In this document: one piece after another, positions 1 to 64,000 of the stretch | Layout: each line of letters starts with the position of its first letter | How positions within the stretch are numbered: the stretch's first letter is position 1 | Assembly (NCBI GenBank): GCA_041660505.1 | Contig: JBAZWG010000001.1 | Location: 541,776-605,775 of the forward strand | Direction: 5' to 3' | Source of the DNA: Minisyncoccota bacterium | GTDB lineage: Bacteria; Patescibacteriota; Minisyncoccia; Phycocordibacterales; JACRKE01 | DNA: 64,000 bases | Program-made: the position numbers and the translations under genes | Notes under the pieces: generated by a model | Databases searched by the model: none | Told to the model about the DNA's origin: nothing | What the model saw: the letters and a program-made list of their open reading frames with translations, nothing else

Positions 1-533
1 CTCGGGCTCTGTTCCAACCCGGCAAAGAGTGCGAACGAGACTATGGCATTCTCGGCCGAAAGGATGCCAATCATCTGCGACAAAGCTCCTCTACGATTGA
101 CGATAAGCAAGAACGAACAGAATATTGCCGAGACTGCGATAATAAGCAAGGTGGTATCGACAGACGTGAACAAAGTAAGCGGCTGGCGCAAGAACGATTC
201 GGTGAAGGCAACAAGCGCGGCAATACAAAAGAGAGTGAGGGGAGTATTGAGGTATGTTGTCGCAGAGAATACCAATTGATGGCGTTTAATTAGATTAAAG
301 AAGAATGTCGGCGCAATGAAAAGTTTAATAACAATTGTTGATATCAAGGCAAGTGCCAAAAGAAGAGACAGCTCCGTGATAGATGACATTATAAGGAGGA
401 ACACCACTACTGCCGACTGCAAGACATAGAGCCAGACTACGGTCGAGTTCTTCTTCACCAAATGCATGAGGACTATAGAGACAAAGACTATCGCAATGGC
501 GGTAAACACAAATTGGGGAGAGAGTAGATCCAT
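1..533 (-). CDS. Partial (3' end off-window) small polytopic membrane subunit of a hydrogenase-4/Ehr-like complex, HyfE/NuoK-like
   Basis: Minus-strand ORF with ATG at 533..531 that runs off the window start. Translation MDLLSPQFVFTAIAIVFVSIVLMHLVKK... is all hydrophobic helices. It sits immediately downstream of the HycD-like gene. It is absent from the ORF track because the window edge truncates it. Confidence 0.45.
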   Translation of the reverse strand, partial: MDLLSPQFVFTAIAIVFVSIVLMHLVKKNSTVVWLYVLQSAVVVFLLIMSSITELSLLLALALISTIVIKLFIAPTFFFNLIKRHQLVFSATTYLNTPLTLFCIAALVAFTESFLRQPLTLFTSVDTTLLIIAVSAIFCSFLLIVNRRGALSQMIGILSAENAIVSFALFAGLEQSP

Positions 534-535
534 GT

Positions 536-1483
536 TTAGATTATAAGCGCAATCGCGATGATGTTGATAATGAATGAGGTGAACAAGAGGTCAGGCAGGC
601 GGAAGATACGGTACTTCGCCATTGTCGATTCGATAAAGGCGATACCGAAGCAGAAGGCGAGAACCTTAAGGATAAAGATTACTAGGGCCGGTATTACAGA
701 AAAGAGCGAGAGCGATGCGCTGATGCCCATCGGGAAGAAGAGGTTGGCACCAAGCGCGATGAAGATCAGATATTTGCCCCAGGCCGCCCACTCGATCAAG
801 GCCAGGCGCTTGCCGGAGTATTCCAGTATCATCGCCTCGTGGATCATAGTGAGTTCCAGGTGAGTCGCAGGATTGTCGAAGGGGAAGCGCTTGGTCTCGG
901 CCAAGAGCGAAATAATAAAGCTCATGAAGGCGAGAAGGAGCGGGGTCGAATGTAAGAACGGCAGTGCCGCTATGCGCGCCGAGATGCCGAAAAGGTTGGA
1001 GGTGCCGGCGATGAGAGCGAGCGAAAGTAACGAGAGGATGAGCCCGCCCTCCGTGAGTGATGCCACCATCATCTCGCGAGAAGAGCCGAAGCCGCCGAAG
1101 CCGGCGCCCGTGTCGATACCGGCCAAGGCCAAGAAGAACGTTGCCAAGGCAAGCAGATAAATAATAAGCAAGAAGTCGCTCGTCAGTATATTGGGGAAGG
1201 CGCTTGAGACGAGCGGGATGCCGGCGCCGATAACTATCATTACCGCAAATATAATATAAGGCGCCACTAGGAATATCCACGAGGCATCGTGGCTCACAAC
1301 TTCGTCTTTATGAAAGAGTTTCCACAGATCACGATAGGGCTGGAAGATAGAAGCACCTTCACGATTCTGGAAGAGGGCCTTAAATTTGCGAGTCATGCCG
1401 ATGACGAACGGTGCCATGACCGGTATGAGCAGGAGTTGCAGTATCCAAAAAATCAAGATATTTATATTGAAAGATAAAGTCAT
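536..1483 (-). CDS. HycD/NuoH-like membrane subunit of a group-4 hydrogenase-like (Ehr/Hyf-type) complex
   Basis: 315 aa polytopic membrane protein. Resembles respiratory complex I subunit 1 / formate hydrogenlyase subunit 4 in hydrophobic helix pattern and conserved charged residues. Lies in an operon with NuoL-like and NuoB-like genes. Confidence 0.7.
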   Translation of the reverse strand: MTLSFNINILIFWILQLLLIPVMAPFVIGMTRKFKALFQNREGASIFQPYRDLWKLFHKDEVVSHDASWIFLVAPYIIFAVMIVIGAGIPLVSSAFPNILTSDFLLIIYLLALATFFLALAGIDTGAGFGGFGSSREMMVASLTEGGLILSLLSLALIAGTSNLFGISARIAALPFLHSTPLLLAFMSFIISLLAETKRFPFDNPATHLELTMIHEAMILEYSGKRLALIEWAAWGKYLIFIALGANLFFPMGISASLSLFSVIPALVIFILKVLAFCFGIAFIESTMAKYRIFRLPDLLFTSFIINIIAIALII

Positions 1484-1489
1484 GATATT

Positions 1490-3538
1490 TTAATGCGCAA
1501 GAATTACGAGCAGTGCTATTAGTGTTATCAGCATGTAAACAATATAGAGGTTGGTGTTGCCGGACTGAATGCGCTTGAACTGGTTGGAAAGTCTCGTGAT
1601 AAAAGATTGAACTGGCGCGTAGAAGTTGTCGAGATAAATATCTTTGAGCTCGAGATGAACGACGCTTTTCTTCGGGAAGTAGCGGAGCTCCGCATCGTGA
1701 TACTCGATGTGTGTCTGGCGTGTCGGGCGGAGCAGACCTTTAAAGATAACGATGAGCGAGCGTGAGAATCCGGTCGCGGTTATCTCCATGCGAGGCAAGA
1801 GTTCCGTCCCGCAGTCCCAAGTGCGATCGCGTCTTAACTTTCGATTTTTTGTTACTAACCCGACAATGATTCCGATGAGTGCGAGCGCAATTACCAGCCC
1901 GACGAAGAGAAGCCCTAGCGACATATTGGCAAAGTTATTGGAAAGATGAACGGCGCTCACGCTAGGCAGAACATTTAGTGTTTCTGCCGACATACCCATG
2001 TTCTGGAGCGCTTGTGCCAAGACAGTAAGGATACCGGTTACCTTGCCGGCAAATACACCGAAGATGAGCGTAAGGGTGGCGAGGAAATACATTCCGACAA
2101 GAAGCGGAGCGGAAGATTCATGAGCATGCTTGGCCTCATCACTGCGAGGGCGAGCGAGGAAGGTGATGCCGAAGGCTTTGACGAAGCAAGCGGCGGCGAG
2201 ACCGGAGGTGAAGGCCAAAGCGCCGATAGCGAGCACGAATATCATTCCCATTGTCGAGCCGAGCGAAGACACTGCGCTGAACATCGCTTGGAAGGTGAGC
2301 CATTCGGAGGCGAAGCCGTTAAGAGGAGGCAAGGCGCTAATGGCCATTGCGCCAATGAGGAAGAGGAAGGCCGTCTGGGGCATATATCGGATGAGCCCGC
2401 CGTACTTCTCGATATTGCGCGTATGTGTTGCGTGGATGACTGAGCCGGCGCCGAGGAAGAGCAGGCCCTTGAACACCGCATGGTTCATAGTGTGGAAGAG
2501 GGCGGCGATGAGGCCGATAAGAGCCAGCGCCTTCATTCCGAAAGAGAGGAATACAAGCGAACTGCCGAGGCCGAGCATGATGATGCCGATGTTCTCGATA
2601 GAGTGATAGGCGAGCAAGCGCTTAAGATCATGTTCGGACAATGCATACAAAACGCCAAGCAAGGCCGAGATCGCACCGAGTATAAGAATCGTGACACCCC
2701 ACCAGACTTGCGCCGGGCCGAGCAAGTCGAAGAAGATGCGGATGAACATATAGATACCGGTCTTAATCATGACGCCGGACATGAGGGCCGAGACGTGCGA
2801 GGGTGCGGCCGGGTGCGCTGAAGGGAGCCAGATATGGAAGGGGATGATACCGGCTTTGGTGCCGAAGCCGATGAGGGCGAGGACGAATATCATATTCTGG
2901 ATCCAGAGCGGTGCCGTCATGAGCGAGAGTTTGATAGTTCCGAAATCCAACGAACCGGTTACCTTGAACATAAGGAGAAAGGCGAGCGTGATGAACGCGG
3001 TGCCCACGTGCGTCATGACGAAGTAGAGCGTACCGGCCTTGATGTTAGCCTGCTCATGGCGCTCGTAAATTACGAGGAAGTATGAGGCGACCGACATTAC
3101 TTCCCAAGCGATAAGGAAGAAAAGAATGTTAGATGATGTAACAACTAAGAGCATTCCGAGTATAAAGCTATTGTAGAAAAAACCGAGCGTCCCCAGATTA
3201 TATTTGCCGATATATTGCTTGGCATACCCATAGCCGTAGACAGATGCGGCGAGCGCAATGAGCGAAATGACGAAGACGAAAAACACCGATAAATGGTCGA
3301 GCGTAAAGGAGAATGTAAGTGCGGGAAAGGTTGAATATCCGGCGAACGAGAAGCCAATGCCTTGCATAAGTAATGAGAGCGAGAAGACAAGAGTCGATAG
3401 TGAGCCGACGATAGAAAATATCGATGACCAAGCATGTGCCGCCTCGTCGTCGTAGCGGAAGATAAGAGAGCCGATAGCGCCGATAGTAAAAAGGCCGAGA
3501 ATAGTGGGGAAGAGTTGTTGGAGGTAAACGGCGGACAT
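1490..3538 (-). CDS. HyfB/HycC/NuoL-like antiporter-type membrane subunit (Mrp/complex I family)
   Basis: 682 aa, about 16 TM helices. Central region ...WLPSAHPAAPSHVSALMSGVMIKTGIY... is typical of the NuoL/MnhA/HyfB proton-pumping family. Start is 3 bp from the stop of the NuoB-like gene. Confidence 0.8.
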   Translation of the reverse strand: MSAVYLQQLFPTILGLFTIGAIGSLIFRYDDEAAHAWSSIFSIVGSLSTLVFSLSLLMQGIGFSFAGYSTFPALTFSFTLDHLSVFFVFVISLIALAASVYGYGYAKQYIGKYNLGTLGFFYNSFILGMLLVVTSSNILFFLIAWEVMSVASYFLVIYERHEQANIKAGTLYFVMTHVGTAFITLAFLLMFKVTGSLDFGTIKLSLMTAPLWIQNMIFVLALIGFGTKAGIIPFHIWLPSAHPAAPSHVSALMSGVMIKTGIYMFIRIFFDLLGPAQVWWGVTILILGAISALLGVLYALSEHDLKRLLAYHSIENIGIIMLGLGSSLVFLSFGMKALALIGLIAALFHTMNHAVFKGLLFLGAGSVIHATHTRNIEKYGGLIRYMPQTAFLFLIGAMAISALPPLNGFASEWLTFQAMFSAVSSLGSTMGMIFVLAIGALAFTSGLAAACFVKAFGITFLARPRSDEAKHAHESSAPLLVGMYFLATLTLIFGVFAGKVTGILTVLAQALQNMGMSAETLNVLPSVSAVHLSNNFANMSLGLLFVGLVIALALIGIIVGLVTKNRKLRRDRTWDCGTELLPRMEITATGFSRSLIVIFKGLLRPTRQTHIEYHDAELRYFPKKSVVHLELKDIYLDNFYAPVQSFITRLSNQFKRIQSGNTNLYIVYMLITLIALLVILAH

Positions 3539-3540
3539 AA

Positions 3541-4101
3541 TTATTTTGACTTAGAAGGTTCAACTTTAGGCACCTTAAAGGTTGAACCTTCTAAGTCGCC
3601 CAAAATTTGAAGCAGTGCCGTCATGATAGTCATGGGTGATGGCGGGTCGCCCGGGATTTCATAATCTACCGGTATGGCACCGCGCGCACCGTCGAGTACG
3701 GCGTAGGAGCCTTTGAATATTCCGCCATTAATAGCGTCATCGCCGACCGCGACAACAATCTTCGGAGTCGGTGTTGCTTCATAAGAATGCATAAGCCCGT
3801 CATACATATTGCGAGAGACCGGGCCTGTCACCATCAGCATATCGGCATGGCGCGGGGAGGCGACGAAGTGAATGCCGAAACGTTCAACGTCATAATAAGG
3901 ATTGCCCAGAGCCACGAGCTCCTGCTCCTCTGCGTTGGTCCCGCCGGCGGTCACGACGCGGATGGCCAAGGAGCCATTAAAGATTTTTTTGACCTTAGCG
4001 CTTAGTTCCGCGCCGGCAGTGTGATATTCAGGAGGTAAGCCCATATCAACCGATTCTATCAGTCTGGGGGTTTTTATGATTTTGGAAATTAAATTAAGCA
4101 T
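3541..4101 (-). CDS. NuoB-like hydrogenase small-subunit homologue lacking all Fe-S ligating cysteines (Ehr-type)
   Basis: 186 aa with NuoB/Oxidored_q6-like spacing (..RHADMLMVTGPVS.., ..AVGDDAINGG.., ..IPGDPPSP..). The protein contains zero Cys. The canonical CCxxE, GxCxxxGG and GCPP positions read GG, D and D. The last ~18 codons overlap a palindromic repeat (copy A1). Confidence 0.7.
   Translation of the reverse strand: MLNLISKIIKTPRLIESVDMGLPPEYHTAGAELSAKVKKIFNGSLAIRVVTAGGTNAEEQELVALGNPYYDVERFGIHFVASPRHADMLMVTGPVSRNMYDGLMHSYEATPTPKIVVAVGDDAINGGIFKGSYAVLDGARGAIPVDYEIPGDPPSPMTIMTALLQILGDLEGSTFKVPKVEPSKSK
3548..3597. repeat. REPIN-like palindromic doublet, family A copy A1 (inside 3' coding end of NuoB-like gene)
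   Basis: gacttagaaggttcaac / 16-nt loop / gttgaaccttctaagtc forms a perfect 17-bp inverted repeat built on the AAGGTTCAACCTT / AAGGTTGAACCTT motif. Confidence 0.75.
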
Positions 4102-4290
4102 GACTACAACAAAGCGTTATCCTACCCCAAACCTATATTTTTTTCAATAGTCTGGTATAATCGTAAACGTGAAATATGCATGGTTAATTCTGGTTATAAT
4201 TGTGGCGCTATTCGCTTTCGGCTTCTGGGTCGCGAGTAAAAGCGGCAGCCGCTTGGCGCCAGACCCGATAAATAACATTGCTGTTATCGG

Positions 4291-4319
4291 TTGACATTCT
4301 GGCCACATCGCGGTACTAT
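4291..4319 (+). promoter_or_regulatory. Sigma-70-like promoter candidate upstream of secE (TTGACA-17nt-TACTAT)
   Basis: TTGACA at 4291..4296, then a 17-nt spacer, then TACTAT at 4314..4319. Confidence 0.4.
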
Positions 4320-4333
4320 ACGGGTACTAAATG

Positions 4334-4352
4334 CCCCGCGGGGCTTTTTTAA
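4334..4352 (+). terminator. GC hairpin CCCCGCGGGG followed by T-run, between the promoter candidate and secE (terminator or leader attenuator)
   Basis: Perfect 10-nt palindrome ccccgcgggg at 4334..4343 followed by cttttttaaaa. It lies about 25 nt upstream of the secE ATG. Confidence 0.35.
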
Positions 4353-4378
4353 AATAAACTATAATTTAGACTATATTT

Positions 4379-4567
4379 ATGAGTAAAGCAGGAGATTATC
4401 TTAAGGACACAGCCGCCGAGATGAAGCATGTGAGCTGGCCGACCCAGTCGCAGTCGATTAACTACACGCTTCTCGTTATTGGCATTTCTGTTTTCGTCGC
4501 ACTCTTCCTCTACGCTTTCGACGAGGTCTTCGTTGTGCTCTTACAGAAATTTATTTTGAAGATCTAA
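4379..4567 (+). CDS. secE: Preprotein translocase subunit SecE
   Basis: 62 aa with a single C-terminal TM helix. Conserved position directly upstream of nusG. Confidence 0.85.
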   Translation: MSKAGDYLKDTAAEMKHVSWPTQSQSINYTLLVIGISVFVALFLYAFDEVFVVLLQKFILKI

Positions 4568-4571
4568 AACC

Positions 4572-5117
4572 ATGGCCAAACAAGAATTACAAGTTGGTCG
4601 CAATTGGTACGCTATCCATACCTACTCCGGGTATGAGAATGCCGTCGTGCGCAACTTGAAACAACGCATTGAGTCGCTCGGAATGGAGAATTTGATTTTC
4701 AACGTATTGGTTCCTAAAGAAAAGAAAGTAAAAGTTCGTGGCGGCAAGCGCGTGGAGTATGAAGACAAGATTTATCCCGGATACGTTTTAGTAGACATGA
4801 TCGTGACGGATGCGTCATGGTATGTAGTCCGCAATACGCCCCGCGTGACCGGCTTCGTCGGCTCGGGCGTCAATCCTATACCTTTGGACAAGAAAGAGGT
4901 TGATGAGCTCTTCCGCCGAATGGGCGAGACGTCTGTCAAACACTCCATCGAGCTCGATGTTGGTGAGACCGTGCGTATTAACGACGGACCGTTCAAAGAC
5001 TTCGAAGGCAAGGTGAGCGAGAAGGATGAGGCCAGGGGCAAGGTCAAGGTGCTCGTCTCGATGTTTGGTCGCGAGACACCCGTGGAGTTAGATTTTCTCC
5101 AAGTAGCGAAGATTTAA
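4572..5117 (+). CDS. nusG: Transcription termination/antitermination factor NusG
   Basis: 181 aa. N-terminal NGN domain (WYAIHTYSGYEN) and C-terminal KOW motif (GETVRINDGPFKDFEGKV). Confidence 0.9.
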   Translation: MAKQELQVGRNWYAIHTYSGYENAVVRNLKQRIESLGMENLIFNVLVPKEKKVKVRGGKRVEYEDKIYPGYVLVDMIVTDASWYVVRNTPRVTGFVGSGVNPIPLDKKEVDELFRRMGETSVKHSIELDVGETVRINDGPFKDFEGKVSEKDEARGKVKVLVSMFGRETPVELDFLQVAKI

Positions 5118-5213
5118 TTATTAACAGAATTTAAGAATTACAGAATTACAGAATAATAAAGCTTCTTTCTATAATTCCCAAATTCCTAAATTCTAAAATT
5201 CTGTTCAAATAAC

Positions 5214-5633
5214 ATGACAAAAGTAGTAAAAACAATTAAATTGCAAATCCCGGCCGGTAAGGCCACCCCGACGCCTCCGGTCGGTCCAGCGCTCGGCCAA
5301 GCCGGTGTTAACATCGGCGAGTTCATCACCAAGTTCAACGCCGCCACGGCCAAAATGGCGGGGGATATCATCCCTGTTATTATCTCGGTCAAGGATGACC
5401 GTTCCTTTAGTTTCGAGCTCAAGACTCCGCCGGCATCAAACCTCCTCCTCAAGGCCGCCGGTGCCGAGAAAGGCTCCGGTACGCCGAACACAAAGAAAGT
5501 CGGCAAGATAACGAAAGCCCAGCTCAAAGAAATTGCTGAGAAGAAGATGCCAGACTTGAATGCAAAAGACTTGGAAGGCGCCATGAACATCATTGCCGGC
5601 ACCGCCCGCAACATGGGAATTGATATCGTATAA
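5214..5633 (+). CDS. rplK: 50S ribosomal protein L11
   Basis: 139 aa. Motif [27 protein letters not shown] is diagnostic of L11. Confidence 0.95.
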
Positions 5634-5677
5634 GGTTTCAAAGGTTCAACCTTATGCATCCAAAAGGTTGAACCTTA
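5632..5677. repeat. REPIN-like palindromic doublet, family A copy A2
   Basis: aaggttcaacctt (5641..5653), 10-nt loop, aaggttgaacctt (5664..5676). The two halves are reverse complements of each other. Confidence 0.75.
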
Positions 5678-5689
5678 AAAAACAAAATT

Positions 5690-6292
5690 ATGTTTCTTTC
5701 AGATCGAGATATTAAAGCCGCAGTGAAGTCTGGCGCTATTCGTATCGATGATTTCGATCCAGAGCGGCTCCAGCCGGTCTCCTACGATATTCTCCTTGGC
5801 AACAAGTTCATCACCACCGAGTCGCAGGACACACCTTTTATCGACCCGGTAAAAAAGATTTTCCCCAGTACGCGCGAGATTACGATTGAGGACAACGAGA
5901 GTTATGTGCTCCATCCTGGCGTGAGTATCCTCGGTACTTCATTCGATTACTTCGGCTCGAAGGAATATCTCATTCAGCTCTCGGGCAAGAGTTCGCTCGC
6001 GCGCATTGGGCTCATTGTCCACAACACCGCGGGCATCATCAACCCGGGCCATTTCTTGCATATTACGCTCGAGTTATGCAATTTGAATGTCGTGCCAATC
6101 GTTCTCCGCCCCAAGATGCATATCGCGCAGTTACTATTCTCGAAAATTTCCAATCCTGTCATTCATGACTACAGCAAGACCGGCCGATACTTCGAGAAGA
6201 ATTGGCAAGGCATCACCCACGCCAAGAACCGGCGCGTGACCGATAAAAAAGTTAATAAAAAGAAGCATGTCAAATTTTCAGATGAAGGTTAA
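5690..6292 (+). CDS. dcd: dCTP deaminase
   Basis: 200 aa. MFLSDRDIK... N-terminus and the SSLARIGLIVHNTAGIINPGH region match the Dcd/dUTPase-like trimeric fold. Overlaps dut by 26 bp. Confidence 0.75.
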   Translation: MFLSDRDIKAAVKSGAIRIDDFDPERLQPVSYDILLGNKFITTESQDTPFIDPVKKIFPSTREITIEDNESYVLHPGVSILGTSFDYFGSKEYLIQLSGKSSLARIGLIVHNTAGIINPGHFLHITLELCNLNVVPIVLRPKMHIAQLLFSKISNPVIHDYSKTGRYFEKNWQGITHAKNRRVTDKKVNKKKHVKFSDEG

Positions 6293-6698
6293 GAGGCTCA
6301 ATCCTAAGGCGATACTGCCGGATTATAAGCACGATGGGGATGCCGGTCTCAATCTATATTCGATCGTTCGGGCCAAACTCGAGCCCGGTGCGCGCGCAAC
6401 AGTCCCGACAGGTATCGCAACAGAAATACCGGCAGGACATGTGGGCCTGATTTGGGACAGAAGCGGTCTGTCGCACAAATCGGGGCTTAAGGTTATGGGC
6501 GGGGTGATTGATGCGGGATACCGCGGTGAAATCGGCGTAGGGCTGGTAAACACTTCTCATGAAGCTTATACAATCGAAGCGGGAGACAAGATAGCTCAGA
6601 TGCTTATTCAAGAAGTCGAGCACGTTCTTATTTCAGAAGTCGCAGAACTTTCCGACACGTCTCGCGGTTCAGCCGGCTTCGGCAGTACGGGGCGCTGA
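6267..6698 (+). CDS. dut: dUTP diphosphatase (dUTPase)
   Basis: 143 aa. dUTPase motifs GLIWDRSGL, GVIDAGYRGE, and the C-terminal SRGSAGFGSTG. Confidence 0.9.
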   Translation: MSNFQMKVKRLNPKAILPDYKHDGDAGLNLYSIVRAKLEPGARATVPTGIATEIPAGHVGLIWDRSGLSHKSGLKVMGGVIDAGYRGEIGVGLVNTSHEAYTIEAGDKIAQMLIQEVEHVLISEVAELSDTSRGSAGFGSTGR

Positions 6699-6722
6699 AG
6701 AAATAGTCCAGTGCAATTCAAT

Positions 6723-6760
6723 TATTCCAAAACTCTGCTATCGCGTGATTCTGGAATAGA
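6723..6760. repeat. 36-nt repeat copy a flanking the PaaX-like regulator gene
   Basis: ttattccaaaactctgctatcgcgtgattctggaata. A second copy lies at 7342..7380. Confidence 0.6.
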
Positions 6761-6778
6761 AAAGATAATTCAAGTTTT

Positions 6779-7339
6779 TTATTTCAAACCGAATTTTTCT
6801 TTGAGCTTATTGTCTGGTTGAATGCGGGATTCGAGCAGATAGACATATTCAGAAATTTCGTGGTAGTTCAGAACGAAGTTCACCTCTTCTTCGCAGGGGT
6901 AGGGGAATACAAAAACGCTTTTCTGGAATTCTTTGAAACCGAGTTTTTTGAGTTTGGTACGCAAGGCATCTCGTGCCGGTTTGAGCGGCTCGGGAATGTC
7001 GAAGAGAACCATGCGCCATTTTTTGTCCCACTTCTTTTCTTGATTCAAGGTTAGCGCGTTGTACATTCGTTTCAGGCGATAACTGGCACCATCGCGCGTC
7101 ATCGCCATTTTATATGAATCCTTACCCTTCACAACTTCGACGTAGCCGCGTAGTTTCAGTTTGTCTAATGTCGCAAACAGCACCTTGCGGTTCATTTCGA
7201 ACCAAACTTTGTCACAATGCTCATGAATTGCGCGTCGCCGAGTTTTCCCGCGTGTGAAAATAAGAACAGTCTGCGAGGCCAGAAGATCAAGAATCTGCGT
7301 CGCGAGGATTTCTCGTTTTGTCATATCGTAATAATACAC
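6779..7339 (-). CDS. PaaX-family-like transcriptional regulator (N-terminal wHTH, C-terminal PaaX_C/Cas2-like domain)
   Basis: 186 aa. C-terminal block WDKKWRMVLFDIPEPLKPARDALRTKLKKLGFKEFQKSVFVFPYP matches the PaaX C-terminal signature. Sits inside the thyA-tmk cluster. Confidence 0.5.
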   Translation of the reverse strand: MYYYDMTKREILATQILDLLASQTVLIFTRGKTRRRAIHEHCDKVWFEMNRKVLFATLDKLKLRGYVEVVKGKDSYKMAMTRDGASYRLKRMYNALTLNQEKKWDKKWRMVLFDIPEPLKPARDALRTKLKKLGFKEFQKSVFVFPYPCEEEVNFVLNYHEISEYVYLLESRIQPDNKLKEKFGLK

Positions 7340-7341
7340 TA

Positions 7342-7380
7342 TTCCAAAACTCCGCGATAGCGTGATTTTGGGATAATCGC
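7342..7380. repeat. 36-nt repeat copy b flanking the PaaX-like regulator gene
   Basis: ctattccaaaactccgcgatagcgtgattttgggata. Flanks are direct relative to copy a. The central 9-mer (cgcgatagc) is the reverse complement of the 9-mer in copy a (gctatcgcg). Confidence 0.6.
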
Positions 7381-7393
7381 GAAAAAGAAATTC

Positions 7394-8323
7394 TTATACT
7401 GCAATCGGGGCTTTGATCGGTGGGTGGGGGTCGTAGCCTATGACTTCGACATCTTCGAATTTGAAATCGAAGATGTCTTTGACGGCGGGATTAATTTTCA
7501 TCGTCGGGAGCTTGCGCGGTTCGCGGGAGAGTTGTTCTTCTACTTGGGCAAAATGATTTTTATAAATATGGACATCGCCAAAGGTGTGGATGAACTCGCC
7601 CGGCTGCAGTCCGGCCACTTGCGCCATCATCATGGTAAAGAGGGAATAGGACGCGACATTAAAGGGTACACCCAGAAAGACGTCGGCCGAGCGCTGGTAG
7701 AGCTGGCAAGAGAGTTTGCCGTTAATGACCATAAAATGAAAGAGCGTGTGACAAGGTGGTGGGGCAGAGTGGTGCGCCTTGACTAAGCTCTCGATCTCGC
7801 CGATGTTCCAGCCGGAGACAATGAGTCGGCGCGAAGTCGGGTCGTTCTTTATCAAATCCAAAACAAGTTTGACTTGATTGATGCTCCTGCCGTCCTTCGT
7901 CTCCCAGTTGACCCACTGCTTACCGTAGATTGGGCCAAGCTCGCCGTATTTCTTGGCAAACTCGTCATCATTCACTATTTTCTCAACGAACTCCGCCATA
8001 TGATTGGTCCAACTCTCTGAATAGCGCGGATATTTTTCTTCCAGATTATTTTTCTTCAAATAGTCGGCATAGGCCCATTCGTTCCAAATCTTCACGCCAT
8101 TCTTTGCGAGATACTGAATATTAGTGTCTCCCCGCAAGAACCAGAGAAGTTCGTAAATTATCGATTTTAAATAAACTTTCTTGGTCGTGAGCAGAGGGAA
8201 GCCGTCGGCCAAATTCACTCTATATTGATAACCGAAGAGGCTGCGTGTGCCGACGCCGGTGCGATCCGCCTTATCGGTACCATCATCGCGAATCTTCTTG
8301 AGCAAGTCTAAATATTGCCGCAT
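7394..8323 (-). CDS. thyA: Thymidylate synthase ThyA
   Basis: 309 aa. Active-site region [41 protein letters not shown]. Confidence 0.9.
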
Positions 8324-8331
8324 AAGATTTA

Positions 8332-8931
8332 TTATTTTGATAAGTTAATAACTTCTTTATGTATCTCTTCGACGCTTCGCTCGCCATCTATGAGATATAC
8401 ATTTGGGTACCACTCCGGCATCTTGGCGTATATCTCGCCGGCTTTGCGTAATTTCTCGGTTTTCTCGAAGAGTTCCAGCTCGCGCCCATTTTTTGTAATA
8501 CGTTGCAAACAGACTTCTGGTCGTGCGATAAAGATAAAAGTCAGATCAGGGATGGGGAATGGCTCGTTGATTTGTTTAAGCCATTCAACATCCAGATTAA
8601 GCGAACCGAAGGCGACGGTCGAAAATAAATAACGGTCAGAAACTACCGTTTTGCCGGCATCAAGCGCCGGAATAATAACTTGCTCTACGTGCCACTTGCG
8701 ATCTTTAACAAAGAGTTCTTGTAATTCTTTCGGCGTTAGAGATTTCTTGTGTTTCAACACATCGTCAATCTCATCAGAAAAAGGACTTTCGCCACGCGAT
8801 GTTGGCTCCTCTGTCTGCAGGACGTCGTGTCTGTGTTCGGTAAGATATTTAATAAAAAGTTCGATTTGGGCGCTCTTGCCGGAGCCGTCGAGACCCTCGA
8901 AGACGATAAATTTCCCTTTTCTTGCACTCAT
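8332..8931 (-). CDS. tmk: Thymidylate kinase
   Basis: 199 aa. P-loop [16 protein letters not shown] region present. Confidence 0.9.
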
Positions 8932-8954
8932 AATTTTGATTGTAACAGAAAGAT

Positions 8955-9479
8955 GTGATATCGTCTAAGCATATGATAGTCTCGCTCATCGTTGCAATGG
9001 ACAAGAACCGTGTTATCGGGCAGTCGGGGACTTTGCCCTGGAATATCCAGGCCGATATGAACTTCTTCAAGACTATCACGATGCATCACCCGGTCATCAT
9101 GGGGAGGAAGACCCACGAGTCCATCGGCCGAGCCTTGCCTCATCGCTTGAATATTATCGTAACGCGCCAAGCGGGCTATCAGCCTAAAGGGAAAGCGGGG
9201 GATTCTGTGATTGTGCCGAATTTGGAAGCCGCCTTCGATTGGGCGCTCAAGGTAGAGAAGCAGGAGATATTCGTCATCGGCGGGGCAGAAATTTTCGAAC
9301 AAGCAATGCCAGTCGCCGACAAAATTTATATCACAGAAATAGATTCAGAATTCAAAGGTGACACATTTTTTCCTGAGATTAGCTCGAAAGAATGGGAGCT
9401 AAAATCGTCATCAGCTCTAAATAACGAATCCACCGGCGGGCATACGCTCCACTTCAAGACTTACGAACGAAGAAAGTAA
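8955..9479 (+). CDS. folA: Dihydrofolate reductase
   Basis: 174 aa. Motifs IVAMDKNRVIGQSGTLPW and VIMGRKTHESIG, plus the GG motif VIGGAEIF. Confidence 0.85.
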   Translation: MISSKHMIVSLIVAMDKNRVIGQSGTLPWNIQADMNFFKTITMHHPVIMGRKTHESIGRALPHRLNIIVTRQAGYQPKGKAGDSVIVPNLEAAFDWALKVEKQEIFVIGGAEIFEQAMPVADKIYITEIDSEFKGDTFFPEISSKEWELKSSSALNNESTGGHTLHFKTYERRK

Positions 9480-9487
9480 GTTAAAAC

Positions 9488-9520
9488 AATCACAGACTGC
9501 CGGATGACAGTCTGTGATGA
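9488..9520. terminator. Bidirectional hairpin between folA (+) and the GC-rich minus-strand gene pair
   Basis: atcacagactg / ccggatga / cagtctgtgat gives a perfect 11-bp stem. On the minus strand it is followed by a T-rich run (ttgttttaa). Confidence 0.45.
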
Positions 9521-9545
9521 TGCTGGGGGGGGCGAATCAGCTACA

Positions 9546-9884
9546 TTACAGCCTGCGAAGGGCGCGGTTGAGGCTTTTCATTGCCTCGACGAGCTCTTTC
9601 GAGAGGCGGTACTCTTTTGCCGCCTGGTACTGCTTGATCGGGACATCCAGCGCCGTTGCGATGTCCTCGACCGTAGTCAAACCTTTCGCCTTGTGGGCGT
9701 ACCGAGTTGCTTCGAAGGCGATGTCCTCGCCGGCGACGCGGAGTTTGACGAGCTCGTCCCGGGCTGCGAGCATCTGCTTGAAGGTGCCGAGGTCGTTGTT
9801 CTTTGTCCCCGGCCCAGCAGCGCCGCTTTCGCAGGAGTACACGAAGTCCTTGACGGACTCCTTGAGAATCTTTGTGTCGAACAA
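9546..9884 (-). CDS. Hypothetical protein, paralogue 2 of a tandem pair in a high-GC island
   Basis: 112 aa. Shares the block ..LRVAGEDIAFEATRYAHKAKGL..EDIATAL..QYQAA..ELVEAMKSLNRAL with the upstream ORF. GC content is clearly higher than in surrounding genes. Confidence 0.5.
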   Translation of the reverse strand: MFDTKILKESVKDFVYSCESGAAGPGTKNNDLGTFKQMLAARDELVKLRVAGEDIAFEATRYAHKAKGLTTVEDIATALDVPIKQYQAAKEYRLSKELVEAMKSLNRALRRL

Positions 9885-9894
9885 TCCGGCCTCC

Positions 9895-10242
9895 TTAGAC
9901 TAGAGCCCTGTCGAGGCACTTGATGGCCTCGACAAGCGCGTTCGTGACAGAGAAATTGCCCTTCTTCGAATATTGGACCATCACGACACCGACGGCCTCG
10001 GCGATCTCGTCGAGATTCTTCAAGGGCATCTTGATGCCCTTGGCCGTCTCGAACGGGATGTTCTCGCCGACGAATCGGATCTTGATGATCTCGATCCGGA
10101 TCTCGGCGATCCTGCCATAGGTCAGTATGTTGCGACTCCTGTCGCCGGGGATGATGGCCCCATCGGCCACCGCCTCGGTGACCCATGCCGTCAGCTCCTT
10201 GAGTTTCCTCGTGTCCACTCCTCCTCCTTCAGGCAGAGACAA
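9895..10242 (-). CDS. Hypothetical protein, paralogue 1 of a tandem pair in a high-GC island
   Basis: 115 aa. Block ..IRFVGENIPFETAKGIKMPLKNLDEIAEAVGVVMVQY..ALVEAIKCLDRAL is homologous to the 9546..9884 product. Confidence 0.5.
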   Translation of the reverse strand: MSLPEGGGVDTRKLKELTAWVTEAVADGAIIPGDRSRNILTYGRIAEIRIEIIKIRFVGENIPFETAKGIKMPLKNLDEIAEAVGVVMVQYSKKGNFSVTNALVEAIKCLDRALV

Positions 10243-10336
10243 TCCGCCCGCATCTGCTTAATCAAGATCAGCCTATAGGATTATAAGCTCCATGTCCATG
10301 GCCAACAGAACCCTTTTCGTGCTATAAATATGTTCT

Positions 10337-13300
10337 ATGGAATCAACTAAATCTGACGTCGCCAAGCGCGAGGAAGAGATACTGCAGTTTTGGCAAGAGG
10401 ATAAAACCTTTGAAAAGTCTTTAAAGAAGAAGTCGCCTAAGGGTAACTACGTTTTTTACGATGGCCCGCCTTTTGCCACCGGCACACCGCACTATGGGCA
10501 TATTTTAGGAAGCACAGCTAAAGATGTTATCGGGCGGTATAAGACTATGCAAGGCTACCATGTGCCGAGGCGTTGGGGCTGGGATTGCCATGGTCTGCCT
10601 ATTGAGAATATCGTCGAGAAAGATTTGAAGATTTCCGGCCGTAAGGCTATTGAAGAATACGGTATTGAGAAATTTACGGAGTATGCTCGCAGTAAAGTAT
10701 TGACCTACGTGCACGAATGGAAGAAGACAATCGATCGTATCGGACGCTGGGTGGACTTCGACAATTCCTACAAGACGATGGATAACAGCTTTATCGAGTC
10801 TGTCTGGTGGGCCTTGGGCGAACTGAATAAAAAAGGTTTGATCTATGAAGGTGTTCGCGTCTTGGCGTACTGCCCGCGCTGTGAGACGCCGATTGCCAAC
10901 TCCGAGATCGCAATGGACAATAGTTATAAAGACATCACTGATATCTCTGTCTACGCAAAGTTTGAACTAAAGGATGAGCCAAAAACATATTTCTTAGCGT
11001 GGACAACAACACCGTGGACGTTGCCGGGCAACATCGCACTCGCGGTCAATCCGGAGGTGGCTTATGTAAAAATTAAGCACGAGGGACAGTATTTGATACT
11101 CGCGAAGGAACGTCTGGTGAATACGATGAAAGATAAGCCCTATGAATTAATCGAAGAGTTTGAGGGCAAAACTTTTATAGGGAAAAAATATACGCCACTG
11201 TTCGATTATTATACACACACAAAAGGCATTGCCGATAATGAGAAGTCGTGGACGGTGCGCGGGGCGGAATTTGTGACCACGACCGATGGCACAGGAATAG
11301 TACATATCGCGCCAGCCTTCGGCGAGGACGATATGAATATGGCGAAGGCAGAAGGTTTGCCCTGGATCATCCATGTGACGCCGACCGGTAAATTTACCGA
11401 CGAGGTCACTCATTTTGCGGGCCAGCAAGTAAAACCCAAAGAGAATCATCAAGCCGCCGATGTCGAGATAATTAAGTATCTTGCGCATAATCATCTGCTG
11501 TTTGAAAAAGAAAAAATCATTCACTCTTACCCGCATTGCTATCGCTGTGAGACGCCTCTTTACTATTACGCGTTGCCGTCGTGGTTCGTTAATATCCAGA
11601 AAGAAAAATCTCACATTCTGAGTCGTGCTGAAGAGATGGCCTGGATACCTGCGCACCTGAAAGAGGGGAGGTTCAAGGGTGGCGTCGAGAGTGCGCCAGA
11701 TTGGACGATATCACGCAACCGTTACTGGGCATCGCCTTTGCCGATCTGGAAATCGAAGTCGGGAAAGGTTATGTTCGTAAACTCTCTCGAAGATTTAAAA
11801 AATAAGACAAAAAAGTCCGGGAATACGTACCACGTGATGCGCCACGGCGAGGCGGAAAATAATGTAAAAAAAATAGTCAGTTACGCTGACCAGAAAAATT
11901 CGCACCTCACGCCTAAGGGTAAAGAAGAGACTATGAGTACAGCAAAGACTGTTGCCGTAAATAAAATTACAAAAATCTTTTGTTCACCATTCACACGTAC
12001 GCTCGAGACTGCTTACATCGTGGCAGACGAGCTAGGAATTTCGCGAGACAACATCGTCACCGATGTTCGTCTCTGGGAACTAAACGCAGGGACATTCGAC
12101 GGTAAAAAATGGGCAGAGTGGGAAGTGTGGGCAAAATCACAGGAAAATTATTATAACGCAAGACCCGAAGGTGGCGAGAGCCATTTCGACGCTAAGAAAC
12201 GTTTCGGAGATTTTATCTACGATATCGATAGCCAGTTTCATAATGAAAGTATTCTTGTTGTAACGCACGGCATTGGGCTCGAGGTACTACCGGCAGTCGT
12301 CGAATGCGCCGACGGTGTGCGGTCTAAGCAGATTTACGAAAACACAAGTGAAAAAACAGGGGCAATGATTGAATTAGAATTCACTCCGCTTCCGCACACT
12401 GCCAACTATGAGCTTGATTTTCACCGGCCTTATATTGATGCGATAAAATTGGTTGATGAAGCAGGGGAAGAGTACACAAGAATTACAGAAGTCATTGACT
12501 GTTGGTTCGAGTCCGGCTCGATGCCATTCGCGCAAGACCATTATCCATTCGAACGCAAGAATTGGCAGAAAGAGAATTTTCCCGCAGGGTTCGTGGCAGA
12601 ATATATCGCCCAGACACGCACATGGTTCTATTATACGCACGCGCTTTCTACTATCTTCTTCGACCACGCACCATTCCAGAATGTCATCACGACCGGTAAT
12701 ATTTTGGCCGAGGATGGCCAGAAGATGAGTAAGTCGAAAGGGAACTTTCCTGATCCGGCTCTGCTCTTCGACAAATACAGTGTCGACGCATTGCGCCTCT
12801 ACTTGATGTCCAGCACGCTCATGAAGGGCGAGGATATGAACTTCTTCGAAAAAGGCGTAGATGAAGTAAATAAAAAGGTGATAATGCGCCTCGGTAATGT
12901 GTTGTCTTTTTATAAACTGTATTCTGACTTTAGCTCTAACTCCCAACTCCTAACTCCCAACTCCTCCCATGTGTTAGATCAATGGATGTTTTCTAGACTT
13001 GGTCAGCTTGTGACAGAAGTTACCACGTATATGGAATTATACGAGCTTGATAAGGCGACGCGACCACTCTTCGACTTCGTTGATGATTTATCGACATGGT
13101 ATCTGCGCCGTTCGCGCGACAGGTTTAAATCCGATGATGTTGAAGATAGGGAGGCCGCATTGCAAACTACTCGCTACGTATTAGAAACTACGGCAAAACT
13201 TGTCGCGCCACTTATGCCGTTCATCGCAGAATATATATATAAAGAGTTAGGGAACAGTGAGAGTGTGCACCTCGCCGATTGGCCAGGAATGGGAGATGGG

Positions 13301-13768
13301 AGTTTGGAGATAGGAGATAGGGTAATTCAAGATATGGTTCTGGTGCGGAAAGTAGCTTCACTTGGTCTCGAAGCGCGAGCAAAAGAAAAGATTGCGGTCC
13401 GTCAGCCATTAGCGAAGCTCGAGTTGAAAGATGCGACACTTGAGGGGAAGACGGAATTACTCGAACTGATTAAAGATGAAGTCAATGTAAAACAGATCTT
13501 GTTCAATAAAGAGCTGGAATCGGAAGTGAAGCTCGACACCGTGCTTACCGATGAGCTCAAACAGGAAGGCGAACTCCGCGAGCTGATGCGCGCTGTCCAA
13601 GATTTGCGAAAAACTAAAGGGCTTGAGCCGGGGCAAGTAATACGCCTGACTTTGTCAAAATCATATGAAACTCTCGCAAAAAAGTTCGAGACCGAACTCA
13701 AGAAAGGCGTTCGGGCAGAAAAGATAGTTGTGGCTGAAACGGCAGAAATGTCGCTCGAAGTAGTCTAG
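10337..13768 (+). CDS. ileS: Isoleucyl-tRNA synthetase with an inserted histidine-phosphatase (PGAM-like) domain
   Basis: 1143 aa. HIGH motif PHYGHIL, KMSKS motif QKMSKSKGN, editing-domain motifs and CYRCETPL all present. An inserted ~195 aa region (nt ~11819..12407) carries RHGEAENN, LTPKG, SPFTRTLETA, ELNAGTFDG and VVTHG, the hallmarks of histidine phosphatases. Confidence 0.9.
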   Translation: MESTKSDVAKREEEILQFWQEDKTFEKSLKKKSPKGNYVFYDGPPFATGTPHYGHILGSTAKDVIGRYKTMQGYHVPRRWGWDCHGLPIENIVEKDLKISGRKAIEEYGIEKFTEYARSKVLTYVHEWKKTIDRIGRWVDFDNSYKTMDNSFIESVWWALGELNKKGLIYEGVRVLAYCPRCETPIANSEIAMDNSYKDITDISVYAKFELKDEPKTYFLAWTTTPWTLPGNIALAVNPEVAYVKIKHEGQYLILAKERLVNTMKDKPYELIEEFEGKTFIGKKYTPLFDYYTHTKGIADNEKSWTVRGAEFVTTTDGTGIVHIAPAFGEDDMNMAKAEGLPWIIHVTPTGKFTDEVTHFAGQQVKPKENHQAADVEIIKYLAHNHLLFEKEKIIHSYPHCYRCETPLYYYALPSWFVNIQKEKSHILSRAEEMAWIPAHLKEGRFKGGVESAPDWTISRNRYWASPLPIWKSKSGKVMFVNSLEDLKNKTKKSGNTYHVMRHGEAENNVKKIVSYADQKNSHLTPKGKEETMSTAKTVAVNKITKIFCSPFTRTLETAYIVADELGISRDNIVTDVRLWELNAGTFDGKKWAEWEVWAKSQENYYNARPEGGESHFDAKKRFGDFIYDIDSQFHNESILVVTHGIGLEVLPAVVECADGVRSKQIYENTSEKTGAMIELEFTPLPHTANYELDFHRPYIDAIKLVDEAGEEYTRITEVIDCWFESGSMPFAQDHYPFERKNWQKENFPAGFVAEYIAQTRTWFYYTHALSTIFFDHAPFQNVITTGNILAEDGQKMSKSKGNFPDPALLFDKYSVDALRLYLMSSTLMKGEDMNFFEKGVDEVNKKVIMRLGNVLSFYKLYSDFSSNSQLLTPNSSHVLDQWMFSRLGQLVTEVTTYMELYELDKATRPLFDFVDDLSTWYLRRSRDRFKSDDVEDREAALQTTRYVLETTAKLVAPLMPFIAEYIYKELGNSESVHLADWPGMGDGSLEIGDRVIQDMVLVRKVASLGLEARAKEKIAVRQPLAKLELKDATLEGKTELLELIKDEVNVKQILFNKELESEVKLDTVLTDELKQEGELRELMRAVQDLRKTKGLEPGQVIRLTLSKSYETLAKKFETELKKGVRAEKIVVAETAEMSLEVV

Positions 13769-13771
13769 CCT

Positions 13772-14350
13772 ATGTACCGCGTCTACACGACGAAGGCAAT
13801 TGTGCTTGGCAGCAAGAACGCGGGGGAGGCGAATAAATATTACTTTCTGCTCACCCGCGAGCTCGGGCTCATCACTGCATTTGCGCAGGGAGTGCGAGAA
13901 TTAAAGTCGAAATTGCGGCATGGGCTCGAGCAGTATTCTTACGTACAAGTCTCGCTTATTCGCGGTAAAGAAAAGTGGCGGCTTACCAATGTTGCGCACA
14001 TGGTCGGCATAGAAGGTATAAAAAATTCTAAAGAAAAGGCTAAACTTGAGGCGAAGTTGTGCGCTCTGGTGCAACGCTTGGTGCACGGTGAGGAGGCAGA
14101 CATTGAATTGTTCGACGAGCTTGTTGACTCACTCAAATTTTTAGCGCGATGCGATTCCGATTTGCACGATTATGAACTGCTCGCGGTGCTTCGTGTGCTC
14201 GACCGGCTTGGCTATATCGCACCGCGCGAGGCTTGGCTCGCGTATCTCGATAATGAATTGTGGAAAGGTGAGGCGCTACCCGATATCGCCAAAGAGCGTA
14301 AGTCCTTGCTTCAGACTATCAATGAGTCTTTGTACCATAGTCAACTTTAG
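13772..14350 (+). CDS. recO: DNA repair protein RecO (short form)
   Basis: 192 aa. N-terminal OB-fold region pattern (AIVLGSKNAGEANKYYFLLTRELGLITAFAQGVRELKSKL) and C-terminal helical region fit RecO. Confidence 0.65.
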   Translation: MYRVYTTKAIVLGSKNAGEANKYYFLLTRELGLITAFAQGVRELKSKLRHGLEQYSYVQVSLIRGKEKWRLTNVAHMVGIEGIKNSKEKAKLEAKLCALVQRLVHGEEADIELFDELVDSLKFLARCDSDLHDYELLAVLRVLDRLGYIAPREAWLAYLDNELWKGEALPDIAKERKSLLQTINESLYHSQL

Positions 14351-14374
14351 TCCGGCGCGGTATAATGTATCTAT

Positions 14375-16288
14375 ATGACTCCGGATGAAGAAAAGAGCAA
14401 ACTTGAGCAAGTCGAGCAGACGCTTAATAAAAAAGACGACCGTTACTTCTTTCGCCGGCGCAAAGGTTTGGCCGCAGTGAAGCCCGTGGCGCATGAAGAC
14501 TGGCATGATGCATTACCCGAACAGGACATTCCTATGAAAAAACACACATTCGCAACACGCTTTTTTCTCGTTTCCCTTATCTTTTTTGCGAGTGCTATCG
14601 CGTTCGCATTTTATAAGATGCAAGGCGGTGGCAATCTGGTTTCTAATCAAAATATCGATATTACCGTAACCGGGCCTTTGAGTATAAAGGGCGGAGATGA
14701 AGTTCAGCTCCAGCTTCAAATCGTTAATAATAATAACGTACCGCTCGAAGTTTCTGAGCTCGTTATCGAATATCCTGCGGGTACGCGACTCTCTGATAAC
14801 CAGACGAAGGAGACAACAAGAGTGACGAAAAACCTCGGCGACATCGCGCCGCACCAGGTCATTAACGACACTTTCCGCGCGATACTCTTCGGAGAAGAGA
14901 AAAGCGATAAAGAAATAAAGATACAGCTAGAGTATCATCTGCCTGGATCCGGAGCTGTTTATACAAGGGATGTGTCTTATCATATTGTCATCGATTCCGC
15001 GCCGGTCACTCTTCGCATCTCGAGTCCAGATGCGGTGAACTCTGGCGACGAAACGACACTTAACGTCACAATAGATTCCAATACCGGCAAGCTAATACCT
15101 AATCTCAAACTCAAGATGAATTATCCACCCGGCTTTATTTTTACCAAAGCAACACCCGCGCCAATTTCCGGAACGACGAACGTTTGGACGCTCGGTGATG
15201 TCTCGGCAAGCTCTTCGCGCGATATCGTCATAACTGGCACGATGACCGGGCAAGAGAACGACACCAAGGCATTCCAAGCTATTGCCGGCATCTCCACAGG
15301 AGCGAACATAAAGAACGTTGATCTCGTTTATAATTCTTTGTTCCAAAAGATCGCTATCAAGAAGCCATTCCTTGGGCTCGCTATCGCGCTCAATGATTCT
15401 GTCGAAGATCCTTCCGTCGTAGAGGGCGAGACGCCAATGCAAGCGACTTTTTCTTGGGCCAACAACACGGATATTACCTTGACAGATTGCGCGCTCACGG
15501 TGCAGACCGGCGGCGCCATCGATAGGCGCAGTGTCAGAGTAGATACTGCCGGCTCATACTTTTCTTCCAAAAATACTTTAGTCTGGACCGCGAACGGTTT
15601 GGATAAATTCCAAGTGGTCAACCCGGGAGATTCCGGCACGCAAAATGTTACATTCGCTTCGTCGCCACTTCTCACGGATGGAGTGCCACTTAGACTGCCG
15701 ATGATAACCTTGCAAGGGACGTTCGTCTGTACGAAAGTCGGCGACAGCACAACGAAGGATTATCAACTTACAACGCAGGTCTTCCGAACAATAAAGATAA
15801 ATTCGAACGCACAATTCAGTGCCTCGGCGCGTTATTACACCGGCCCGTTTACCAACACCGGCCCATTCCCGCCTAAAGGTGACAGTGATACCACCTTCAC
15901 GATAATCTGGTCTCTTACCAATACGTCGAACGATATAGATAATGCGACGGTGACCGCCACGTTGCCTGCATACGCGAGCTGGGTTGATAAAACAGCGGGA
16001 GACGGAACGATGGCATACGATCAAGGCAGTAAGCAAGTGACATGGACGATCGGCACGCTTAAAGCGGGTGTCGGATACGAGAGCCCGGTAAAACAAACAT
16101 CGTTCCAGGTGAGTGTAAAACCGTCCGTAAATGCCGCCGGCTCGTTCGTTGATATTATCGGGCCGTCGACATTCGCCGGCATCGATGATTTTACAAAAGC
16201 GGAAAGGAAGAGTATAAAGGAGACTATGACCTCGGAACTTAAGTTCGATCCGGGCTTACCCAGAGACATGAGTGGCAAGGTGCAATAG
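14375..16288 (+). CDS. Hypothetical membrane-anchored protein with repeated beta-rich extracellular domains (DUF11-like)
   Basis: 637 aa. Charged N-terminal segment, one TM helix (FFLVSLIFFASAIAFAF), then Thr/Ser/Asn-rich repeated domains. Confidence 0.55.
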   Translation: MTPDEEKSKLEQVEQTLNKKDDRYFFRRRKGLAAVKPVAHEDWHDALPEQDIPMKKHTFATRFFLVSLIFFASAIAFAFYKMQGGGNLVSNQNIDITVTGPLSIKGGDEVQLQLQIVNNNNVPLEVSELVIEYPAGTRLSDNQTKETTRVTKNLGDIAPHQVINDTFRAILFGEEKSDKEIKIQLEYHLPGSGAVYTRDVSYHIVIDSAPVTLRISSPDAVNSGDETTLNVTIDSNTGKLIPNLKLKMNYPPGFIFTKATPAPISGTTNVWTLGDVSASSSRDIVITGTMTGQENDTKAFQAIAGISTGANIKNVDLVYNSLFQKIAIKKPFLGLAIALNDSVEDPSVVEGETPMQATFSWANNTDITLTDCALTVQTGGAIDRRSVRVDTAGSYFSSKNTLVWTANGLDKFQVVNPGDSGTQNVTFASSPLLTDGVPLRLPMITLQGTFVCTKVGDSTTKDYQLTTQVFRTIKINSNAQFSASARYYTGPFTNTGPFPPKGDSDTTFTIIWSLTNTSNDIDNATVTATLPAYASWVDKTAGDGTMAYDQGSKQVTWTIGTLKAGVGYESPVKQTSFQVSVKPSVNAAGSFVDIIGPSTFAGIDDFTKAERKSIKETMTSELKFDPGLPRDMSGKVQ

Positions 16289-16314
16289 TCTAACAGAATT
16301 AAAGAATTTAGGAA

Positions 16315-17724
16315 TTGACGATTATGACTGATACAAATATGGATGATATTATTTCGTTCGCGAAGCGCAAAGGTTTTGTCTATCCCGGCTCGGAAATTTA
16401 CGGCGGAGCAGCCGGCTTGTATGACTTCGGGCCGTACGGCGTCGAACTTTTAAATAATCTAAAGGCGTCATGGTGGAAGGAGAATGTGCAAAAGAAAGAG
16501 AACTACTTCGGCCTCGACTCGGCGATGTTCAAAGACCCTCGTGTCTGGGAGGCGTCTGGCCACGTCGGCGGGTTTTCCGACCCTTTGACCGAATGCAAGA
16601 AGTGCAACACGCGTCTGCGCGTAGACAAAGAGCTTGCCAAAATCGGTGTGTCTGCCGATGAGAAAATGTCCGAGGCCGAATTGAACGCGCTTTTTGACGA
16701 ACATAAGAAAAAAATCAAGTGTCCCAAGTGTGGCGGACAAGACTTCTCGCCAGTGCGCGCCTTCAATCTGCTCGTGAAGTCGAACTTGGGGGATTTTACC
16801 AATACCGGCGAGCATCCGGTGTATCTTCCAGGCGAAGCCTGCCAGGGTATTTATTTGAATTACAAAAATATTCTAGATACAGTGCGCGCCAAAGTACCCT
16901 TTGGCATCGCGCAAATCGGCAAAGCATTCCGCAACGAGATATCGCCGCGCAACTTCCTCTTCCGCACGCGCGAGTTCGAGCAGGCCGACACGCAGTATTT
17001 CATCCGACCAAACGAGAATAAGGCAGATTATGAAAGAATCAAACAAGAACGCTGGAGTTGGTACTTGAGTTTAGGTATTCCGGCAGAACAGCTGCGCTGG
17101 AAGCAGCACGAACGCCTGGTCTTCTATGCCAAAGATGCTTGGGATATTGAATACAACTTCCCATCATACGGCTTCGACGAAGTCGAGGGTATTCATGACC
17201 GTACCGATTATGACTTGACCCAGCATATGAAGTTCTCCGGCGTTGACCTCTCGTATCTCGATCCAGAAACGAACGAGAAATATATTCCGTGGATACTGGA
17301 GACGTCGATGGGGATGGGCCGGCTCTTTCTCGCTGTCCTTTCAGAAGCTTATACAGAAGATGAACTTGGGGGCGAGAAGCGCACATTGCTTAAACTCAAG
17401 CCGAGTTTGGCGCCTATTAAAGTTGCAGTCTTTCCTTTGCTTCGCAACAAGCCGGAACTGGTCGCCAAAGCGCGCGAAGTCTTTATGATGCTTAAGCAAG
17501 AATTCCGCACCGAGTGGGACGACAACGGCAATATCGGCAAGCGTTATCGCCGGCAAGATGAGATCGGCACGCCGTGGTGCGTCACAGTAGACTTCGATAC
17601 GCTCGGCGAAACCCCCGAGAATAAAGACACCGTAACAGTTAGAGACCGCGACACGGGCAAACAAGAAAGAATGAAAATCAGCGAACTTGCGTCGCATATA
17701 CAAAAGAGTATACTTTCGACATGA
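16315..17724 (+). CDS. glyQS: Glycyl-tRNA synthetase (alpha2 dimeric class II type)
   Basis: 469 aa. N-terminus FAKRKGFVYPGSEIYGGAAGLYDFGPYG, class II motifs, C-terminal anticodon-binding domain. Confidence 0.9.
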   Translation: MTIMTDTNMDDIISFAKRKGFVYPGSEIYGGAAGLYDFGPYGVELLNNLKASWWKENVQKKENYFGLDSAMFKDPRVWEASGHVGGFSDPLTECKKCNTRLRVDKELAKIGVSADEKMSEAELNALFDEHKKKIKCPKCGGQDFSPVRAFNLLVKSNLGDFTNTGEHPVYLPGEACQGIYLNYKNILDTVRAKVPFGIAQIGKAFRNEISPRNFLFRTREFEQADTQYFIRPNENKADYERIKQERWSWYLSLGIPAEQLRWKQHERLVFYAKDAWDIEYNFPSYGFDEVEGIHDRTDYDLTQHMKFSGVDLSYLDPETNEKYIPWILETSMGMGRLFLAVLSEAYTEDELGGEKRTLLKLKPSLAPIKVAVFPLLRNKPELVAKAREVFMMLKQEFRTEWDDNGNIGKRYRRQDEIGTPWCVTVDFDTLGETPENKDTVTVRDRDTGKQERMKISELASHIQKSILST

Positions 17725-17999
17725 AAAAAACTTCAAAAAATAAACAGCCGGTTACGATCGACATATTCGAGAAAAGCATGGCGAGCATTGCTAAGTCGTT
17801 TGTGCGTGTGGACGAACGATTTGAAAAGCACGATCAGATGTTCGAGTCCATTCTCGGAGAAATCAAGAATTTGCATGAAGACAATAAATACATCAGAAAC
17901 ACTTTGAATGATCTTGTGCGACAGGGTGCAAAAGATGATCGCAAAATGGACGATATGCTTGTTCGAATCGAACGACTCGAGGCGAAAGTCTTGGTCTAA
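17721..17999 (+). CDS. Hypothetical small coiled-coil protein
   Basis: 92 aa, charged and helical. Overlaps the glyQS stop by 4 bp (ATGA). Confidence 0.4.
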   Translation: MKKTSKNKQPVTIDIFEKSMASIAKSFVRVDERFEKHDQMFESILGEIKNLHEDNKYIRNTLNDLVRQGAKDDRKMDDMLVRIERLEAKVLV

Positions 18000-18004
18000 A
18001 CGGA

Positions 18005-19717
18005 ATGGAAACTAAGTCCTGCCAGAATTGCAAAGAAAATTTCGTCATCGAACCGGAAGATTTCGTTTTTTACGAAAAAATCAAAGTCCCCCCGCCGACT
18101 TTCTGTCCGGAGTGCCGTATGATCAGGCGATTCCTCTGGAGGAACGAGAGAACACTATATAAGCGTAAGTGTGATTTGTGTAGTAAAGACATAATTGCTA
18201 TGTATTCGGCAGATTCCGATTTTACAGTGTATTGTTCCGACTGCTGGTACTCCGACCAATGGGACCCAATGGAATACGGCAGCGATTATGATTTTTCCGT
18301 GCCATTTTTTTCTCAATTCGGGCTGTTGGTAAAGAAAGTTCCTCGGATAGCACTTGAGGGATATCAAAATTTAAATTCTCCATTCACTAATTACACATGG
18401 TTTTCGAAAGATGTTTATTTGTCTGCTTCCACGTTGTATTCGGAGAATGTTTTTAACTCCCAGGCAACATCTAACGGAGCAGATATATTCGATTGTGATA
18501 ATACTTCGAGATCTAATACTTGTCTTGATGTTGTGACGGCCGATAAATGTTCTCGCTGTTATTCTTGCATACAAGTTCAAGAAAGTCTGGATTCTCGTTT
18601 CCTTTACGATTGCAAAAATTGTACGAGTTGTATGTTAAGTCACAACCTGAGACACAAATCATACGTCCTAAGAAATAAACAGCTTACGAAAGAAGAGTAT
18701 GAAAAAGAAAAGCCTGATATAGGGAGTTTTAAAATTCAGTGCGAATGCGAGGCAGAATTTGCCCACCTGCGAAGCGGAGCGGTAACCAGATTCGCCTCTG
18801 TGACAAAGTCAGAAAATACCACCGGCGACTACATTACTAATTCCAAGAATATTTATCGTTCATTCGGTGTTGATAACGCCGAGAATATACGCTATGGATC
18901 CCGTGCCACATATATTAAAGATAGTATGGATGTCCACGGCGTCGGAAGCAGCGATGGGGCAGTTGAGTTATTGTATGAATTCATTAACGGCGGATACAAA
19001 GATTCACGAATGTTTTTTTCAGCAAATTCGTATGAAGGAATGCTGAACGCGTACTACTGTGATTATTGCAGAGGGTCAGAAAACGTATTCGGTTGTGTCG
19101 GTTTAAAAAAGAAGCAATATTGCATTCTTAATAAACAGTATTTAAAAGAGGAATATTTAGAGTTGGTGTCGAAAATAATCGAACACATGAACAAGATGCC
19201 ATACGTAGATGCTAGCGGCATCGAATATAAATACGGAGAATTTTTTCCATCGGAAATTGCACCATTTACCTATAACGAAAGTTTAGCACAAGAATATTTT
19301 CCGATAAGGCAAGATGTTGCCGAGACGGCTGGATATCGCTGGCGCAAACAAGAAGAAAAAAGTTATAGGATTACCATTTTGTCCAGTGCTCTGCCAGACC
19401 ACATCAACGACACCCCTGATTCTATCTTAAAAGAGGTTATAGGATGTGAACATCGTGCAGAATGTTCTGAACAGTGTACTGGTGCGTATAAAATAACACC
19501 GGCAGAATTGAATTTTCATCGCGCCAACGGAGTTGCCCTGTCTCGTTTATGTATGAACTGTCGGCATTCCGCTCAATTTAAAAAGAGAACACCAATGCAG
19601 TTATGGCATAGACATTGTATGAAAAAGGGTTGCCCAAACGAATTCGAAACCTCCTACGCCCCAGATCGCCCCGAGATCATCTATTGCGAGTCTTGCTATC
19701 AGCAGGAAGTCGTGTAG
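18005..19717 (+). CDS. Cysteine-rich multi-zinc-ribbon protein, paralogue A
   Basis: 570 aa, about 40 Cys mostly as CxxC pairs. N-terminus CQNCKENFVIEPEDFVFYEKIKVPPPTFCPECR. C-terminal tail YAPDRPEIIYCESCYQQEVV is shared with the 20365..22062 product. Confidence 0.7.
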   Translation: METKSCQNCKENFVIEPEDFVFYEKIKVPPPTFCPECRMIRRFLWRNERTLYKRKCDLCSKDIIAMYSADSDFTVYCSDCWYSDQWDPMEYGSDYDFSVPFFSQFGLLVKKVPRIALEGYQNLNSPFTNYTWFSKDVYLSASTLYSENVFNSQATSNGADIFDCDNTSRSNTCLDVVTADKCSRCYSCIQVQESLDSRFLYDCKNCTSCMLSHNLRHKSYVLRNKQLTKEEYEKEKPDIGSFKIQCECEAEFAHLRSGAVTRFASVTKSENTTGDYITNSKNIYRSFGVDNAENIRYGSRATYIKDSMDVHGVGSSDGAVELLYEFINGGYKDSRMFFSANSYEGMLNAYYCDYCRGSENVFGCVGLKKKQYCILNKQYLKEEYLELVSKIIEHMNKMPYVDASGIEYKYGEFFPSEIAPFTYNESLAQEYFPIRQDVAETAGYRWRKQEEKSYRITILSSALPDHINDTPDSILKEVIGCEHRAECSEQCTGAYKITPAELNFHRANGVALSRLCMNCRHSAQFKKRTPMQLWHRHCMKKGCPNEFETSYAPDRPEIIYCESCYQQEVV

Positions 19718-19758
19718 TCTACGTTGTTGGTTGACGCCTTTCGTGATATGCTACGCAC

Positions 19759-20052
19759 ATGAGCGATATCGCATTATTACAGCAGAATAAAGATATTTTC
19801 GAGAAATACGGCACGGCCTATGCCGGGCTTTTTGGGTCGCGTGCGCGAGGGAATGCTCATGAAGACAGTGATTACGATATTGTCGTCAAACTAAAAAAAC
19901 CGATCGGGCTTTTTACATTTACCGGCTTTCAGCTCGAATTGGAAGATCGTCTACAAAAGAAAGTTGATCTCATGACTGAGGCTTCGATAACTCCTAGGAT
20001 TAAGTTACAAGCATTAAATGACCTCAAGATTTTCTATGGACAGCGAGAATAA
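19759..20052 (+). CDS. mntA: MntA-type nucleotidyltransferase antitoxin
   Basis: 97 aa. Minimal nucleotidyltransferase signature GLFGSRARGNAHEDSDYDIVV. Confidence 0.8.
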   Translation: MSDIALLQQNKDIFEKYGTAYAGLFGSRARGNAHEDSDYDIVVKLKKPIGLFTFTGFQLELEDRLQKKVDLMTEASITPRIKLQALNDLKIFYGQRE

Positions 20053-20368
20053 GTTGTATCTCGGGCACATTCTTGATGCGATTACCAAGCTCGAGAAATA
20101 TGCGGGATTGACTTCGCGGACTGATTTGGAGACAAACGATCTTGTGTATGACGCCATAGTTCGCGAAATAGAAATTTTAGGTGAGGCAACGAAACACCTG
20201 ACGGACGACTTCCGTTGTCTGGAACAGGGAATTCCCTGGAATCTGATTATTGCAACCAGAAACAAGCTTATACACGAGTATTCCGAAGTTGATCTTGATT
20301 CTATCTGGAAAACTATCCAAGAAGATTTACCTAAGCTCAAAGCGGTGGTCAATAAGTATTTGAATTGA
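20018..20368 (+). CDS. hepT: HepT-type HEPN toxin (DUF86)
   Basis: 116 aa. HEPN Rx4-6H motif RNKLIHEY. Overlaps mntA as usual for this toxin-antitoxin pair. The alternative in-frame ATG at 20036 may be the true start. Confidence 0.8.
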   Translation: MTSRFSMDSENKLYLGHILDAITKLEKYAGLTSRTDLETNDLVYDAIVREIEILGEATKHLTDDFRCLEQGIPWNLIIATRNKLIHEYSEVDLDSIWKTIQEDLPKLKAVVNKYLN

Positions 20369-22062
20369 TGGAAACCAGAACTTGCCAAAACTGTAAGCAA
20401 AATTTCGTCATCGAACCGGAAGATTTTGAGTTTTACGAAAAAATAAAAGTCCCTCCGCCGACCTTCTGTCCGGAATGCAGAAATATCCAGCGTCTTGCGA
20501 CACGCAATATGAAGTCTTTGTATCGGCGCGCCTGCGACAAATGCGGAGAGAATGTTGTTTCTCGATTTTCTTCGTCCAACCGCGCAAGAATGTTTTGTCA
20601 TAAATGCTGGTGGGCAGAAGACTGGGACGGCATTTCATTCGGTAAGGATTACGACTTTTCGCGCCCATTTTTCGAACAGTTCAATGAATTACTTTTTAAC
20701 GTTCCTCATGTTTCTATTCTTAATTCAAACATGGTTGAGAGCGATTATTCCAACATGGAAACAGATTGCAAAAAATGCTATCTGACTTTCGGCGGCCACT
20801 ATAACGAAAATTGCGCCTTTACTGTCTACAGTTTGTATGGGAAGGAAGTTTACGATTCGTACTGGTCCCTTCACTGTGAACAATGTTTAGGCAACACGAG
20901 TGTTAATCATTGTTACCGTACGTTTTTTTCGGAACAATGCGGAAATTGTATCGACACCTTTGTCTCACGCGACTGCCGCGGGTGCACAAATATCATAGGC
21001 TGTGCAGGTTTGCGCAATAAGCAATATTGCATTTACAACAGACAATTCAGCAAAGACGACTATCTGAAAGAAAAGTCCAGGCTCAATTTCGGATCCCATG
21101 CAGAGCTCGAGAGTATCATCAGTAAGTCGCATGAAGTTTGGCTGAAGACGCCTCATCAATATGCAGCAATGATTAAGACAGTAAACTGCTCCGGCAACGA
21201 TATTTTTAACTCTAAAAATGTCATTAACGGATGGAACGTAGAAGAGAGCGAGAATTGCAAGAACGCATATATAGCAGCCTCGATAAAAGATTGCTATGAC
21301 GAAACCTCCGTAGGCAATGACGAGCTTGGCTACATGAATGCGAACGGCGGGGGATTATATAACTGTAAAGCAACGCTATACTCCTTTTCCAGCGACCCGA
21401 TGAATCGAAAAAGCGGATTTAATTGCGAATACTCCTATTCGCTTGTTAATTGCAATGACTGCTTCGGTTGTGCCGGTTTGCGCGGCAAGCGATACTGTAT
21501 TCTTAATAAACAGTACACAGAGGCCGAATACAAAAATTTATTGCCGAAAGTAATCGAACATATGAGGAAGGCACCTTTTGTATCTTCTGCCAACCGATAC
21601 ATTTATTCGTATGGCGATTTTTTCCCGGCAGAGCACTCGCTTTTTGCATATAACGAATCAGCCGCCCAAGATTTTTACCCGACACAAGGCGATAAGGCGC
21701 TAATGGCCGGATTTAATTGGCGAGAAGAACCGCCGACAGAATACAAGTTTACCGACTATATAATTCCGGATGATATTAGGGATGTTAAAGACGATATTTT
21801 AAATGCCGTGTTAAAGTGCGAGAAAAGTGGCAAGGCATATCGAATCATAAAGCAAGAACTCGAATTTTACAGAAGCATTGGACTGCCAATACCACGAATC
21901 GCCCCGCTCGAAAGAATAAATCAAAGAATTAATAATTTACTGCCGTTCAAACTTTGGGAGAGAACCTGCGGTAAATGCTCCAAACCCATTCAGACACCGT
22001 ACGCTCCCGACCGGCCGGAGATCGTCTATTGCGAGTCTTGCTACCAGCAGGAAGTAGTGTAA
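20365..22062 (+). CDS. Cysteine-rich multi-zinc-ribbon protein, paralogue B
   Basis: 565 aa, homologous over its full length to the 18005..19717 product. The first ~110 nt and last ~40 nt are ~85-90% identical at the DNA level. The interior is conserved only at the level of Cys spacing. Confidence 0.7.
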   Translation: MMETRTCQNCKQNFVIEPEDFEFYEKIKVPPPTFCPECRNIQRLATRNMKSLYRRACDKCGENVVSRFSSSNRARMFCHKCWWAEDWDGISFGKDYDFSRPFFEQFNELLFNVPHVSILNSNMVESDYSNMETDCKKCYLTFGGHYNENCAFTVYSLYGKEVYDSYWSLHCEQCLGNTSVNHCYRTFFSEQCGNCIDTFVSRDCRGCTNIIGCAGLRNKQYCIYNRQFSKDDYLKEKSRLNFGSHAELESIISKSHEVWLKTPHQYAAMIKTVNCSGNDIFNSKNVINGWNVEESENCKNAYIAASIKDCYDETSVGNDELGYMNANGGGLYNCKATLYSFSSDPMNRKSGFNCEYSYSLVNCNDCFGCAGLRGKRYCILNKQYTEAEYKNLLPKVIEHMRKAPFVSSANRYIYSYGDFFPAEHSLFAYNESAAQDFYPTQGDKALMAGFNWREEPPTEYKFTDYIIPDDIRDVKDDILNAVLKCEKSGKAYRIIKQELEFYRSIGLPIPRIAPLERINQRINNLLPFKLWERTCGKCSKPIQTPYAPDRPEIVYCESCYQQEVV

Positions 22063-22073
22063 TATAGGGGGTA

Positions 22074-23129
22074 ATGCATGATACCAAATTCAGCATCACC
22101 AATGACAGCATTGTCAGAGTAATTTTCTGGGTAGTTTTGGCTGTTCTGATATTCCTTCTGCGCGACCTTATTATCGCCATTGTCGCTTCTGTTGTTATCG
22201 CTTCGGCTATCGAGCCGGCCATCCGCTGGCTGGGTAATTATCGCATGCCGCGGATACCTTCTGTCATTAGTATTTATCTCGGTACGGCAATATTATTGCT
22301 TTCTATTTTCTATTTCTTCGTTCCGCCACTATTCAACGACATGATGGTCGTAAGCCGTCAACTGCCACAGATGATCGCCAAGGCGGAGATATTCGCACCT
22401 ATTACAGACAACTTCCCGCAGATTGTGGACGGGTTAAGACAGCAGTTCTCGCTGGTTGACGCATTCGTTCCTGGCGGAGCGGTCTCGACTGTCGGTGGCA
22501 ACGTAGTGCACACGGCCGGTGTGCTCGTCGGCAGTCTCTTTATGCTTATCTTGATACTCGTACTCTCATTCTACCTGGCAGTGCAGGAGCATGGCATCGA
22601 CAATTTCATCAGACTTGTCGCCTCCGATCAATACGAAGAATATTTGATAGATCTCTGGAAGCGTTCACGTAAGAAAATTGGCTACTGGATGCAGGGGCAA
22701 GTTCTCCTCGGTTTACTTATCGGAGTTTTCGTCTACCTCGGCCTCGCGGTCTTCGGTATTAAGTACGCTCTGCTCCTCGCGGTCTTGGCGGCAATATTCG
22801 AGATCATTCCGGTCTTCGGGCCGATACTCTCGGCCGTGCCGGGTGTGCTCCTGGGCTTCTCGCAAGGGTACGGCATGGGACTTTTTATCCTCGGCTTTTA
22901 TATAATCATCCAACAGTTTGAGAATCATCTTATTTACCCATTAGTTGTACGAAAAATTGTCGGCATTCCGCCCATTCTGGTAATCTTGTCGTTAATCGTC
23001 GGCGGGCAACTCTTCGGCTTTCTCGGCATTCTTATCGCCGTGCCCATTGCGACGATACTCATGGAGGTGCTGGGCGATCACGAACGCCGCAAGCTCGCCG
23101 GTAGGCAAATAGCACAAAATAAACAGTAA
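22074..23129 (+). CDS. AI-2E family transporter (UPF0118/PerM-like)
   Basis: 351 aa, 7-8 TM helices, conserved C-terminal region typical of the AI-2E family. Confidence 0.75.
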   Translation: MHDTKFSITNDSIVRVIFWVVLAVLIFLLRDLIIAIVASVVIASAIEPAIRWLGNYRMPRIPSVISIYLGTAILLLSIFYFFVPPLFNDMMVVSRQLPQMIAKAEIFAPITDNFPQIVDGLRQQFSLVDAFVPGGAVSTVGGNVVHTAGVLVGSLFMLILILVLSFYLAVQEHGIDNFIRLVASDQYEEYLIDLWKRSRKKIGYWMQGQVLLGLLIGVFVYLGLAVFGIKYALLLAVLAAIFEIIPVFGPILSAVPGVLLGFSQGYGMGLFILGFYIIIQQFENHLIYPLVVRKIVGIPPILVILSLIVGGQLFGFLGILIAVPIATILMEVLGDHERRKLAGRQIAQNKQ

Positions 23130-23135
23130 ACTAGC

Positions 23136-24557
23136 ATGCAAAAAATATACATAACAACAACTCTACCGTATGTAAATGCATCGCCGCATATCGGCTTCGC
23201 GATGGAAATTATCCGTGCCGATATTCTTGCTCGTCATTATCGCAAGGCCGGATACGAAGTTTTTTTTAATTTCGGTACAGATGAACACGGAAAGAAAATA
23301 TACGAGAAGGCCGTAGAGGCAGGGAAAGATCCGAAAGCATATTGTGATGAATTCGCCGCGAAATTCGACGCCCTTAAATCGGTCCTGAATGTGACTTATA
23401 ATAATTTCATCCGGACGACCGATGAACACCACATAATGGCCGCCGGGGAATTTTGGAAGATTTGTCATGCCAAAGGCGATATCTACAAGAAAAAGTATCA
23501 AGTCAAATATTGCGTAGGGTGCGAGCTGGAGAAGCAAGATTCGGACTTGGTTAATGGGCAATGTCCGGAGCACCCGAACCGCAAACTGGAACTCTTGGAC
23601 GAAGAAAACTACTTCTTTAGATTTTCCAAATACGAAAAGCAGCTGCTCGATTTATACGAGAAGAATCCAGAACTCGTCTCTCCTCCATGGAGGATGAACG
23701 AGATAAAGGCATTCGTCGAGAGAGGATTGCAAGACTTCTCAATTTCACGATTAAAGGCAAAGATGCCATGGGGGATAGATGTACCGGGCGACAATGACCA
23801 TGTTATGTATGTCTGGTTCGACGCTCTGGTGAACTATATTTCAGCTATCGGCTGGCCTGATGATATGAATAGATTCGGTGCTTGGTGGCCGGCCGTTCAG
23901 GTCTGCGGGAAGGATAACTTGCGCCAGCAGACGGCGATGTGGCAGGCGATGCTTATGTCGGCCGGACTGCCTCACTCGAAGAAGATCTACGTTAACGGCT
24001 TTATAATCTCCGGCGGACAGAAGATGAGCAAGTCGCTTGGAAACGGTATCAACCCTATTGAAATAGTAGCCGAATATGGTACAGACGCCCTCCGCTTCTT
24101 TCTGGCCAGGGAAGTTACACCCTTCGAAGATTCCGATGTTACATCCGAGAGAATCAAAGAATCGTATAACGCATATCTTGCCAACGGTATTGGCAATCTG
24201 GCTTCCCGCATCCTAAAAATGAGTGAGAGCTATCTTGCCGGCGAAAAGATCGAGGTTATTATCTCAGATAATCCCGAGTTTGATAGTTTTATAGAAAACT
24301 ATCAGTTCGATTCTGCTATGAAATTTGTTATGGACGAAGTAACCAAACTTAACGAAAAGATTCAGACGACACAACCTTTCTCTCTCTATAAGACCGATCC
24401 GGAAAAGGCGAAAGTCATTATTCGGGAACTTATGAAAGGACTCGCCGGAGTGGCCAGGCTCCTTGAGTCGGTGATGCCAGCAACTGCCGAGAAAATTTCA
24501 GAGTGCATCAAAGCCAACAAAAAACCGGAGACACCGTTATTCCTAAGAAAAGAGTAA
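23136..24557 (+). CDS. metG: Methionyl-tRNA synthetase (short form, no C-terminal tRNA-binding domain)
   Basis: 473 aa. PYVNASPHIGFA sits at the HIGH position. Zn knuckle CVGCELEK...CPEHPN. KMSKS motif GQKMSKSLGN. Confidence 0.9.
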   Translation: MQKIYITTTLPYVNASPHIGFAMEIIRADILARHYRKAGYEVFFNFGTDEHGKKIYEKAVEAGKDPKAYCDEFAAKFDALKSVLNVTYNNFIRTTDEHHIMAAGEFWKICHAKGDIYKKKYQVKYCVGCELEKQDSDLVNGQCPEHPNRKLELLDEENYFFRFSKYEKQLLDLYEKNPELVSPPWRMNEIKAFVERGLQDFSISRLKAKMPWGIDVPGDNDHVMYVWFDALVNYISAIGWPDDMNRFGAWWPAVQVCGKDNLRQQTAMWQAMLMSAGLPHSKKIYVNGFIISGGQKMSKSLGNGINPIEIVAEYGTDALRFFLAREVTPFEDSDVTSERIKESYNAYLANGIGNLASRILKMSESYLAGEKIEVIISDNPEFDSFIENYQFDSAMKFVMDEVTKLNEKIQTTQPFSLYKTDPEKAKVIIRELMKGLAGVARLLESVMPATAEKISECIKANKKPETPLFLRKE

Positions 24558-25492
24558 TGTCGCTCAAGCTCGTAGATATTCATACCCACCCGCAATTCGC
24601 GGCTTATACGGAAGACCGTGACGCTATTATGCAACGTGCCGAAGAGGCAGCGGTGGGGCAGATCGTTGTGGGGACGCAAAAGGACACTTCACAGGCCGCC
24701 ATAGATCTTGCGCATAAATATCCGCATACTTGGGCAACGGTCGGTCTGCACCCGATACACACCACCAAGTCTTATCATGACGCATATGAACTAGAAAATT
24801 CCAACCTCACCCCTGCACCCCTCTCCGACGGAGAGGGGAAACTCTCGGAAAATTCCCCCTCCCTTTCGGGGAGGGGGTTAGGGGGTGAGGTGGTGAAGCC
24901 CTTCACTTCTCGCGGAGAGGTTTTCGATTATGACTATTACAGAAAATTGGCTACAGACGAGAAGGTGGTCGCTATTGGTGAATGCGGCTTGGATTATTTC
25001 AGACTCGATGAAGACACCAAACAGATACAGATGAATGTCTTCGATGCACAGATTGCGCTGGCGAACGAAGTGGAGAAGCCTATTATGCTTCATATTCGTG
25101 CGGGCAAGCATGCCGGCAGTGGCACGGCCTATCAAGACGCTTTCCATATGCTGCACTCAAAATCAAAAGTTTCGGCCAACGTGCATTTCTTTGCCGGCGA
25201 TATCGAAACTGCTAAAAGATTTTTGTCTATAGGCTGCACGCTATCATTCACCGGCGTCATTACTTTTACCCACGACTATGACGAAGTGGTAAAGTATGTG
25301 CCGATAGAGTCTATGATGGTCGAAACCGACGCGCCTTACATTACGCCAGCGCCATATCGGGGCAAACGCAACGAATCTTCTTATGCCAGGCTTATCGCTG
25401 CCAGGGTTGCCCTCATAAAAGGTATAAGCATAGAACAGGCAGAAGCCAAGCTCCTAGATAACGCCATACGACAGTTCAGGTTGAAATTTTAG
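24558..25492 (+). CDS. tatD: TatD-family metal-dependent hydrolase with an in-frame palindromic-element insertion
   Basis: Start chosen as ATG 24558 (MSLKLVDIHTHPQF), directly after the metG stop. TatD motifs present. The ~28-aa insert LTPAPLSDGEGKLSENSPSLSGRGLGGEVVKP is encoded by GC-rich repeat copy G1. Confidence 0.8.
24806..24890. repeat. GC-rich palindromic element, family G copy G1 (in-frame inside tatD)
   Basis: tcacccctgcacccctctccgacggagagggg ... ccccctccctttcggggagggggttagggggtgagg. Nested inverted repeats. Shares the cacccctg.cccctc.ccgaaggagaggg core with copies at 37731, 44076 and 63570. Confidence 0.7.
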
Positions 25493-25518
25493 GGATACTC
25501 TGGTATTATAGCCGGATT

Positions 25519-26031
25519 ATGGATAGCGACACTAATAAGAAAGTCAAATACGACCTCCTGTTCGTTTTAAGCCCCGTTTTGGCCGAAGACAAGGCCAACG
25601 AGGAAACAACGCGCATATCGAAGATAATCGAGAGCCATGGCGGTACTATTTTCGGCTCAGACGCGCCCAAGCTCCGACCGCTATCATACCCAGTCGCAAA
25701 GACATGGGAAGGCAAGAAGACGGTTTATGAGCAAGGTCTCTTCGGCTGGACAAAGTTCGAAATCGACTCGATAGAGATTCCGGCAATTCAAAAAGAATTC
25801 CAAGCAATTCAACACCTGTTGAGGTCGGCAATTACTTATGCTTATCTCGATGTTCGTCCTGTGCGTCGCATTCCGACCGAGGATAAGCCAGAAGAAGTTG
25901 TTGTTTCGAGTCTTCCGCCAGAACTCGTTTCGGTACCCACGGCAACACCCGTTGCTCGCGTTGAAGCCGAACCAATCAAAAAGCTTTCCGAGGCCGAAAT
26001 AGATAAGCAAATAGAGAGTTTGCTCTCGTAA
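25519..26031 (+). CDS. rpsF: 30S ribosomal protein S6 with C-terminal extension
   Basis: 170 aa. N-terminal S6 fold pattern (YDLLFVLSP...RPLSYPVAK). First gene of the conserved rpsF-ssb-rpsR arrangement. Confidence 0.8.
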   Translation: MDSDTNKKVKYDLLFVLSPVLAEDKANEETTRISKIIESHGGTIFGSDAPKLRPLSYPVAKTWEGKKTVYEQGLFGWTKFEIDSIEIPAIQKEFQAIQHLLRSAITYAYLDVRPVRRIPTEDKPEEVVVSSLPPELVSVPTATPVARVEAEPIKKLSEAEIDKQIESLLS

Positions 26032-26036
26032 AAAAA

Positions 26037-26501
26037 ATGTACCTAAACAAAGTATTACTTATCGGTAATCTGACACGCGACCCGGAGAAGCGAGCTTTGC
26101 CGAATGGTACGAACGTTACGTCATTCAGCCTCGCGACTAATCGTATTTATAAAGACAAGAACGGTGCCAAGCAAGAATCGGTAGAATACCACAATGTCGT
26201 TACCTTCAGTAAACTCGCGGAATTGTGCGCACAATACTTAAAGAGAGGCCAGTCGGCATATGTGGAAGGCAGACTGCAGACGAGAAGTTGGGACGATAAA
26301 GCAACCAATCAGAAGAAGTACCGAACGGAGATAGTTGCAGACACGGTCCAGTTCGGGCAAAAGGCCGGTGGGAGTCCATCTACTCCGATGCCCGGAGGGG
26401 CCGGAGTTCCGACTTCGCCACAGGCGAACGTCGGAAAAGAAGCACTCGACACGATAGAGTACCCCGAAGAAGAAAGTAACGTCGAAGATATCCCATTTTA
26501 A
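26037..26501 (+). CDS. ssb: Single-stranded DNA-binding protein
   Basis: 154 aa. OB-fold N-terminus, Gly/Pro-rich linker, acidic tail EDIPF. Confidence 0.9.
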   Translation: MYLNKVLLIGNLTRDPEKRALPNGTNVTSFSLATNRIYKDKNGAKQESVEYHNVVTFSKLAELCAQYLKRGQSAYVEGRLQTRSWDDKATNQKKYRTEIVADTVQFGQKAGGSPSTPMPGGAGVPTSPQANVGKEALDTIEYPEEESNVEDIPF

Positions 26502-26531
26502 CAGAATTAAAGAATTATAGAATTAAAGAAT

Positions 26532-26744
26532 ATGATCTCATCCGCCAAACAATGTTATTTCTGCAATAATAACTTCAAGACGATAGACTACAAAGAGACC
26601 GAGCTCTTGAAGCGCTTCTTGTCACCGCACGCCCGCATTATGTCTCGCCGCAAGACCAGTACCTGCGCCAAGCATCAGCGCAAGTTAGACTCGGCTATCA
26701 AGCGCGCCAGACACTTGTCGCTCTTGCCATTCATCTCGCGTTAG
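26532..26744 (+). CDS. rpsR: 30S ribosomal protein S18
   Basis: 70 aa. Motif CYFCNNNFKTIDYKETELLKRFLSPHARI. Confidence 0.9.
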   Translation: MISSAKQCYFCNNNFKTIDYKETELLKRFLSPHARIMSRRKTSTCAKHQRKLDSAIKRARHLSLLPFISR

Positions 26745-26867
26745 AGCCATATTTTCACTGGAGTTGATAACTCGGTGGATAAACAGTGTACAAACTGTGG
26801 ATTAAGTATAGACTTTATAGCTGATAGTGTCTCCTGGCACTAGTTCATGGCTGGAAGGAGGTCCAGT

Positions 26868-27011
26868 ATGAACGTCGAACAGAGGGTCGAGGCTCGAAGG
26901 AAACTGCTGGATGTTATCCACGAACGGGAGAAGCATCCCGAAGACTCCTCTCTCGAGGAGGCCCAGAATAAAGCGGAACGCGAATTCAAGATCGCGTACG
27001 CAAATCGCTAG
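26868..27011 (+). CDS. Small hypothetical charged protein (47 aa) in a GC-elevated patch
   Basis: ATG preceded by a strong SD (ggaaggagg, 7-nt spacing). Followed by a GC hairpin plus T-run. Too short (<60 aa) to appear in the ORF track. Confidence 0.35.
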   Translation: MNVEQRVEARRKLLDVIHEREKHPEDSSLEEAQNKAEREFKIAYANR

Positions 27012-27021
27012 CCAGGCAACG

Positions 27022-27060
27022 GCGCCCCGAGGAATTTTTCCCGGGGCGCAGGACTTTTTA
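27022..27060 (+). terminator. Rho-independent terminator-like hairpin between the small ORF and efp
   Basis: gcgccccgag-gaatttttc-ccggggcgc stem, then aggacttttta. Confidence 0.4.
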
Positions 27061-27073
27061 CTTGAAAAAGCTA

Positions 27074-27652
27074 TTATTTACTCACTCGTTCGACGTATTC
27101 GCCGGTCTCGGTGTTGATGACAAGCGTATCGCCTTCGTTCACGAAGAGCGGGGCGTCGATGGAAGCGCCGGTCTCGATCTTCACTATTTTCATCCCGCCT
27201 TTAGCGGTGTCGCCCTTAATACCCGGGGCGGCCTCTGTCACTTTAACTTCAAGTTTGATGGGTAACTTCACGCCGATTATCTTTTCATCAAAGACAAGCG
27301 CATCAACCAGCATGTTGGTCTTGAGGAACTTGGCTGGCGTACCGAGGACATCGGCAGGGAGCTCAAAGCGCTTGCTGGGATCATTCGCCTCGCAGAACCA
27401 GAACTCGCCTTTGTTGGTAAAAAGATATTTGACCTGCTTGCGCGAGAGCTCGGCTTCTTCGGCTTTCTCGCTTACATGGAATGAATATTCAACAATGCGC
27501 CCGGAGATAAGGTTGCGGAGCTTGGTAGCATTGACCGGCTTGCGCTGTTGCTTACGGAAGACGTGAGATGTAAGCACCTCATAAGGTTCGCCTTCGTATA
27601 TGATGACCTTCTTCTCCTTGATATCGCTGTATTCGAGCATTGACATAGGCAA
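27074..27652 (-). CDS. efp: Elongation factor P
   Basis: 192 aa with three OB/KOW-like domains. Motifs VIIYEGEPYEV and KPVNATKLRNL. Confidence 0.9.
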   Translation of the reverse strand: MPMSMLEYSDIKEKKVIIYEGEPYEVLTSHVFRKQQRKPVNATKLRNLISGRIVEYSFHVSEKAEEAELSRKQVKYLFTNKGEFWFCEANDPSKRFELPADVLGTPAKFLKTNMLVDALVFDEKIIGVKLPIKLEVKVTEAAPGIKGDTAKGGMKIVKIETGASIDAPLFVNEGDTLVINTETGEYVERVSK

Positions 27653-27698
27653 GCATCATAGCATATATATAACTACTTGAGCAACCTTAAAATATGCT

Positions 27699-28259
27699 AT
27701 GCTGTTATATATGGAGATGAAACCAGATGAAGAGATATTAGCCCTTTCGGTCGCCAACCCGCGGCTTTTTTCTATTATCTTCGACCGTCACGAAGAGAAG
27801 TTCCGCCGCAAGGTCAAGCGCATTTTGGGCGATAGGCCGGAGGTGGAAGATGTCTTACAAGAGACTTTTGTGAAGATTTACCTTAATGCCGGTAAGTTCA
27901 AGAAGATTCCCGGCGCCTCGTTTACGTCATGGGCATATAAAATCCTGATTAATGTCACCTTTACCCAGTACAAGAAGTTAGATAAGAGGAAGGGGGACGT
28001 AGATATTTTAAAAGATGAATTACGTGAGGTGCTTCCGGACAAGTCGATGCCGGACCTGGCCTCGAAGGAGCTCAAGGACTACGTCGAATCAATCGTGGCG
28101 ACCCTGCCGGACAACCTTGGTCATGCGCTGACCGAGCACTTCATCAACGATAAACCGCAGGAGCAGATCGCGCGGGAGGAAGGTGTATCTGTCGGAGCGA
28201 TCAAGACTCGCATTCACAGAGCCAAAGAAGCCTTCCGCGAACAAGCATCAAAAGTCTAA
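27699..28259 (+). CDS. ECF-type RNA polymerase sigma factor
   Basis: 186 aa. Region 2 (DVLQETFVKIYLNAGKF..SWAYKILIN) and region 4 HTH (QIAREEGVSVGAIKTRIHRAKEAFRE). Confidence 0.8.
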   Translation: MLLYMEMKPDEEILALSVANPRLFSIIFDRHEEKFRRKVKRILGDRPEVEDVLQETFVKIYLNAGKFKKIPGASFTSWAYKILINVTFTQYKKLDKRKGDVDILKDELREVLPDKSMPDLASKELKDYVESIVATLPDNLGHALTEHFINDKPQEQIAREEGVSVGAIKTRIHRAKEAFREQASKV

Positions 28260-28305
28260 CGACTTTTGAAAATTTAAAGATTTAAATAGTAAAAATTTAA
28301 AAATT

Positions 28306-28644
28306 ATGAATAACGTACAACAATTAAAGAGGCGAGTCATGCGACGGGTGTATGCATTTTGGGTTTTGCGTACCGCATATCACTCCCTGTTGCTTAAAGG
28401 CGTTGCAATTTCGCTATTGTTTATTGAGTTAAGAGAATTGGTATCACTTAGAAACGTGATCACAAACACTCTACAGTCCGGAGGCATAGATCGCATGGTG
28501 TCTTATCTCGAATACTCTTTCGCTCACACTCAAGCGTCAGTACAAGTAACTCTAGCGCTTGTCGGTGTTCTGGCTGTTTGGTTCGTGGTTGACGCGATAC
28601 GAAAAGATTTTGTCGTGCCGGTTCAGCAATTCGCGCTCCGCTAG
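28306..28644 (+). CDS. Hypothetical small membrane protein (possible anti-sigma factor partner)
   Basis: 112 aa, two hydrophobic segments, immediately downstream of the ECF sigma gene. Confidence 0.35.
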   Translation: MNNVQQLKRRVMRRVYAFWVLRTAYHSLLLKGVAISLLFIELRELVSLRNVITNTLQSGGIDRMVSYLEYSFAHTQASVQVTLALVGVLAVWFVVDAIRKDFVVPVQQFALR

Positions 28645-28652
28645 ACGCCCAG

Positions 28653-28688
28653 AGGTTCGACCTTAAGCACCAAAAAGGTCGAACCTCA
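28653..28688. repeat. REPIN-like palindromic doublet, family A copy A3 (variant GGTTCGACC)
   Basis: gaggttcgacctt / 10 nt / aaggtcgaacctc. Located between the membrane-protein gene and the recA 3' end. Confidence 0.7.
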
Positions 28689-28695
28689 AAGGTGA

Positions 28696-29763
28696 TTATT
28701 CTTCGTCAGTCGGTTCCTTATCGTCATCAGCCGATTCTGACGCGGGGGATTTCATATCTAGGGCGCCTTTTTCTACGTTCTCTATAATCTTTTTCTTTAA
28801 TTCGTCACGGACTTTGTGATTTTCTTTAAGGAATGTTCTGGTGGCGTCATAACCGCGGCCTAGCTTGAGATCGCCGTACGCATATGAGGAACCACTCTTC
28901 TGGATTAAGCCTTGCTTCTCGGCAAGGGCGATGATCTCGCCTTCGGGGGAAATACCTTCGTTGTAGATAATGTCGAACTCGGCGAATTTGAAGGGGGCGG
29001 CCACTTTGTTCTTGACCACCTTGGCGCGGGTGCGCGAGCCCACAACCTCTTCGCCTTTCTTGATCTGGGCAATGCGGCGAATGTCGATACGAACCGATGA
29101 ATAGAACTTGAGCGCCTTACCGCCCGGGGTCGTCTCGGGGTTACCGAACATGACACCGATCTGCATTCTGATCTGATTTATAAATATGACGACAGTCTTG
29201 CTCTTGGCGACGATGGCAGTCATTTTGCGCAAAGCTTGCGACATTAGACGCGCCTGCTTGCCGACGTGGAAGGCGCCCATATCGCCCTCAATCTCGTCTT
29301 TTGGCGTAAGCGCCGCGACGGAGTCTATAACGAGCACATCAATCTGTCCGGAGCGAATGAGGCTGTCGGCAATCTCGAGCGCTTGCTCGCCGTTGTCCGG
29401 CTGGGAAATGAGGAGGTCGTTAATTTTCACACCAAGCTTCTTGGAGTATTCCGGGTCCATGGCGTGTTCGGCGTCGATGAAGGCACAGACCCCGCCTTTC
29501 TTCTGCGCTTCGGCAATCACGTGCAGAGACAGAGTAGTCTTGCCTGATGATTCTGGACCGTATATCTCGATGATACGACCACGGGGGAGTCCGCCGACTC
29601 CGAGTGCCAGGTCGAGGCCTAGTGAACCGGTCGGAACGGCGTCAACGTCCACATGTGGCTTCTCACCTAGACGCATAATAGAGCCCTCGCCGAACTTGGT
29701 CTGAATAGCTTTGATCGCATTCTCAACTCCCGCCGAAGGTCGTTCGGTTACTTTTTTTGCCAT
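28696..29763 (-). CDS. recA: Recombinase RecA
   Basis: 355 aa. Walker [11 protein letters not shown]1/L2 loops, acidic C-terminus. Confidence 0.95.
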
Positions 29764-29782
29764 AGTGACATATTATTATAGT

Positions 29783-30184
29783 CTAATAACTGCGTATTGA
29801 TGTCGGGAGTCCGGCAACCGGAGCATGCGGTGAATTCGCTTCTGCTACGAGTTCGAGCTTGCGCTCGATTTGTCGGCCAAATTTGTCCCGTGCTCGTACT
29901 TCTATCACATTATAGCCGGGAGACAAGAGGATATCTTTTTTAAAATGTCCGAGCGTATCAGTAAAGAGGTCTCCGCCATTAACTTGGATTGACGATACGT
30001 GGTCGGCCGTTCCTTTGATCGATATAAGACCAGCGTTTACGGTCGCTCCATTGGCCGGGTAATCTATTACAATTTGCGGACCTCGCGCAAAATCTTTCAT
30101 CTCGAATGCAGTATAAGACAAAATCACAAACGCAAGCATTATGCCTATGTATCTCCCTATCTTTTTCTTTGTCTGATAATGCAT
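29783..30184 (-). CDS. Hypothetical membrane-anchored protein
   Basis: 133 aa. N-terminal TM (IGRYIGIMLAFVILSYTAF), then a beta-rich soluble domain. Upstream of recA. Confidence 0.4.
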   Translation of the reverse strand: MHYQTKKKIGRYIGIMLAFVILSYTAFEMKDFARGPQIVIDYPANGATVNAGLISIKGTADHVSSIQVNGGDLFTDTLGHFKKDILLSPGYNVIEVRARDKFGRQIERKLELVAEANSPHAPVAGLPTSIRSY

Positions 30185-30221
30185 GTCTTTAATAATCAGT
30201 ATAACACAAGACCGATGTCTT

Positions 30222-32528
30222 TTAGCTACTCAAATTGTCCCCACCTGTGGATTGCCCGGGGCTGCTAATGAGCGCATCGGCAGAAGCAGTGTCTTTATCT
30301 AGACCGAAGCTTGAACCGCTTGCTCCATACACTTCGCGCGGCTTTGCGCCCTCGCCAGGGCCAACAACTCCTCTTTCTTCCAGCAGATCGATAAGACGAG
30401 CCGCTCTGGCATAGCCGACCTTAAGCTTGCGCTGGAGATAAGAAGTAGAAGCCTTGCCGGCTTGCATTACCGCCTCTCTTGCTGATTCATAAAGCTCATC
30501 GTCATCACCGGAGCTCTCGCTGTCGAAGCCGGCAACAGACTTCTCTGTGAACATGTCGCCTGAAGAGGTCGGTTCGCTCATGTGAATTTCGTTCGGGGCC
30601 ATATCCTCATACTGATCTATCAAATACTTCACCACCTTCTTTGTCTCAGGCTCTGACACGAATGAACATTGGAGGCGGACCGGCTTGGACATGTCACCAC
30701 CGAGATAGAGCATGTCACCGGCGCCGAGCAGTTTCTCTGCTCCAGGCATATCAATAATAGTGCGCGAGTCGATTTGTGAGGGTACCTGGAGGGCGACACG
30801 CGATGGTATGTTGGCTTTAATCAGACCAGTGATTACCTCTGTAGATGGTCGCTGGGTTGATAAGATCAAGTGGATGCCGACTGCACGTGACATCTGGGCC
30901 AGGCGGACGATGGCGGCCTCAAGCTCTCGAGGATAGGCGGTCATAATATCAGCAAGTTCATCTAGCACTATAACTATGTATGGCATCGGGTCGGGCAATT
31001 CAGCGTCTACTTTTTTGTTTTTCTCGAGTGCGGGTTCAAAAATATTCTTGTGGTACGACTGAATGTCGCGCGAACCGGTGCTCTCTAATATTTCATATCG
31101 GCGTTCCATTTCCTTCGCGGCCCAACGAAGAGACAAGATGCTTTTCTTCGCATCGGTGATAACCGGCGTCAAAAGATGCGGGATTTTGTTGTAAAGTGTG
31201 AGCTCGACGCGCTTTGGGTCTATCATGATAAAGCGCATCGCCTCGGGCGAATTGCGGTATAAGAGTGACAAGATGAGTGCGTGGATAGTCACAGACTTGC
31301 CGGAACCGGTCGCACCGGCAATAAGCATATGTGGAGACTTGGCAAGGTCGGTAAATAATGCAGCGCCCGACACGGTACGACCCATTGCCATAAGGAGCGG
31401 CTTGCTTGAGCCAGCGAATTGATCAGAGGCCAGCATTGATCCCAAGCGCACTGTTGTCTTGGTTGTGTTCGGTATCTCAATGCCAACGAGTGACTTGCCA
31501 GGTATCGGTGCTTCTATGCGAAGAGGGTGCGCCGCAAGCGCAAGCGACAAGTCATTCTGCAGGGCTACAATCTTCGAGAGTTTAACGCCTTCGGCCGGCT
31601 TAAGTGCATAGCGAGTAACCGATGGGCCGATTGATATCTCGTCCATCTCTACATTAATACCGAAGTTAAGCAAGGTGCGTTTGATAATATTGGAGTTCGC
31701 TTTGATGTCGCCTACGCCCGGTTTGCCGGTATCTTCTTCTAAAAGAGAGAGCGGGGGGGGCACGAATGCGCCACGGCTTCTGAAGGCCGTTGAGAATTCT
31801 TCCTCTGAAATTTCAGCTGTTTTAGCCGATGCTATAATTCTAGATTTCTTATTGGAATTATCTATTGGTGTCTCTGGTCTGGCTTCAGGCTTTGTCCCCT
31901 CGGGTTGTGCGGCGAGTTTGAGTTGTTCTGGCTTCTCGATATCCACGTCTTCGTCTTCAGACTCTGGTTCCTCACCCCATAAACGTCTCCCGAATAATTT
32001 ACCATCAAGCGATATTTGCGTATCAAGAAGTATCAGGATTCCCACGACCGCCACAGCAGTCAATATAATCATACTGACGGTCGGGTCGAAAAGTTTATCC
32101 AGAACAACAGCCAAGCCCTGTCCTATTAAACCGCCGGAAAGATAGCCGTGCGTCGGCTGGCGAAAGCGCAAGTCCATGAGTCCGAGAGCCGCCAAGAAAA
32201 GTATTGCACTGCCGAACACAGAGGTCGTCACCATTTGCGGCCGCATCGCTTTACTGAAGAGATAGCCGAGCACAGCGAGCGCAAGCGGGAATAGCAGATA
32301 CCCTGAACCAAATAGGAGATACAGATAATAGTACGCGCCCTTGAATACGATACCGCCGAAGCCGAACTTGGCAAGGAATAGGAGGAGTGCCAAAAGGATG
32401 CAAGCGACAGCAAGCACCCCGTGCTTGGTCTCGTGTTTCAAGCCCTCATTAACTTTAGAAAAGAAACCCGATGAGGTCTTCTCGTCAACGTTATCGCGCT
32501 CACTCTTCTTGATTTTTTTTCTTGCCAT
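30222..32528 (-). CDS. ftsK: DNA translocase FtsK/SpoIIIE
   Basis: 768 aa. N-terminal TM region, linker, motor domain with Walker A AGATGSGKS, C-terminal gamma wHTH domain. Confidence 0.9.
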   Translation of the reverse strand: MARKKIKKSERDNVDEKTSSGFFSKVNEGLKHETKHGVLAVACILLALLLFLAKFGFGGIVFKGAYYYLYLLFGSGYLLFPLALAVLGYLFSKAMRPQMVTTSVFGSAILFLAALGLMDLRFRQPTHGYLSGGLIGQGLAVVLDKLFDPTVSMIILTAVAVVGILILLDTQISLDGKLFGRRLWGEEPESEDEDVDIEKPEQLKLAAQPEGTKPEARPETPIDNSNKKSRIIASAKTAEISEEEFSTAFRSRGAFVPPPLSLLEEDTGKPGVGDIKANSNIIKRTLLNFGINVEMDEISIGPSVTRYALKPAEGVKLSKIVALQNDLSLALAAHPLRIEAPIPGKSLVGIEIPNTTKTTVRLGSMLASDQFAGSSKPLLMAMGRTVSGAALFTDLAKSPHMLIAGATGSGKSVTIHALILSLLYRNSPEAMRFIMIDPKRVELTLYNKIPHLLTPVITDAKKSILSLRWAAKEMERRYEILESTGSRDIQSYHKNIFEPALEKNKKVDAELPDPMPYIVIVLDELADIMTAYPRELEAAIVRLAQMSRAVGIHLILSTQRPSTEVITGLIKANIPSRVALQVPSQIDSRTIIDMPGAEKLLGAGDMLYLGGDMSKPVRLQCSFVSEPETKKVVKYLIDQYEDMAPNEIHMSEPTSSGDMFTEKSVAGFDSESSGDDDELYESAREAVMQAGKASTSYLQRKLKVGYARAARLIDLLEERGVVGPGEGAKPREVYGASGSSFGLDKDTASADALISSPGQSTGGDNLSS

Positions 32529-32610
32529 ACAATATCTAGAAATATAGCTAAGTATAGCAGAAAAGCATTGTTACAGAAGGGGAATACCTGCCGGGTAACG
32601 TCAAGCTTGT

Positions 32611-33390
32611 ATGTCGGACATGTCTTATATATACTGGCGTCACAACAGAAGAAGAATGTCCGACAAGAACTGTATAAAACACAATAAGACAAACAGAAAC
32701 AGAAGAGATAAAAGACAGCAAAACATGACAGAAAACTCTATAAGACAGTATGGTGAAACACCAGAAAATAGTAAGTTTTTGTTATTAAAGACAGAGAAGC
32801 TATCGGTCGCCATTCACATAGTGACCGGGCATTTGTCGGGGCGAGAGCCTCTGCGAGAAGAACTTCGTCGCATGTCGCTTAGACTTGTAGAGGACGTACG
32901 TGAGTTGATATACGGAGAGCAAGAAAGTTTGCTGTCCGACACTTCGCATCTGGAGAAAGTTGCCGGCTCCATAGTCTCTAGTTTGTATGTCGCAAAAAGT
33001 GCAAAAATAATAGGCCAGGGTAATGTATCTGTGCTCGAGCGTGAATATTTGGAGCTCGGAAATTATTTTACAAAAAGCATGCCGGAACAAGAGATCCTGC
33101 CGACAAGGGAATTACCAGCCAAAAAGATTTCTATCGGACATGAAATAAGTAAAGGACATAAGTCGTCTGAACGCGTAAAAAGTTCACACAATCCTCCGGA
33201 AGGCCTTTCTCGTAAAGAATCAATACTCAATATAATAGAAGGTCGTAACTCCTATTCGCTTGGTGACATCGTCTCAAAAATTAAAGGGATAAGCGAGAAA
33301 ACTATCCAACGCGACCTCCTTGGGCTGGTTAGTCGCAAGGTACTCAAAAAGATAGGGGAGCGGCGCTGGAGCCGATACATGCGAGCATAA
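32611..33390 (+). CDS. Hypothetical DNA-binding protein (C-terminal wHTH-like)
   Basis: 259 aa as given. The first ~40 codons are Arg/Asn-rich and overlap an inverted repeat (atgtcggacat / atgtccgacaa), so the true start may be ATG 32728 (MTENSIRQYG..). C-terminus SLGDIVSKIKGISEKTIQRDLLGLVSRKVL looks HTH-like. Confidence 0.45.
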   Translation: MSDMSYIYWRHNRRRMSDKNCIKHNKTNRNRRDKRQQNMTENSIRQYGETPENSKFLLLKTEKLSVAIHIVTGHLSGREPLREELRRMSLRLVEDVRELIYGEQESLLSDTSHLEKVAGSIVSSLYVAKSAKIIGQGNVSVLEREYLELGNYFTKSMPEQEILPTRELPAKKISIGHEISKGHKSSERVKSSHNPPEGLSRKESILNIIEGRNSYSLGDIVSKIKGISEKTIQRDLLGLVSRKVLKKIGERRWSRYMRA

Positions 33391-33396
33391 TAGACG

Positions 33397-33444
33397 AAAC
33401 ACAAGGCAGTCTTCTGTGAGCCCCAGAAGACTGCCTTGTGTTTG
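33397..33444 (+). terminator. Long perfect hairpin downstream of 32611..33390
   Basis: aaacacaaggcagtcttctg / tgagcccc / agaagactgccttgtgtttg, a 20-bp perfect stem. No canonical U-run follows. Confidence 0.45.
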
Positions 33445-33853
33445 AGGCGAAGTTGACTTTTGAGCCCCAAAAAGCTATTATTGACGGACGCTCTTATAGG
33501 GGTAAAAAAGGCTTAAAACACCTTACTTATCCACATAATGGCTTTGCAGATTGATGAACGAACGGCTATACTTTCCGCTAGGCGGGTACTGTCCTGAGTC
33601 GTCTCTGTATTCAGGTATTCATTTCCTGAACTTTGAAAACAGAATAAATCAGTAACGATAGAAATGTTTTTGTGTTTTAAGTTTGTCTTAAACTCATTCC
33701 GACAATTACTAAAATCGGAATGTTTAAGAATTAAGTTTGGTATCAAAATGCGATGGATTACTTGGTGACTTGTCGAAGCCAGGTCCCTCGCATGCGGTTC
33801 TTCTCTAAGGTCTCGTAGCCCGAAAGAAGGATCATTTATTAGAAACAATATAT

Positions 33854-36800
33854 ATGAGTAGAAAGTTCAAAAACTCGAAAGTGACGAAAGTCATTTCAGG
33901 TTTGACGGGCTTGATGACTGCAGTGGTCATGGTTGGTGGGGCACTCGTAGTGCCTGCATCTGCCGCAACCGCAGCAGAACTTCAATCTCAAATCGACGCT
34001 CTTCTCTCGCAGGTTCAGACCCTACAAGGTCAGGCCGAAGGAGGAGGATCAGCATCGTCAGGTTACACCTTCAGCAAGAATCTCTTGCTCGGTAGCACAG
34101 GTGCTGACGTTAAGGCGCTTCAAGAGCTCTTGAACCAGGATTCAGATACACAAGTATCTGTAACTGGCGCAGGTTCTCCGGGTGCAGAGACTTCATACTT
34201 TGGTCCTGCAACGAAACGCGCAGTTATTAAATTCCAAGAGAAGTACGCAGATGAGATTCTTGCCCCGATCGGCTTGGCCCACGGGACAGGAACAGTCGGC
34301 CCAGCCACTCGCGCAAAATTGAATGAGTGGTCAGGTACGGTCTCTAGTACAGACACTACTACCAGTACATTCCCTGCCGGCTGTACATCAGCTAGTGGCT
34401 TCAGTCCGACAACCGGACAGTCATGTGCTTCTGGTACAACGACAACCACAACCACGACACTTCCGGCCGGCTGTACATCAGCTAGTGGCTTCAGTCCGAC
34501 AACCGGACAGTCCTGTGCCGGCGGTACAACCACCACAACGACTACGACTGGTGCAGGAACCCTCACGGTTTCTTCTGCCACTCAGCCGATGAACTCGCTC
34601 GCACCGAAAGGTACGTCGCGTGTTCCGTTCACAACCTTCACACTCACCGCAGGTGCGTCTGATGTCTCTGTGACAGGTGTCACCGTCCAGCGCGCAGGTC
34701 TCGCACAAGATGCGGCCTTCGCCGGTGTCGTTCTCTTGAGCAGTGATGGTACACAGCTCGGTATTGCCAAGACTTTGAACTCGGACCACACCGCAACAGT
34801 GGGTGATCCGTTCACTGTCAAGGCCGGTACTTCAGCCACCTACACCATCGCCGGTAACATGGCAGCGGATGAGACTTCATACGCAGGCCAAGTTGCCCAG
34901 CTCAATGTTATGGGTATCCAGACTGCCGCCACGGTATCAGGAACCTTCCCGATCCTCGGCGCCCAGCAGACGATTAACAACACTTTGAGTGTTGGTACGG
35001 CAACTTTCGCCGCTTCTTCTTTTGACCCTAACACGGCTCAAAGCAAGCAGATCGGTGAGACGGCTTACAAGTTCTCTGGTCTACGCGTTACCGCGGGTTC
35101 AGCAGAACGCGTAATCCTCAAGTCTGTTCGCTGGTACCAGTCAGGCTCGGCCGCATCAGGCGACCTTGCTAATGTCATCACTAAAGTTGATGGCGACAGC
35201 ACCCTATATCCGACGACTGTGTCGGCAGACGGTAAGTACTACACGACAATCTTCGGTACAAGCGGCCTCTTGATTGACAAGGGTCTCTCAAAGGATCTCT
35301 ATGTAACTGGTGACCTCGTAGGTGCTGGTTCTTCAGGCCGAACTGTAGAATTCGATGTTTACAAGAACACCGATATCTACATGACGGGTGAGACCTACGG
35401 CTACGGTATCATCGGTACAGCTACGGCCAACTGTAACGCAGTTGCTTCAACAGCAACGACAGCTTCTGAATTCATCAACTCAAGCACTTCTTGTGCGTCA
35501 TCCGGTACGATTGGTACGCCGTTCTATAGCGCTTCGGTCTTAACGATCAGCGCCGGTTCGGTAACCAGTCTCCAGAAGGCCACATCGGTTCCTTCGCAGA
35601 ACATTGCAGTCAATGTTCCGAATCAGATCTTGGGTGGCTATATTGTAGACCTCAAGGGTGAGCCGGTAGCGGTTCAGTCACATGTCTTCACAATCGCTTC
35701 CTCAACAGCGGTTGCAGGAAATGGTGTGCTTACAAGTGTAACTCTCGTTGATGAGAACGGTGCAGTTGTCGCCGGTCCTGTCGATGGAGTTTCTGCTACA
35801 GGTAACACGCCGACCCAGACAGTGACCTTCACCGATACGGTAACGTACAAGATCGGAGCACACACTTATACCCTTAAGGGTAAGGTGCCTTCGACCGCAA
35901 GTACGGGTAACACCTATCAGGTTTCCTCGTTCACGCTCTCGAGTGCAACAGGCCAGACAACGGGTAACACAATTACCTTCCCGGCCGGTACTGCGCTCAA
36001 TACGATGACGGTTAAGTCCGGTGCGCTCGCAGTTTCTGTCTCGTCACAGCCGGTAGCACAGAGCATTGTGTCCGGCGGTACGAACGTACTTCTCGCGAAC
36101 TACCAGCTTGACGCATCGCAGTCCGGTGAAGATGTACGCTTCTCTTCGCTCACCGGTACGCTCACGAGCACCGGTACCGAATTCGCAACCACTTCGCTTA
36201 CGAACTGTCAGATCTACAATGATGCTGGTGTTTCGATAACGACAGGTTCGAATGTTGTCAATCCAACTGCTACGACGATTGCCTGGACATTCGACAACTC
36301 TTACACCGTAACCAAGGGGACCACCAAGACTCTCTCGGCCAAGTGTAACTTGTCAACAGCAGCAGTTGCGGGCAACATCGTCAGTCTCGGCCTTGCGGCA
36401 AGTGCATTGGGAACGGCCACTGGCCAAACTTCCGGCAATACAGTCGGAACGACCTATAGCGCTTCTGTGGGTCCTGCGATGACGATTGCCGCAGGTTCGT
36501 TTGCAGTGTCTCAAGATTCTTCCGCTCCTTCATACACTGTTGTTGGGTCAAGTGCGAACGTGCCGGCAACCGGCATTGTTGCTAACGTGCTTCGCTTCCG
36601 CGCAACTAATGAAGGCGTCAACTTGACCAAGCTCGGTATTCAGTTGACAAATGCCACAGTGGCATCGTCTTCGTCATCCGACTTGTTGCAGTACACAGTA
36701 TGGGATGGCAGTACTCTCTTAGGTACCCAGACCATTACTGGTTCTGCCTCATTCGCGACAACCACACTCACACTCATGAATCCCGCTGGAGTTCCGCTCC

Positions 36801-37606
36801 CGAAGGATATCGACAAGCTCATTACGATCAAGGCTGACCTCGCCCAGGTTGGTACCAACCAATCCGGTACACAAGGTCACTTAGTCAAGCTTGACTTCTT
36901 GAATGCGGAAGGTACTGGAGTTCAATCAGGCTCGACTCTCGAAGCTACAGGTTCGACCGCTGTAGGCGGTCTCCGTGTCTTCAAGTCATATCCGACAGTT
37001 GCTATTGACACTCTCTCTGTAACAGGAGGAGGAGTCGCTTCTGACGGTAACCTGATCCGCTTCAAGGTAACAGCATCACCTTCAGGCGATGTGGCTCTCA
37101 CGAGCTTCAATGTCAAGTTTGCAACGACATCGGCAACGATCAGCAACTTGAATGCCTTTGCTTACACAGATGCAGCCTACTCACAAGGTGTGTCTGGAGT
37201 ATCAAACGGCGGCCAGTTGAAGAGCACGAACGTCTCATTGGCTGCATGGGCTGATAGTACAACAGTCATTGGTATGACTGTCACCGACAGCGCTGGAGTA
37301 GCAAGTTCTGTATCAATCCCAGCAGGTCAGACGCGCTACTTCCAGGTACATGGTACGGTTACCCCGTCGACGACAACCTATTCGGTTGGTACGACGCTCT
37401 TGGGTGACAATGCCTATCCCGGATTAGCGACCACATTCATGGCGAATGCCGCGGTTGTTGAGGCTGGTGTAAGCGGTACTAATAACGACTTCGTATGGTC
37501 ACCGAATGCGACCACGACTTCGATACGTACTGCAAATGACTGGACGAACGGTTACCAGATCCCTGGTTTGCCTACCTCCGGATTGTCCCAGAACCGCACG
37601 AACTAG
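33854..37606 (+). CDS. Giant cell-surface (S-layer-like) protein with N-terminal coiled coil and peptidoglycan-binding domain
   Basis: 1250 aa. Signal/anchor MSRKF..GLTGLMTAVVMVGGALVVPASA, coiled coil, then a PG_binding_1-like segment (GADVKALQELLNQ...YFGPATKRAVIKFQEKY). Thr-rich linkers with a duplicated PAGCTSASGFSPTTGQSCA unit precede about 900 aa of beta-rich repeats. Confidence 0.75.
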   Translation: MSRKFKNSKVTKVISGLTGLMTAVVMVGGALVVPASAATAAELQSQIDALLSQVQTLQGQAEGGGSASSGYTFSKNLLLGSTGADVKALQELLNQDSDTQVSVTGAGSPGAETSYFGPATKRAVIKFQEKYADEILAPIGLAHGTGTVGPATRAKLNEWSGTVSSTDTTTSTFPAGCTSASGFSPTTGQSCASGTTTTTTTTLPAGCTSASGFSPTTGQSCAGGTTTTTTTTGAGTLTVSSATQPMNSLAPKGTSRVPFTTFTLTAGASDVSVTGVTVQRAGLAQDAAFAGVVLLSSDGTQLGIAKTLNSDHTATVGDPFTVKAGTSATYTIAGNMAADETSYAGQVAQLNVMGIQTAATVSGTFPILGAQQTINNTLSVGTATFAASSFDPNTAQSKQIGETAYKFSGLRVTAGSAERVILKSVRWYQSGSAASGDLANVITKVDGDSTLYPTTVSADGKYYTTIFGTSGLLIDKGLSKDLYVTGDLVGAGSSGRTVEFDVYKNTDIYMTGETYGYGIIGTATANCNAVASTATTASEFINSSTSCASSGTIGTPFYSASVLTISAGSVTSLQKATSVPSQNIAVNVPNQILGGYIVDLKGEPVAVQSHVFTIASSTAVAGNGVLTSVTLVDENGAVVAGPVDGVSATGNTPTQTVTFTDTVTYKIGAHTYTLKGKVPSTASTGNTYQVSSFTLSSATGQTTGNTITFPAGTALNTMTVKSGALAVSVSSQPVAQSIVSGGTNVLLANYQLDASQSGEDVRFSSLTGTLTSTGTEFATTSLTNCQIYNDAGVSITTGSNVVNPTATTIAWTFDNSYTVTKGTTKTLSAKCNLSTAAVAGNIVSLGLAASALGTATGQTSGNTVGTTYSASVGPAMTIAAGSFAVSQDSSAPSYTVVGSSANVPATGIVANVLRFRATNEGVNLTKLGIQLTNATVASSSSSDLLQYTVWDGSTLLGTQTITGSASFATTTLTLMNPAGVPLPKDIDKLITIKADLAQVGTNQSGTQGHLVKLDFLNAEGTGVQSGSTLEATGSTAVGGLRVFKSYPTVAIDTLSVTGGGVASDGNLIRFKVTASPSGDVALTSFNVKFATTSATISNLNAFAYTDAAYSQGVSGVSNGGQLKSTNVSLAAWADSTTVIGMTVTDSAGVASSVSIPAGQTRYFQVHGTVTPSTTTYSVGTTLLGDNAYPGLATTFMANAAVVEAGVSGTNNDFVWSPNATTTSIRTANDWTNGYQIPGLPTSGLSQNRTN
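34371..34550 (+). repeat. Near-perfect 90-bp tandem duplication inside the giant surface-protein gene
   Basis: ccggctgtacatcagctagtggcttcagtccgacaaccggacagtc occurs at 34377..34422 and again at 34467..34512. Each copy encodes PAGCTSASGFSPTTGQSC followed by a poly-Thr stretch. Confidence 0.85.
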
Positions 37607-37689
37607 TCTTAAATTCTTACCCCTTGCTTGTGACTTGGGATAAGACTTCAAATATCGATTCACAGGTCTAGAACCTAGTGATAGATACC

Positions 37690-37727
37690 AAAACCCCCTC
37701 CGACGGAATGTCGGAGGGGGTTTTGTG
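37690..37727 (+). terminator. Rho-independent terminator after the giant surface-protein gene
   Basis: aaaaccccctccgac-ggaat-gtcggagggggtttt gives a 15-bp stem, then ttttgtgttt. Confidence 0.6.
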
Positions 37728-37730
37728 TTT

Positions 37731-37822
37731 GGCCCCACCCCTGCCCCTCCCCGAAGGAGAGGGGGAAACCGAAATCTGAATTTTCTTCCCTCTCCTTCGG
37801 GGAGGGAATGAGGGAGGGGCTA
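37731..37822. repeat. GC-rich palindromic element, family G copy G2
   Basis: ggccccacccctgcccctccccgaaggagaggggg ... ccctctccttcggggagggaatgagggagggg. Confidence 0.7.
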
Positions 37823-37960
37823 ATCCCAAGAGTTAACAACACACTTATCCACACATTACAATTAGATATCTTGGCAAAACAAGAGTACAATGGAACTGCA
37901 TTCGCGAATAAAAAGTTTCGCGGGCGTTATATTAGCAATTTAGTAATTAATTAGAAAATT

Positions 37961-39037
37961 ATGTCTAGAATTTTCAAGAGAGGCGATGTGCTCAAGACCT
38001 CCCTTACGGTTCTTGGGTCCCTCTTGCTCACAGCAGGAGTTGTGGGTGCGGCAACGACTATCAGTACCAATATTAGTACTGGCGGTACGCTCACTGTTAT
38101 AGGTGCGACGGCAGGTTACGGTGCGGCGACTTTTGGCGGTACTGGTACTACTACGATTAGTACAGCTGGCGCGCTAACAGCACCTTCAGCTATTATTATT
38201 GGTACCACTTCTGGCTATGGTGTCGCAGCATTCGGTGCTACGGGCACCACCACAATCGCCACAAATGGTAATGCATCAACGACTGCTACTGTTCTGGCAA
38301 AGGTATTACAAATTACCCCTGGCCAGAGTATTGATACGACCGCGGCCGGCTCTCTCTCGTTTGGCCCGACAAACATGACATCACTCTTGATTACACCAGC
38401 CACCACACACATTGGTGCTGTTAGCGGTTACGGAGCAGCCGCTTTCGGTGCAACTGGTACAACGACATTGGGTACTGATGGTACGGCGTCGACAACAGGC
38501 ACAGTCAGTGTTCCTTCATTGGCTGTCACTGCAGGTGGCAGTATCGATGCCAAGGCCGCAGGCACATTGTTAATCGGTGGTACGAATGCAACTACAATTA
38601 CAATTGGACAATCAGGACAGCGAGTCTCGTTGGCCGGTAATGCTACCACCACAGGAACTTTCGGTGTTACGGGCAATACGATTCTTTCTACTGCCTCAAC
38701 GACAGGATTAGTACAAGTTGGCAGCTTGCAGGTTAACGGCGGTAGCCCGGGTACAACAATCAATGGCATCGTCTTTGGTACATGTGACATGGCTGCCGCA
38801 GCCGCCCCCGCAGCTACGTCATCAGCATCATTTACTTGTACTCAAACCGGAGCAACGACTGTCACTACCAGTCACCGTATATTTATCATGGCCACAAGTT
38901 CCATCCCGGTCAACTTCCGTATTGCCGCCGCCTCTTCGACTGGCGCTGGGACTATTGGTGTTGACGTGGTGAACAGCGGTATTATCGCAGGTACTACTTT
39001 CGGTCCGTACTCCTTTAACTTCATAGGTATTCGATAA
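37961..39037 (+). CDS. Secreted Gly/Thr/Ala-rich repeat protein (fibrous surface protein candidate)
   Basis: 358 aa. N-terminal signal/anchor. Four copies of the SGYGAAAFGATGTTT-type motif. Confidence 0.55.
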   Translation: MSRIFKRGDVLKTSLTVLGSLLLTAGVVGAATTISTNISTGGTLTVIGATAGYGAATFGGTGTTTISTAGALTAPSAIIIGTTSGYGVAAFGATGTTTIATNGNASTTATVLAKVLQITPGQSIDTTAAGSLSFGPTNMTSLLITPATTHIGAVSGYGAAAFGATGTTTLGTDGTASTTGTVSVPSLAVTAGGSIDAKAAGTLLIGGTNATTITIGQSGQRVSLAGNATTTGTFGVTGNTILSTASTTGLVQVGSLQVNGGSPGTTINGIVFGTCDMAAAAAPAATSSASFTCTQTGATTVTTSHRIFIMATSSIPVNFRIAAASSTGAGTIGVDVVNSGIIAGTTFGPYSFNFIGIR

Positions 39038-39073
39038 TCATTGGTACTCTATTAATTACTAACTAGTACCATA

Positions 39074-39997
39074 ATGATTAAAAAATACATAGCAGCTACA
39101 GTCGGGTTGCTCTTGGCCATGCCGTTTACGGCCTTGGCAGCAGCAGATGACGTAACGCTCACGACTGACGTATCAATCGTCACTGGCGGAGTCACGTTCA
39201 ACGTCAGTGGATCAAGCGCTACAATCTCAACGCTTTCGGTCAATGCCTCCAACTTCGCAGTAACTCTTGGTAACGGTTCATCAGTTACGGTAAAAACGGC
39301 AGATAGTTCTCAAATCGGTGACGATGCGCCAAGCGCCAATCTTTCGTCAAGCACTTGTGTCCCGGGCAATTCTACAAAGACATATACTGCGACAGGTGTT
39401 GTGACCGTCACCGTCTTTCCAACAAGTATCATTTGTAGTAGCGGTAGTGGCGGAAGCTCTACGCCAACCCCCACGCCAGTCGTTTCTTCCGGCGGCGGCT
39501 CGGTGTCTACAACCCCAGTAATTACGATACCCGCAGTTGTTCCGCCAGTGGTGGTTCCTCCGGTCGTTGTTCCGCCGGTAACACAGACTCCGAATGTTCC
39601 GGCAATCGTGAATGCTAATCCGTCAAAAGTGGCAGTAGCAGTATCGCCGGTATTCACCAGAGCTCTTGCTAAGAATCAGACACATGCTGATGCCAAACGC
39701 TTGCAACAGCTTCTCTCGCTTGACCTAGGTGTTGCGGTAAAGACTACAGGCAAGTTCGATACTGCGACACAGAACGCGCTTAAGAAGTTCCAGGTCAAGT
39801 ATAAGATTGCGAAGTCTGGTCAAGTTGGCTATGGCACATTCGGGCCAGCCACTCGAGCCAAGATGGCAGAGCTCTTCGAGCTTCAGAAGTCTGTTGTTGC
39901 GGCCACATCTTCTACTTCAGCAAGCAGACTTGCGCTTATCAAGACCCTGCTTGATAAGATCAAAGAGCTCCAAGCACAGCTCAAGCTAATGCAGTAA
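39074..39997 (+). CDS. Secreted protein with Pro-rich linker, C-terminal peptidoglycan-binding domain and coiled coil
   Basis: 307 aa. Signal peptide MIKKYIAATVGLLLAMPFTALAAA, a PPVVVPPVVVPPV linker, then a PG_binding_1-like segment (KRLQQLLSLDLGV...YGTFGPATRAKMAELF). Confidence 0.6.
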   Translation: MIKKYIAATVGLLLAMPFTALAAADDVTLTTDVSIVTGGVTFNVSGSSATISTLSVNASNFAVTLGNGSSVTVKTADSSQIGDDAPSANLSSSTCVPGNSTKTYTATGVVTVTVFPTSIICSSGSGGSSTPTPTPVVSSGGGSVSTTPVITIPAVVPPVVVPPVVVPPVTQTPNVPAIVNANPSKVAVAVSPVFTRALAKNQTHADAKRLQQLLSLDLGVAVKTTGKFDTATQNALKKFQVKYKIAKSGQVGYGTFGPATRAKMAELFELQKSVVAATSSTSASRLALIKTLLDKIKELQAQLKLMQ

Positions 39998-40017
39998 ACT
40001 AAGAAGAAATAACACAA

Positions 40018-40060
40018 AAACTCCCTTGCCATGTCAAATCTGGCGGGGAGTTTTTGTTTG
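40018..40060 (+). terminator. Terminator-like hairpin after 39074..39997
   Basis: aaaaactccc...ggggagttttt imperfect stem followed by a T-run. Confidence 0.4.
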
Positions 40061-40075
40061 TGCTAATATATTGCC

Positions 40076-40909
40076 ATGACACAGAAAATAACATTTAGCA
40101 TTGTCGCCGGTATTATAGTCGGACTCGCCAGTTCTTATATGATGTATGGTGGCAAGAAGCCCGCACAAACAAACACTGCGAGCACTGAACAAACGGCTAC
40201 AACATCGACAGCGAAGAAAAAGAAAACAGTGACAGTCGGCGGAATAACCTTCGAGACCGACGCAGATAACCCAAGCACGATTACGCTCGAACAAGTGCCT
40301 GCTGGCCAATTGCCGAAACCTGTGCCCACGCTTAGCGATGCTGTTACTTTTTCGGCGACAGCGAATGTAAGCCCTGATGCGCAGAAGATAATCCGCACAC
40401 AAATTACAGATCTCGTAAAAAAGTTGACCGCAAATCCAGGCGATTTTAACAGCTGGCTGTCAATTGGCCTCTACCGCAAGATGGCGGGGGATTACACCAA
40501 GGCACGCGATATGTGGGAGTATGCGAAGAAATTACAGCCAACGGATAAGCAGGCCTATAACAATTTAGGCGATCTCTATCAATATTATTTGAAAGATTCC
40601 GCGCAGGCGGAACTGAATTGGAAGAAGACTGTCGAGCTTGACCCGAAGTTCATTGCCGGATACCGCAGTCTTTATGACTTGTATACCCAGAATAAGCAGA
40701 ACGACAAAGCCAAGGCGATCTTGGATGTCGGCTTGCAAAAAAATCCGCGCAGTATCGACTTGCTGGTGTTGACCGCCCAGTTTTATAAAAACATCGGACA
40801 GAAAGATGTCGCAAAGACATTTTATGAGAAAGCACTAGTAGAAGCAAAAGCCATTCCCGAGGATGCAAGCATGATACCGTCCATTCAGGCAGAGATAGAC
40901 GCGCTATAA
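40076..40909 (+). CDS. Membrane-anchored TPR-repeat protein
   Basis: 277 aa. N-terminal TM, then TPR-like repeats (WLSIGLYRKMAGDYTKARDMWEYAKKLQP..AYNNLGDLYQYY..). Confidence 0.65.
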   Translation: MTQKITFSIVAGIIVGLASSYMMYGGKKPAQTNTASTEQTATTSTAKKKKTVTVGGITFETDADNPSTITLEQVPAGQLPKPVPTLSDAVTFSATANVSPDAQKIIRTQITDLVKKLTANPGDFNSWLSIGLYRKMAGDYTKARDMWEYAKKLQPTDKQAYNNLGDLYQYYLKDSAQAELNWKKTVELDPKFIAGYRSLYDLYTQNKQNDKAKAILDVGLQKNPRSIDLLVLTAQFYKNIGQKDVAKTFYEKALVEAKAIPEDASMIPSIQAEIDAL

Positions 40910-40913
40910 ATTT

Positions 40914-42254
40914 ATGCCGAAACACCTCACTCTGATCGGACTTCTCGGGGTGGTGCTCATGGGGAATATTGCGCAAGCTTCTGTAACTAATATCTCATTC
41001 AGTAATGAACAGCAGAATGTTGCTGTCGGTGTATCTTCGGATAAAATCACTATTCAAGCTAACGACAAACTCCCTGAAACCGGGGATCTGTATCTGACCA
41101 CATCTTCATTTACCGGGCAATTTTCTTCTAATAGTACCGATTGGCAACTCATTGAGAAAGTAACGATGAGTAAGAATACTGCCAACAGAACAGTGTATTA
41201 CAAAGATAGTACAGCCGGTAATTATACACTCACGGCGCGGTTAGTACTGCGTACAAGTGGCACTTCTTGGACAGCGACACAACCGATAACTGTGGGTAGT
41301 GTAGTCGAAACAGCGACGACGACCCAGGTCTCGGCTACGACTACTGAACAGACAGCTTCCACCACCACAGAAATAATAGAGTCACAGACAGCACTCTCCG
41401 CGATCTCCGCACACGACAGCGCTTTGCCGACGAGCGACGATATTAAAATAAAATTACAGCTTGTCGCTGATGCCGGGCGCGAGCGCATTGCTGTAACTCA
41501 TGCGCCAATTACTTTTTCATCTTCAGCGGTTGATCAGGCTGGAAAGAAAGTTACTTCGCTTGATACCGTGTGGTCATTCGGTGATGGTACTACGGCGCAT
41601 GGAGAAAATATTGAGCATGCTTACGGCTACCCCGGCGATTATGTGGTCATCATGAACACGCAGAAGTCGGACTTGGCGGCGGTTGATAGGACGTTGGTAC
41701 ACGTGGCGCCAGCGCAAATAATGATAACTCACGCACAAGCCGGTATTCAGAATGCCAACGTTGAGATCTTTAATCAAGGCAAGACAGAAGTTAATCTCGC
41801 GCGCTGGTCACTCGCGTCCGGTATGAATTCGTACGTTTTCCCTCGTGATACGATAATTCTGGCCGGCAAACATATCACACTGCCATATTCGGTTACGAAA
41901 TTGACGATTGAAGATCACACGTCTGTTGTTTTGCTTACTCCGGGCCAAGAAACAATGCACACATTCATTAAAAAACCAGAACAATACTTGGCGGTGAATA
42001 GTAAGGTACCGGCCATAGCCACTTCTTCTGTAAACATAATTAATAAGCCGACTCTTGCTGACGTACGGCGAGCGCTCGTGGCACTAGAGAAGAAAATTGC
42101 ACCAATGGATATTCGCCCCGTTGCAATTACGGTGCCGGTTAAGCGAGAAATTGTGACAGTAAAAGCGGTAGCCACCTCGTCTGTCCCCAAAATTATCACC
42201 GTGAAGAAACCCACAGGATTTTTTGCCAATATTATGTCATTATTTAACAAATAA
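40914..42254 (+). CDS. Secreted protein with PKD-like and lamin-tail-like (LTD) domains
   Basis: 446 aa. Signal peptide. PKD motif VWSFGDGTTAHGENIEHAYGYPGDYVV. LTD-like segment VEIFNQGKTEVNLARWSL. Confidence 0.55.
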   Translation: MPKHLTLIGLLGVVLMGNIAQASVTNISFSNEQQNVAVGVSSDKITIQANDKLPETGDLYLTTSSFTGQFSSNSTDWQLIEKVTMSKNTANRTVYYKDSTAGNYTLTARLVLRTSGTSWTATQPITVGSVVETATTTQVSATTTEQTASTTTEIIESQTALSAISAHDSALPTSDDIKIKLQLVADAGRERIAVTHAPITFSSSAVDQAGKKVTSLDTVWSFGDGTTAHGENIEHAYGYPGDYVVIMNTQKSDLAAVDRTLVHVAPAQIMITHAQAGIQNANVEIFNQGKTEVNLARWSLASGMNSYVFPRDTIILAGKHITLPYSVTKLTIEDHTSVVLLTPGQETMHTFIKKPEQYLAVNSKVPAIATSSVNIINKPTLADVRRALVALEKKIAPMDIRPVAITVPVKREIVTVKAVATSSVPKIITVKKPTGFFANIMSLFNK

Positions 42255-42433
42255 ACATGAAATTTTTAGACCACACCTTTTGGAAGTTCACTATTGCATT
42301 TATCGTTATCATTGTGGTAGTTTTGGGTATTACCAAGTACGTGACAGATTATGAGGACACTACTCAAACAGCGCCTTCCTACACCGCCAAGTGATTACTA
42401 AAAACTAATAACTACAAACTAAAAACTAAATAT

Positions 42434-42934
42434 ATGAGCGATTCGAATAAACTCGTTCTCACCGCTATCATAGGCATTTTCATCGGCTTGATATTCGGTC
42501 GTTTGCTCTGGTACAGCAAGACAGCGGAAATAAACAACGAGCCATCAAGTGAGGCAACAAGTACAAGCGAGGTCACAAAACAAGAAGCGTCTGTCAGCGA
42601 GTCAAACCCCGTCTCCACTCAAGGTCTGAATAGCGTCAGTGTAGAGAATCAGCCAGCGGGTAAAAGCGTACAGGTTACAATAACCGCCGACCAGACTGTT
42701 TGGGTAGAGGTACGTGATAACAACAACGGCGCCACGGGCAAGGTATTGGGCGCTAAACATTTCGCCGCCGGAAGCAGTTTGGCGGTTGTGCCGCTGCAAC
42801 GCGCCACTGAGTCCGGCTCATCATATTTCGTTGCGTTAGTGCCGTACAGTTCAGATACCCTCGACTACTCTGCCTCCGCTATCATGAAAGATTCTTCGGA
42901 TCAACCCATTTCTGCAAGCTTTACCGCGGAGTAG
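42434..42934 (+). CDS. Hypothetical membrane-anchored Ser/Thr-rich protein
   Basis: 166 aa. N-terminal TM LVLTAIIGIFIGLIFGRLLW, then a low-complexity linker and a small beta domain. Confidence 0.45.
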   Translation: MSDSNKLVLTAIIGIFIGLIFGRLLWYSKTAEINNEPSSEATSTSEVTKQEASVSESNPVSTQGLNSVSVENQPAGKSVQVTITADQTVWVEVRDNNNGATGKVLGAKHFAAGSSLAVVPLQRATESGSSYFVALVPYSSDTLDYSASAIMKDSSDQPISASFTAE

Positions 42935-42954
42935 ACTTCATAAAAAGTTCGTGC

Positions 42955-43080
42955 TATAGTAGCCGATGTAAGCCGTAGAAAGAAGGCATCCATAAGTCCT
43001 TCCGAGGCCCGCCTGCCAACGACTGGCACTGTCGGGCAGGTCGATTACAGCGGCTATTATTTTTTGGCCGTTTTTTATTA
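42955..43080 (+). promoter_or_regulatory. Ribosomal protein L10 (rplJ) leader, autoregulatory mimic of the 23S L10-binding site
   Basis: ccgatgtaagccgtagaaagaaggcatcc resembles the 23S GTPase-associated-centre sequence gatgttggcttagaagcagccatc. It is followed by the hairpin gcccgcctgcc...ggcaggtc and sits directly upstream of rplJ. Confidence 0.45.
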
Positions 43081-43085
43081 CAAAT

Positions 43086-43607
43086 ATGGCAATCAACAAA
43101 GAAAAGAAGACAGAGATATTGGCGACCTTGGCAGAGATGCTTAAAGACGCCCAATCGCTCGTCTTCGTCAAATTCAAAGGCGTTAAGGTGAACGACCAGA
43201 ACGCGATGCGCAAGTCGCTTCGCGAACAGGGCGTTGGCTATTACGTCGCGAAGAAGACTTTGGTCAAGCGCGCACTGCTTGATGCAAAGATAGAGGGCAC
43301 CTTGCCTGAGCTCGAAGGCGAGATGGCAGTGGCCTATAGTACGGACGCAGTTGCTCCTGCAAAAGGCATCGCGGAGTTCGTCAAGAAGTTCAAGGATGTG
43401 CTTGGTGTGGCTGGCGGTATGTTGGAGGGCAGATATCTTGCCATCGCCGAAGTTGAGGCGCTCGCCAAGATTCCTTCGCGCGAACAGCTCCTCGGCAAAT
43501 TGGTGAACGTCATGAACGCGCCGATTCAAGGCTTTGTCAGAACACTCAACGAAGTACCCGGATCATTTGTGCGTGTTCTTGATGGCGTGTCGAAAACTAA
43601 AAATTAA
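43086..43607 (+). CDS. rplJ: 50S ribosomal protein L10
   Basis: 173 aa. KKTEILATLAEMLKDAQSLVFVKFKGVKVND is typical of the L10 N-terminus. Confidence 0.9.
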   Translation: MAINKEKKTEILATLAEMLKDAQSLVFVKFKGVKVNDQNAMRKSLREQGVGYYVAKKTLVKRALLDAKIEGTLPELEGEMAVAYSTDAVAPAKGIAEFVKKFKDVLGVAGGMLEGRYLAIAEVEALAKIPSREQLLGKLVNVMNAPIQGFVRTLNEVPGSFVRVLDGVSKTKN

Positions 43608-43655
43608 GCCGACGCTTCGGTCGGCTCTCCGTACCTCGCCAGAGGCGAGCGTCGG
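43607..43655 (+). promoter_or_regulatory. Nested GC hairpins in the rplJ-rplL intergenic region
   Basis: gccgacgcttcggtcggc hairpin plus cctcgccagaggcgagcg, enclosed by a ccgacgc...gcgtcgg outer stem. Confidence 0.3.
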
Positions 43656-43678
43656 AGGAAATTAATCAATAAAATATT

Positions 43679-44059
43679 ATGGAAGTTCCAGCAAAATTCG
43701 CTGACATCGTCAGCAAGATCGAAACGATGAGTGTGCTCGACCTCTCAGAGCTCGTGCACATCTTGGAAGAGAAGTTCGGTGTGACTGCCCAAGCCGCAAT
43801 GATGGCCGCTCCGGCCGCAGCCGCAGCAGGTGCTCCGGCAGAAGAGAAGACTTCGTTCGACGTTGAGCTCACCTCGGCCGGCGAACAGAAAGTTGCCGTC
43901 ATTAAGGCAGTTAAAGACATCCTCGGTCTTGGTTTAAAGGAAGCCAAGGACATGGTAGACGGTGCCCCGGTCATGCTCAAAGCGGGCATGAAGAAGGAGG
44001 AAGCCGAAGCCGCCAAGAAGGCGATCGAGACAGCGGGAGGTAAAGTTACTCTAAAGTAA
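43679..44059 (+). CDS. rplL: 50S ribosomal protein L7/L12
   Basis: 126 aa. Ala-rich hinge [16 protein letters not shown]-terminal domain [27 protein letters not shown]. Confidence 0.95.
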
Positions 44060-44075
44060 CACTCAAGTAAATTCA

Positions 44076-44110
44076 GCCCCACCCCTGACCCCTCCCCCAA
44101 GGAGAGGGGA
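44076..44110. repeat. GC-rich palindromic element, family G half-copy G3
   Basis: gccccacccctgacccctcccccaaggagagggga, immediately after the rplL stop. Confidence 0.6.
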
Positions 44111-44119
44111 AAGATAAAA

Positions 44120-44153
44120 GAGAAAATCCGCCTTCGGGCGGATTTTCTCTTTG
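44120..44153 (+). terminator. Rho-independent terminator after rplL
   Basis: gagaaaatccgcc-ttcg-ggcggattttctc gives a perfect 13-bp stem, then tttgag. Confidence 0.7.
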
Positions 44154-44257
44154 AGCCAATAAGGTTTCTCCTCAGGCCAACCCAAGTCGCGCATAGAGCG
44201 ACAGGACAGAGGTGAGACCTTGGTGGCTCGGTTAGGAATTTGCTACAATAACCCGTA

Positions 44258-44725
44258 ATGATTACTTCAGATTTTGAGTTGGTAAAAGAAAAAGGTGAAG
44301 CTTTCTATAAGTCAGTTGGCGAAGTCTATTGTCCGTATCTCAAAGCAAAAGTTTCTTTCACAGCAGCAGGTCTTGAACATCTTAAATTTAAGCGTCACGA
44401 AAAGCCGCGTAATATCGAAGACCAATACATGAGATTTAAATTGCTCTCGCTTGCGCCAGAAATTCTCAAAGCATCGCATACACTACAGGGCATTCAGGAA
44501 ACAAAAAAGTTTGAACGCGTTCGTATGCACGGGAGAACCGAAAGCATTTTAAAACTCGTAACTTACTATGAATTTATTGCAGTGGTCAAAAGAAATCGCG
44601 TTAGGGTTATTTTAAAACAAATAGAAAGCGGGCAGTATTTCTTTTGGAGCTTGATACCATTCTGGGGCATGAACGAAATCACAAAATCGAGGATTTTACA
44701 TGATGGCGTTCCCGAAGAAGACTAA
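44258..44725 (+). CDS. Hypothetical protein
   Basis: 155 aa with no recognisable motif. Followed by a weak hairpin/T-run. Confidence 0.45.
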   Translation: MITSDFELVKEKGEAFYKSVGEVYCPYLKAKVSFTAAGLEHLKFKRHEKPRNIEDQYMRFKLLSLAPEILKASHTLQGIQETKKFERVRMHGRTESILKLVTYYEFIAVVKRNRVRVILKQIESGQYFFWSLIPFWGMNEITKSRILHDGVPEED

Positions 44726-44925
44726 AAACAAAAAACACCACGTTTTAAGTGATGTGTTTTGTCGGCGCTTGGCTACAGCTTGAGAGCCGTGAGAGGGCGA
44801 ACCCTCCAAACGCCGTACATACTATAACGCAGAGAGGCTGATTTTGATACTTGACTTAGTACAATTTATATTATATAGTTTTAGTGATCCTGTAATTATG
44901 ATGGAAAGAGCGAAAGGAGTCAGGA

Positions 44926-45210
44926 ATGAGCAGTCGAAAACTGAATTCCATTCTTCTCGTCCTGGAACGAGAGTCTGTGGCGGGAAACACCCGCAACGCC
45001 TTTACCGAAAGGTTGGAGGCGAGCGAGTTTTTGCCCCACGGGTTGCTGATGTTCATCAGCCCTGTTGTCGAAGAGGCGTGCAACAACCTCTCGGCAGAAC
45101 TCGGTCGTCCGGATATCATCTCTCGCCTGAAGGCACTGCCCTCTGGCGAGGTGTCTATCGCGAAGGCCGCCGAGATGCTCGACGAGGATCTCGGCTCCGC
45201 GCGGGAATAG
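44926..45210 (+). CDS. Small hypothetical protein (94 aa) in a high-GC patch with its own promoter-like, SD and terminator signals
   Basis: SD aaggag 6 nt before the ATG. Upstream TTGACT-17nt-TATAGT (44863..44891). Strong terminator at 45246..45280. GC content is well above the local background. Confidence 0.45.
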   Translation: MSSRKLNSILLVLERESVAGNTRNAFTERLEASEFLPHGLLMFISPVVEEACNNLSAELGRPDIISRLKALPSGEVSIAKAAEMLDEDLGSARE

Positions 45211-45245
45211 ACCCCGATTTCATGCCGGGCCAATAGCATGAAGGA

Positions 45246-45280
45246 AGCCCCCGATGCGACACGTGTCGGGGGCTTTTGAA
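45246..45280 (+). terminator. Rho-independent terminator
   Basis: agcccccgac-atgcgacacgt-gtcgggggct followed by tttgaatttt. Confidence 0.7.
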
Positions 45281-45312
45281 TTTTCCCTGAAATCGTGTAG
45301 TATAACCAGCCT

Positions 45313-45909
45313 ATGATAGAACTTTTGGGGACGCTATTGGGAGGCATAGACAAAGTCAAACTGATGCGGCTTTTCTTGGCTAATCCTGATTATATATTTA
45401 CAGAAGGAGAAGTGGTGGCGCGTAGCCAGATCAAGATCAAGAACGCCAAGCGCGAGCTTAAGAATTTGCTCAAGATCGGCTTTATTAAAGATCGCAAGTT
45501 CTGGACAGGGGAGAAGGCAAACCGCAAGCGCGCGAATGGTCTCCAGCTCAACCCCGACTTCCAACTGTTACAGTCAGTCAAACACTTGTTATTCAATACC
45601 GAACCGTTCACGAAGAAACAGATAGTCGAACGATTCAAAGGCACTGGTCAACTCAAGCTTATTATCGTGTCAGGCGTCTTTATGAAGCTCGAAGAACGCC
45701 GAGCAGATTTACTTATTGTAGGCGATGCTCTGCGCAAAAAGGTAATCGAGAATGTTATCAGAACAATGGAGGCGGAGATAGGCCACGAGCTCACATATTC
45801 TATTTTTGAGACAGAAGAATATAAATATAGATTGGGAATGTACGATAAGCTCATCCGCGATATCCTCGACTATCCACATGATGTCGTGGTTGACAAGCTT
45901 GTAGTGTAG
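45313..45909 (+). CDS. Hypothetical protein with N-terminal wHTH-like region
   Basis: 198 aa. The N-terminus GGIDKVKLMRLFLANPDYIFTEGEVVARSQIK resembles winged-helix DNA-binding domains. Confidence 0.45.
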   Translation: MIELLGTLLGGIDKVKLMRLFLANPDYIFTEGEVVARSQIKIKNAKRELKNLLKIGFIKDRKFWTGEKANRKRANGLQLNPDFQLLQSVKHLLFNTEPFTKKQIVERFKGTGQLKLIIVSGVFMKLEERRADLLIVGDALRKKVIENVIRTMEAEIGHELTYSIFETEEYKYRLGMYDKLIRDILDYPHDVVVDKLVV

Positions 45910-45945
45910 TATACTAGTGTCACTAGTAATTAACTATAATTATAT

Positions 45946-46623
45946 ATGTGGCAAGAATGGAGTGACACTTTGTATATGACGTTTACCGACATCGGTAACG
46001 GCGTCATACGTTTCGTTCCACGCGTGTTCGTTTCGATAATCGTGTTCATCGCCGGTTGGATAATCGGCAGCGTTTTGGGTAATTTGATTGAGCGCTTCTT
46101 TAAGTCAATCGATTTCGATAAGTTCTTGGAAGGGCTCGGTCTTAAGGATTTACTTGCCCATGCCGACATGAAGCTGAATAGCGGACGCTTCCTCGGTGAA
46201 TGTGTGAAGTGGTTTGTTATCATCGTCTTCCTCGTTGCCGGCCTGAATATTTTGAGCCTTACACAGGTCAATGATTTCCTGGGTCAGGTGCTTGTTTATC
46301 TCCCTAATCTCATTGCCGCGGCGCTCATGTTGCTCTTCGGCGCAGTCATTGCGAACTTCCTCAAGAAGACCGTTGTGGCTTCAGCAAGGACGATGGGCCT
46401 CCCCTCATCCCACCTTGTCGGTGGCCTCACCAAATGGGCGGTATGGATCTTTACGATACTTGTGGCACTCTACCAGATCGGCGTCGCGTCAGCTTTGATC
46501 CACACCCTCTTCACGGGCATCATTGCAGCCTTCTCGCTCGCTATCGGCCTTGCCTTCGGTTTGGGAGGCAAAGACACAGCCGCGGACTATCTTAAAAAGC
46601 TCCGCCACGAGATCAACGAATAA
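45946..46623 (+). CDS. Membrane protein with conserved-TM-helix repeats (MscS-associated TM_helix-like)
   Basis: 225 aa, 4-5 TM helices, repeated ..LGxxLxxLxxxxxxxL.. helix pattern. Confidence 0.5.
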   Translation: MWQEWSDTLYMTFTDIGNGVIRFVPRVFVSIIVFIAGWIIGSVLGNLIERFFKSIDFDKFLEGLGLKDLLAHADMKLNSGRFLGECVKWFVIIVFLVAGLNILSLTQVNDFLGQVLVYLPNLIAAALMLLFGAVIANFLKKTVVASARTMGLPSSHLVGGLTKWAVWIFTILVALYQIGVASALIHTLFTGIIAAFSLAIGLAFGLGGKDTAADYLKKLRHEINE

Positions 46624-46640
46624 TAGAAACTATCTTCCAA

Positions 46641-46670
46641 AAAAGCCCTTAGAAATAAGGGCTTTTTTGT
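46641..46670 (+). terminator. Rho-independent terminator
   Basis: aaaaagccctt-agaaat-aagggctttttt. Confidence 0.75.
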
Positions 46671-46684
46671 TGGGTATAAAATCC

Positions 46685-46713
46685 TTGACTTCGATAGCAC
46701 TTTCCTGTAAGAT
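46685..46713 (+). promoter_or_regulatory. Promoter candidate for the 23S-5S rRNA transcription unit (TTGACT-17nt-TAAGAT)
   Basis: TTGACT at 46685..46690, a 17-nt spacer, then TAAGAT at 46708..46713. Lies ~300 nt upstream of the 23S 5' end and downstream of a terminator. Confidence 0.4.
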
Positions 46714-47555
46714 GTACTCCATCCAGATATGCAAAAAATCCTCAACAAAAAACGCAGCGGTTAAGGAGATTCGCATCTGTGCGTACTCTTAAATCGCCAC
46801 AAGCGATTTTTTTTGTCCCAGAGGGACAATCCGCCGGTGAGGCGGGTGAGAGATTCATCAGAACGACCCGTAACTTGAAAATTTAATTCCATCGCATCAC
46901 TGGTGTTAACCAATTTTATTGGGGTCTACCATGATGAAGATGGGCAGGAAAAAGAAAGAAAAAAACAATTAAGCAAAGACGGTTTTCATATTTCCTAATA
47001 GGAAATATAAGAGCATATGGTGGATGCCTAGACTTTGAAAGGCGATGAAGGACGTAGCATGGCTGCGATAAGCTTCGGGGAGGTGCCTAGCAACCTTTGA
47101 TCCGGAGATGTCCGAATGGGGAAACCTTCATGACGATGAGTCATGAGACTCGTACTAATTCTACGAGATCGCACACCCTGGGAAGTGAAACATCTCAGTA
47201 CCAGGAGGAAAATAAACAAAATGTATTCGAATGTGGGATGTGGTGCGGTATAGTCCGCAGTACATCCTACATTCGTTGTATTCCCTAAGTAGCGGCGAGC
47301 GAAAAGGGAGAAGCCCAAACCGAATTTTTTCGCAAGAAAAACTTCGGTGTTATAAGGCAGTGATATAGAATTTATTCTAGTAGAGTTACAAAACAGCATA
47401 ATAATCGAATCGACTGGAAAGTCGAGCCACAGAAGGTAATGGCCCTGTAGATGAAATTATGTTGTCTCTAATTACTGTTCTTGAGTACCCCGGGACATGA
47501 TAAGCTTGGGGGAAGTCAGCGGCACTAACCGCTAAGGCTAAATACTTTCAAAGAT

Positions 47556-47594
<39 letters not shown>

Positions 47595-48309
47595 GCCCGG
47601 TGAGGGCGTTGAAATAAACCTGAAACCATATGTTTACAAGGAGTCGGAGCGGATGGCGCAAGCCATGCCGCGACGGCGTGCCTATTGAAGAATGAGCCAA
47701 CGAGTTTATATGTACTGCTAGGCTAATCGCGTTAACCCGCGAGGAGTCATAGGGAAACCAAGTGTTAATAGCGCGTCACCCTGTTTACAGGGGTGTAGTA
47801 CATGTAAGACCCGAAGCCAGAGCGAGCTTACCATGAGCAGGGTGAACCATCGAGAAATCGATGGGGAGGCCCGAACCCGTATGTCGTACAATGCATTGGG
47901 ATGACTTGTGGTAAGAAGTGAAAAGCTAATCGAGCCTGGTAATAGCTGGTTCTCTCCGAAATAGCTTTTGGGTTAGCGTCACGTGTTCCATGTGGGGGTA
48001 GAGCACTGGAAGGTCTCGACAGGTCGAAAGATCGCGAGACCTATCAAACTCCGAATACCACATGCTAAAAGCGTGGCAGTTAGACTGCGGGGGCTAAGCT
48101 CCGTTGGTCAAAAGGGGAACAGCCCAGATCTCAATCTAAGGTCCCTAAATCTACGTTAAGTGCATCACAAGGAGGTGAAGTTTCGTTGACAATGAGGAGG
48201 TTGGCTTAGAAGCAGCCACCCTTGAAAGAAAGCGTAATAGCTCACTCATCGAGAGACTTCGCGCCGAAGATAATCGGGGCTCAAACGTAGTACCGAAGGT
48301 GAGGACTTG

Positions 48310-48388
48310 AGGACTTCATTTTTGCAAATTCAGAAGGTTCAACCTTTTGAATGCCTAAGGTTGAACCTTGGGGCAAAAATGAAGTCCT
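48310..48388. repeat. REPIN-like palindromic doublet, family A copy A4, at the tip of an extended 23S helix (H45 region)
   Basis: aggacttcatttttgc ... gaaggttcaacctt / ttgaatgcct / aaggttgaacctt ... gcaaaaatgaagtcct. The repeat doublet is enclosed by a further 16-bp inverted repeat. Confidence 0.65.
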
Positions 48389-49190
48389 TGAGTGGTAGGA
48401 GAGTTTTCGTGTCCGCAGTGAAGCCTAAGGGGTGACCCGTGGTGGAGCGACACGAAGTACGAATGTTGGCACAAGTAACCGCAATAGCGTTTAGAACACG
48501 CTACGCCGAAAGACTAAGGTTTCCTTCGCGATGTCAATCAGCGAAGGGTTAGTCGGTCCTAAGGGAATGACGAATGTCGGACCCGATGGAATACAGGTTA
48601 ATATTCCTGTACTTTTTTGTAGTCTGATGAAATGACGAAGTGTAGTATGCATGGCGCATTATGGATTTGTGTTTGCGCATCCGCCTTGATTCCCAGGAAA
48701 ATCCGGGAGTCTGTCTTTAATGACGACGGTGAAGGTGTGTGAAGATTCCGCGATTCGTCAAAGGAGATCATGCAAAGCGCGCTTCCAAGAAAAGTTTCTA
48801 AAGATAACTACAGAAAAACCGTACCGTAAACCGACACAGGTAGTCAGGTCGAGCAGACCAAGGCGAACGAGTGAGTGCATCCCAAGGAACTCGGCAAAAA
48901 AGCGGCCGTAACTTCGGAATAAGGCCTGCCCACGCAAGTGGGCTACAACAAAAGTTTCTCTGGCGACTGTTTATCAAAAACACAGCTCCCTGCGAACTCG
49001 TAAGAGGATGTATAGGGGGTGACGCCTGACCAATGCCAGAAGGTCAACCGGTGACCGTGTGCGCATCACACTGCGTGTGATGCAGTTTAAATATTTAAAT
49101 ATTTAAATTTGCATCGCGCTTGGCGCGATGCGTATGCTGTTCGTCGTAAGCCCTGGTGAATGTCGGCAATAACTATAATTGTCCTAAGGT

Positions 49191-49510
49191 TTTCGGATGG
49201 TCGCAAGACAATTCGAAAAGAATTGGGACAATTAGAGTACTGTGTAGATAAATTAGTCATAATAAGTCATTAATGCAAGTCAAAGACGATAGCGCTACCT
49301 TATCTAGCTATATGCTGTAGAGTCTGTACATTCATTTATACAGATGAGCAGCAGGGAAGTCGCCTCTACGGCGACCCCTCAGAGACTGAACGCTGGACAT
49401 GAAATTCTCCTCACGGAGAAGATTATGAAGATATAGTCCGTACTCGTAAGCGATTACGAGAGTTTTGTAGAAATACAAAACCCATGTCGCAAGGCATTGG
49501 TAACATATAG
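49191..49510 (+). mobile_element. Group I intron in 23S rRNA (E. coli ~1917-1931 region), no homing-endonuclease ORF
   Basis: Inserted between exon gtcctaaggT and agcgcaattccttgtcggg. The 5' exon ends in U and the intron ends in G. Contains the P7-region elements cagagactgaacgctgg (R-like) and aagatatagtcc (S element, identical to the Tetrahymena consensus). Confidence 0.6.
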
Positions 49511-50113
49511 AGCGCAATTCCTTGTCGGGTAAGTTCCGACGTGCACGAATGGCGTAACGACTGGAGAACTGTCTCGGGATGTTGCTCGGTGAAAATACAG
49601 TGCCGGTGAAGATGCCGGCTACCTGCAGATAGACGAAAAGACCCCAGGAGCTTTACTGTAGCTTGATATTGATTATACGTTTTGTCTGCGTAGCATAGAT
49701 GGGAGGATTTGAGAGTATGATTTCGGTTGTGCTTGATCCGTCAGTGAAATACCATTCTTATGAAGTGTATAATCTAACCTGCAAGGATAAACCTTGCGGA
49801 GACAGTATCTGGTAGGCAGTTTTAGTGGGGCGCTATCCTCCTAAAGAGTAACGGAGGAGTTTATTAAGGTTGGCTAGCCGCGAATGGAAACCGTGGCGAT
49901 AGTGTAATGGCACAAGCCAGCTTAACTGCAAGACGTACATGTCGAGCAGATGCGAAAGCAGAACATAGTGAACCGACCATGCGCATTAGAGGCGGTGGAA
50001 GATTATCGGACAAAAGCTACCCTGGGGATAACAGGCTGGTACTGCCCAAGCGTCCATAGCGACGGCAGTGTTCGGCACCTCGATGTCGGCTCATCTTATC
50101 CTGGGGCTGGAGA

Positions 50114-50146
<33 letters not shown>

Positions 50147-50173
50147 AAGATACGCGAGCTGGGTTCAGACCGT

Positions 50174-50503
50174 ATAGCACCTAAATTTAAATATTTAAAT
50201 TTTGAAATATTTAAACAGTGGGTTTTATACCGTCTGAACCCTCGAGAATATGATATACAACAAACCACATCATACTGTTTACTTGAATCACGGCGGTCGT
50301 AGATAGAGATATCTATGATAGAGCTGACTTATATCGGTGGAGTCCCATGCGGATCACACCTAGGGAATTTCTAATATTTAAATATTTAAACATTTAAATT
50401 TTGGACGACCCGTAGAGACTAAACGTCAGCCATCTTCATTCATAATTTATTGTGAGAAAGATGAAGCTATAGTCCATGCCCGTAGCAATACGGTGAATAC
50501 ATG
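50174..50503 (+). mobile_element. Group I intron in 23S rRNA (E. coli ~2593-2600 region), no homing-endonuclease ORF
   Basis: Inserted between exon gggttcagaccgT and cgtgagacagg. Ends in G. Contains agactaaacgtc (R element) and aagctatagtcc (S element). Confidence 0.6.
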
Positions 50504-50865
50504 CGTGAGACAGGTTGGTCTCCTATCTACTGCAGGCGTTGAACATTGAGAAGATTTACTCCTAGTACGAGAGGACCGGAGTGAACTGACCGCTGGTCTA
50601 CCTGTTGTCCTGCCAAGGGCACCGCAGGGTAGCTAAGTCGGGAAAGGATAATCTCTGAAAGCATCTAAGAGAGAAGCCAACTTCAAGATTAATGTTCGTT
50701 ATGAGACTCGTGAGAGATGATCACGTTGATAGGTGTTCGGTGTAAGCATCGCAAGATGTTGAGCCAAGACATACTAATAAGTCCATTCCTATTAGGAAAT
50801 ATGGAAGTCGTCGAAACTTAAATTATTTTTTCTTTTAAAACCTGCAAATATAAAGTTGAATGTTT

Positions 50866-50978
50866 AGTTTTGGTGGTTTGTCGGAGGGGTCACACCTGTT
50901 CTCATTCCGAACACAGAAGTTAAGCCCTCTTGAAGCGATGGTACTCCTAACGGGGGAGAGTAGCTAGCCGCCAGAACT
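50866..50978 (+). rRNA. rrf: 5S ribosomal RNA
   Basis: ggtggtttgtcggaggggtcacacctgttctcattccgaacacagaagttaagccc...gggggagagtagctagccgccagaac matches the 5S consensus helices and loops. Confidence 0.85.
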
Positions 50979-51019
50979 AATTATTTAACTTAAAATTTTC
51001 CTGACTTTATGTCGGGCTT

Positions 51020-51841
51020 TTGTGTTTTTATGATTTAGAGTTATACTACCTGCATATGTCTTGGTCGCTTAAACGACAACTAATCGTATTATTAATACTC
51101 TTTGTGTTCCTGGGAATGTTCGCCGGTTTGGCTTTGTTGCTTAACAAGCCAGCATTGTCGTGTTTCGACAACAAGCAGAATCAGGGCGAGGAGGGAGTAG
51201 ACTGCGGCGGGCCGTGCAATAACTTTTGCCCTAATGCTGTAAACGATCCGATTGTCCGCTGGAGCCGCGTATTGCCGGTAAGAGCCCAGCAATTCGACGC
51301 AGTCGCGTATATAGAGAATCCTAACCCGACAGCGGGATTGTCTAAAGTAGACTACACCTTCCGGCTTTATGATGCCAAGAATAGCCCGATTGTCGAGCGT
51401 AAAGGGAGTACCTTTATAAACCCGGGTGAGAAATTTGCGCTCTACGAGCCAAACGTCGATGTTGGCAATGCTGTGCCCGTAAGAGCATTCCTTGAACTCA
51501 AGAAACCGAGCGAAGGTTACCCGTGGCGCAAGATTAGGGTCGCCTCGGATGCTCGTCCTAATCTTACTATCCGTTCGAAACAGTTCGACGATTCTACCGG
51601 CAATAGTGTTACTGCGTCTATGGCGAACGAGTCGCTTGCCGATGGCCATGCTATCAGGATAGTGGCAGTATTATACGACTCGAATGGTAATGTTACTGGC
51701 GCAAGTTCCACATTCGTCGATGTTATCAAGGGCGGGGCAGAGGTGCCAATCGTTTTCACTTGGCCGAATCGATTCACAGAGAATCCGGCTAACTTAGAGC
51801 TATACTTACATTACAATCAGGGGATTGTCTCGGGGAATTAA
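51020..51841 (+). CDS. Hypothetical membrane-anchored protein (likely start at Met 51056)
   Basis: 273 aa. TM LIVLLILFVFLGMFAGLALLL, a Cys-rich stretch CFDNKQNQGEEGVDCGGPCNNFC, then a beta-rich domain. Directly upstream of ftsW. Confidence 0.5.
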   Translation: MCFYDLELYYLHMSWSLKRQLIVLLILFVFLGMFAGLALLLNKPALSCFDNKQNQGEEGVDCGGPCNNFCPNAVNDPIVRWSRVLPVRAQQFDAVAYIENPNPTAGLSKVDYTFRLYDAKNSPIVERKGSTFINPGEKFALYEPNVDVGNAVPVRAFLELKKPSEGYPWRKIRVASDARPNLTIRSKQFDDSTGNSVTASMANESLADGHAIRIVAVLYDSNGNVTGASSTFVDVIKGGAEVPIVFTWPNRFTENPANLELYLHYNQGIVSGN

Positions 51842-51843
51842 AC

Positions 51844-52965
51844 ATGCAAATAAAGGCTTTTTTGCGCGGAATTGACTGGGTATTATTCTTTGCAACATTG
51901 CCAATCGTCGGTGCGGGTATCCTGACAATGAACGCATTCACCGGCCAGAATTACTTTGCTATCCGGCAGATTATTTGGCTTCTCGCCTCCATTTTTGTTT
52001 TTTTTATTGCAACTAGGATAGACTGGCGTTTCGCCAAGCGGCCGCGAATACTTGTTGCTAGTTATCTTTTTCTAAATCTATTATTGTTGGGGCTCTTCGC
52101 CGCAGCAAAAATCAAAGGAGCCTCAAGTTGGTTTCATTTCGGTATTTTTGCCATAGAGCCGAGTGAATTCGTAAAGATCCTCCTTATCATAATTCTGGCG
52201 AAATACTTTCACCGCCGTCACATAGAAATAGCGAACTTTAAGCACATATTCATCTCCGGGCTCTATGCGGCTGTGCCACTCGTTCTCGTGCTCCTTCAGC
52301 CGGATTTCGGTTCCGCTATCATTATTCTGATAATCTGGTTCGGTATGACCATGGTCTCTGGTATATCGAAGAAGCATTTTTTTACTCTTATCGGCTCCGG
52401 AATCCTCGCTTTTTTACTTCTCTGGCTTTTCATTTTTAAACCATATCAGAAGAACAGAATTCTAAACTTCATCGACCCCCTTCGCGACGTGCGCGGATCC
52501 GGGTACAATGCATTCCAATCTCAAATTGCTGTTGGCTCGGGGCAAATACTGGGTAAAGGCGTTGGTTTCGGCACACAGTCCCGACTTAAATTCTTACCAG
52601 AATATCAGACAGATTTCATTTTTGCGGCTTTCGCAGAAGAATGGGGATTCATGGGCGTATCACTTCTTCTTATCTGCTACGGGATTATCGCCTGGCGTAT
52701 TATTGCGAACGCTTTCGTTAGCGGAACCAATTTTGAGACGTTGTTCTGCGCCGGTTATGGTATTTTTATTATGGCTCATTTCGCAATAAATGCAGGAATG
52801 AACGTCGGCCTCTTGCCTGTCACCGGTATCACCTTGCCCTTTATGAGCTACGGCGGTACTCACCTGATAGTGGAGTATTTAGGTCTTGGTATGATAATGA
52901 GCATGCGTCGGTACGCCCGCGCCACTCACCGGGATAACATGAAGAATGAATTTTTGGGGATTTAA
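51844..52965 (+). CDS. ftsW: SEDS-family peptidoglycan glycosyltransferase FtsW/RodA
   Basis: 373 aa, 10 TM helices, conserved loop GSGYNAFQSQIAVGSGQILGKGVGFGTQS. Confidence 0.85.
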   Translation: MQIKAFLRGIDWVLFFATLPIVGAGILTMNAFTGQNYFAIRQIIWLLASIFVFFIATRIDWRFAKRPRILVASYLFLNLLLLGLFAAAKIKGASSWFHFGIFAIEPSEFVKILLIIILAKYFHRRHIEIANFKHIFISGLYAAVPLVLVLLQPDFGSAIIILIIWFGMTMVSGISKKHFFTLIGSGILAFLLLWLFIFKPYQKNRILNFIDPLRDVRGSGYNAFQSQIAVGSGQILGKGVGFGTQSRLKFLPEYQTDFIFAAFAEEWGFMGVSLLLICYGIIAWRIIANAFVSGTNFETLFCAGYGIFIMAHFAINAGMNVGLLPVTGITLPFMSYGGTHLIVEYLGLGMIMSMRRYARATHRDNMKNEFLGI

Positions 52966-52974
52966 CCCGCATTT

Positions 52975-53013
52975 GAGGTTCGACCTTTCAGATGTCCTAT
53001 AAGGTCGAACCTC
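52975..53013. repeat. REPIN-like palindromic doublet, family A copy A5
   Basis: gaggttcgacctt / tcagatgtcctat / aaggtcgaacctc. Lies immediately after the ftsW stop. Confidence 0.7.
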
Positions 53014-53058
53014 TGGCATGTGTTGCTATAAATTTTCAGTAGGTATAGAATTAAAGTA

Positions 53059-53256
53059 ATGGAACGGCCCATAGTAAAAAGTCTATATAAAACAGAGGCT
53101 CTGTACGACATATCAAAGGATCTAGGCCAGGTCTTTTTCGCCTCAGCATTTCTTGGACCATTACTATCAAGCGAGGAAGGCGGGCTTACGGCGATTATGG
53201 GTCTTGTGTTTGCCATTTTGTCTTGGATATGTGCGGTGGTATTAGCAAAAAATTAG
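53059..53256 (+). CDS. Hypothetical small membrane protein
   Basis: 65 aa with a C-terminal hydrophobic helix. Confidence 0.3.
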   Translation: MERPIVKSLYKTEALYDISKDLGQVFFASAFLGPLLSSEEGGLTAIMGLVFAILSWICAVVLAKN

Positions 53257-53409
53257 TATATGAACAACTAAATACAAATTATGACAGAATTCTACATCTT
53301 AGGAGGCATTGTGCTCATCGTTATTATTCTGTTGGGCATCCTCGCGAAGAAGAGTAATTAAATTTGCAATTTTCGTGGGGAGGGGTAGAATTAATTCATT
53401 GTAAAATAA

Positions 53410-54024
53410 TTGCCTCTCTGGGCGCAAATTACTATGAAAAAGTATATCGCAGGTCTATTACTCACGGCTCTCGTTTTTGTGTCAGGAGCCATGCTCGCGC
53501 ATGCAGCAACGTTGCTTGAGATGAAAACAAGCGTCGCTTCGATATTGGAGCAAGTTAACCTACTTCCCAGTACTACAATTGCACAACTGCAACTCAAGGT
53601 AAATTTGCTTCAAGGTGCCTTAAGTTTGCAAAAACAAATCAATGCTTTGATTACAAAAACCGCCAATTCTACTACGCCTTTCGTTCAGTTCATTTTGCCA
53701 TCAAGCGGTCTATCGGGAACACATGTTACTTTCATAGGCACAGGTTTTAGTCTAAACGATCAGATACAAATACAGTCTCCTTCTTCTGGCCGCTGGATGG
53801 ATTATGTAAGACCCGCTATCGAGTCTGGTATTACTATTCCGCTTGCTGACTATCCATATTTTCAGGTGTGTGATAGAACCGTTCCAACGTGCAACAGAAT
53901 AATAGGTCCTGCGACACCCGGAAAGACTTTCCTTTTCCGCATTAAACGATCTTCGGACGGCGCAGTCAGTAATTCCGTTCTATTTGAAGTTACTTCAGCT
54001 ATCAAAAACAGTACTTCGTATTAA
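53410..54024 (+). CDS. Hypothetical secreted protein with IPT/TIG-like segment
   Basis: 204 aa. Signal peptide from Met 53434 (MKKYIAGLLLTALVFVSGAMLAHA). Contains ILPSSGLSGTHVTFIGTGFS. Confidence 0.5.
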   Translation: MPLWAQITMKKYIAGLLLTALVFVSGAMLAHAATLLEMKTSVASILEQVNLLPSTTIAQLQLKVNLLQGALSLQKQINALITKTANSTTPFVQFILPSSGLSGTHVTFIGTGFSLNDQIQIQSPSSGRWMDYVRPAIESGITIPLADYPYFQVCDRTVPTCNRIIGPATPGKTFLFRIKRSSDGAVSNSVLFEVTSAIKNSTSY

Positions 54025-54043
54025 GATTTGGAAATATTGCGAA

Positions 54044-55045
54044 TCAATTTTCGTACACCGAGCGGGTTTTGGCTACCATTTTTTCTAGTGTAAATTCCTG
54101 CAGGTTGGGCGCGTCTAAGATTTCTGCGACTGCACCAACTCTGTTTGCTATAATCGGGAGGCCGGCCATTTTTGCTTCTAATAATACATACGGCAGACCC
54201 TCTTTTAATGAGGGAAGGGTAAATGTGTCGAAACCGGGCAATGCCTCGCTTGCCGGTACGAAGCCGAATAACTTCACGCGATCTTGCAGCATATATTCTG
54301 CAATCTTTTGTTCAAGATTATTGCGTTCTTCGCCTTCGCCGACTATCGCCACATACATATCTGGATTATTTCCGGCTTCTTTGACAAGAGAAATCTGATT
54401 TTTGTTTTTTGTCAGCTCGCCAATCGTGCCAGTAATTTTTACCCCCGCAGGGAAGGCTTTGCGTATTATTGCGCCCGTGCCGAATTTAATTGGTCCGATG
54501 CCGTTATAGACAAGTGAGACTTTATTTTTTGTAAATGGCCAGCGCCAGCAACTTCTCTCGTCTGCTTTGCCCACAACAATCGTATTGGTCGAGAAAAATA
54601 CCGTCAGCCAACTGAAGAATTTAATAATGTGTTGCTGTGGCCACGGACGCGCTTCATTAAACGGCCAGCCGTGCGCGGTAAAAACTATTTTTGGCACTCC
54701 GGCAACTCGCGCGGCGAATGCTCCTAATCCGCCAATCTTTGAGCTATTAACATGCACGATATCCGGACGTTCTTGCCAGAATAATTTTATAAGTTGCCAT
54801 AATACCGTAGCTTCTTCGGTAAAATGAATATCTCGTCCAAGCCGTTCGATTTTGTGTACCGTAACCCCTGCCTCACTTAACTTCTTAGACAGCTCGCCAT
54901 CACCGCCGAGCGCCACGCTTACCTCATATTCGTTTCGTAAATTGCTGGTAGCCAGGTCATAAACGTACCTCTGGGCACCGCCCCAATTGGATTTGGTTAT
55001 TAGGAATAGGAGTTTCTTTTTTCTGCTCATTGGAGTAGTATACAC
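54044..55045 (-). CDS. Glycosyltransferase family 4 (GT1-fold)
   Basis: 333 aa. C-terminal motif EGLPYVLLEAKMAGLPIIANRVGAVAEIL. Confidence 0.8.
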   Translation of the reverse strand: MYTTPMSRKKKLLFLITKSNWGGAQRYVYDLATSNLRNEYEVSVALGGDGELSKKLSEAGVTVHKIERLGRDIHFTEEATVLWQLIKLFWQERPDIVHVNSSKIGGLGAFAARVAGVPKIVFTAHGWPFNEARPWPQQHIIKFFSWLTVFFSTNTIVVGKADERSCWRWPFTKNKVSLVYNGIGPIKFGTGAIIRKAFPAGVKITGTIGELTKNKNQISLVKEAGNNPDMYVAIVGEGEERNNLEQKIAEYMLQDRVKLFGFVPASEALPGFDTFTLPSLKEGLPYVLLEAKMAGLPIIANRVGAVAEILDAPNLQEFTLEKMVAKTRSVYEN

Positions 55046-55048
55046 TAT

Positions 55049-56392
55049 ATGCAGGTATTCAACATTGGCAAGAAAATGGCCATCAAGCTGATGGCGGGGG
55101 ACATCGTTTTGTTTTTCGTAGCCCTCGTTTTATCCCTCACTATCCGCAACGGCGAAGTGCCGATACTTTACACGCTTTTGCTCAATATCTACTTCTTTGT
55201 CCCCGTATTCGCCTTATGGATAGTCGGCTTCTTTATCTATAACCTCTACGGGAGGTCAACGGTTTCCGCCAAAAAGAACTTGCCCACGACCCTCTTTCAG
55301 GCGACGGCACTTAACACTCTTACCGCTGTTATCTTCTTTTACATCATTTCTGTTCAAGGTGTAACACCCAAGACGACTCTTATATTAATCTCAATCATTT
55401 CTTATCTCCTGGTGTATGCATGGAGAGTAATAATTTGGCCTCGCGTTTCTCATCGTCAGAATGAGGCAGTGCTTGTTGTGGGCAAGACGCCGGAACACGA
55501 AGAGATTTTTGATGAGTTGAATAATAATCCATCAATGCACGTTGTTGCCGCGCTCTATGAAGGAAAAAATTCTGAGGAGCTCAAAGCCGAGCTTAAGCGG
55601 GTCCACGCGAAGGTGGTGATAGTAGACATGCGAGGTTCGCACGCCGAGGCATTGTTCTCGTCATTTACTCCCGAAGAAATTCTTAAATTAAGATTCGTGA
55701 ATCCTTCGTGGCTTTATGAAGAACTCTTCGGCCGGATACCTCTTTCGCACGTGACCAACACTTGGCTCTTTACCCACGTACGCTACGAGCAGAAGGTGTA
55801 TGATGCGTTCAAGAGAATCATTGACGTTTTAATCTCTTTTGTTGTCGGGATCATGTCGCTCGTTTTTTACCCATTTATTATTCTGGCAATCAAACTCGAA
55901 GATGGCGGAAAGATTTTTATCAAACAAGTGCGTGTCGGACAGAGCGGCCGGTCTATTCAGATAATCAAATTTCGCAGTATGACAGGAAATGATCAGGGCA
56001 AATATGAAGGCGGGAAGAGCCAGCTGCACATAACGCGTGTCGGTTCATTTTTGCGCGCTTCGCGTCTCGACGAACTGCCCCAACTCTGGAATATTTTGAT
56101 GGGCGATCTCTCTGTAATCGGTCCACGGCCGGAGCTGGTGCCTCTCGTCGAACAATACACCAAAGAGATACCGTTCTATCCAGTCCGCCACGTGATTGCC
56201 CCCGGTCTTGCTGGCTGGGCGCAGTTGCATCAGATCAACGCGGCGACAGATCCTCACCATGGTACTGCCGTTGAGGCAACCCGCGAGAAACTATCTTACG
56301 ATCTATATTATCTAAAACATCGTTCACTCACGCTCGACCTTATGGTTATGCTGCGCACGGTGCAGATTCTCCTGTCTCGGCCGGGTTCATAA
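55049..56392 (+). CDS. Polyprenyl-phosphate sugar phosphotransferase (WbaP/bacterial sugar transferase family)
   Basis: 447 aa. N-terminal TM helices. C-terminal catalytic domain KRIIDVLISFVVGIMSLV...KFRSM...RLDELPQLWNILMGDLSVIGPRP. Confidence 0.8.
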   Translation: MQVFNIGKKMAIKLMAGDIVLFFVALVLSLTIRNGEVPILYTLLLNIYFFVPVFALWIVGFFIYNLYGRSTVSAKKNLPTTLFQATALNTLTAVIFFYIISVQGVTPKTTLILISIISYLLVYAWRVIIWPRVSHRQNEAVLVVGKTPEHEEIFDELNNNPSMHVVAALYEGKNSEELKAELKRVHAKVVIVDMRGSHAEALFSSFTPEEILKLRFVNPSWLYEELFGRIPLSHVTNTWLFTHVRYEQKVYDAFKRIIDVLISFVVGIMSLVFYPFIILAIKLEDGGKIFIKQVRVGQSGRSIQIIKFRSMTGNDQGKYEGGKSQLHITRVGSFLRASRLDELPQLWNILMGDLSVIGPRPELVPLVEQYTKEIPFYPVRHVIAPGLAGWAQLHQINAATDPHHGTAVEATREKLSYDLYYLKHRSLTLDLMVMLRTVQILLSRPGS

Positions 56393-56404
56393 TCGGAAAA
56401 TAAA

Positions 56405-57310
56405 ATGAGAATTCTAATTACCGGAGCGGCAGGATATATCGGAGGAATGTTGACGGATCAGTTCAAGGAAGGTCCTGATGTGCAGATTCTTGCACTGGAT
56501 ATAAAAGATCAACCAAAAGAAATAGATCATCCACGCATAACTTGGTGCATAGGTGACCTTAGGAAATCAGATTGGTTCAGTATTCTCGGGAGTGTGAAGC
56601 CGGATGTTATTGTGCATTGTGCGTGGGCGGCTTCGGGTAATGAAGAGATGGCGAATAATGTTTTTGACTACTGCGTTCGCCAAAAAATTCCGAAATTTAT
56701 CTACCTAAGTGCTATCGACGGCTACGGCAATATCTCCGATAGATATTTTATCGAGAACGATCCGTTGCGTGCCACAGACGATAGATATGGGTTGGATGTT
56801 GTGGCGTCTGAACATGCGGTAAAGAAGCTCTATGGTGGGTCGGGTAAGCACACGCAGACTTTTATACTCCGCTTGCCGATAATATTCGGACCTCGTGGAT
56901 GGCAACAAGAGCACTTTTTCGGCACACTCGGTTTATTCAAAAGCGGCGGCTTGCCTCTTGTGATGAGCGATCCGGACAGTATAATATTCCAAGCCGTGCA
57001 TGAAGACGATCTTGTTGATATAATCGGACTTCTTGCTTTTAATAAGTTGAACGACAGGTACGAAGTCTTTAATATCACGCCGGAAGATACGGTGCCGGCA
57101 AGCGGTATCGCCGCCACGTTTGGCAAGAAAGTGGTTGCGGTCTCGAAGGCAGTCAGGAAACTCGTCCCCTTCAATAATTCATCGCGGCTCACTAGTTCGA
57201 TACTTGCAGACGGCAGTAAATTCACAAAAAAGTTTAAATATAAATTTAATTACACATCATATGAGGCAATCACAACAGAGGAGGGGAAATATGGCACAGA
57301 ACAGAATTAA
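56405..57310 (+). CDS. NAD-dependent epimerase/dehydratase (SDR family)
   Basis: 301 aa. Rossmann motif ILITGAAGYIGG. Confidence 0.75.
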   Translation: MRILITGAAGYIGGMLTDQFKEGPDVQILALDIKDQPKEIDHPRITWCIGDLRKSDWFSILGSVKPDVIVHCAWAASGNEEMANNVFDYCVRQKIPKFIYLSAIDGYGNISDRYFIENDPLRATDDRYGLDVVASEHAVKKLYGGSGKHTQTFILRLPIIFGPRGWQQEHFFGTLGLFKSGGLPLVMSDPDSIIFQAVHEDDLVDIIGLLAFNKLNDRYEVFNITPEDTVPASGIAATFGKKVVAVSKAVRKLVPFNNSSRLTSSILADGSKFTKKFKYKFNYTSYEAITTEEGKYGTEQN

Positions 57311-57335
57311 TGAATTTTAGAATTAACGAATAATC

Positions 57336-58508
57336 ATGAAAGACAAAGAAATCAAAGACTTGATAAAAGCGGAAACAAAGAGGCAGAAGTCGGTAGTGAA
57401 TCTAATCGCGTCAGAAAATTACGTTTCTAAAGATGTACTCGAAGCACTAGGCTCGGTGCTGACAAATAAATATGCCGAAGGATATTCTGGCGCGCGTTAT
57501 TATGGCGGGAATATTATTTCGGATAAAGTCGAAGACTTGTGTAAAGCGCGAGCGCTCAAGACATTCGGACTTAAAGATACTGAATGGGCGGTCAATGTAC
57601 AGGCGCTCTCCGGTTCGCCGGCGAACCTTGCAGTCTATCTGGCGCTAGTAGAGCCGGGCGCGAAAGTGATGGGTATGTCGCTCGCACACGGCGGACACTT
57701 AACTCACGGGCATAAGGTCTCAATGACGGGTAAGATTTGGCATCAGGTGCCCTACGGCGTGTCTAAAGAAACGGAACAGCTTGACTATGACGAGCTGATG
57801 GAGCTGGCTAAACGCGAACAGCCCAAGCTTATCATTGCCGGCTTCACGGCCTACCCGCGGGTCATAAACTTCAAGAAATTCCGCGAGATTGCCGACGCCT
57901 GTGGGGCGTATCTCATGGTAGACATGTCGCACTTCGCCGGTCTTGTGGCCGGCGGTGCTTATTCGTCACCGTTCGACTATGCAGACATTGTAACGACAAC
58001 AACGCACAAGACATTGCGCGGTCCACGCTCGGCGCTTATCTTCAGTAAAATGGATGAGCGAGAATTATATAAAAAAATAGACAAAGCCGTTTTCCCCGGA
58101 CTCCAAGGCGGGCCACATCTGAATCAGATTGCTGCGGTAGCAGTAACCCTTAAAGAGGCGCAGAGCAAAGAATTCAAAAAGTATGCCGCGCAGGTAATTA
58201 ATAATACAAAAGTTCTTGCCAATGAACTCACCAAACTCGGCTGGCGAATAGTCTCTGGCGGTACAGACACGCACCTTGCGCTCGTTGATACGTGGCTCGG
58301 TGGTAAAGGTATTGGTGGCAAAGAGGCGAGCGAGAGATTAGAAAAAGCGGGGATTATCGTTAATAAAAATACCATCCCCTTTGACCCGCGTTCGCCGGTA
58401 GACCCATCGGGTATCCGAATAGGTATGGCGGCTGAGACGACCAGAGGAGCAAAAGAAAAAGATGCGAAGAAGATCGCGCAGAAGATTGATAAAGTCTTGC
58501 GCTCGTAA
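57336..58508 (+). CDS. glyA: Serine hydroxymethyltransferase
   Basis: 390 aa. Motifs NLIASENYVSKDVLEALGSVLTNKYAEGYSGARYYGG and PLP-lysine region TTTTHKTLRGPR. Confidence 0.9.
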   Translation: MKDKEIKDLIKAETKRQKSVVNLIASENYVSKDVLEALGSVLTNKYAEGYSGARYYGGNIISDKVEDLCKARALKTFGLKDTEWAVNVQALSGSPANLAVYLALVEPGAKVMGMSLAHGGHLTHGHKVSMTGKIWHQVPYGVSKETEQLDYDELMELAKREQPKLIIAGFTAYPRVINFKKFREIADACGAYLMVDMSHFAGLVAGGAYSSPFDYADIVTTTTHKTLRGPRSALIFSKMDERELYKKIDKAVFPGLQGGPHLNQIAAVAVTLKEAQSKEFKKYAAQVINNTKVLANELTKLGWRIVSGGTDTHLALVDTWLGGKGIGGKEASERLEKAGIIVNKNTIPFDPRSPVDPSGIRIGMAAETTRGAKEKDAKKIAQKIDKVLRS

Positions 58509-58562
58509 AAAGCGCAGATGTGTGGTATAATTTATAACCGATGCTAGAAGGGAGGTGATATG

Positions 58563-58700
58563 TGACCAAAGAGGTGGCCTACATCTTGACCCTCGAAATC
58601 GAGGGCGAGATTCAGACGGGTCGGGTAGAGATTGTGACGGCCGCACAAGCCTACCCCGAGCTCGCGCAGTCCGAAAAAGATTTTGCCGAGCTCTCCTAAT
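58563..58700 (+). CDS. Small hypothetical acidic protein (45 aa) in a high-GC patch
   Basis: GTG start preceded by SD gggagg (5-nt spacing). Extended -10 element tggtataat at 58524..58532. Not in the ORF track (<60 aa). Confidence 0.3.
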
Positions 58701-58779
58701 CCCTCGCCTTGCGGTTCTCGTCTCGCCAGGTGGCAGACGGGACCGCTTTGTTTTTAGCCTAATTTTGTTACACTACCAA

Positions 58780-58815
58780 TGTTGAACCTTGGGCATATAG
58801 AAGGTTAAACCTTCT
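58780..58815. repeat. REPIN-like palindromic doublet, family A copy A6 (degenerate)
   Basis: gttgaacctt / gggcatatag / aaggttaaaccttc, just upstream of folD. Confidence 0.55.
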
Positions 58816-58822
58816 AAAATAT

Positions 58823-59722
58823 ATGATTATATCCGGAGACCAAATAGCTGAAGAGATTAGATATGAGCTTACACAAGAGGTGAGCCGTATGAATGCGCCG
58901 CTTACGCTTGTAATTGTCCAAGTGGGTGAGCACCCGGCTTCTTCGCAATATGTTCGCAAGAAAATGGCCTTTGCCAATTCGCTCGGCATTAATGCGGAAC
59001 CCAAGAAATTTGATGTAGGCATTACGGAAGAAGCGCTGAAAAAAGAACTTGCGCACATCGTGGCCGACATGAATCACGACCCGTATGCTTTTACCGGTAT
59101 CATTGTGCAGTTGCCGTTACCGAAAGAACTTGATACAGAAAAGATCCTCGCAGAGATTCCAGCCGAGAATGATGTCGACTTGCTCTCGCAAGAAGCGATA
59201 GAAAAGTTTAACACCGGCACGTCACGAATATTGCCGCCAGTTGTTGGTGCTGTTGCCGAGATATTAAGGCGCGCGCATGTGTCAGTTGCCGGCAAGAAGG
59301 CGGTCGTCGTCGGCCGAGGCAAGCTTGTCGGTAAACCTGCGGCGGTTTGGTTGGAACACGAAGGTGCGCAAGTTGTAATTGCCAACAGATCGACAGAAGA
59401 TTTGGCTAAGCTTACGCGAGAAGCCGATATTATTATCACCGGTGTCGGTTCGGCGAAATTGATTACGCCGGCAATGGTCAAGCAAGGCGTCATTCTCATT
59501 GATGCCGGCACAAGTGACTCGTCCCGAGCGCAGTCGAGGGAGTCGGAAGACCGCCCCTCGAGTTCCTCGGGGCAACGAGCGGAGCTCGTTGGCGATGCCG
59601 ACCCGGCTTGTGCGCCCAAATGCTCAATATTTACCCCCGTCCCCGGCGGTGTCGGCCCAATGACTGTAGCTATGCTCTTCAAAAACCTGATAGAACTCGC
59701 CAAAGCCCAGAACTCTTTTTAA
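58823..59722 (+). CDS. folD: Bifunctional methylenetetrahydrofolate dehydrogenase/cyclohydrolase with a GC-rich in-frame insertion
   Basis: 299 aa. FolD motifs throughout (..GKKAVVVGRGKLVGKP..ITPVPGGVGPMTVAML..). An extra ~24-aa Ser/Arg-rich insert (SDSSRAQSRESEDRPSSSSGQRAE) between IDAGT and LVGDAD is encoded by GC-rich hairpin-containing DNA at 59516..59585. Confidence 0.85.
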   Translation: MIISGDQIAEEIRYELTQEVSRMNAPLTLVIVQVGEHPASSQYVRKKMAFANSLGINAEPKKFDVGITEEALKKELAHIVADMNHDPYAFTGIIVQLPLPKELDTEKILAEIPAENDVDLLSQEAIEKFNTGTSRILPPVVGAVAEILRRAHVSVAGKKAVVVGRGKLVGKPAAVWLEHEGAQVVIANRSTEDLAKLTREADIIITGVGSAKLITPAMVKQGVILIDAGTSDSSRAQSRESEDRPSSSSGQRAELVGDADPACAPKCSIFTPVPGGVGPMTVAMLFKNLIELAKAQNSF

Positions 59723-59726
59723 AAAA

Positions 59727-59745
59727 TTGGAAGTTTCACTTCCAA
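59727..59745. repeat. Palindrome TTGGAAGT-N5-ACTTCCAA copy P1 (upstream of transposase gene; loop inverted relative to P2/P3)
   Basis: ttggaagtttcacttccaa. Two more copies sit inside the downstream gene at 59945..59963 and 60236..60254. Confidence 0.7.
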
Positions 59746-59763
59746 AAAGTTATAATATGGAGC

Positions 59764-60450
59764 ATGCACATAAATTTAGAGTTTGCCGAGGAAGAGTACT
59801 ACCATGTTTACAATAGGGGCGTAGAAAAACGCAGTATTGTGGTCGATGAAAAAGATTCCGCCCGATTTATACAAAGTTTGATCCAGTTCAATTCGCTCAA
59901 GCCGATAGGGAGTATTTTCGAAAACACTTACGAATACAAGAAAATTGGAAGTGAAACATCCAAAGAACTAACAAAGAAGAATGAAGCCCTTGTAGAAATT
60001 ATCGCATATTGCTTAAATCCCAATCATTTTCACATGATACTTTCACCAGTTGTTGAAGATGGTATTAGTAAGTTCATGCATCGTCTGGGAACCGGTTATA
60101 CGAAATATTTTAATAAGAGGCACAAACGCTCCGGGTCGCTTTTTCAGGGATTGTTTAAAGCGAAACACCTGGAAGATAACGACTATTTACTCCATGTGAG
60201 CGCCTATGTAAACCTAAACGACCGCGTGCATAAAATTGGAAGTGAAACTTCCAAAGTTTCAAAATTGGTGCGGAAGAGTTACGGGGAGTATGAAGCGGGG
60301 AGTGGCGGATTCTGCCAGAAAGATGTTATACTTGATCAGTTTAAGAATAGAAAAGAGTATACGGATTTCTGTGAAGATTCACTCGAACTTATGCACGAGA
60401 CAAAAGACGAGCAAAATGAACTAAAAGATCTTAATTTATTAGAATACTAA
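59764..60450 (+). CDS. IS200/RAYT-like HUH tyrosine (Y1) transposase homologue carrying two in-frame palindrome insertions
   Basis: 228 aa from ATG 59764. The ORF-track N-terminal extension overlapping folD is rejected. COG1943-like blocks YYHVYNRGVEKRSIV.DE.D, the HUH motif NPNHFHMIL, GSLFQGLFKAKH, and DYLLHVSAYVNLN (candidate catalytic Tyr). A TATAAT lies at 59751..59756. Confidence 0.6.
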   Translation: MHINLEFAEEEYYHVYNRGVEKRSIVVDEKDSARFIQSLIQFNSLKPIGSIFENTYEYKKIGSETSKELTKKNEALVEIIAYCLNPNHFHMILSPVVEDGISKFMHRLGTGYTKYFNKRHKRSGSLFQGLFKAKHLEDNDYLLHVSAYVNLNDRVHKIGSETSKVSKLVRKSYGEYEAGSGGFCQKDVILDQFKNRKEYTDFCEDSLELMHETKDEQNELKDLNLLEY

Positions 60451-60454
60451 TTTC

Positions 60455-61057
60455 TTGGACATGAGATGTCCAAAAGTTATGAGAGTAGTAAAAGAAACAT
60501 CAACGACTATCCTTCTTAAGGATTACGAATTTATCCCGATGCTCATGGCTGTAATTATGTGTGCCTTGGCTATTTTTTTTGTCTGGTTTCTCTCTGTTCC
60601 CGGACAATTCAAGCGGCCAGAAATTTGGGCTTCTCTGTTGTTCGTGTCAGCGTATGCATTTGCATTAATATGGACAATAGAAATGTTAACTTTTGAATTC
60701 GATAAATCGCAGAACAAACTGATTATTATTAAGAAAAAAATTACAAAAAAAACGCAGAAATCGTATACAATCACTGATATAGAAAAAATCTGGACGAGCC
60801 AATACGAAGGACAACGCCGGAAAAAAGGCGACATGTGGAGTGTGTACCTGTTGTTAAAAAGTGGAAATAAAGTTCCTCTAACCCCTGGGTTGAGTACAAA
60901 TAGGGTACATCCGTTGTATAATCCCAAAATTCCTAAATATGTAGGACGTTTAGCAAAGTGGCTGCAAGTTCCCCTTGAAGAGGGTAAGGAACTCGGCGTG
61001 AAAGAGGCGCTTAATAAAAGCTACGATAGCTCTAGTCACTCGGAAGAAGAAGCATAA
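60455..61057 (+). CDS. Hypothetical membrane protein
   Basis: 200 aa. Two TM helices near the N-terminus, then a Lys-rich soluble domain. Confidence 0.45.
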   Translation: MDMRCPKVMRVVKETSTTILLKDYEFIPMLMAVIMCALAIFFVWFLSVPGQFKRPEIWASLLFVSAYAFALIWTIEMLTFEFDKSQNKLIIIKKKITKKTQKSYTITDIEKIWTSQYEGQRRKKGDMWSVYLLLKSGNKVPLTPGLSTNRVHPLYNPKIPKYVGRLAKWLQVPLEEGKELGVKEALNKSYDSSSHSEEEA

Positions 61058-61120
61058 CTTTCCATTGCAAAAAGCGGGAAAATCTATATACTAGTGGCTT
61101 AATCTACTAGTAATAGCTTT

Positions 61121-62539
61121 ATGGTAAAAACACGCATTTCGGCCCTTGTTATACTCATCGTGGCTGTCGCACTCGGTTATTTTGTTTACGATACAGAGCA
61201 GGTTACGATGAAGACGACTCCTACCGGCACCAGCACGCCGGCAGTCGTTACACCCGTCGAATCATCTTTTAAATTCAAGCTCGGGCTCGATCTCAAGGGC
61301 GGGACAGAACTTATTTACAAGGCAGATTTGAGCCGCCTCGTTACCCAGTCGCCGGATGACTCCATGACGGCTTTGCGCGGTGTTATCGAAAATCGCGTGA
61401 ACGCACTCGGCGTATCCGAGCCGATTGTTCAAACAGAGACAAGCATCAGCGGTGATCGCAGGCTGATTGTTGCTTTGCCGGGCGTTACTGATATTAATCA
61501 GGCTATTGCTATTATCGGCCAGACGCCGGTTCTGGAATTTAAAACCGAGCGTCCGGCCGGTCCCGAGAAGGATGCTATCATCGCGGCGTATGTCAAAAAG
61601 GAGCAAGAAAAGGCAGAGGGCAAACCTATTACGCCAAACCCGCTCTTACAGCAAACTCCTAATTATGTAAACACCGCACTTACGGGGCAATATATCAAGA
61701 GCGCGTCACTCGACTTCGGCAATCAGACATCGATATCGCCGGCTGTTGCCGTCGAATTCACTGGCGAAGGATCAAAGATGTTTGCAAAAATGACGCAAGA
61801 CAATGTTGGCAAACAGATCGGTATATTCCTTGATGGTCGGTCAATTACAGAGCCGGTCGTCCGCGAAGCTATCACTGATGGCAAAGCCCAGATTTCTGGC
61901 GGCTTCAGTATTAAAGAAGCGCAGACATTAGTTGGTCGTTTGAACTCCGGTGCTTTGCCGGTACCGATCGAGCTCGTCTCGACCCAGACCGTGGGTGCTT
62001 CGCTTGGGCAGGACGTGCTCAACAAGAATGTGAACGCCGGTATCATTGGCTTCATCGTTATCGCCATCTTCCTCATCCTCTGGTACCGCTTGCCTGGTAT
62101 TCTTGCAGTCATCGCCCTCGCTATCTATGTAGTGCTGATGCTCTCATTATTTAAACTCATCGGTGTTGTCATGAGTGCCGCCGGTATTGCTGGATTTATC
62201 CTATCCATGGGTATGGCAATCGACGCCAACATTCTGATATTCGAACGTACGAAGGAAGAACTTAAAGCGGGCAAGACCATCGAGACCGCCGTGCGTGAAG
62301 GCTTCGCTCGTGCTTGGAACTCAATTCGTGACTCGAACGTCTCGAGTATGATTACCGCTATAATCTTGTTCTGGATGGGCACTTCGCTTGTCAAAGGCTT
62401 CGCTCTTACCTTCGGCGTCGGCGTCTTGGCCAGTATGTTCACCGCCATCACTGTTACTCGCATCTTCTTGATGACCCTCCGCTTCAAAGATTCTAAACTG
62501 TCTCGATTCTTGGTCAGCAATGGTTTTCATATATCTTAA
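61121..62539 (+). CDS. secD: Protein translocase subunit SecD
   Basis: 472 aa. N-terminal TM, large periplasmic domain, C-terminal 5-TM bundle with GIAGFILSMGMAIDANILIFER. Confidence 0.9.
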   Translation: MVKTRISALVILIVAVALGYFVYDTEQVTMKTTPTGTSTPAVVTPVESSFKFKLGLDLKGGTELIYKADLSRLVTQSPDDSMTALRGVIENRVNALGVSEPIVQTETSISGDRRLIVALPGVTDINQAIAIIGQTPVLEFKTERPAGPEKDAIIAAYVKKEQEKAEGKPITPNPLLQQTPNYVNTALTGQYIKSASLDFGNQTSISPAVAVEFTGEGSKMFAKMTQDNVGKQIGIFLDGRSITEPVVREAITDGKAQISGGFSIKEAQTLVGRLNSGALPVPIELVSTQTVGASLGQDVLNKNVNAGIIGFIVIAIFLILWYRLPGILAVIALAIYVVLMLSLFKLIGVVMSAAGIAGFILSMGMAIDANILIFERTKEELKAGKTIETAVREGFARAWNSIRDSNVSSMITAIILFWMGTSLVKGFALTFGVGVLASMFTAITVTRIFLMTLRFKDSKLSRFLVSNGFHIS

Positions 62540-62569
62540 ATTCTTTAATTCTTTAATTCTGTCAAAATT

Positions 62570-63484
62570 ATGTATATCGTAAAATATCGCAAATTCTTCC
62601 TCGGCCTTAGCTTGCTCTTTGTGGTGCTAAGCTTTGGCGCTATTGCCAAGTTTGGGCTCAAGCTTGGTATCGACTTCACGGGTGGCTCGGTGCTCCAAGT
62701 CGCTTATGATCAAGTACGCCCCGACATTGAGACGGTAAAGAAATCAGTTGAGGCGCTTAACCTTGGCGCAGCGACAGTTCAGGAAGCGGGAGATAAAGAT
62801 GTGATAGTGCGAACAAGGTCTCTTGCCGAGCCGGAGCGACAGTCTCTCATAAAAGCTCTTTCTGATAATGGTACGATACAAATGACAGAGAAGAAGTTCG
62901 ACTCTATCGGCCCAACCATTGGCGCAGAGTTGCGTACCAAGTCTTTATGGTCGGTCTTGCTCGTGATATTGCTAATCGTGCTCTATATCACCTTTGCTTT
63001 TCGCAAAGTTTCGTACCCTGTCTCATCGTGGAAGTACGGCTTGGCGGCGGTTGTCGCTCTCTTGCATGACGTTATTGTACCGACCGGGTTCTTCGTCGTC
63101 TTTAATCACTATGTGAGCGGTGAGATAGATGTGCTCTATGTGACTGCAATACTAACTATCGTCGGCTTCTCTGTGCACGACACCATCGTCGTCTTCGACC
63201 GTATCCGCGAAAACTTGCGCACGGGTAGCCCCAAGACAGAATTTACAGAGACTGTCGGCAAGAGTTTGAATCAAACATTCGGCCGCTCTATAAATACTTC
63301 GCTATCGGTCATATTGGTCTTATTGGTCCTTTTGTTCGCGGGTGGCGAGTCAACCAAGAACTTCGCTCTGCTCCTTACCGTCGGTATTTTCTTCGGCACC
63401 TACTCATCAATATTCCTCGCCTCGCCTTTGCTTATCTTGATCAAAGAAATGCAGGACAAAAAGCTGGCGAAAGGCAAGAAATAA
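62570..63484 (+). CDS. secF: Protein translocase subunit SecF
   Basis: 304 aa. Motifs LGIDFTGGSV and VHDTIVVFDRIREN. Confidence 0.9.
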   Translation: MYIVKYRKFFLGLSLLFVVLSFGAIAKFGLKLGIDFTGGSVLQVAYDQVRPDIETVKKSVEALNLGAATVQEAGDKDVIVRTRSLAEPERQSLIKALSDNGTIQMTEKKFDSIGPTIGAELRTKSLWSVLLVILLIVLYITFAFRKVSYPVSSWKYGLAAVVALLHDVIVPTGFFVVFNHYVSGEIDVLYVTAILTIVGFSVHDTIVVFDRIRENLRTGSPKTEFTETVGKSLNQTFGRSINTSLSVILVLLVLLFAGGESTKNFALLLTVGIFFGTYSSIFLASPLLILIKEMQDKKLAKGKK

Positions 63485-63700
63485 CGACGGCGAGGTGAGT
63501 CCTCCGGCAACCTGCCCGACATGCCAGGTCGTGTGGCAGGCGGGAGGCGGAGGTCTCACCTCAGACGACCAGCCCCTCCCTTTGTCCCTCCCCGAAGGAG
63601 AGGGAATGACTTCAGGCGTCAAGGTCTCTCCTCGAGGAGGAGCAAGGCGACGGGAAGAGGTGAGTCCTTGACGACATTAGACCTGTTAATAACTTATTGG
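63485..63700. repeat. GC-rich composite repeat block after secF containing family G copy G4 (63570..63608)
   Basis: ggcgaggtgagtcctcc ... gaagaggtgagtccttg direct repeats, ctgcccgacatgccaggtcgtgtggcaggcggg inverted repeat, and cagcccctccctttgtccctccccgaaggagagggaatg. Confidence 0.6.
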
Positions 63701-63764
63701 AAAGTTAAGCCACAAGGCGCTATGCTAACCCCATAGCGCTTTTGCGCGTAACTAACATAATTTT

Positions 63765-64000
63765 ATGGCAGGGAATTTAGAACAAGCACAACAAGAAACG
63801 CCGGTTAACGTAGTGGCTAACGGCGAAGTCCTTGCGAAGATGTCGGAAGAGGAAGTACCGGTAGAGAAAACACAGGCCGCGAATCTTAAAGAACAAATGA
63901 AAGCGCTTCGCGCTAAAAAAGAAAGAGAAGAAGCCGCCATGTTGGTTGCGGAGACTGAAAAGCAACAAGTCCCGGTGGAAAACACGCAAGCTGCTCGACT
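63765..64000 (+). CDS. Partial hypothetical protein (5' end; runs off window) with internal VPVE(K/N)TQAA repeat
   Basis: ATG at 63765, open to the window end. Translation MAGNLEQAQQETPVNVVANGEVLAKMSEEEVPVEKTQAANLKEQMKALRAKKEREEAAMLVAETEKQQVPVENTQAA... Confidence 0.3.
   Translation, partial: MAGNLEQAQQETPVNVVANGEVLAKMSEEEVPVEKTQAANLKEQMKALRAKKEREEAAMLVAETEKQQVPVENTQAAR

Follow-up and report, generated by a model that had tools for sequence, protein, structure and literature searches.

The DNA analyzed here, referred to below as the window, is a 64-kb stretch (64,000 nucleotides) that contains a 23S rRNA gene at positions 46994-50798 of the forward strand (Rfam RF02541, 2245 bits, model positions 1-2925) and, on the same strand, a short 5S gene of 108 nt at positions 50869-50976. 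A short 5S has also been reported in Parcubacteria. Protein matches assign the DNA to a MAG of Candidatus Paceibacterota (Parcubacteria, CPR/Patescibacteria), an uncultured ultra-small bacterium, on a contig of 719 kb. No 16S gene was found anywhere in the 64-kb window, in which the 23S-5S pair is unlinked from any 16S, and a search for tRNA genes across the window returned none. The 23S gene carries two group I introns together with an insertion in helix 45. The introns matched Rfam Intron_gpI at 49184-49460 and 50275-50495, and comparison with the relative L015, in which both are missing, placed their boundaries at about 49190-49511 and about 50173-50460. Both introns are common to the window and another relative, L001, and no ORF of at least 100 aa was present in either of them; in the more distantly related L010, LAGLIDADG ORFs occur in introns at positions other than those of the window. 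The sequences flanking the 23S gene (46889-47005 with 50785-50875) were found to pair through 27 contiguous bp and further helices, giving a processing stem of -63 kcal/mol compared with -27 +/- 4 for shuffled sequences; by analogy, this stem would be of the kind cut by RNase III in other bacteria. We also observed a 56-nt hairpin extension in a different 23S helix, at about 47220-47276 (Rfam model ~228-231), where the window and L001 are aligned without a large indel and where no match to a repeat family was seen.

Alignment of positions 47900-48700 to the Rfam LSU model left ~70 bases unaligned in a single apical loop, at model positions 1218/1219. The hairpin holding these bases sits between ACCGAAGGUGAGG and GGUAGGAGAG (flanked by ACCGAAG...GGUAGGAGAG), and the insert site is the apical loop of helix 45 (E. 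coli ~1164-1185). This helix is one of the three classical sites of intervening sequences (IVSs) in 23S rRNA (PMC4990558). As evident from the Rfam alignment and the folds, the complete helix 45 of the window spans 89 nt on the forward strand (48305-48393). It contains a perfect 16-bp inverted repeat, aggacttcatttttgc / gcaaaaatgaagtcct, at 48310-48325 and 48373-48388, exactly where the preliminary description of this DNA had placed a 16-bp stem within the 23S helix. With three G-U pairs counted, the inverted-repeat search and the fold extended this repeat to an uninterrupted stem of 21 bp, ACUUGAGGACUUCAUUUUUGC / GCAAAAAUGAAGUCCUUGAGU, with its 5' arm at 48305-48325 and its 3' arm at 48373-48393, each including the corresponding 16-nt arm. 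The stem is capped by a three-way junction bearing two hairpins: hairpin 1, AUUCAGAAGGU / ACCUUUUGAAU, at 48328-48352, which combines the first repeat unit with flank-spacer pairing, and hairpin 2, CCUAAGGUU / AACCUUGGG, at 48354-48372, which was recovered by both the fold and the inverted-repeat search. The fold energy was -53.6 kcal/mol (z = -6.6), and none of 200 shuffled sequences folded as well. The 89-nt helix in its Y shape had an energy of -50.6 kcal/mol with an outer-stem pairing probability of about 1. A single rod-like fold of the tip was rejected, being 3.5 kcal/mol worse than the two-hairpin Y fold. Additionally, a group I intron identity was rejected for this segment, which gave no Intron_gpI match and, at 68-79 nt, is too short.

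At the base of the 5' arm, ACUUG(AGG) resembles the helix 45 base when compared with the relatives L008 and L001, and the first four or five base pairs (ACUUG/UGAGU), which are like the L008 helix 45 base, are probably native, with the remainder probably new. The outer-stem arm had no second match in the 64-kb window at up to 3 mismatches, and the outer 13-16 bp of the stem lie outside the repeat family described below. Because the outer stem is unique in the window, a plain "doublet dropped into a tetraloop" does not explain the whole insert; the outer stem could be older than the doublet, could have arrived with it or could have grown later. An exact 8-nt tandem repeat, TGAGGACT twice, occupies positions 48300-48315 at the 5' junction of the helix 45 extension; it could reflect a duplication at insertion or be a by-product of the stem pairing.

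The tip of the helix is a 36-nt doublet, AAGGTTCAACCTT-10 nt-AAGGTTGAACCTT, at 48334-48369, composed of a unit at 48334-48346, a spacer at 48347-48356 and a second unit at 48357-48369, and it is oriented on the minus strand according to the family spacer. The 14-mer motif GAAGGTTCAACCTT, searched with up to 2 mismatches, gave 14 matches in the window compared with 0.44 expected. All 14 belong to four doublets with an identical 23-nt unit spacing, starting at 3555, 5641, 48334 and 58778, which we refer to as family A. When the copies were aligned with their spacers, the 36-nt consensus was AAGGTTSAACCTT-ARGCAYYNAA-AAGGTTSAACCTT. The 23S doublet was the best nhmmer match (minus strand, E = 3.7e-11); read on the minus strand, it was identical to the copy at 5641 in 34 of 36 positions, spacer included, and it matched the copy at 3555 in 31 of 36. 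The assignment of the tip to family A, already made in the preliminary description, is borne out by both the excess of motif matches and the 34/36 identity, and every element named in that description was found where it had been placed.

The other family A copies of the window all lie on the forward strand. The copy at 5641-5676, which is the closest to the 23S copy, is located in the gap that separates the rplK stop (5633) from the dcd start (5690). The copy at 3555-3590, whose extended arms span 3548-3597, lies upstream of the next gene, 16 nt from its start, and within 3541-3597 it coincides with the final ~17 codons of a NuoB-like ORF (3541-4101, minus strand), whose C-terminus it appears to supply. 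Both of these copies fold as single long hairpins. The copy at 58778-58813 is degenerate, lies 9 nt upstream of the folD ATG and is orthologous to L001:16626-16661. A profile search also revealed a sister subfamily, A2, with two forward-strand copies. One of them, GAGGTTCGACCTT-aagcaccaaa-AAGGTCGAACCTC, lies between convergent genes at 28652-28687, and the other, with a different 13-nt loop, lies 11 nt after the RodA stop at 52976-53012 and is orthologous to L006:2114-2149; the window and L006 have identical A2 arms at this site, with loops of 13 nt and 10 nt, respectively. The window thus holds six doublets (four of family A and two of A2), each of which consists of two inverted 13-nt arms and a 10-nt spacer (a 13-nt loop at 52976). 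The flanks of the six copies revealed no consistent shared duplication, and neither a GTAG nor a CGTC tag was present in any family A copy or its immediate flank. No U-tract follows the family A hairpins, and a Rho-independent terminator was ruled out for that reason. The doublet pattern gave no matches in the viral contigs.

Among the relatives, copies of the family were found at varying sites. An identical 36-mer occurs at non-homologous positions in L001 (upstream of folD) and L014 (just after msc), and the L006 copy after RodA is identical to the window copy at 28652. The position upstream of folD is the only site shared by the window and L001, and there the window copy has decayed to 29/36 identity. 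In the L001 genome, family A is present elsewhere and missing in the 23S gene. This dispersal pattern is more in keeping with an element that copies itself and spreads than with a functional motif fixed in place, and the repeat family is older than the 23S insertion. We infer the mobility of family A from this distribution; no transposase is linked to the family. GCAYC is common to the loops of family A, of A2 and of the L010 element described below, while their arms differ, which hints at one superfamily recognized via its loop.

To place the insertion among relatives, we compared helix 45 across the available loci. The gene order of L001 is that of the window (L10, L12, a 198-aa ORF, msc, 23S, 5S, an ORF and RodA), with RodA about 76-77% identical, and the order around the 23S gene is the same in the window, L001, L015 and L018. 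The 23S genes of the window and L001 were 91.7% identical, introns included, and the sole large indel between them was one of 68 nt at helix 45. In L001, helix 45 is a plain ACUAUGCC-GCAA-GGCAUAUGU hairpin of 21 nt; the helix measures 30 nt in L008, 28 nt in L015, 28 nt in L018 and 97 nt in L010, compared with 89 nt in the window. The short helices of the relatives have GCAA, UUGC or similar loops on stems of 8-14 bp. The insertion had been described as ~90 nt long; this figure suits the whole helix, whereas the net insertion relative to L001, the nearest relative with a readable 23S, is 68 nt. The helix 45 insertion is derived and not ancestral, and the short plain helix 45 of L001, L008, L015 and L018 agrees with the proposal that the tip came from a dispersed repeat. 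The observation that would have spoken against that proposal, the same tip in relatives lacking family A, was not made; L001 has family A and a short helix.

L001 is the only relative with a readable helix 45 that is near enough to date the insertion; in the relatives with RodA at 78-83% or msc at 70-87% identity, the contigs end inside or before the 23S gene, short of helix 45. A 25-mer shared with L001 retrieved one distant MAG (L008) in the genome scan and only the contig L002 in the metagenome scan, and a 22-mer from the 5' flank had no match in the genome scan. In the RodA tree, the window and L010 fall in different sub-clades, each beside a genome with a short helix 45, so that two independent gains of a long helix 45 are the parsimonious reading.

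The long helix of L010 has a sequence unrelated to that of the window. Its tip, AGAAGCCTTGCTTCC-aaatgcatca-GGAAGCAAGGCTTCT, is a 40-nt hairpin repeat that occurs three times within 4 kb of rDNA (L010 positions 62-101, 818-857 and 3987-4026), the sites being helix 45, an 86-nt insertion in a 23S hairpin at Rfam ~688 and a LAGLIDADG-containing intron. Each copy is enclosed by a different outer stem of 15-24 bp, and no copy was found in the other 13 kb of the L010 locus. Since the 97-nt helix of L010 is unrelated to that of the window and is tipped by a repeat of its own genome, helix 45 has been invaded at least twice.

Taken together, the site, size, shape and sporadic distribution of the segment identify it as a helix-45 IVS, and our preferred reading, to which we assign a probability of roughly 0.78, is an IVS-type insertion in the helix 45 apical loop of the single 23S gene, with a repeat-derived core. 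In particular, the insert lies in the helix 45 loop, a tetraloop has been converted into an extended stem-loop, and the extension is present sporadically among relatives. A mobile or copy-prone hairpin element would have landed in the DNA of the helix 45 loop, whether the helix was still short or had been lengthened beforehand. The insertion would have persisted because the tip of helix 45, which faces the solvent on the 50S subunit, is a classic insertion-tolerant site. Bacterial 23S rRNA has been known to contain IVSs since about 1990. The helix-45 IVSs of Salmonella, Yersinia, Proteus/Providencia, Campylobacter and Helicobacter (about 90-150 nt, no ORF) resemble the window segment in their site, similar size and long complementary termini, as well as in their sporadic occurrence among close relatives and in being expected to be phenotypically silent (PMC4990558). 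The core of the window segment can be traced to hairpin repeats dispersed in the genome, whereas the literature covered gave no such derivation for the classical IVSs; its tip is a Y-shaped double hairpin. RNase III excision and 23S fragmentation are known for the classical cases and would be predictions for the window segment.

Regarding the fate of the RNA, the transcript would fold into a long duplex, which RNase III could cut out without religation. The 23S would then be left in two parts, one of about 1.3 kb and one of about 1.8 kb, a fragmentation also known from Salmonella, Yersinia and Coxiella. A 21-bp duplex is about the minimal substrate of RNase III. The gene for this enzyme, rnc, is kept in at least 90% of CPR genomes (PMC12641178), and the helix 45 IVSs of other bacteria are RNase III substrates that are removed without religation (PMC4990558). 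On the strength of the minimal-size duplex, the prevalence of rnc, the processing stem around the 23S gene, these IVS precedents and the RNase III fate suggested for short CPR insertions (PMC11270868), excision seems to us somewhat the better supported outcome, with odds slightly above even by analogy. A tblastn search with E. coli Rnc, which covered the 64 kb of the window out of the 719-kb contig and the relatives' loci, found no rnc in them. The preliminary description had concluded that the mature rRNA would carry the segment; this does not follow, because helix 45 inserts of this kind are textbook examples of IVSs excised by RNase III (PMC4990558), and although excision had been listed there as an option, the IVS class had not been named.

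The same origin is compatible with a different fate, in which the 89-nt helix escapes RNase III and stays on the surface of the mature 23S rRNA as a retained expansion segment. We consider this outcome a serious contender, if a little under an even chance. Uncut 23S rRNA containing an IVS is functional in RNase III-deficient Salmonella. IVSs are also phenotypically silent in E. coli (PMC4990558), the Y-shaped tip and the G-U pairs may not suit the local RNase III, and other modest extensions of the same 23S, such as the 56 nt near 47220-47276, resemble ordinary expansions. Set against retention, however, the uninterrupted duplex of 21 bp is close to the smallest that RNase III can cut, excision has been reported in Salmonella and Yersinia for inserts of about 90-110 nt in helix 45 (PMC4990558), and rnc is nearly universal in CPR (PMC12641178).

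Other accounts concern where the segment came from. The whole 79 nt of 48310-48388 may be one MITE-like unit with 16-bp termini (AGGACTTCATTTTTGC...), or the doublet may be nested in an earlier hairpin element. In favor of such a unit, the 16-bp termini are perfect, and the tip copies of L010 likewise sit inside long outer stems; but those three outer stems all differ, which marks outer stems as locus-specific and not as family termini, and the outer arm of the window segment is unmatched elsewhere in the 64 kb, even when 3 mismatches are allowed. As to a target-site duplication, only TG/CTTGAG is repeated on both flanks of the segment, a repeat that is too short to support a MITE-like unit and is confounded with the pairing of the stem itself. 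We regard this account as unlikely. Marginally less probable still is the view that the doublets are functional hairpins of the host, serving as transcript 3'-end, terminator or stability elements or as paired operators of a dimeric DNA-binding protein, in which case the helix 45 copy would have arisen by recombination or gene conversion or would have an RNA-level role, for example as a processing signal. Nearly all copies outside the rRNA lie ~5-16 nt from a stop or start codon, although in compact genomes any intergenic insert necessarily adjoins one or the other. The copy upstream of folD has been kept in two lineages, whereas at most sites presence or absence varies among relatives. The conservation of the RGCAYC loop while the A, A2 and L010 arms differ looks like selection on a recognized hairpin, but it is equally expected of a transposase recognition site. 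Furthermore, no U-tract follows the hairpins, and an operator or terminator within a 23S helix would be functionally senseless.

An ancestral helix 45 expansion with chance similarity to the family, or an assembly artefact joining a repeat into rDNA, is highly improbable. Nothing speaks positively for either, apart from the contig being derived from a MAG. Against them stand the 34/36 identity, which includes the spacer, and the identical spacing; the short helix 45 of four relatives; the seamless insert, whose unique and perfectly complementary outer stem is absent from the other copies; and the 23S gene order, which is as in L001, L015 and L018.

The element at the tip had also been called a REPIN. 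In shape and dispersal, family A answers to this term: its doublets are inverted short repeats with a spacer that can form a hairpin, and the six A/A2 copies in 64 kb are mainly extragenic and vary in presence and absence among relatives. The window also contains a gene for a RAYT-like HUH/Y1 transposase, found by tblastn, Pfam and NCBIfam at 59764-60450 on the forward strand. Its product showed 33% identity to the RAYT-like protein of L010 (tblastn, E = 1.5e-29) and matched Pfam Y1_Tnp (E = 1e-8), while its NCBIfam REP_Tyr_transpos score of 29 bits was under the cut-off of 80. In the region 59727-60470, a palindrome (TTGGAAGTttcACTTCCAAA ahead of the gene; TTGGAAGTnnnACTTCCAAA at 59727, 59945 and 60236) flanks the gene and interrupts it; the internal copies at 59945 and 60236 are in frame, and each encodes KIGSETSK. 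Beyond the stop codon lies another palindrome, GGACATgagATGTCC. Family A was not found flanking the RAYT-like gene in the window, its flanks being TTGGAAGTnnnACTTCCAAA and GGACATgagATGTCC. Located 11 kb from the 23S insert, the gene is a candidate for the mobilizing enzyme, not demonstrably linked to family A.

Compared with the REP/REPIN and RAYT systems of Pseudomonas and E. coli, the window is similar in having short inverted doublets that form hairpins, dispersed and mostly extragenic copies, and a RAYT-like Y1 gene, and L010 in having a RAYT-like gene flanked by its own REP hairpins. In contrast, family A lacks the GTAG/CGTC tag, and its conserved part is the loop; moreover, the RAYT-like gene of the window scores below the NCBIfam cut-off and is flanked by a palindrome that is not of family A. 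In most REP families, a GTAG or CGTC tetranucleotide tag is found at one end of the REP (PMC3733652). Given the other palindrome at the RAYT-like gene and the tagless family A, "REPIN", the name used in the preliminary description, is fair as a description of shape and unproven as a membership. In L010, the RAYT-like gene at 18540-19300 has its own REP hairpin (CACACAGGACTGCCC...GGGCAGTCCTGTGTG) on either side and lies upstream of folD, in the place taken by a family A doublet in the window and L001. In the literature covered on REP elements and rRNA, we found no insertion into an rRNA helix.

We compared the segment with further known systems. Tsurumaki et al. (2024) described many short non-intron insertions at 23IS2/23IS4 of CPR 23S genes and suggested that these are RNase III-type IVSs (PMC11270868). 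The insertions resemble the window segment in phylum-level group, in length (<200 nt), in the lack of an ORF and of a group I/II match, and in lying at IVS sites, and the window locus is very probably a member of this set. The window differs in that the survey, in the passages covered, describes neither a link of the inserts to genomic repeat families nor their recurrent, lineage-specific turnover (PMC11270868). The helix-45 IVSs of Coxiella burnetii and Leptospira (428-759 nt, with an S23p ORF) occupy the same helix, and the stem on which RNase III acts in Coxiella (28 bp) is built from a terminal inverted repeat, as is the stem in the window. In Coxiella, the 23S gene that carries the IVS likewise contains two group I introns. 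For this shared combination Coxiella was considered as the source of the DNA, and it was rejected because the 16S is unlinked and the protein matches name Paceibacterota. Unlike the Coxiella and Leptospira IVSs, the window insert has no ORF, is five to ten times shorter and has a different origin. Rickettsia palindromic elements (RPEs), which are 100-150 bp long and lie mostly in protein-coding genes, insert into functional genes of a reduced genome and are tolerated at the surface of the gene product. They are similar to the window segment as palindromic repeats inside a functional gene of a reduced genome, whereas there is no sequence relation between the two.

The origin of IVSs has been called unclear, with a leftover of transposition as a long-standing guess (PMC4990558). 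What is new in our results is that the core of an IVS has been matched to a hairpin-repeat family of the genome that carries it, the site being empty in a sister genome, and that an independent event of the same kind is seen in a second lineage. The core match, the empty site and the second lineage turn the transposition guess into a testable question within one clade. Within the limited literature covered, we found no earlier account in which a REP-like repeat makes up an rRNA IVS or a MITE lies within one, and none of REP-type repeats in CPR. In practical terms, small hairpin inserts in the insertion-rich rRNA genes of CPR affect probes, primers, length expectations and rRNA calling in MAGs. 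The helix 45 insertion points to no new mechanism of ribosome function.

A broader and more tentative idea, which we hold to be doubtful at present, is that Paceibacteria harbor small hairpin elements forming one superfamily, in which a 10-nt loop (RGCAYCNAA) is conserved while the arms co-vary and differ between genomes; these elements would settle preferentially in the loops of existing rDNA hairpins and seed IVSs. If true, hairpin-seeded IVSs would offer a live and traceable view of IVS origin, and the locus-specific outer stems would reflect hairpin-loop targeting or growth of the palindrome after insertion. The rDNA targets under such a superfamily would be the tip of helix 45, a further hairpin of the 23S and the peripheral stems of introns. 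Finally, we observed an AC-rich/GU-rich hairpin of ~100 nt in L015 (4862-4985), inserted in helix 25 of the 23S gene, which shares an identical 30-nt block with a hairpin inside an L010 intron (3735-3885); this common block points to a further, putatively mobile hairpin family in rDNA.

Follow-up and report, generated by a model that had tools for sequence, protein, structure and literature searches.

Two inverted copies of a short GC-rich, REP-like repeat unit probably account for an in-frame loop expansion of FolD in a Patescibacteria-type genome

Introduction

How can a conserved gene of a reduced genome take up GC-rich, hairpin-forming DNA within its coding sequence and stay intact? This question is raised by the folD gene in the window analyzed here (the whole stretch of DNA under study, 64,000 nucleotides). 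A first-pass annotation had proposed that folD contains a palindromic-element-derived stretch inserted in frame, which encodes a segment of 24 amino acids at a position where canonical FolD proteins have few residues. We asked how large the insertion is, where the extra DNA comes from and what it means for the protein.

Results

The folD gene is intact and its surface loop has gained 18 codons

The folD gene (ORF 58823..59722, plus strand) encodes 299 amino acids and is intact and in frame through the insert. Both Pfam FolD domains, THF_DHG_CYH (PF00763, 3.4e-25) and THF_DHG_CYH_C (PF02882, 5.5e-45), were detected in frame around it with 89 and 153 bits. A comparison with the PDB matched FolD structures (best 2.5e-41), and the catalytic as well as the NAD(P)-binding domain are intact according to Pfam and the AlphaFold model. 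The product is identical to MFA6006709.1 in NCBI (719,008-bp contig), and the allele is on record in one assembly only, a point against the explanation favored below. The peptide SDSSRAQSRESEDRPSSSSGQRAE, encoded by 59516-59585, corresponds to residues 231-254, the string ccgcccctcgagttcctcgggg is located at 59551-59572, and a junction-spanning peptide such as VKMGDPSTSSGQAK is expected from this protein.

The five nearest orthologs (P0002-P0006, 281 aa, 61-78% identity, alignments A1 and A5) read DAGTS-ESEGKAS-GDAD in this loop and are devoid of the extra codons, so that the net insertion amounts to 18 amino acids (54 nt) and not to 24. The gain is distributed over two blocks of 24 and 30 nt in a surface loop, and orthologs with conserved synteny (epimerase, glyA, folD, secD, secF) lack exactly these 24 + 30 nt. 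The multiple FolD alignment that the first-pass annotation had recommended therefore bears out an in-frame insertion relative to orthologs. As for the 24-residue segment, the peptide was located correctly, but the net gain is smaller and split into two blocks around four host codons.

Loop lengths in related proteins place this gain in context. The modal length is 9 aa, found in 85 proteins, and the 27 aa of the window FolD are the longest loop among the 104 measurable cases within the 120 best homologs. In solved structures, the same loop comprises ~7 residues in bacterial FolDs and ~13 in human MTHFD2, in agreement with the few residues that had been assumed for canonical FolDs. At 59516-59585 the GC content is 0.70, compared to 0.50 in the remaining folD sequence and 0.475 across the whole window. 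The spacer between glyA and folD is also GC-rich and contains an ORF of 48 codons as well as a terminator hairpin; it was considered as a relic of the missing epimerase gene and rejected, as it has no similarity to the epimerase.

Two repeat units in opposite orientation surround four host codons

The composite GC-rich hairpin segment (59516..59585, plus strand) consists of a left unit, four host codons and a right unit together with its 3' extension. The left block (59516..59539, minus strand) comprises 24 nt or eight codons (DSSRAQSR), contains one repeat unit in reverse orientation and is missing in four ortholog DNAs (alignment A2). The core of this unit, TCGTCCCGAGCGCAGTCGAGGGAG, was placed at 59519-59542. 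As the unit boundaries in folD are ambiguous by 1-3 nt, so is this placement, which counts against the explanation that we favor. The left arm CCCGAGCGCAGTCGAGGG is identical in 17 of 18 bases to CCCGAGCGAAGTCGAGGG, the core of the repeat family described below, and is the sole match to this core in the window at up to three mismatches (0.04 expected); on the minus strand it reads CCCTCGACTGCGCTCGGGACGAG.

The adjacent codons GAG TCG GAA GAC (E S E D; 59540..59551, plus strand), which form the loop of the hairpin, are retained host sequence according to the ortholog alignment: 11 of the 12 nt are identical to GAGTCGGAAGGC (ESEG) in the ortholog P0003/L005. They are followed by the right block (59552..59581, plus strand; 30 nt, ten codons, RPSSSSGQRA) with one unit in forward orientation, a variant of low-GC genomes. 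The block is not present in the orthologs. The core of its unit, CCCTCGAGTTCCTCGGGGCAA (59555-59575), represents the variant CCCTCGAGTNCCTCGGGRCAA, and the right arm matches the complement of CCCGAGCGAAGTCGAGGG apart from one deletion and a single substitution. One arm has CGCAG as its middle segment and the other has the complement of GTTC; since the subtypes differ, the two arms are not a matched pair. At the 3' edge, the perfect small palindrome CAACGAGC-GGA-GCTCGTTG (59573..59591, plus strand; inverted repeat I2, arms of 8 nt, 100% complementary) extends over part of the unit's outer stem and over the ELV codons, which stand where the orthologs have KAS. ACGAGCGG is the usual 3' flank among family copies. 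A degenerate motif of the solo unit matched the window twice, both times in folD, against an expectation of 0.03.

Both arms belong to a hairpin repeat family found in several phyla

Scanning 185,579 species genomes with the arm pattern yielded more than 120 loci among the matches listed. Together they make up a coherent family of hairpins, cgttCGTCCCGAGCGAAGTCGAGGG-loop-CCCTCGACTTCGCTCGGGACGaacg. More than 120 such copies come from Sphingomonadales, Myxococcota and further phyla, where the arms are typically paired and 15-30 nt apart. We refer to this GC-rich hairpin repeat with the core CCCGAGCGAAGTCGAGGG as family A; a published name was not found. The search patterns came from the folD insert itself, which makes identity at the specified positions circular, and hence only free positions, an independent model and the coherence of the matches count as evidence. 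At the pattern-free positions, the folD arms agree with family A in CG-AG, in the 5' flank tcgt and in the 3' flank acgagcgg. The covariance model R1, built from 56 copies of other phyla and none from the window, matched 59509-59585 with 28.5 bits (E ~4e-6), and the layout of two inverted arms in folD scored above noise for sequence plus structure. The same model gave no match in 47 kb of DNA from relatives.

Further copies were not detected within the window. A blastn-short search of the insert against the window returned nothing longer than 11 nt, indicating that it contains no paralogous insert copies, and pattern, model and motif searches revealed no family A copy elsewhere in the 64 kb, which we count against our preferred explanation. 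Rfam has no family for the insert or for the copies of other phyla, the best matches being far below the gathering scores. An origin from an rRNA segment is not supported, as the unit has no match in the 23S/5S of the window or in Rfam. The right-arm variant had 0 matches in viral contigs; the canonical arm occurred in 54 of them, mostly solo, which is uninformative about a vector. Full-text literature searches gave no match to the sequence strings, the sequence is absent from two REP surveys (PMC3733652 and PMC12306157), and a literature search for such cassettes in candidate-phyla bacteria found nothing.

The family matches also bear on a local de novo origin, by slippage or template switching inside folD and without any repeat element. 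Such an origin could draw on the internal repetitiveness of the segment (CTCG and CGAG four times each within 70 nt, GA(C/G)TCG three times), on missing flanking duplications and on the lack of a further copy in the window. However, both arms match hundreds of unrelated loci in other organisms, including unconstrained positions, and neither arm copies neighboring folD sequence. A de novo origin is thus strongly disfavored and highly improbable.

The unit recurs in frame in other genes and in other FolDs

With the right-arm variant pattern CCCTCGAGTNCCTCGGGNCAA, 25 matches were obtained in metagenome contigs (low-GC), many of them in-frame in genes. In nine Pfam-verified genes, the variant is always read as CCC TCG AGT NCC TCG GGG CAA (PSSxSGQ); the carriers are DnaK, IF2, LepA, SSB, a TopA Zn-ribbon, a tRNA_bind protein, two Ig/PKD proteins and a DUF5671 protein. 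In SecF, a single copy in reverse orientation adds exactly 7 aa. Among 120 Patescibacteria DnaKs, at least 22 have the eight-codon cassette PS[ST]xSGQA at residue 108, and DnaK homologs at ~73% identity are found without the eight codons. Together with the ortholog alignment and the score of model R1, this in-frame occurrence in unrelated genes supports the proposed palindromic-element origin of the folD insert.

This loop position is occupied by a solo unit in two other Parcubacteria-type FolDs as well. The Sungbacteria FolD reads ESEG-PSTGLGTS-KIV, encoded by CCCTCGACTGGGCTCGGGAC in six of six cluster members, and the host ESEG codons lie directly 5' of the solo unit. This cluster is on record in NCBI, JGI, ENA and Logan, with one member on nine contigs. 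The second case, P0043/L127, carries its solo unit at the loop position matching that of the window folD, with 21 of 24 nt identical to the right unit. The sites at which cassettes recur are the FolD loop, three times, and residue 108 and the C-terminal tail of DnaK. The inserts vary in length between 21, 24 and 30 nt; such variation is atypical of a defined transposable element and counts against the favored explanation.

These data allowed us to weigh an artefact, in which a chimeric assembly or a read-level error put foreign GC-rich DNA into folD. The allele comes from a single contig, and the left unit is of a type frequent in GC-rich soil bacteria. On the other hand, both blocks start and stop in such a way that folD remains in frame and the four intervening host codons are kept; a chimera would ignore codon boundaries. 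Moreover, similar cassettes in FolD, DnaK, SecF and others are present in independent assemblies from several projects. There is very little probability left for an artefact.

A further question is whether the two units arrived separately. In a single event, a complete hairpin element of ~70 nt (arm, own loop, arm) would have replaced ~16 nt of host loop codons, and the likeness of its loop to the host ESEG would be a coincidence or reflect microhomology at insertion. This scenario fits the paired arms with a spacer of 15-30 nt that are typical of the family elsewhere. Moreover, GAGTC or GACTC occurs in the spacers of 23 of the 121 Allosphingosinicella-type copies listed (5.6 expected), and the folD spacer GAGTCGGAAGAC also contains this motif (GAGTCGGAAGACCGCCCC here, GAGTCAGAACGCCCC in L126). 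In contrast, the spacer matches ortholog codons at 11 of 12 positions, and with 14 nt it is below all 116 family spacers sampled (15-30 nt). Furthermore, the folD arms are of different subtypes (CGCAG versus the complement of GTTC), and in two FolDs without a left arm, solo right units directly follow host ESEG or NGG codons. We therefore regard a single event as possible, if unlikely.

The repeated sites in FolD and DnaK and the constant frame would also be accounted for by a selected function, with the cassette or hairpin kept for a useful role, for instance in tuning translation or decay as an mRNA structure, or as a protein loop for an interaction. Consistent with selection, the unit lies at one codon boundary in three FolD lineages, the DnaK cassette is kept over many Patescibacteria lineages, and every forward copy in a verified gene is read in one frame. 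In addition, third-codon conservation in four DnaK cassettes averages ~5/8 compared to ~10/24 in the flanks, a tiny sample. However, the host proteins and sites are functionally unrelated, close orthologs manage without the cassette, the loop is predicted to be disordered, and a benign Pro/Ser/Gly/Gln peptide is expected from survivorship alone. A selected function consequently appears distinctly unlikely.

The composite segment folds into a stable hairpin and the predicted FolD fold is preserved

Folded as single-stranded DNA, the 70 nt of 59516-59585 reached -20.4 kcal/mol (z = -3.64), with none of 200 dinucleotide shuffles as stable, and a 101-nt context folded as RNA gave z = -2.84. The description of this DNA as strongly GC-rich and hairpin-forming is therefore correct. 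Single units folded no better than shuffles (z of +0.45, -0.74 and -0.81) and form at most a stem of 4-5 bp (GTCCC/GGGAC) with a loop of ~12 nt; their lack of significant hairpin formation counts against the favored explanation. The AlphaFold model of the window FolD has a mean pLDDT of 94 and a pTM of 0.90; the pLDDT is low only in the two 10-residue blocks 231-250 (mean ~65) and recovers to 86 for residues 251-260. In this prediction, the FolD fold and the flanking strands are preserved and the insert is a low-confidence loop.

No target-site duplication or linked transposase was found at folD

The first-pass annotation had suggested searching for target-site duplications, and none was detectable at the folD insert, which counts against the explanation favored here. 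The sole flanking direct repeat, GATGCCG at 59501 and 59594, represents host Asp-Ala codons, also present in insert-free orthologs as GACGCCG, and was rejected as a duplication. A Y1_Tnp gene (PF01797, 6.4e-9) begins 179 nt downstream of the segment end. We rejected a link to the insert, because this gene also adjoins folD in the insert-free relative L005 and has an unrelated, AT-rich palindrome at its flanks and within its sequence. No convincing Y1 gene was located beside a unit in the 35 low-GC or related loci searched. Locus L143 was examined as a candidate REPtron, with two inverted units 1.1 kb apart, and has no transposase between them; its units are placed in the loops of terminator-like hairpins. 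No parent IS was found for the folD units, and no mobilizing enzyme is linked to them; the latter likewise weighs against our reading.

Other in-gene palindromes in the window belong to different families

It had further been claimed that at least five coding sequences in the 64 kb carry segments derived from palindromic elements. In the case of tatD, an in-frame GC-rich hairpin insert is present, but it belongs to a family different from the folD units, the transposase gene has AT-rich palindromes of a third kind, and the GC-rich stretch of the NuoB-like gene matched neither the family A unit patterns nor the model. The sequences in question hence do not form one family. Conserved Gly/Ala-rich motifs of nuoH and nuoL score as GC-rich as the insert, so GC richness alone is not diagnostic; as a sole criterion it was abandoned, because most in-gene GC peaks in whole-window scans were such motifs.

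Discussion

The extra DNA in folD probably consists of two inverted copies of a short GC-rich palindromic, REP-like repeat unit. The unit itself, ~21-30 nt long, would be non-coding, and its family is widespread over bacterial phyla. Two such units, with 12 nt between them, would each have inserted at the tip of a beta-hairpin loop on the FolD surface, probably in two events, with the second unit attracted to or tolerated beside the first. Each would represent a whole number of codons, and entering as whole codons they would keep the folD reading frame. Translated as SSRAQSR and PSSSSGQ, they may add a flexible Ser/Arg/Gly-rich loop to an otherwise unchanged enzyme, and on single-stranded DNA or mRNA the two could pair to a hairpin of ~60 nt with the host codons ESE-D in its loop.

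We suggest that the units are, or formerly were, mobile. By analogy, our best guess for the mover is a single-strand HUH/Y1 (RAYT-like) transposase that acts in trans. The constant frame would then reflect the survival of only in-frame insertions with a benign peptide in a gene-dense genome, and the insert would be carried along neutrally, without serving as a functional module. A more far-reaching idea is that cross-phylum, GC-rich hairpin cassettes of 7-10 codons colonize essential genes of Patescibacteria at codon boundaries, in one preferred frame and at the same loop tips. This would involve an undescribed site- or structure-directed single-strand insertion or a selected role at the RNA or protein level; we consider it speculative and rather unlikely.

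The closest analogues are the Rickettsia palindromic elements (RPEs) and intragenic REPs. According to two summaries, RPEs (Ogata et al., 2000) measure ~100-150 bp, form families largely confined to Rickettsia and reach tens of copies per genome (PMC10969869; PMC3733652). By these descriptions, RPEs resemble the folD units as non-coding palindromes in conserved genes of reduced genomes that are in-frame, translated and compatible with the fold. They differ in size, the folD units comprising 21-30 nt (7-10 codons) and the composite 70 nt compared to ~100-150 bp as described for RPEs. Judged on the same accounts, the folD unit also differs in having a core common to several phyla and in its sparse occurrence, with two units in 64 kb, both in one loop.

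Like REPs and REPINs, the units are short, GC-rich and palindromic and often occur as inverted head-to-head pairs that form larger hairpins. In a REP/REPIN-RAYT system, each unit is a stable imperfect palindrome of 20-40 nt with a conserved tetranucleotide at its terminus. REPs are also found inside genes, and CGTC REPs lack a dedicated transposase (Di Nocera et al., 2013; PMC3733652). The CGTC-REP families have a stem of 8-9 bp, a loop of 4-5 nt and a CCA tail after the CGTC tag (PMC3733652). The left folD unit begins with CGTC and the Sungbacteria unit with TGTC, in line with the description of CGTC REPs in this paper; in contrast to CGTC-REP families 1-4, however, the unit lacks the 8-9 bp stem, the 4-5 nt loop and the CCA tail, and its sequence strings do not appear in the text or supplementary files of Di Nocera et al. 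(2013; PMC3733652). The folD units also differ from REP/REPIN-RAYT systems in being neither high-copy nor extragenic here, and they do not flank the neighboring Y1_Tnp gene.

MITEs can fuse in-frame with host ORFs, as reported for QMITE1 of Coxiella, intragenic ERIC and Correia elements; they span 50-500 bp, carry terminal inverted repeats and target-site duplications and derive from recognizable IS (PMC10969869). The folD units share the inverted arms, the lack of own coding capacity and the occasional in-frame extension of a host protein; unlike MITEs, they show no target-site duplication, no parent IS was found, and single arms occur alone.

Short GC-rich palindromic elements that are mobile in an AT-richer genome are also known as the GC clusters of yeast mitochondrial DNA, which are sometimes in-frame, as in var1. 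They differ in the domain of life and in the sequence family, and nothing hints at a common mechanism.

Colonization of conserved genes by in-frame palindromic repeats is classically a Rickettsia phenomenon and is seen here in a Patescibacteria-type genome. In this case the unit is much smaller, and its core also occurs in hairpin repeats found in Sphingomonadales, Myxococcota and further phyla. The motif PS[ST]xSGQA, or CCCTCGAnnnnCTCGGG at the DNA level, provides a searchable marker for the cassette in DnaK, IF2, LepA, SecF, SSB and FolD. It bears on how short repeats move when no transposase is linked to them, on why one reading frame alone survives and on the repeat-derived share of what is taken as the noise of lineage-specific insertions in candidate-phyla proteins. 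In marker-gene alignments, such cassettes make sequences look more divergent than they are, and they can seed chimeric assemblies because the same 20-mers recur in unrelated genomes. If directed insertion or a selected role were to prove true, the cassettes would represent a general route of loop expansion that has been overlooked in the reduced proteomes of Patescibacteria.

Two inverted GC-rich blocks lengthen FolD in frame

The folD gene (58823..59722, + strand) is free of stops and frameshifts; its 299-aa product has both Pfam domains and clear PDB relatives. Residues 231-254 (SDSSRAQSRESEDRPSSSSGQRAE), translated from 59516-59585 on the same strand, lie in DNA with a GC content of 70%, compared with 50% in the rest of folD and 47.5% in the window. 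This segment folds into a long imperfect hairpin (ssDNA: -20.4 kcal/mol, z = -3.64, 0 of 200 shuffles as stable; RNA in a 101-nt context: z = -2.84), confirming the GC-rich, hairpin-forming character assigned to it in the first-pass annotation.

A database search found a protein identical to the window FolD only on the source contig. The next relatives (P0002-P0006), all encoded on metagenome contigs, share 61-78% identity with it (alignments A1/A5), are all 281 aa long and have the loop DAGTS-ESEGKAS-GDAD. Conservation of gene order between these contigs and the window (epimerase, glyA, (epimerase), folD, secD, secF) identifies them as orthologs. Relative to them, the net insertion amounts to 18 codons (54 nt). 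DNA alignment with four orthologs divides this into a left block of 24 nt (59516-59539) and a right block of 30 nt (59552-59581), while the 12 nt in between (GAGTCGGAAGAC) match the ESEG codons of the orthologs at 11 of 12 positions. The palindrome-derived in-frame insertion proposed earlier is supported, but not as one segment of 24 residues. Since the blocks are imperfect reverse complements (CCCGAG-CGCAG-TCGAGGG and CCCTCGA-GTTC-CTCGGGG), the hairpin loop consists of retained host codons. We refer to the two blocks as left and right unit.

As had been assumed, canonical FolDs are short at this position. Among the 120 best homologs, 104 allowed its length to be measured: 85 of these have 9 residues, and the window protein, with 27, has the longest loop; solved structures have about 7 residues in bacterial FolDs and about 13 in human MTHFD2. 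Among the matches listed, the only relative with a phylum name was a Sungbacteria protein (P0101, 42-46% identity); the window probably stems from a genome of the Patescibacteria (candidate phyla radiation). AlphaFold2 modelling with a 70-sequence alignment gave a mean pLDDT of 94 and a pTM of 0.90. Confidence dropped to about 65 only in the 10-residue blocks spanning 231-250 (251-260 averages 86), and both the strand before the insert (223-227) and the one after it were kept. Given this confinement of low pLDDT and the intact flanking strands, the insert is best read as a predicted flexible protrusion from a loop tip, in a loop which differs between solved FolD homologs as well.

The units belong to a repeat family found across phyla

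We scanned one genome per species (185,579 species) with the pattern CCCGAGNNNNNTCGAGGGN{6,30}CCCTCGAN{2,6}CTCGGG. More than 120 loci, frequently several per genome, were among the matches listed, in Sphingomonadales, Archangium and other Myxococcota, Thermoanaerobaculia, Lentisphaeria, Thiotrichaceae and others. These matches form a coherent hairpin family (family A): cgttCGTCCCGAGCGAAGTCGAGGG, a variable spacer of 15-30 nt, then CCCTCGACTTCGCTCGGGACGaacg. The folD arms fit its consensus also at positions left free by the pattern, namely CG-AG in the bulge, CGCCCC preceding the right arm, and tcgt (5') and acgagcgg (3') in the flanks. Trained on 56 copies, none of them from the window, a covariance model scored 28.5 bits on 59509-59585 (E ~4e-6) and found no match in 47 kb of DNA from the relatives. 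Within the window, the family-A core 18-mer occurs once at up to 3 mismatches (expected 0.04), a degenerate solo-unit motif twice, both times within folD (expected 0.03), and blastn-short found no other insert-like sequence. No Rfam family contains the unit sequence, and no paper in the searchable full-text library does.

The canonical arm was also present in 54 viral contigs (35-72% GC), mostly without its partner. In the viral contig L183 (301-3992, GC 0.38), grouped here with L164, five same-strand arms lie at irregular spacing, each inside a longer repeat (...tactttccacTCCCGAGCGAAGTCGAGGGactactgcctac...), which suggests that certain low-GC genomes or phages also contain the canonical arm as a component of larger composite repeats.

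Reading long-loop FolD homologs at the DNA level revealed three further cases. A Sungbacteria-type FolD (P0107/L128) reads GAA TCA GAA GGT | CCC TCG ACT GGG CTC GGG ACA AGT | AAA ATC GTC GGA GAT, a solo 24-nt unit directly 3' of the host ESEG codons; all six members of this cluster carry the cassette (a unit lying in frame), with records in NCBI, JGI, ENA and Logan and one member on 9 contigs. In P0043/L127, a solo unit occupies the same loop position; it is identical to the window right unit at 21 of 24 positions and, compared with the canonical arm, shows the same one-base deletion as that unit. The third, P0007/L129, has a degenerate arm at the left site.

We favour two insertion events as the origin of the folD insert, because the spacer consists of host codons (11/12), solo right units occupy the same site in other FolDs and the two arms belong to different subtypes. 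Insertion of a complete hairpin in a single step is less likely, even though paired arms are the usual form of family A elsewhere and the spacers of one subfamily hold GAGTC or GACTC in 23 of 121 copies (5.6 expected). Matches outside this genome and codon-exact boundaries contradict both local slippage and an assembly artefact, and we consider either one highly improbable. No target-site duplication was found at the insert: the sole flanking direct repeat, GATGCCG (59501 and 59594), encodes Asp-Ala in the host protein and is present in the empty-site orthologs too, so the idea of flanking duplications was dropped. The presence of two units 12 nt apart, and none elsewhere in the 64 kb, suggests that insertion is favoured beside an existing unit or hairpin, or that very few sites are tolerant.

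In-frame cassettes of the same kind in unrelated genes of low-GC uncultivated bacteria

A metagenome scan with a variant arm, CCCTCGAGTNCCTCGGGNCAA, yielded 25 loci. On low-GC contigs, this variant lies within long ORFs and is always read as CCC|TCG|AGT|NCC|TCG|GGG|CAA (PSSxSGQ). Nine host genes were verified by Pfam domains that either surround the cassette or lie next to it: DnaK, IF2 (inside the G domain), LepA, SSB (tail), topoisomerase I zinc ribbons, a tRNA_bind protein, two PKD/Ig proteins and a DUF5671 protein. A reverse-oriented copy adds exactly 7 residues (LPRGTRG) to a SecF loop relative to SecF of the window and of contig L006.

Patescibacteria DnaKs (L153 10032-11948; L210, L211, L212; P0121-P0240) vary in the presence of an 8-codon cassette: at least 22 of 120 homologs show PS[ST]xSGQA at residue 108, the nearest named ones being from Taylorbacteria, Kaiserbacteria, Zambryskibacteria and Paceibacterota. 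In homologs of about 73% identity the eight codons are absent and the sequence runs VKMGD|KW... The C-terminal tail of two homologs holds an additional cassette (PSTDSGQG / PSTSSGQG), P0153 and P0180 bear longer, degenerate inserts at residue 108, and four DnaK cassettes are recognisable unit variants at the DNA level. The uniform frame in unrelated genes argues that the cassette is translated and would be filtered by selection at the protein level. A selected function of the cassette or hairpin itself, though conceivable, is unsupported and appears quite improbable.

Unit density was low, with only two additional copies in about 150 kb of these metagenome contigs. Intergenic copies (L143 2176-2250 and 3330-3380; L131 2085-2140; L132 7190-7250) occupy the loops of larger hairpins resembling terminators, for example GGCCCTGAAAGATTGC-unit-GCAATCTTTCAGGGC followed by a T run; this fits single-stranded or extruded DNA as the putative target.

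The neighbourhood of folD and other palindromes of the window

Directly downstream of folD lies an IS200-like Y1_Tnp gene (59764..60450). We rejected it as mobiliser of the units: it is associated with its own AT-rich palindromes and also adjoins folD in the insert-free contig L005 (first 72 aa 81% identical). We found no enzyme that would mobilise the units. The AT-rich palindrome, AAATTGGAAGT-N3-ACTTCCAA, is present upstream of the gene (59724-59745) and twice in frame within it (59943-59963, 60233-60254), each time encoding KIGSETSK, in line with the first-pass annotation of the transposase.

On the other side, glyA is only about 50% identical to that of syntenic relatives, compared with 64-85% for neighbouring genes. 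Where relatives have a second epimerase gene between glyA and folD, the window instead has a GC-rich 48-codon ORF (~58558-58705) with a good Shine-Dalgarno sequence, and a terminator hairpin (~58706-58750). The region 57336-58822, right beside the folD insert, appears to have been replaced locally by foreign DNA.

The reported hairpin insert in tatD (24558..25492) also held up. The 253 positions of the TatD_DNase profile extend over 302 residues, with an in-frame insert of about 50 aa (about 24795-24900) made of GC-rich perfect hairpins (CCCCTCTCCGACGGAGAGGGG and CCCCCTCCCTTTCGGGGAGGGGG; CCCCTCTCC-GAC-GGAGAGGGG and CCCCCTCCC-TTTC-GGGGAGGGGG). They represent a second family, different from the folD units, with long intergenic hairpins 3' of genes at 37685-37819, 44083-44115/44150 and 63573-63654 (CCTCCCCGAAGGAGAGGG ... 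CCCTCTCCTTCGGGGAGG). The family-A covariance model detects it weakly (37732-37819, 31.6 bits); this score and the common architecture CC..CGAAG..GAGGG indicate that both families may be distantly related. The GC-rich NuoB-like stretch matched neither the family-A unit patterns nor the model. A third palindrome family, GAGGTTCGACCTT / AAGGTCGAACCTC, occupies gene boundaries (3541-3600, 5637-5687, 28641-28700, 52956-53015, 58778-58815) and may be a terminator or promoter-associated repeat; L006 shares the copy immediately 5' of folD (74% identity, in a 143-nt match running into the folD start). In-frame palindromic segments are therefore a feature of this genome, as noted before for tatD, Y1_Tnp and folD, but stem from at least three unrelated repeat families.

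Elsewhere in the window, 9551-10195 (59% GC) is dense in strong hairpins and overlaps a putative Arg/Ser-rich ORF (9677-10186, minus strand) without a Pfam match. The 3805-nt 23S rRNA gene, which together with the 5S rRNA (50869-50976) spans 46994-50976, contains two group I introns (49184-49460, 50275-50495); no tRNA genes were found in the 64 kb.

Relation to known palindromic elements

In-frame palindromic repeats in genes have been described for Rickettsia palindromic elements (RPEs; PMC10969869) and intragenic REPs (PMC3733652), and the outcome in folD is the same. The folD left unit and the Sungbacteria unit bear the CGTC/TGTC tag described for CGTC REPs; these lack a dedicated transposase (PMC3733652). 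However, the unit departs from the defining geometry of those families (8-9 bp stem, 4-5 nt loop), is five times shorter than RPEs, lacks the target-site duplication of MITEs and, unlike REP/RAYT systems, has no linked RAYT gene. Because geometry, size, duplication and RAYT linkage all differ, we assign it to none of the named families; it behaves as intragenic REPs or RPEs do and is best regarded as a variant of that kind. In the most economical account, the units would be copies of a REP-like, non-autonomous element, and in gene-dense genomes they would survive only in places where neither their length (21, 24 or 30 nt) nor the encoded peptide does harm.

Follow-up and report, generated by a model that had tools for sequence, protein, structure and literature searches.

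A Patescibacteria Y1 HUH enzyme gene and its four putatively cognate hairpins, two of which lie within the coding sequence

The enzyme gene and its hairpins

The window analysed here, a stretch of DNA of 64 kb on a 719-kb contig of a very small uncultured bacterium, holds a compact locus made of one gene and four short hairpins (Table 1). The gene codes for a protein of 228 residues, as the first-pass annotation had stated, and the motifs on which that annotation relied (YYHVYNRG, NHFHMIL, GSLFQG and AYVNLN) are all in place. The profile search that it proposed gave a match to Pfam Y1_Tnp (PF01797) above the cut-off (36.4 vs 23 bits, E 6.4e-9, residues 73-150), and both the HUH histidines (H88, H90) and the tyrosine (Y148) are intact, so that the assignment to the Y1 HUH enzymes of the RAYT/IS200 superfamily is borne out. 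Nothing besides Y1_Tnp was found in Pfam at E ≤ 1, and no C-terminal HTH-like domain (Bac_DnaA_C, HTH_23, HTH_28) was among the matches; with the NCBIfam RAYT equivalog NF047646 the score was 29 bits, below the cut-off of 80.

Table 1. Features of the locus (coordinates of the window)
Feature	Coordinates	Strand	Basis or remark
Y1 HUH (RAYT/TIRYT-like) gene, intact, 228 aa	59764..60450	+	profile, alignments, AF2 model, PDB fold match
TATAAT -10 box, 7 nt 5' of ATG	59751..59756	+	promoter scan
HUH motif H88-F89-H90 in NPNHFH	60025..60033	+	read from sequence; invariant in both alignments
Helix alphaC, residues 100-119	60061..60120	+	model; face S102, K103, H106, T110, K114 covaries with the top 4 bp of the hairpin
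L130 (LFQG-X-FK)	60151..60153	+	residue at this position changes with the loop triplet; V or L where it is GAA/GAG
Candidate catalytic Tyr148 (AYVNLN)	60205..60207	+	invariant in 120 homologues; helix 139-150, like alphaD of Y1 enzymes
Hairpin site 1, TTGGAAGT-TTC-ACTTCCAA, inverted copy of the unit	59727..59745		position shared by 61/74 family loci
Hairpin site 2, in frame, TTGGAAGT-GAA-ACATCCAA, one mismatch	59945..59963		site present in 53/74 loci
Hairpin site 3, in frame, perfect, TTGGAAGT-GAA-ACTTCCAA	60236..60254		site present in 57/74 loci
Hairpin site 4, TTGGACAT-GAG-ATGTCCAA, 4 nt past the stop codon	60455..60473		site present in 63/74 loci

An AF2 model of the 228-residue protein (pLDDT 86.5) found its best fold match in the PDB, using Foldseek, in 4er8_A, the E. 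coli TnpA_REP bound to REP (E 1.2e-5), with the TnpA structures of IS608 and ISDra2 next in rank. The Foldseek probability was 1.00 to 4er8, 2a6m, 2vjv and 2xm3, with target-normalised TM-scores (TMt) of 0.58-0.66, and the RRM-like beta-sheet fold of the model is common to TnpA_IS608 and TnpA_REP. A sequence search of the PDB, either by the protein or by the family profile, gave no true relative, the profile returning only chance hits to RNase A; the relationship to TnpA_REP was therefore detected by the fold search alone. In the model, strand 88-95 carries the HUH motif, helix 139-150 carries the tyrosine, and the C-terminus is a single long helix (196-222). H88, H90 and Y148 are unchanged across 120 homologues. 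The tyrosine motif reads YVNLN, followed by D or N where class 2 has P (the Y---NP motif and the subclass definitions of TnpA_Y1 are those of PMC6006769, subclass 2.1 being found in its Table 1); N152 and S172 are invariant, and the family consensus at the SS tail is RSSW. The protein of the window keeps every invariant residue of the family in a full-length reading frame.

Upstream of the gene, a promoter scan gave TTGGAA-18 nt-TATAAT (10 of 12 matches), where the -35-like TTGGAA comes from the left arm of hairpin site 1. In relatives G(G/A)TATAAT stands right after hairpin 1, with 6-9 nt to the ATG in 21 of 26 clear cases. This closeness of TATAAT and start codon suggests a leaderless or near-leaderless mRNA, which would start downstream of hairpin 1.

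It had been claimed earlier that a 19-nt palindrome is shared by the region upstream of the gene and, twice, by its own coding sequence. The claim is real, as are the length and the positions given for the three copies (59727, 59945 and 60236); the mismatch in site 2 and a fourth hairpin (at 60455) had been overlooked, and the N5 spacer must be corrected, the pattern as then written having no match and the true structure being 8-3-8, with an N3 loop. Three copies of the TTGGAAGT-NNN-ACTTCCAA type are present, and none of 100 shuffles gave three matches; a search of the 64-kb window for further copies found none beyond the locus. Site 1, with its TTC loop, is the exact reverse complement of the internal copy. 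Each inner site encodes IGSETSK, KIGSETSK being encoded twice, in line with the near-identical peptides already reported: site 2 as residues 61-67, in a low-confidence surface loop that precedes the HUH strand (pLDDT 52-69 for residues 51-70), and site 3 as residues 158-164, directly behind the tyrosine helix. Site 4 has the TTGG/CCAA foot of the other sites; its top is ACAT, not AAGT, and by the specificity rules set out below ACAT is a poor fit to K114 and T110 of the protein. Folding as single-stranded DNA is predicted at -6.3 to -6.6 kcal/mol, and at -3.3 kcal/mol for the mismatched site 2. The copy of the window thus combines an intact protein with somewhat eroded sites: 8-bp stems with feet shorter than the family norm, a mismatch in site 2 and a non-cognate top in site 4.

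Layout and covariation across the family

The family, which counts more than 579 loci in genomes of species representatives, was sampled as 80 homologous loci from Patescibacteria genomes, 74 of them parsed, and protein comparisons drew on alignments covering 120 homologues. Throughout the 80 loci the hairpin has the form ACTTGG-N4-loop3-N4-CCAAGT and lies at four fixed places: in the promoter (about -30), at about +190 and about +465 in the coding sequence, and about +12 past the stop codon. The full set of four is found in 36 of the 74 parsed loci and at least three sites in most, while seven loci missed by the parser have three or four of the four sites each. In 77 of the 120 proteins both peptides are found, and at the same in-frame places. 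Stems of the relatives measure 10-19 bp, and the foot consensus is (C/T)(C/A)ACTTGG ... CCAAGT(G/T)(G/A), inner feet being CAACTTGG..CCAAGTTG and outer ones mostly CACTTGG..CCAAGTG; GTAG is absent.

Constraint acts on the hairpin as DNA, on its structure and on its palindromic form, inside the coding sequence as well. At 119 non-coding outer sites 91.8% of cells are paired, and 247 double-sided changes were counted against 83 in shuffles, none of 500 shuffles being as high; there are 18 distinct perfect 4-bp tops among the hairpins of the family. Within the gene, 95 of 109 leucine codons at the foot are CTT, which makes up 23% of leucine codons elsewhere, and 94 of 109 lysine codons at the foot are AAG, which elsewhere makes up 34%. 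The inner sites are nevertheless dispensable, as one or both are missing in some loci; two loci, L075 and L078, have no intragenic hairpin at all. More distant relatives (P0201, P0231 and P0219) have other repeats at the site-2 position, which points to this loop as an insertion hotspot. No deletion product exactly spanning hairpins 2-3 was seen among the listed proteins. P0205 has an internal deletion, the ends of which lie away from the hairpins.

The copies within a unit evolve in concert. Stem tops are identical in 76% of site pairs within a locus and in 6.7% between loci, and even between loci whose proteins are at least 70% identical the figure is only 25%; the differences between loci arise through compensatory changes. 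Among the 77 homologues having both peptides, 50 show identical 6-mers at both hairpin sites.

It is worth emphasizing that the identity of the hairpin covaries with residues of the protein, those of helix alphaC and number 130, and that the relation is both modular and predictive. Residue 114 follows base pairs 1-2 (K with AA, M or R with AG, W with CG, G with GG, N with GA), residue 110 follows base pair 3 (T or G with G; L, I or V with A), residues 102, 103 and 106 follow base pair 4, and residue 130 follows the loop (V with GAA, R with TCA, K with CGA, CCG or AAG). Among close pairs phi reaches 0.45-0.58, against a median of 0.02 over 132 variable columns, in tests that retain some signal of shared ancestry. 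The recognition modules reassort independently of one another. The rules were correct in 8 of 11 and 9 of 11 hold-out loci, predicted 86 of 99 and 85 of 93 further proteins, and are valid also in L075 and L078. In E. coli TnpA_REP, alphaC sits within the hairpin's minor groove (PMC3479197), and the loops of perfect-palindrome REPs are essential (PMC8266576). These relations support the earlier proposal that the palindrome is a cognate, REP-like hairpin of the enzyme, as far as sequence can tell. The first-pass annotation had further named the enzyme as the only candidate in the window for mobilising the other, dispersed palindrome families. This role was rejected: the AAGGTTCAACCTT pairs and the GC-rich CCCCTCCCC hairpins have no sequence relation to the TTGG..CCAA hairpin, and K114, T110 and L130 fit the enzyme's own.

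Mobility and kinship with known systems

The block that runs from hairpin to hairpin, about 0.7 kb long, is found in unrelated genomic contexts. Two loci, L021 and L056, are identical over 90.6% of their nucleotides, and two others, L023 and L035, over 78.7%; in both pairs homology stops at the outermost feet (those of hairpins 1 and 4), beyond which the sequences are unrelated. Movement appears to be rare, since no near-identical copies inside one genome were found among the compared loci and several pairs at 70-79% are syntenic. Paralogues in a single MAG are divergent and differ in their hairpins (L034/L035, L046/L057/L063, L001/L008). The ends of IS608 have a constant orientation to each other; none such was found for sites 1 and 4, which point the same way in 21 loci and are inverted in 16. 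This misfits a simple IS608-type scheme in which both ends are handled on one strand. Units are flipped at random, either orientation being seen at a given site. No homologue was found in the viral contigs searched, hence nothing that would suggest transport by phages.

Hairpins also occur singly and thinly scattered, with 14 extra cognate copies in 331 kb of the flanks of relatives (about one per 24 kb). Some lie in frame, in either orientation, within the LeuRS and TsaD genes of related organisms. The window itself is without dispersed copies. A metagenome scan for TTGGAAGTNNNACTTCCAA, the 16 specified bases of which are too few for such a database, gave 135 matches, the window's own contig not being among them; 107 were without family foot or nearby gene and are probably chance matches, and 15 solo hairpins with the full foot were recovered.

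Judged by its sequences, the enzyme clade appears to be large, specific to Patescibacteria, nearest to the class 2 TnpA_Y1 enzymes (RAYT/TIRYT), and built in the manner of a REPtron or TIRtron. The most obvious comparison is with the REPtron of E. coli, TnpA_REP with REP/BIME (Nunvar 2010; Ton-Hoang 2012; Messing 2012, 4ER8), likewise a Y1 HUH enzyme flanked by cognate palindromes; here sites 1 and 4 flank the gene in 61/74 and 63/74 loci respectively, and in the window. The likeness extends to the structure, 4ER8 being the best match and alphaC the presumed hairpin-reading element, and to the fact that each paralogue has a hairpin family of its own. The differences are several. A 5' GT[AG]G guide is missing, the symmetric ACTTGG/CCAAGT foot being conserved instead; the stem is perfect and has a 3-nt loop, whereas the REP of E. 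coli is bulged and 35-40 nt long; copy number is very low, with none extra in the 64-kb window; the equivalog cut-off is not reached (29 vs 80 bits); the tyrosine motif, YVNLN(D/N), has D or N in the place of the P of Y---NP; and two copies lie in frame at fixed positions of the gene.

This last feature has a precedent. The first-pass annotation held that RAYTs are normally not interrupted by REPs, which was overstated: in-frame cognate palindromes within tnpA_REP, in a peripheral variable region and with the reading frame unbroken as here, are described for subclass 2.4 of Cyanobacteria and Bacteroidetes (Quentin et al. 2018, PMC6006769). In the present clade, unlike that subclass, one site precedes the HuH motif and the other comes right after the Y helix, at positions conserved clade-wide; site 3 overprints the conserved stretch behind the tyrosine and not an extra one; and the motifs are NH[YF]H, FQ and an SS tail where subclass 2.4 has NH[IFV]H and WQ. 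Motifs are closer to those of subclass 2.1, the TIRYTs of TIRtrons (Di Nocera 2013, PMC3733652; Quentin 2018), with which NH[YF]H, FQ, Y[IV]xLN and the SS tail are shared, as is a length of some 220-240 residues (about 238 by definition, 228 here). TIRtrons also resemble the present units in that inverted or self-complementary repeats bracket the gene, dispersed copies are few or absent, and a genome has several divergent paralogues. Yet subclass 2.1 is reported to be without REP-like hairpins, its TIRs having GGGG[AT][CG]A[CG], whereas here there are hairpins and no GGGGWSAS was seen; intragenic copies and protein-hairpin covariation are undescribed there, and the present protein has no C-terminal Pfam domain of the HTH type.

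With the IS200/IS605 elements (IS200, IS608, ISDra2) the units share the fold, the compact order of hairpin, promoter, tnpA and hairpin within about 0.7 kb, and the presence of the whole block in new contexts with boundaries at hairpins. They differ from this subclass 1.1 in lacking Y---Q, in a protein of 228 residues with N- and C-terminal additions (some 70 residues more than the core-only enzymes of about 150), in the absence of high-identity multicopy families per genome, and in ends that are identical perfect palindromes, in either orientation, with internal copies in addition. Rickettsia palindromic elements (RPEs), for their part, are reportedly in-frame repeats within protein-coding genes, and we know of no linked enzyme with matching specificity residues in their case. 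Intragenic REPs are short palindromic repeats that also lie in frame in protein-coding genes (Di Nocera 2013, PMC3733652). Both differ from the hairpins of this family, RPEs being longer and the others GTAG/CGTC-tagged. A search of the literature found no description of this clade or of its layout, coverage being incomplete and the absence therefore weak evidence.

Interpretation and significance

We can best understand the locus, from 59727 to 60473, as a compact unit that associates the gene of a Y1 HUH single-stranded DNA enzyme with four hairpins that the enzyme recognises, and not as a broken gene; this we hold to be rather probable. The hairpins would fold out of single-stranded DNA such as the template of the lagging strand, which the sense strand of the gene probably is, given a positive GC skew. 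In a docking mode like that of E. coli TnpA_REP on REP, a protein monomer may then set alphaC along the upper stem and residue 130 against the triloop, and we infer that the enzyme binds and cleaves its hairpins, the HUH/Tyr site cutting and rejoining DNA at the ACTTGG/CCAAGT foot. One and the same cut-and-rejoin activity could move the unit and seed the solo hairpins; the four copies would be kept alike either by that activity or, each of them, by selection to stay bound. Site 1 overlaps the -35 element and spacer of the gene's own promoter, from which it would follow that the protein throttles its own expression. As for the two intragenic copies, they may be old overprints tolerated on surface loops and still taking part in the system, not damage. 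Cutting them as the ends are cut would destroy the gene; hence inner and outer sites should be handled differently, or the activity be very low.

A further step is more doubtful, if attractive. The clade could perhaps be a natural library of orthogonal pairs of HUH enzyme and hairpin, endowed with a modular code and with a reaction of hairpin replacement based on the foot. Of the alphaC residues, 114 would read base pairs 1-2, 110 base pair 3 and 106/103 base pair 4, the triloop falling to residue 130, while hairpin tops would be excised and re-inserted at existing feet by way of the conserved foot. Such a replacement would account for the concert of the four copies, the two overprinted on the enzyme's coding sequence among them, for the random flips of units and for the solo hairpins in other genes. 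Neither reaction nor code has been described for any Y1 enzyme.

Several other ways of accounting for the locus must be weighed against the compact unit. The one that survives best, while still unlikely, takes the intragenic copies for neutral passengers: ancient in-frame insertions, unused by the protein, and resembling the outer copies solely through recombination, template switching or gene conversion among short repeats. Inner sites are indeed lost in some lineages without change in the length of the protein, they fall in low-confidence surface loops, and the site-2 loop harbours other repeats in the three distant relatives named above. But homologous recombination would have little to work on in repeats of 23 bp, and still 76% of site pairs match; the inner sites keep step with the specificity residues of the protein; and their foot codons are nearly fixed. 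Nothing but the function of sites 2 and 3 is at stake in this alternative, which can be combined with everything else in the main explanation.

Slightly less credit is due to the idea that the sites are double-stranded operators for a dimer of the protein, in a system of pure autoregulation or roadblock where no single-stranded hairpin forms and nothing is cleaved. A dimer on double-stranded DNA would also give palindromic covariation, a dyad-symmetric site having the same 'compensatory' pattern as a stem; the overlap of site 1 with the promoter is what an operator would show, and the TnpA of IS608-type elements are dimers (PMC3479197). Against this, the central triplet is asymmetric and is tracked by one residue all the same, the HUH motif and tyrosine are invariant under purifying selection, for which a pure repressor would have no need, and units as well as solo hairpins have turned up in new locations. 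Every relative of solved structure binds a folded single strand, and E. coli TnpA_REP is a monomer (PMC3479197).

That the palindromes act as stem-loops of the messenger (stability elements, RNase III sites, translational pauses or a terminator) is quite improbable. Sites 2-4 are transcribed, site 4 stands right behind the stop codon in the manner of a 3' stabiliser, and relatives have strong stems of 10-19 bp; but G.T mismatches, which RNA would accept as G.U, are not in excess over A.C (31 of each), and in clear cases site 1 is situated upstream of the -10 box, and on these two grounds the RNA reading was rejected. It is also at odds with the occurrence of units both ways round at one site, with the lack of a T-run behind site 4, with solo copies in frame in other genes in either orientation, and with the place of the covarying residues, the helix by which TnpA_REP touches DNA.

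Hardly any credence can be given to the reading of the first-pass annotation, a RAYT copy hit by its own REPs and degraded, domesticated to death or self-targeted, for which the palindrome twice within the reading frame, the low equivalog score and, in the window, the short stems, the mismatch of site 2 and the deviating top of site 4 might speak, since the reading frame is full length with all invariant residues kept, the hairpin recurs at the same in-frame positions in the majority of the 74-81 loci, as it does in 77 of the 120 proteins, and site 3, which in all aligned homologues lies between the Y and SSW motifs at a constant length even where there is no hairpin, adds no length. Absence of the palindromes elsewhere in the window, together with conservation of the peptide segments in homologues, tells in the same direction, and is the outcome that the first-pass annotation had itself named as contrary to its reading.

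The consequences reach beyond this locus. A protein search returned 1129 clusters at 50% identity (E ≤ 1e-30), and the four-site layout is common to hundreds of relatives. Hundreds to thousands of Patescibacteria genes annotated as 'transposase' carry in-frame palindromes that should not be taken for damage. Co-evolution of enzyme and palindrome has long been argued in the RAYT/REP field; here the covariation is legible residue by base pair, with modules that reassort and with predictive power, and the way in which a Y1 enzyme chooses a perfect palindrome thereby becomes testable with a few point mutants. We also have a clear case of dual coding, where an element of DNA structure and a segment of protein have shared the same nucleotides over a long evolution, in very small genomes. 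If the code were one of direct readout, the family would offer many orthogonal, perhaps re-programmable HUH tags for the covalent coupling of protein to DNA.

An intact transposase-like gene and its hairpins

Read directly, the 228-aa product of the gene displays the blocks EYYHVYNRG, NPNHFHMIL, GSLFQG and DYLLHVSAYVNLN, and its earlier assignment to the Y1 HUH transposases is borne out: the protein matches Pfam Y1_Tnp at 36.4 bits (cut-off 23), and an AlphaFold2 model (120 homologues as input; pLDDT 86.5, pTM 0.83) has as its top match 4er8_A, the E. coli RAYT TnpA_REP bound to a REP hairpin (E 1.2e-5), followed by the IS608 and ISDra2 transposases. The NCBIfam RAYT equivalog score, at 29 bits, does not reach its cut-off of 80, and a search of PDB chains by sequence gave no match. 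Homologues are numerous (6223 in one search; 1129 clusters at 50% identity with E <= 1e-30 in another), and all those that are named belong to Patescibacteria (Paceibacterota, Vogelbacteria, Kaiserbacteria and others), the closest non-self match being only 59% identical. No paralogue was found in the 64-kb window, nor any homologue in the viral contigs searched. The integrity of the catalytic residues is confirmed, as the HUH histidines (H88, H90) and the tyrosine (Y148) are present and invariant across homologue alignments; the gene is thus intact and under purifying selection.

The first-pass annotation had placed three copies of a palindrome at this locus. All three are there (sites 1-3 in the table), with arms three nucleotides apart rather than five: the literal N5 pattern has 0 matches in the window, whereas the true 8-3-8 form, TTGGAAGT-NNN-ACTTCCAA, occurs three times, a number reached in 0/100 shuffles. 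That inventory passed over a mismatch at site 2 and a fourth hairpin, site 4. Beyond these four, no TTGG-N11-CCAA palindrome occurs in the 64-kb window. Folded as single-stranded DNA the hairpins reach -6.3 to -6.6 kcal/mol, site 2 only -3.3. A second perfect palindrome shares 12 nt with hairpin 3 and allows an alternative fold there; none was seen among the relatives inspected.

Features of the window, with the corresponding hairpin sites in homologous loci; positions are those of the window unless a homologous locus (L-number) is named
Feature	Position	Description	Place in homologous loci; recognised in
RAYT-like gene	59764-60450 (+)	Y1 HUH transposase-like ORF, 228 aa, read from sequence	
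Hairpin site 1	59727	loop TTC; exact reverse complement of internal copies	~30 nt 5' of ATG; 61/74
Hairpin site 2	59945	one mismatch (ACATCCAA)	~+190 in CDS; 53/74
Hairpin site 3	60236	perfect palindrome	~+465 in CDS; 57/74
Hairpin site 4	60455-60473	TTGGACAT-GAG-ATGTCCAA; 4 nt past stop codon; TTGG/CCAA foot kept, top differs (hairpin scan)	~12 nt 3' of stop codon; 63/74
Overlapping palindrome	60243-60261	TGAAACTT-CCA-AAGTTTCA, 8-3-8	
folD	58823-59722		
GC-rich in-frame stretch of folD	59517-59600	DSSRAQSRESEDRPSSSSGQRAE	
Palindrome in folD	59573-59591	CAACGAGC-GGA-GCTCGTTG, 8-3-8	
Dispersed 36-nt family	3555, 5641, 28652, 48334, 58778	AAGGTTCAACCTT-N10-AAGGTTGAACCTT; two 13-nt palindromes 10 nt apart	
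GC-rich hairpins	24807, 37733, 44078, 63574	CCCCTCCCC-GAAG-GAGAGGGG; conserved CCCCTG lead-in	
AT-rich 8-nt-period repeats	5113-5163, 16290, 26490-26532, 57298; also 28262-28310, 49083-49115, 50183-50414	TTAACAGAATTnAAGAATT, ATTTAAAT runs; several intergenic regions	
glyA-folD gap	58540-58760	GC-rich; composition unlike neighbours	
Possible 45-aa ORF in gap	58562-58699	no Pfam match	
Long direct repeats (D5, D8, D9)	18005-22066	~2.36 kb apart, 74-85% identity	
Tandem 90-nt copies	34355-34534	two copies, 84% identity; GC-rich region	
Solo hairpin	L109 11783-11805	ACTTGGAAGT-NNN-ACTTCCAAGT, in frame in leucyl-tRNA synthetase (LeuRS) ORF	
Solo hairpin	L162 428-450	ACTTGGAAGT-NNN-ACTTCCAAGT, in frame in TsaD ORF	
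Flanking duplication	L020 2881-2951 / 3711-3781	~70 nt, ~80% identical; one copy just 5' of hairpin 1, other just 3' of hairpin 4	
Segment within unit	L026 315-878	541 bp with 23-bp perfect direct repeats at ends	

Four fixed sites and their concerted evolution

In the DNA of 80 homologous loci the hairpins take the form ACTTGG-NNNN-(3 nt)-NNNN-CCAAGT at four fixed places, all four being recognised in 36 of 74 parsed loci; seven loci missed by the parser likewise have three or four sites each. In the protein alignment, most homologues also carry the two seemingly inserted peptides, and at matching positions. These twin peptides are alike within one protein and unlike between proteins (KLGNLVSK, QLGSEASK, NFGGSTSK, LGGRTAK, each twice); both motifs are present in 77 of the 120 best homologues, with identical 6-mers in 50 of those 77. 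Site 3 fills the stretch from the Y motif to the SSW motif with zero added length, even against hairpin-free homologues. We cannot therefore understand the internal copies as damage to one gene, and the suggestion of an interrupted or degraded copy is unsupported. Among more distant homologues, the reading frame of P0149 runs through hairpin 4, and P0205 is an internal deletion without the part from FQG to Tyr. P0201 (CKGPTFA/CKGWTFA three times), P0231 (KSDF-type repeats) and P0219 have other repeated peptides, hence other DNA repeats, in positions that include the site-2 loop, so that uptake of cognate repeats into this loop seems recurrent.

It is at the level of DNA that structure is constrained. 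The foot hardly changes, and variation falls on the loop and on the 4-bp top, of which 18 distinct perfect versions occur; pairing holds for 91.8% of cells at the 119 non-coding outer sites, and double-sided changes number 247 versus 83 in shuffles (0/500 as high). Within the coding sequence, the Leu codon of the foot is CTT in 95/109 cases (23% of Leu codons elsewhere) and the Lys codon AAG in 94/109 (34% elsewhere), a usage which indicates that the codons are constrained by DNA, not by the peptide. In a sense-strand RNA stem-loop G.T mismatches alone would be tolerated, yet A.C mismatches are equally frequent (31 each).

The copies of a locus evolve in concert. Within a locus, 76% of site pairs have the same top, versus 6.7% between loci and only 25% between loci whose proteins are at least 70% identical; paralogues within one genome each have a hairpin of their own (L034/L035, L046/L057/L063). 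Sites also share imperfect units, mismatch included, at times as exact reverse complements (L010, L046), and flipped units are about as frequent as non-flipped ones.

Site 1 is directly followed by G(G/A)TATAAT, with the ATG 6-9 nt on in 21/26 clear cases; the window's own promoter is TTGGAA-18-TATAAT, 7 nt ahead of the ATG. This arrangement places hairpin 1 over the -35 element and spacer of its own gene's promoter and, judging from the short gap to the ATG and the transcription start that it implies, probably outside a leaderless transcript.

Modular covariation and relocation of the unit

Hairpin-encoded residues apart, the strongest associations with the hairpin are all found in protein columns of a single helix (residues 100-119, numbered as in the window protein), directly after the HUH strand and hence alphaC by topology. 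Residue 114 (GYT-X-YFN) follows base pairs 1-2 of the top (K with AA, M or R with AG, W with CG, G with GG, N with GA), residue 110 follows base pair 3 (T or G with G; L, I or V with A), and residues 102/103/106 covary with the closing pair, base pair 4. Independently of stem class, residue 130 (LFQG-X-FK) follows the loop triplet: V with GAA or GAG, R with TCA, K with CGA, CCG or AAG. Phi among close pairs is 0.58, 0.45 and 0.50; the median over 132 variable columns is 0.02. Reassortment of the modules is seen in L049 (AGAC), which combines M114 with V110, and in L064 (CGGC), which carries W114 on the other helix background. The rules were right in 8/11 and 9/11 loci left out of their derivation, and in 86/99 and 85/93 cases among 101 further proteins whose hairpin was decoded from the twin peptides. 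The window protein, with K114, T110 and L130, fits the AAGT top and GAA loop of sites 1-3, not the ACAT top of site 4. As the rules apply equally to L075 and L078, two loci free of intragenic hairpins, DNA rather than peptide would be the partner, though the sample is small.

The unit relocates as a block. In L021/L056 (92% aa) and L023/L035 (81% aa), nucleotide similarity is confined to the 711-745 bp that the outer feet of hairpins 1 and 4 delimit, and the flanks are unrelated. Several pairs at 70-79% are syntenic (L050/L069, L076/L080, L051/L066, L029/L031), and units therefore also persist vertically over long times. Extra cognate hairpins occur in the flanks (14 in 331 kb, mainly intergenic), and solo full-foot copies lie far from any RAYT-like gene, some of them in frame in LeuRS and TsaD genes (L109 and L162, with no RAYT-like gene in the stretches analysed). 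Partial tandem copies of one hairpin arm beside outer sites 1 or 4 (L063, L037, L021, L068, L071, L064; for example ..ATGTCCAAGT aaaagta ATGTCCAAGT..) may be traces left by faulty cutting and joining or by slippage. In L020 the duplicated flank codes for the upstream gene's C-terminal end (..GNIEPILEACAKGTVGDA..*) and could represent either a duplicated target or a gene end that was restored; in L026 the unit has taken up an insertion, the segment that separates hairpin 1 and its promoter from the RAYT-like gene's start.

That the enzyme mobilises the other palindromes of the window is unsupported, the dispersed 36-nt family being unrelated to its hairpin; this family, with one copy just 5' of the folD start, resembles an operator or promoter motif. 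The folD palindrome differs as a family from the TTGG..CCAA hairpin, and some 16 aa look inserted in FolD, as its Pfam THF_DHG_CYH_C match spans 171 residues over 155 profile positions. The GC-rich hairpins are possibly terminators or another REP-like family, the long direct repeats indicate a tandem pair of paralogous genes, and the 90-nt copies are probably a repeat within coding sequence.

A proposed mechanism and known systems

We propose that the hairpins would fold out of single-stranded DNA, the positive GC skew of the window suggesting the sense strand as the template for lagging-strand synthesis. A monomer would dock alphaC and residue 130 onto the stem top and loop, HUH/Tyr chemistry at the foot would move unit and hairpins, keeping copies alike, and binding at site 1 would damp the promoter. 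A dimer binding the palindromes on duplex DNA would produce palindromic covariation just as well; a loop that is asymmetric and yet read by a single residue, catalytic residues that do not vary, and homology speak against this alternative. In the monomer scheme, the two copies in the coding sequence may be under selection as binding sites, or may be relics that are tolerated and still serve as substrates, and this is its weakest step.

By its motifs (NH[YF]H, FQ, Y[IV]xLN, SS tail, ~230 aa) the Patescibacteria clade is nearest to subclass 2.1 TnpA_Y1, or TIRYT (Quentin et al., 2018), which is reported to lack REP-like hairpins (PMC6006769); in behaviour, a unit of the clade is a REPtron or TIRtron, an enzyme gene with its cognate palindromes. 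REPs lying in frame within tnpA_REP have been described as a peculiarity of subclass 2.4, where they vary and lie between HuH and Y (PMC6006769), and loop positions are essential in perfect-palindrome REPs (PMC8266576). A literature search found no description of this Patescibacteria clade. New here are the fixed four-site layout with one promoter site, a site overprinted on the stretch after the Y motif, the concerted evolution of hairpin copies, and a residue-by-base-pair covariation that makes the locus unusually testable.
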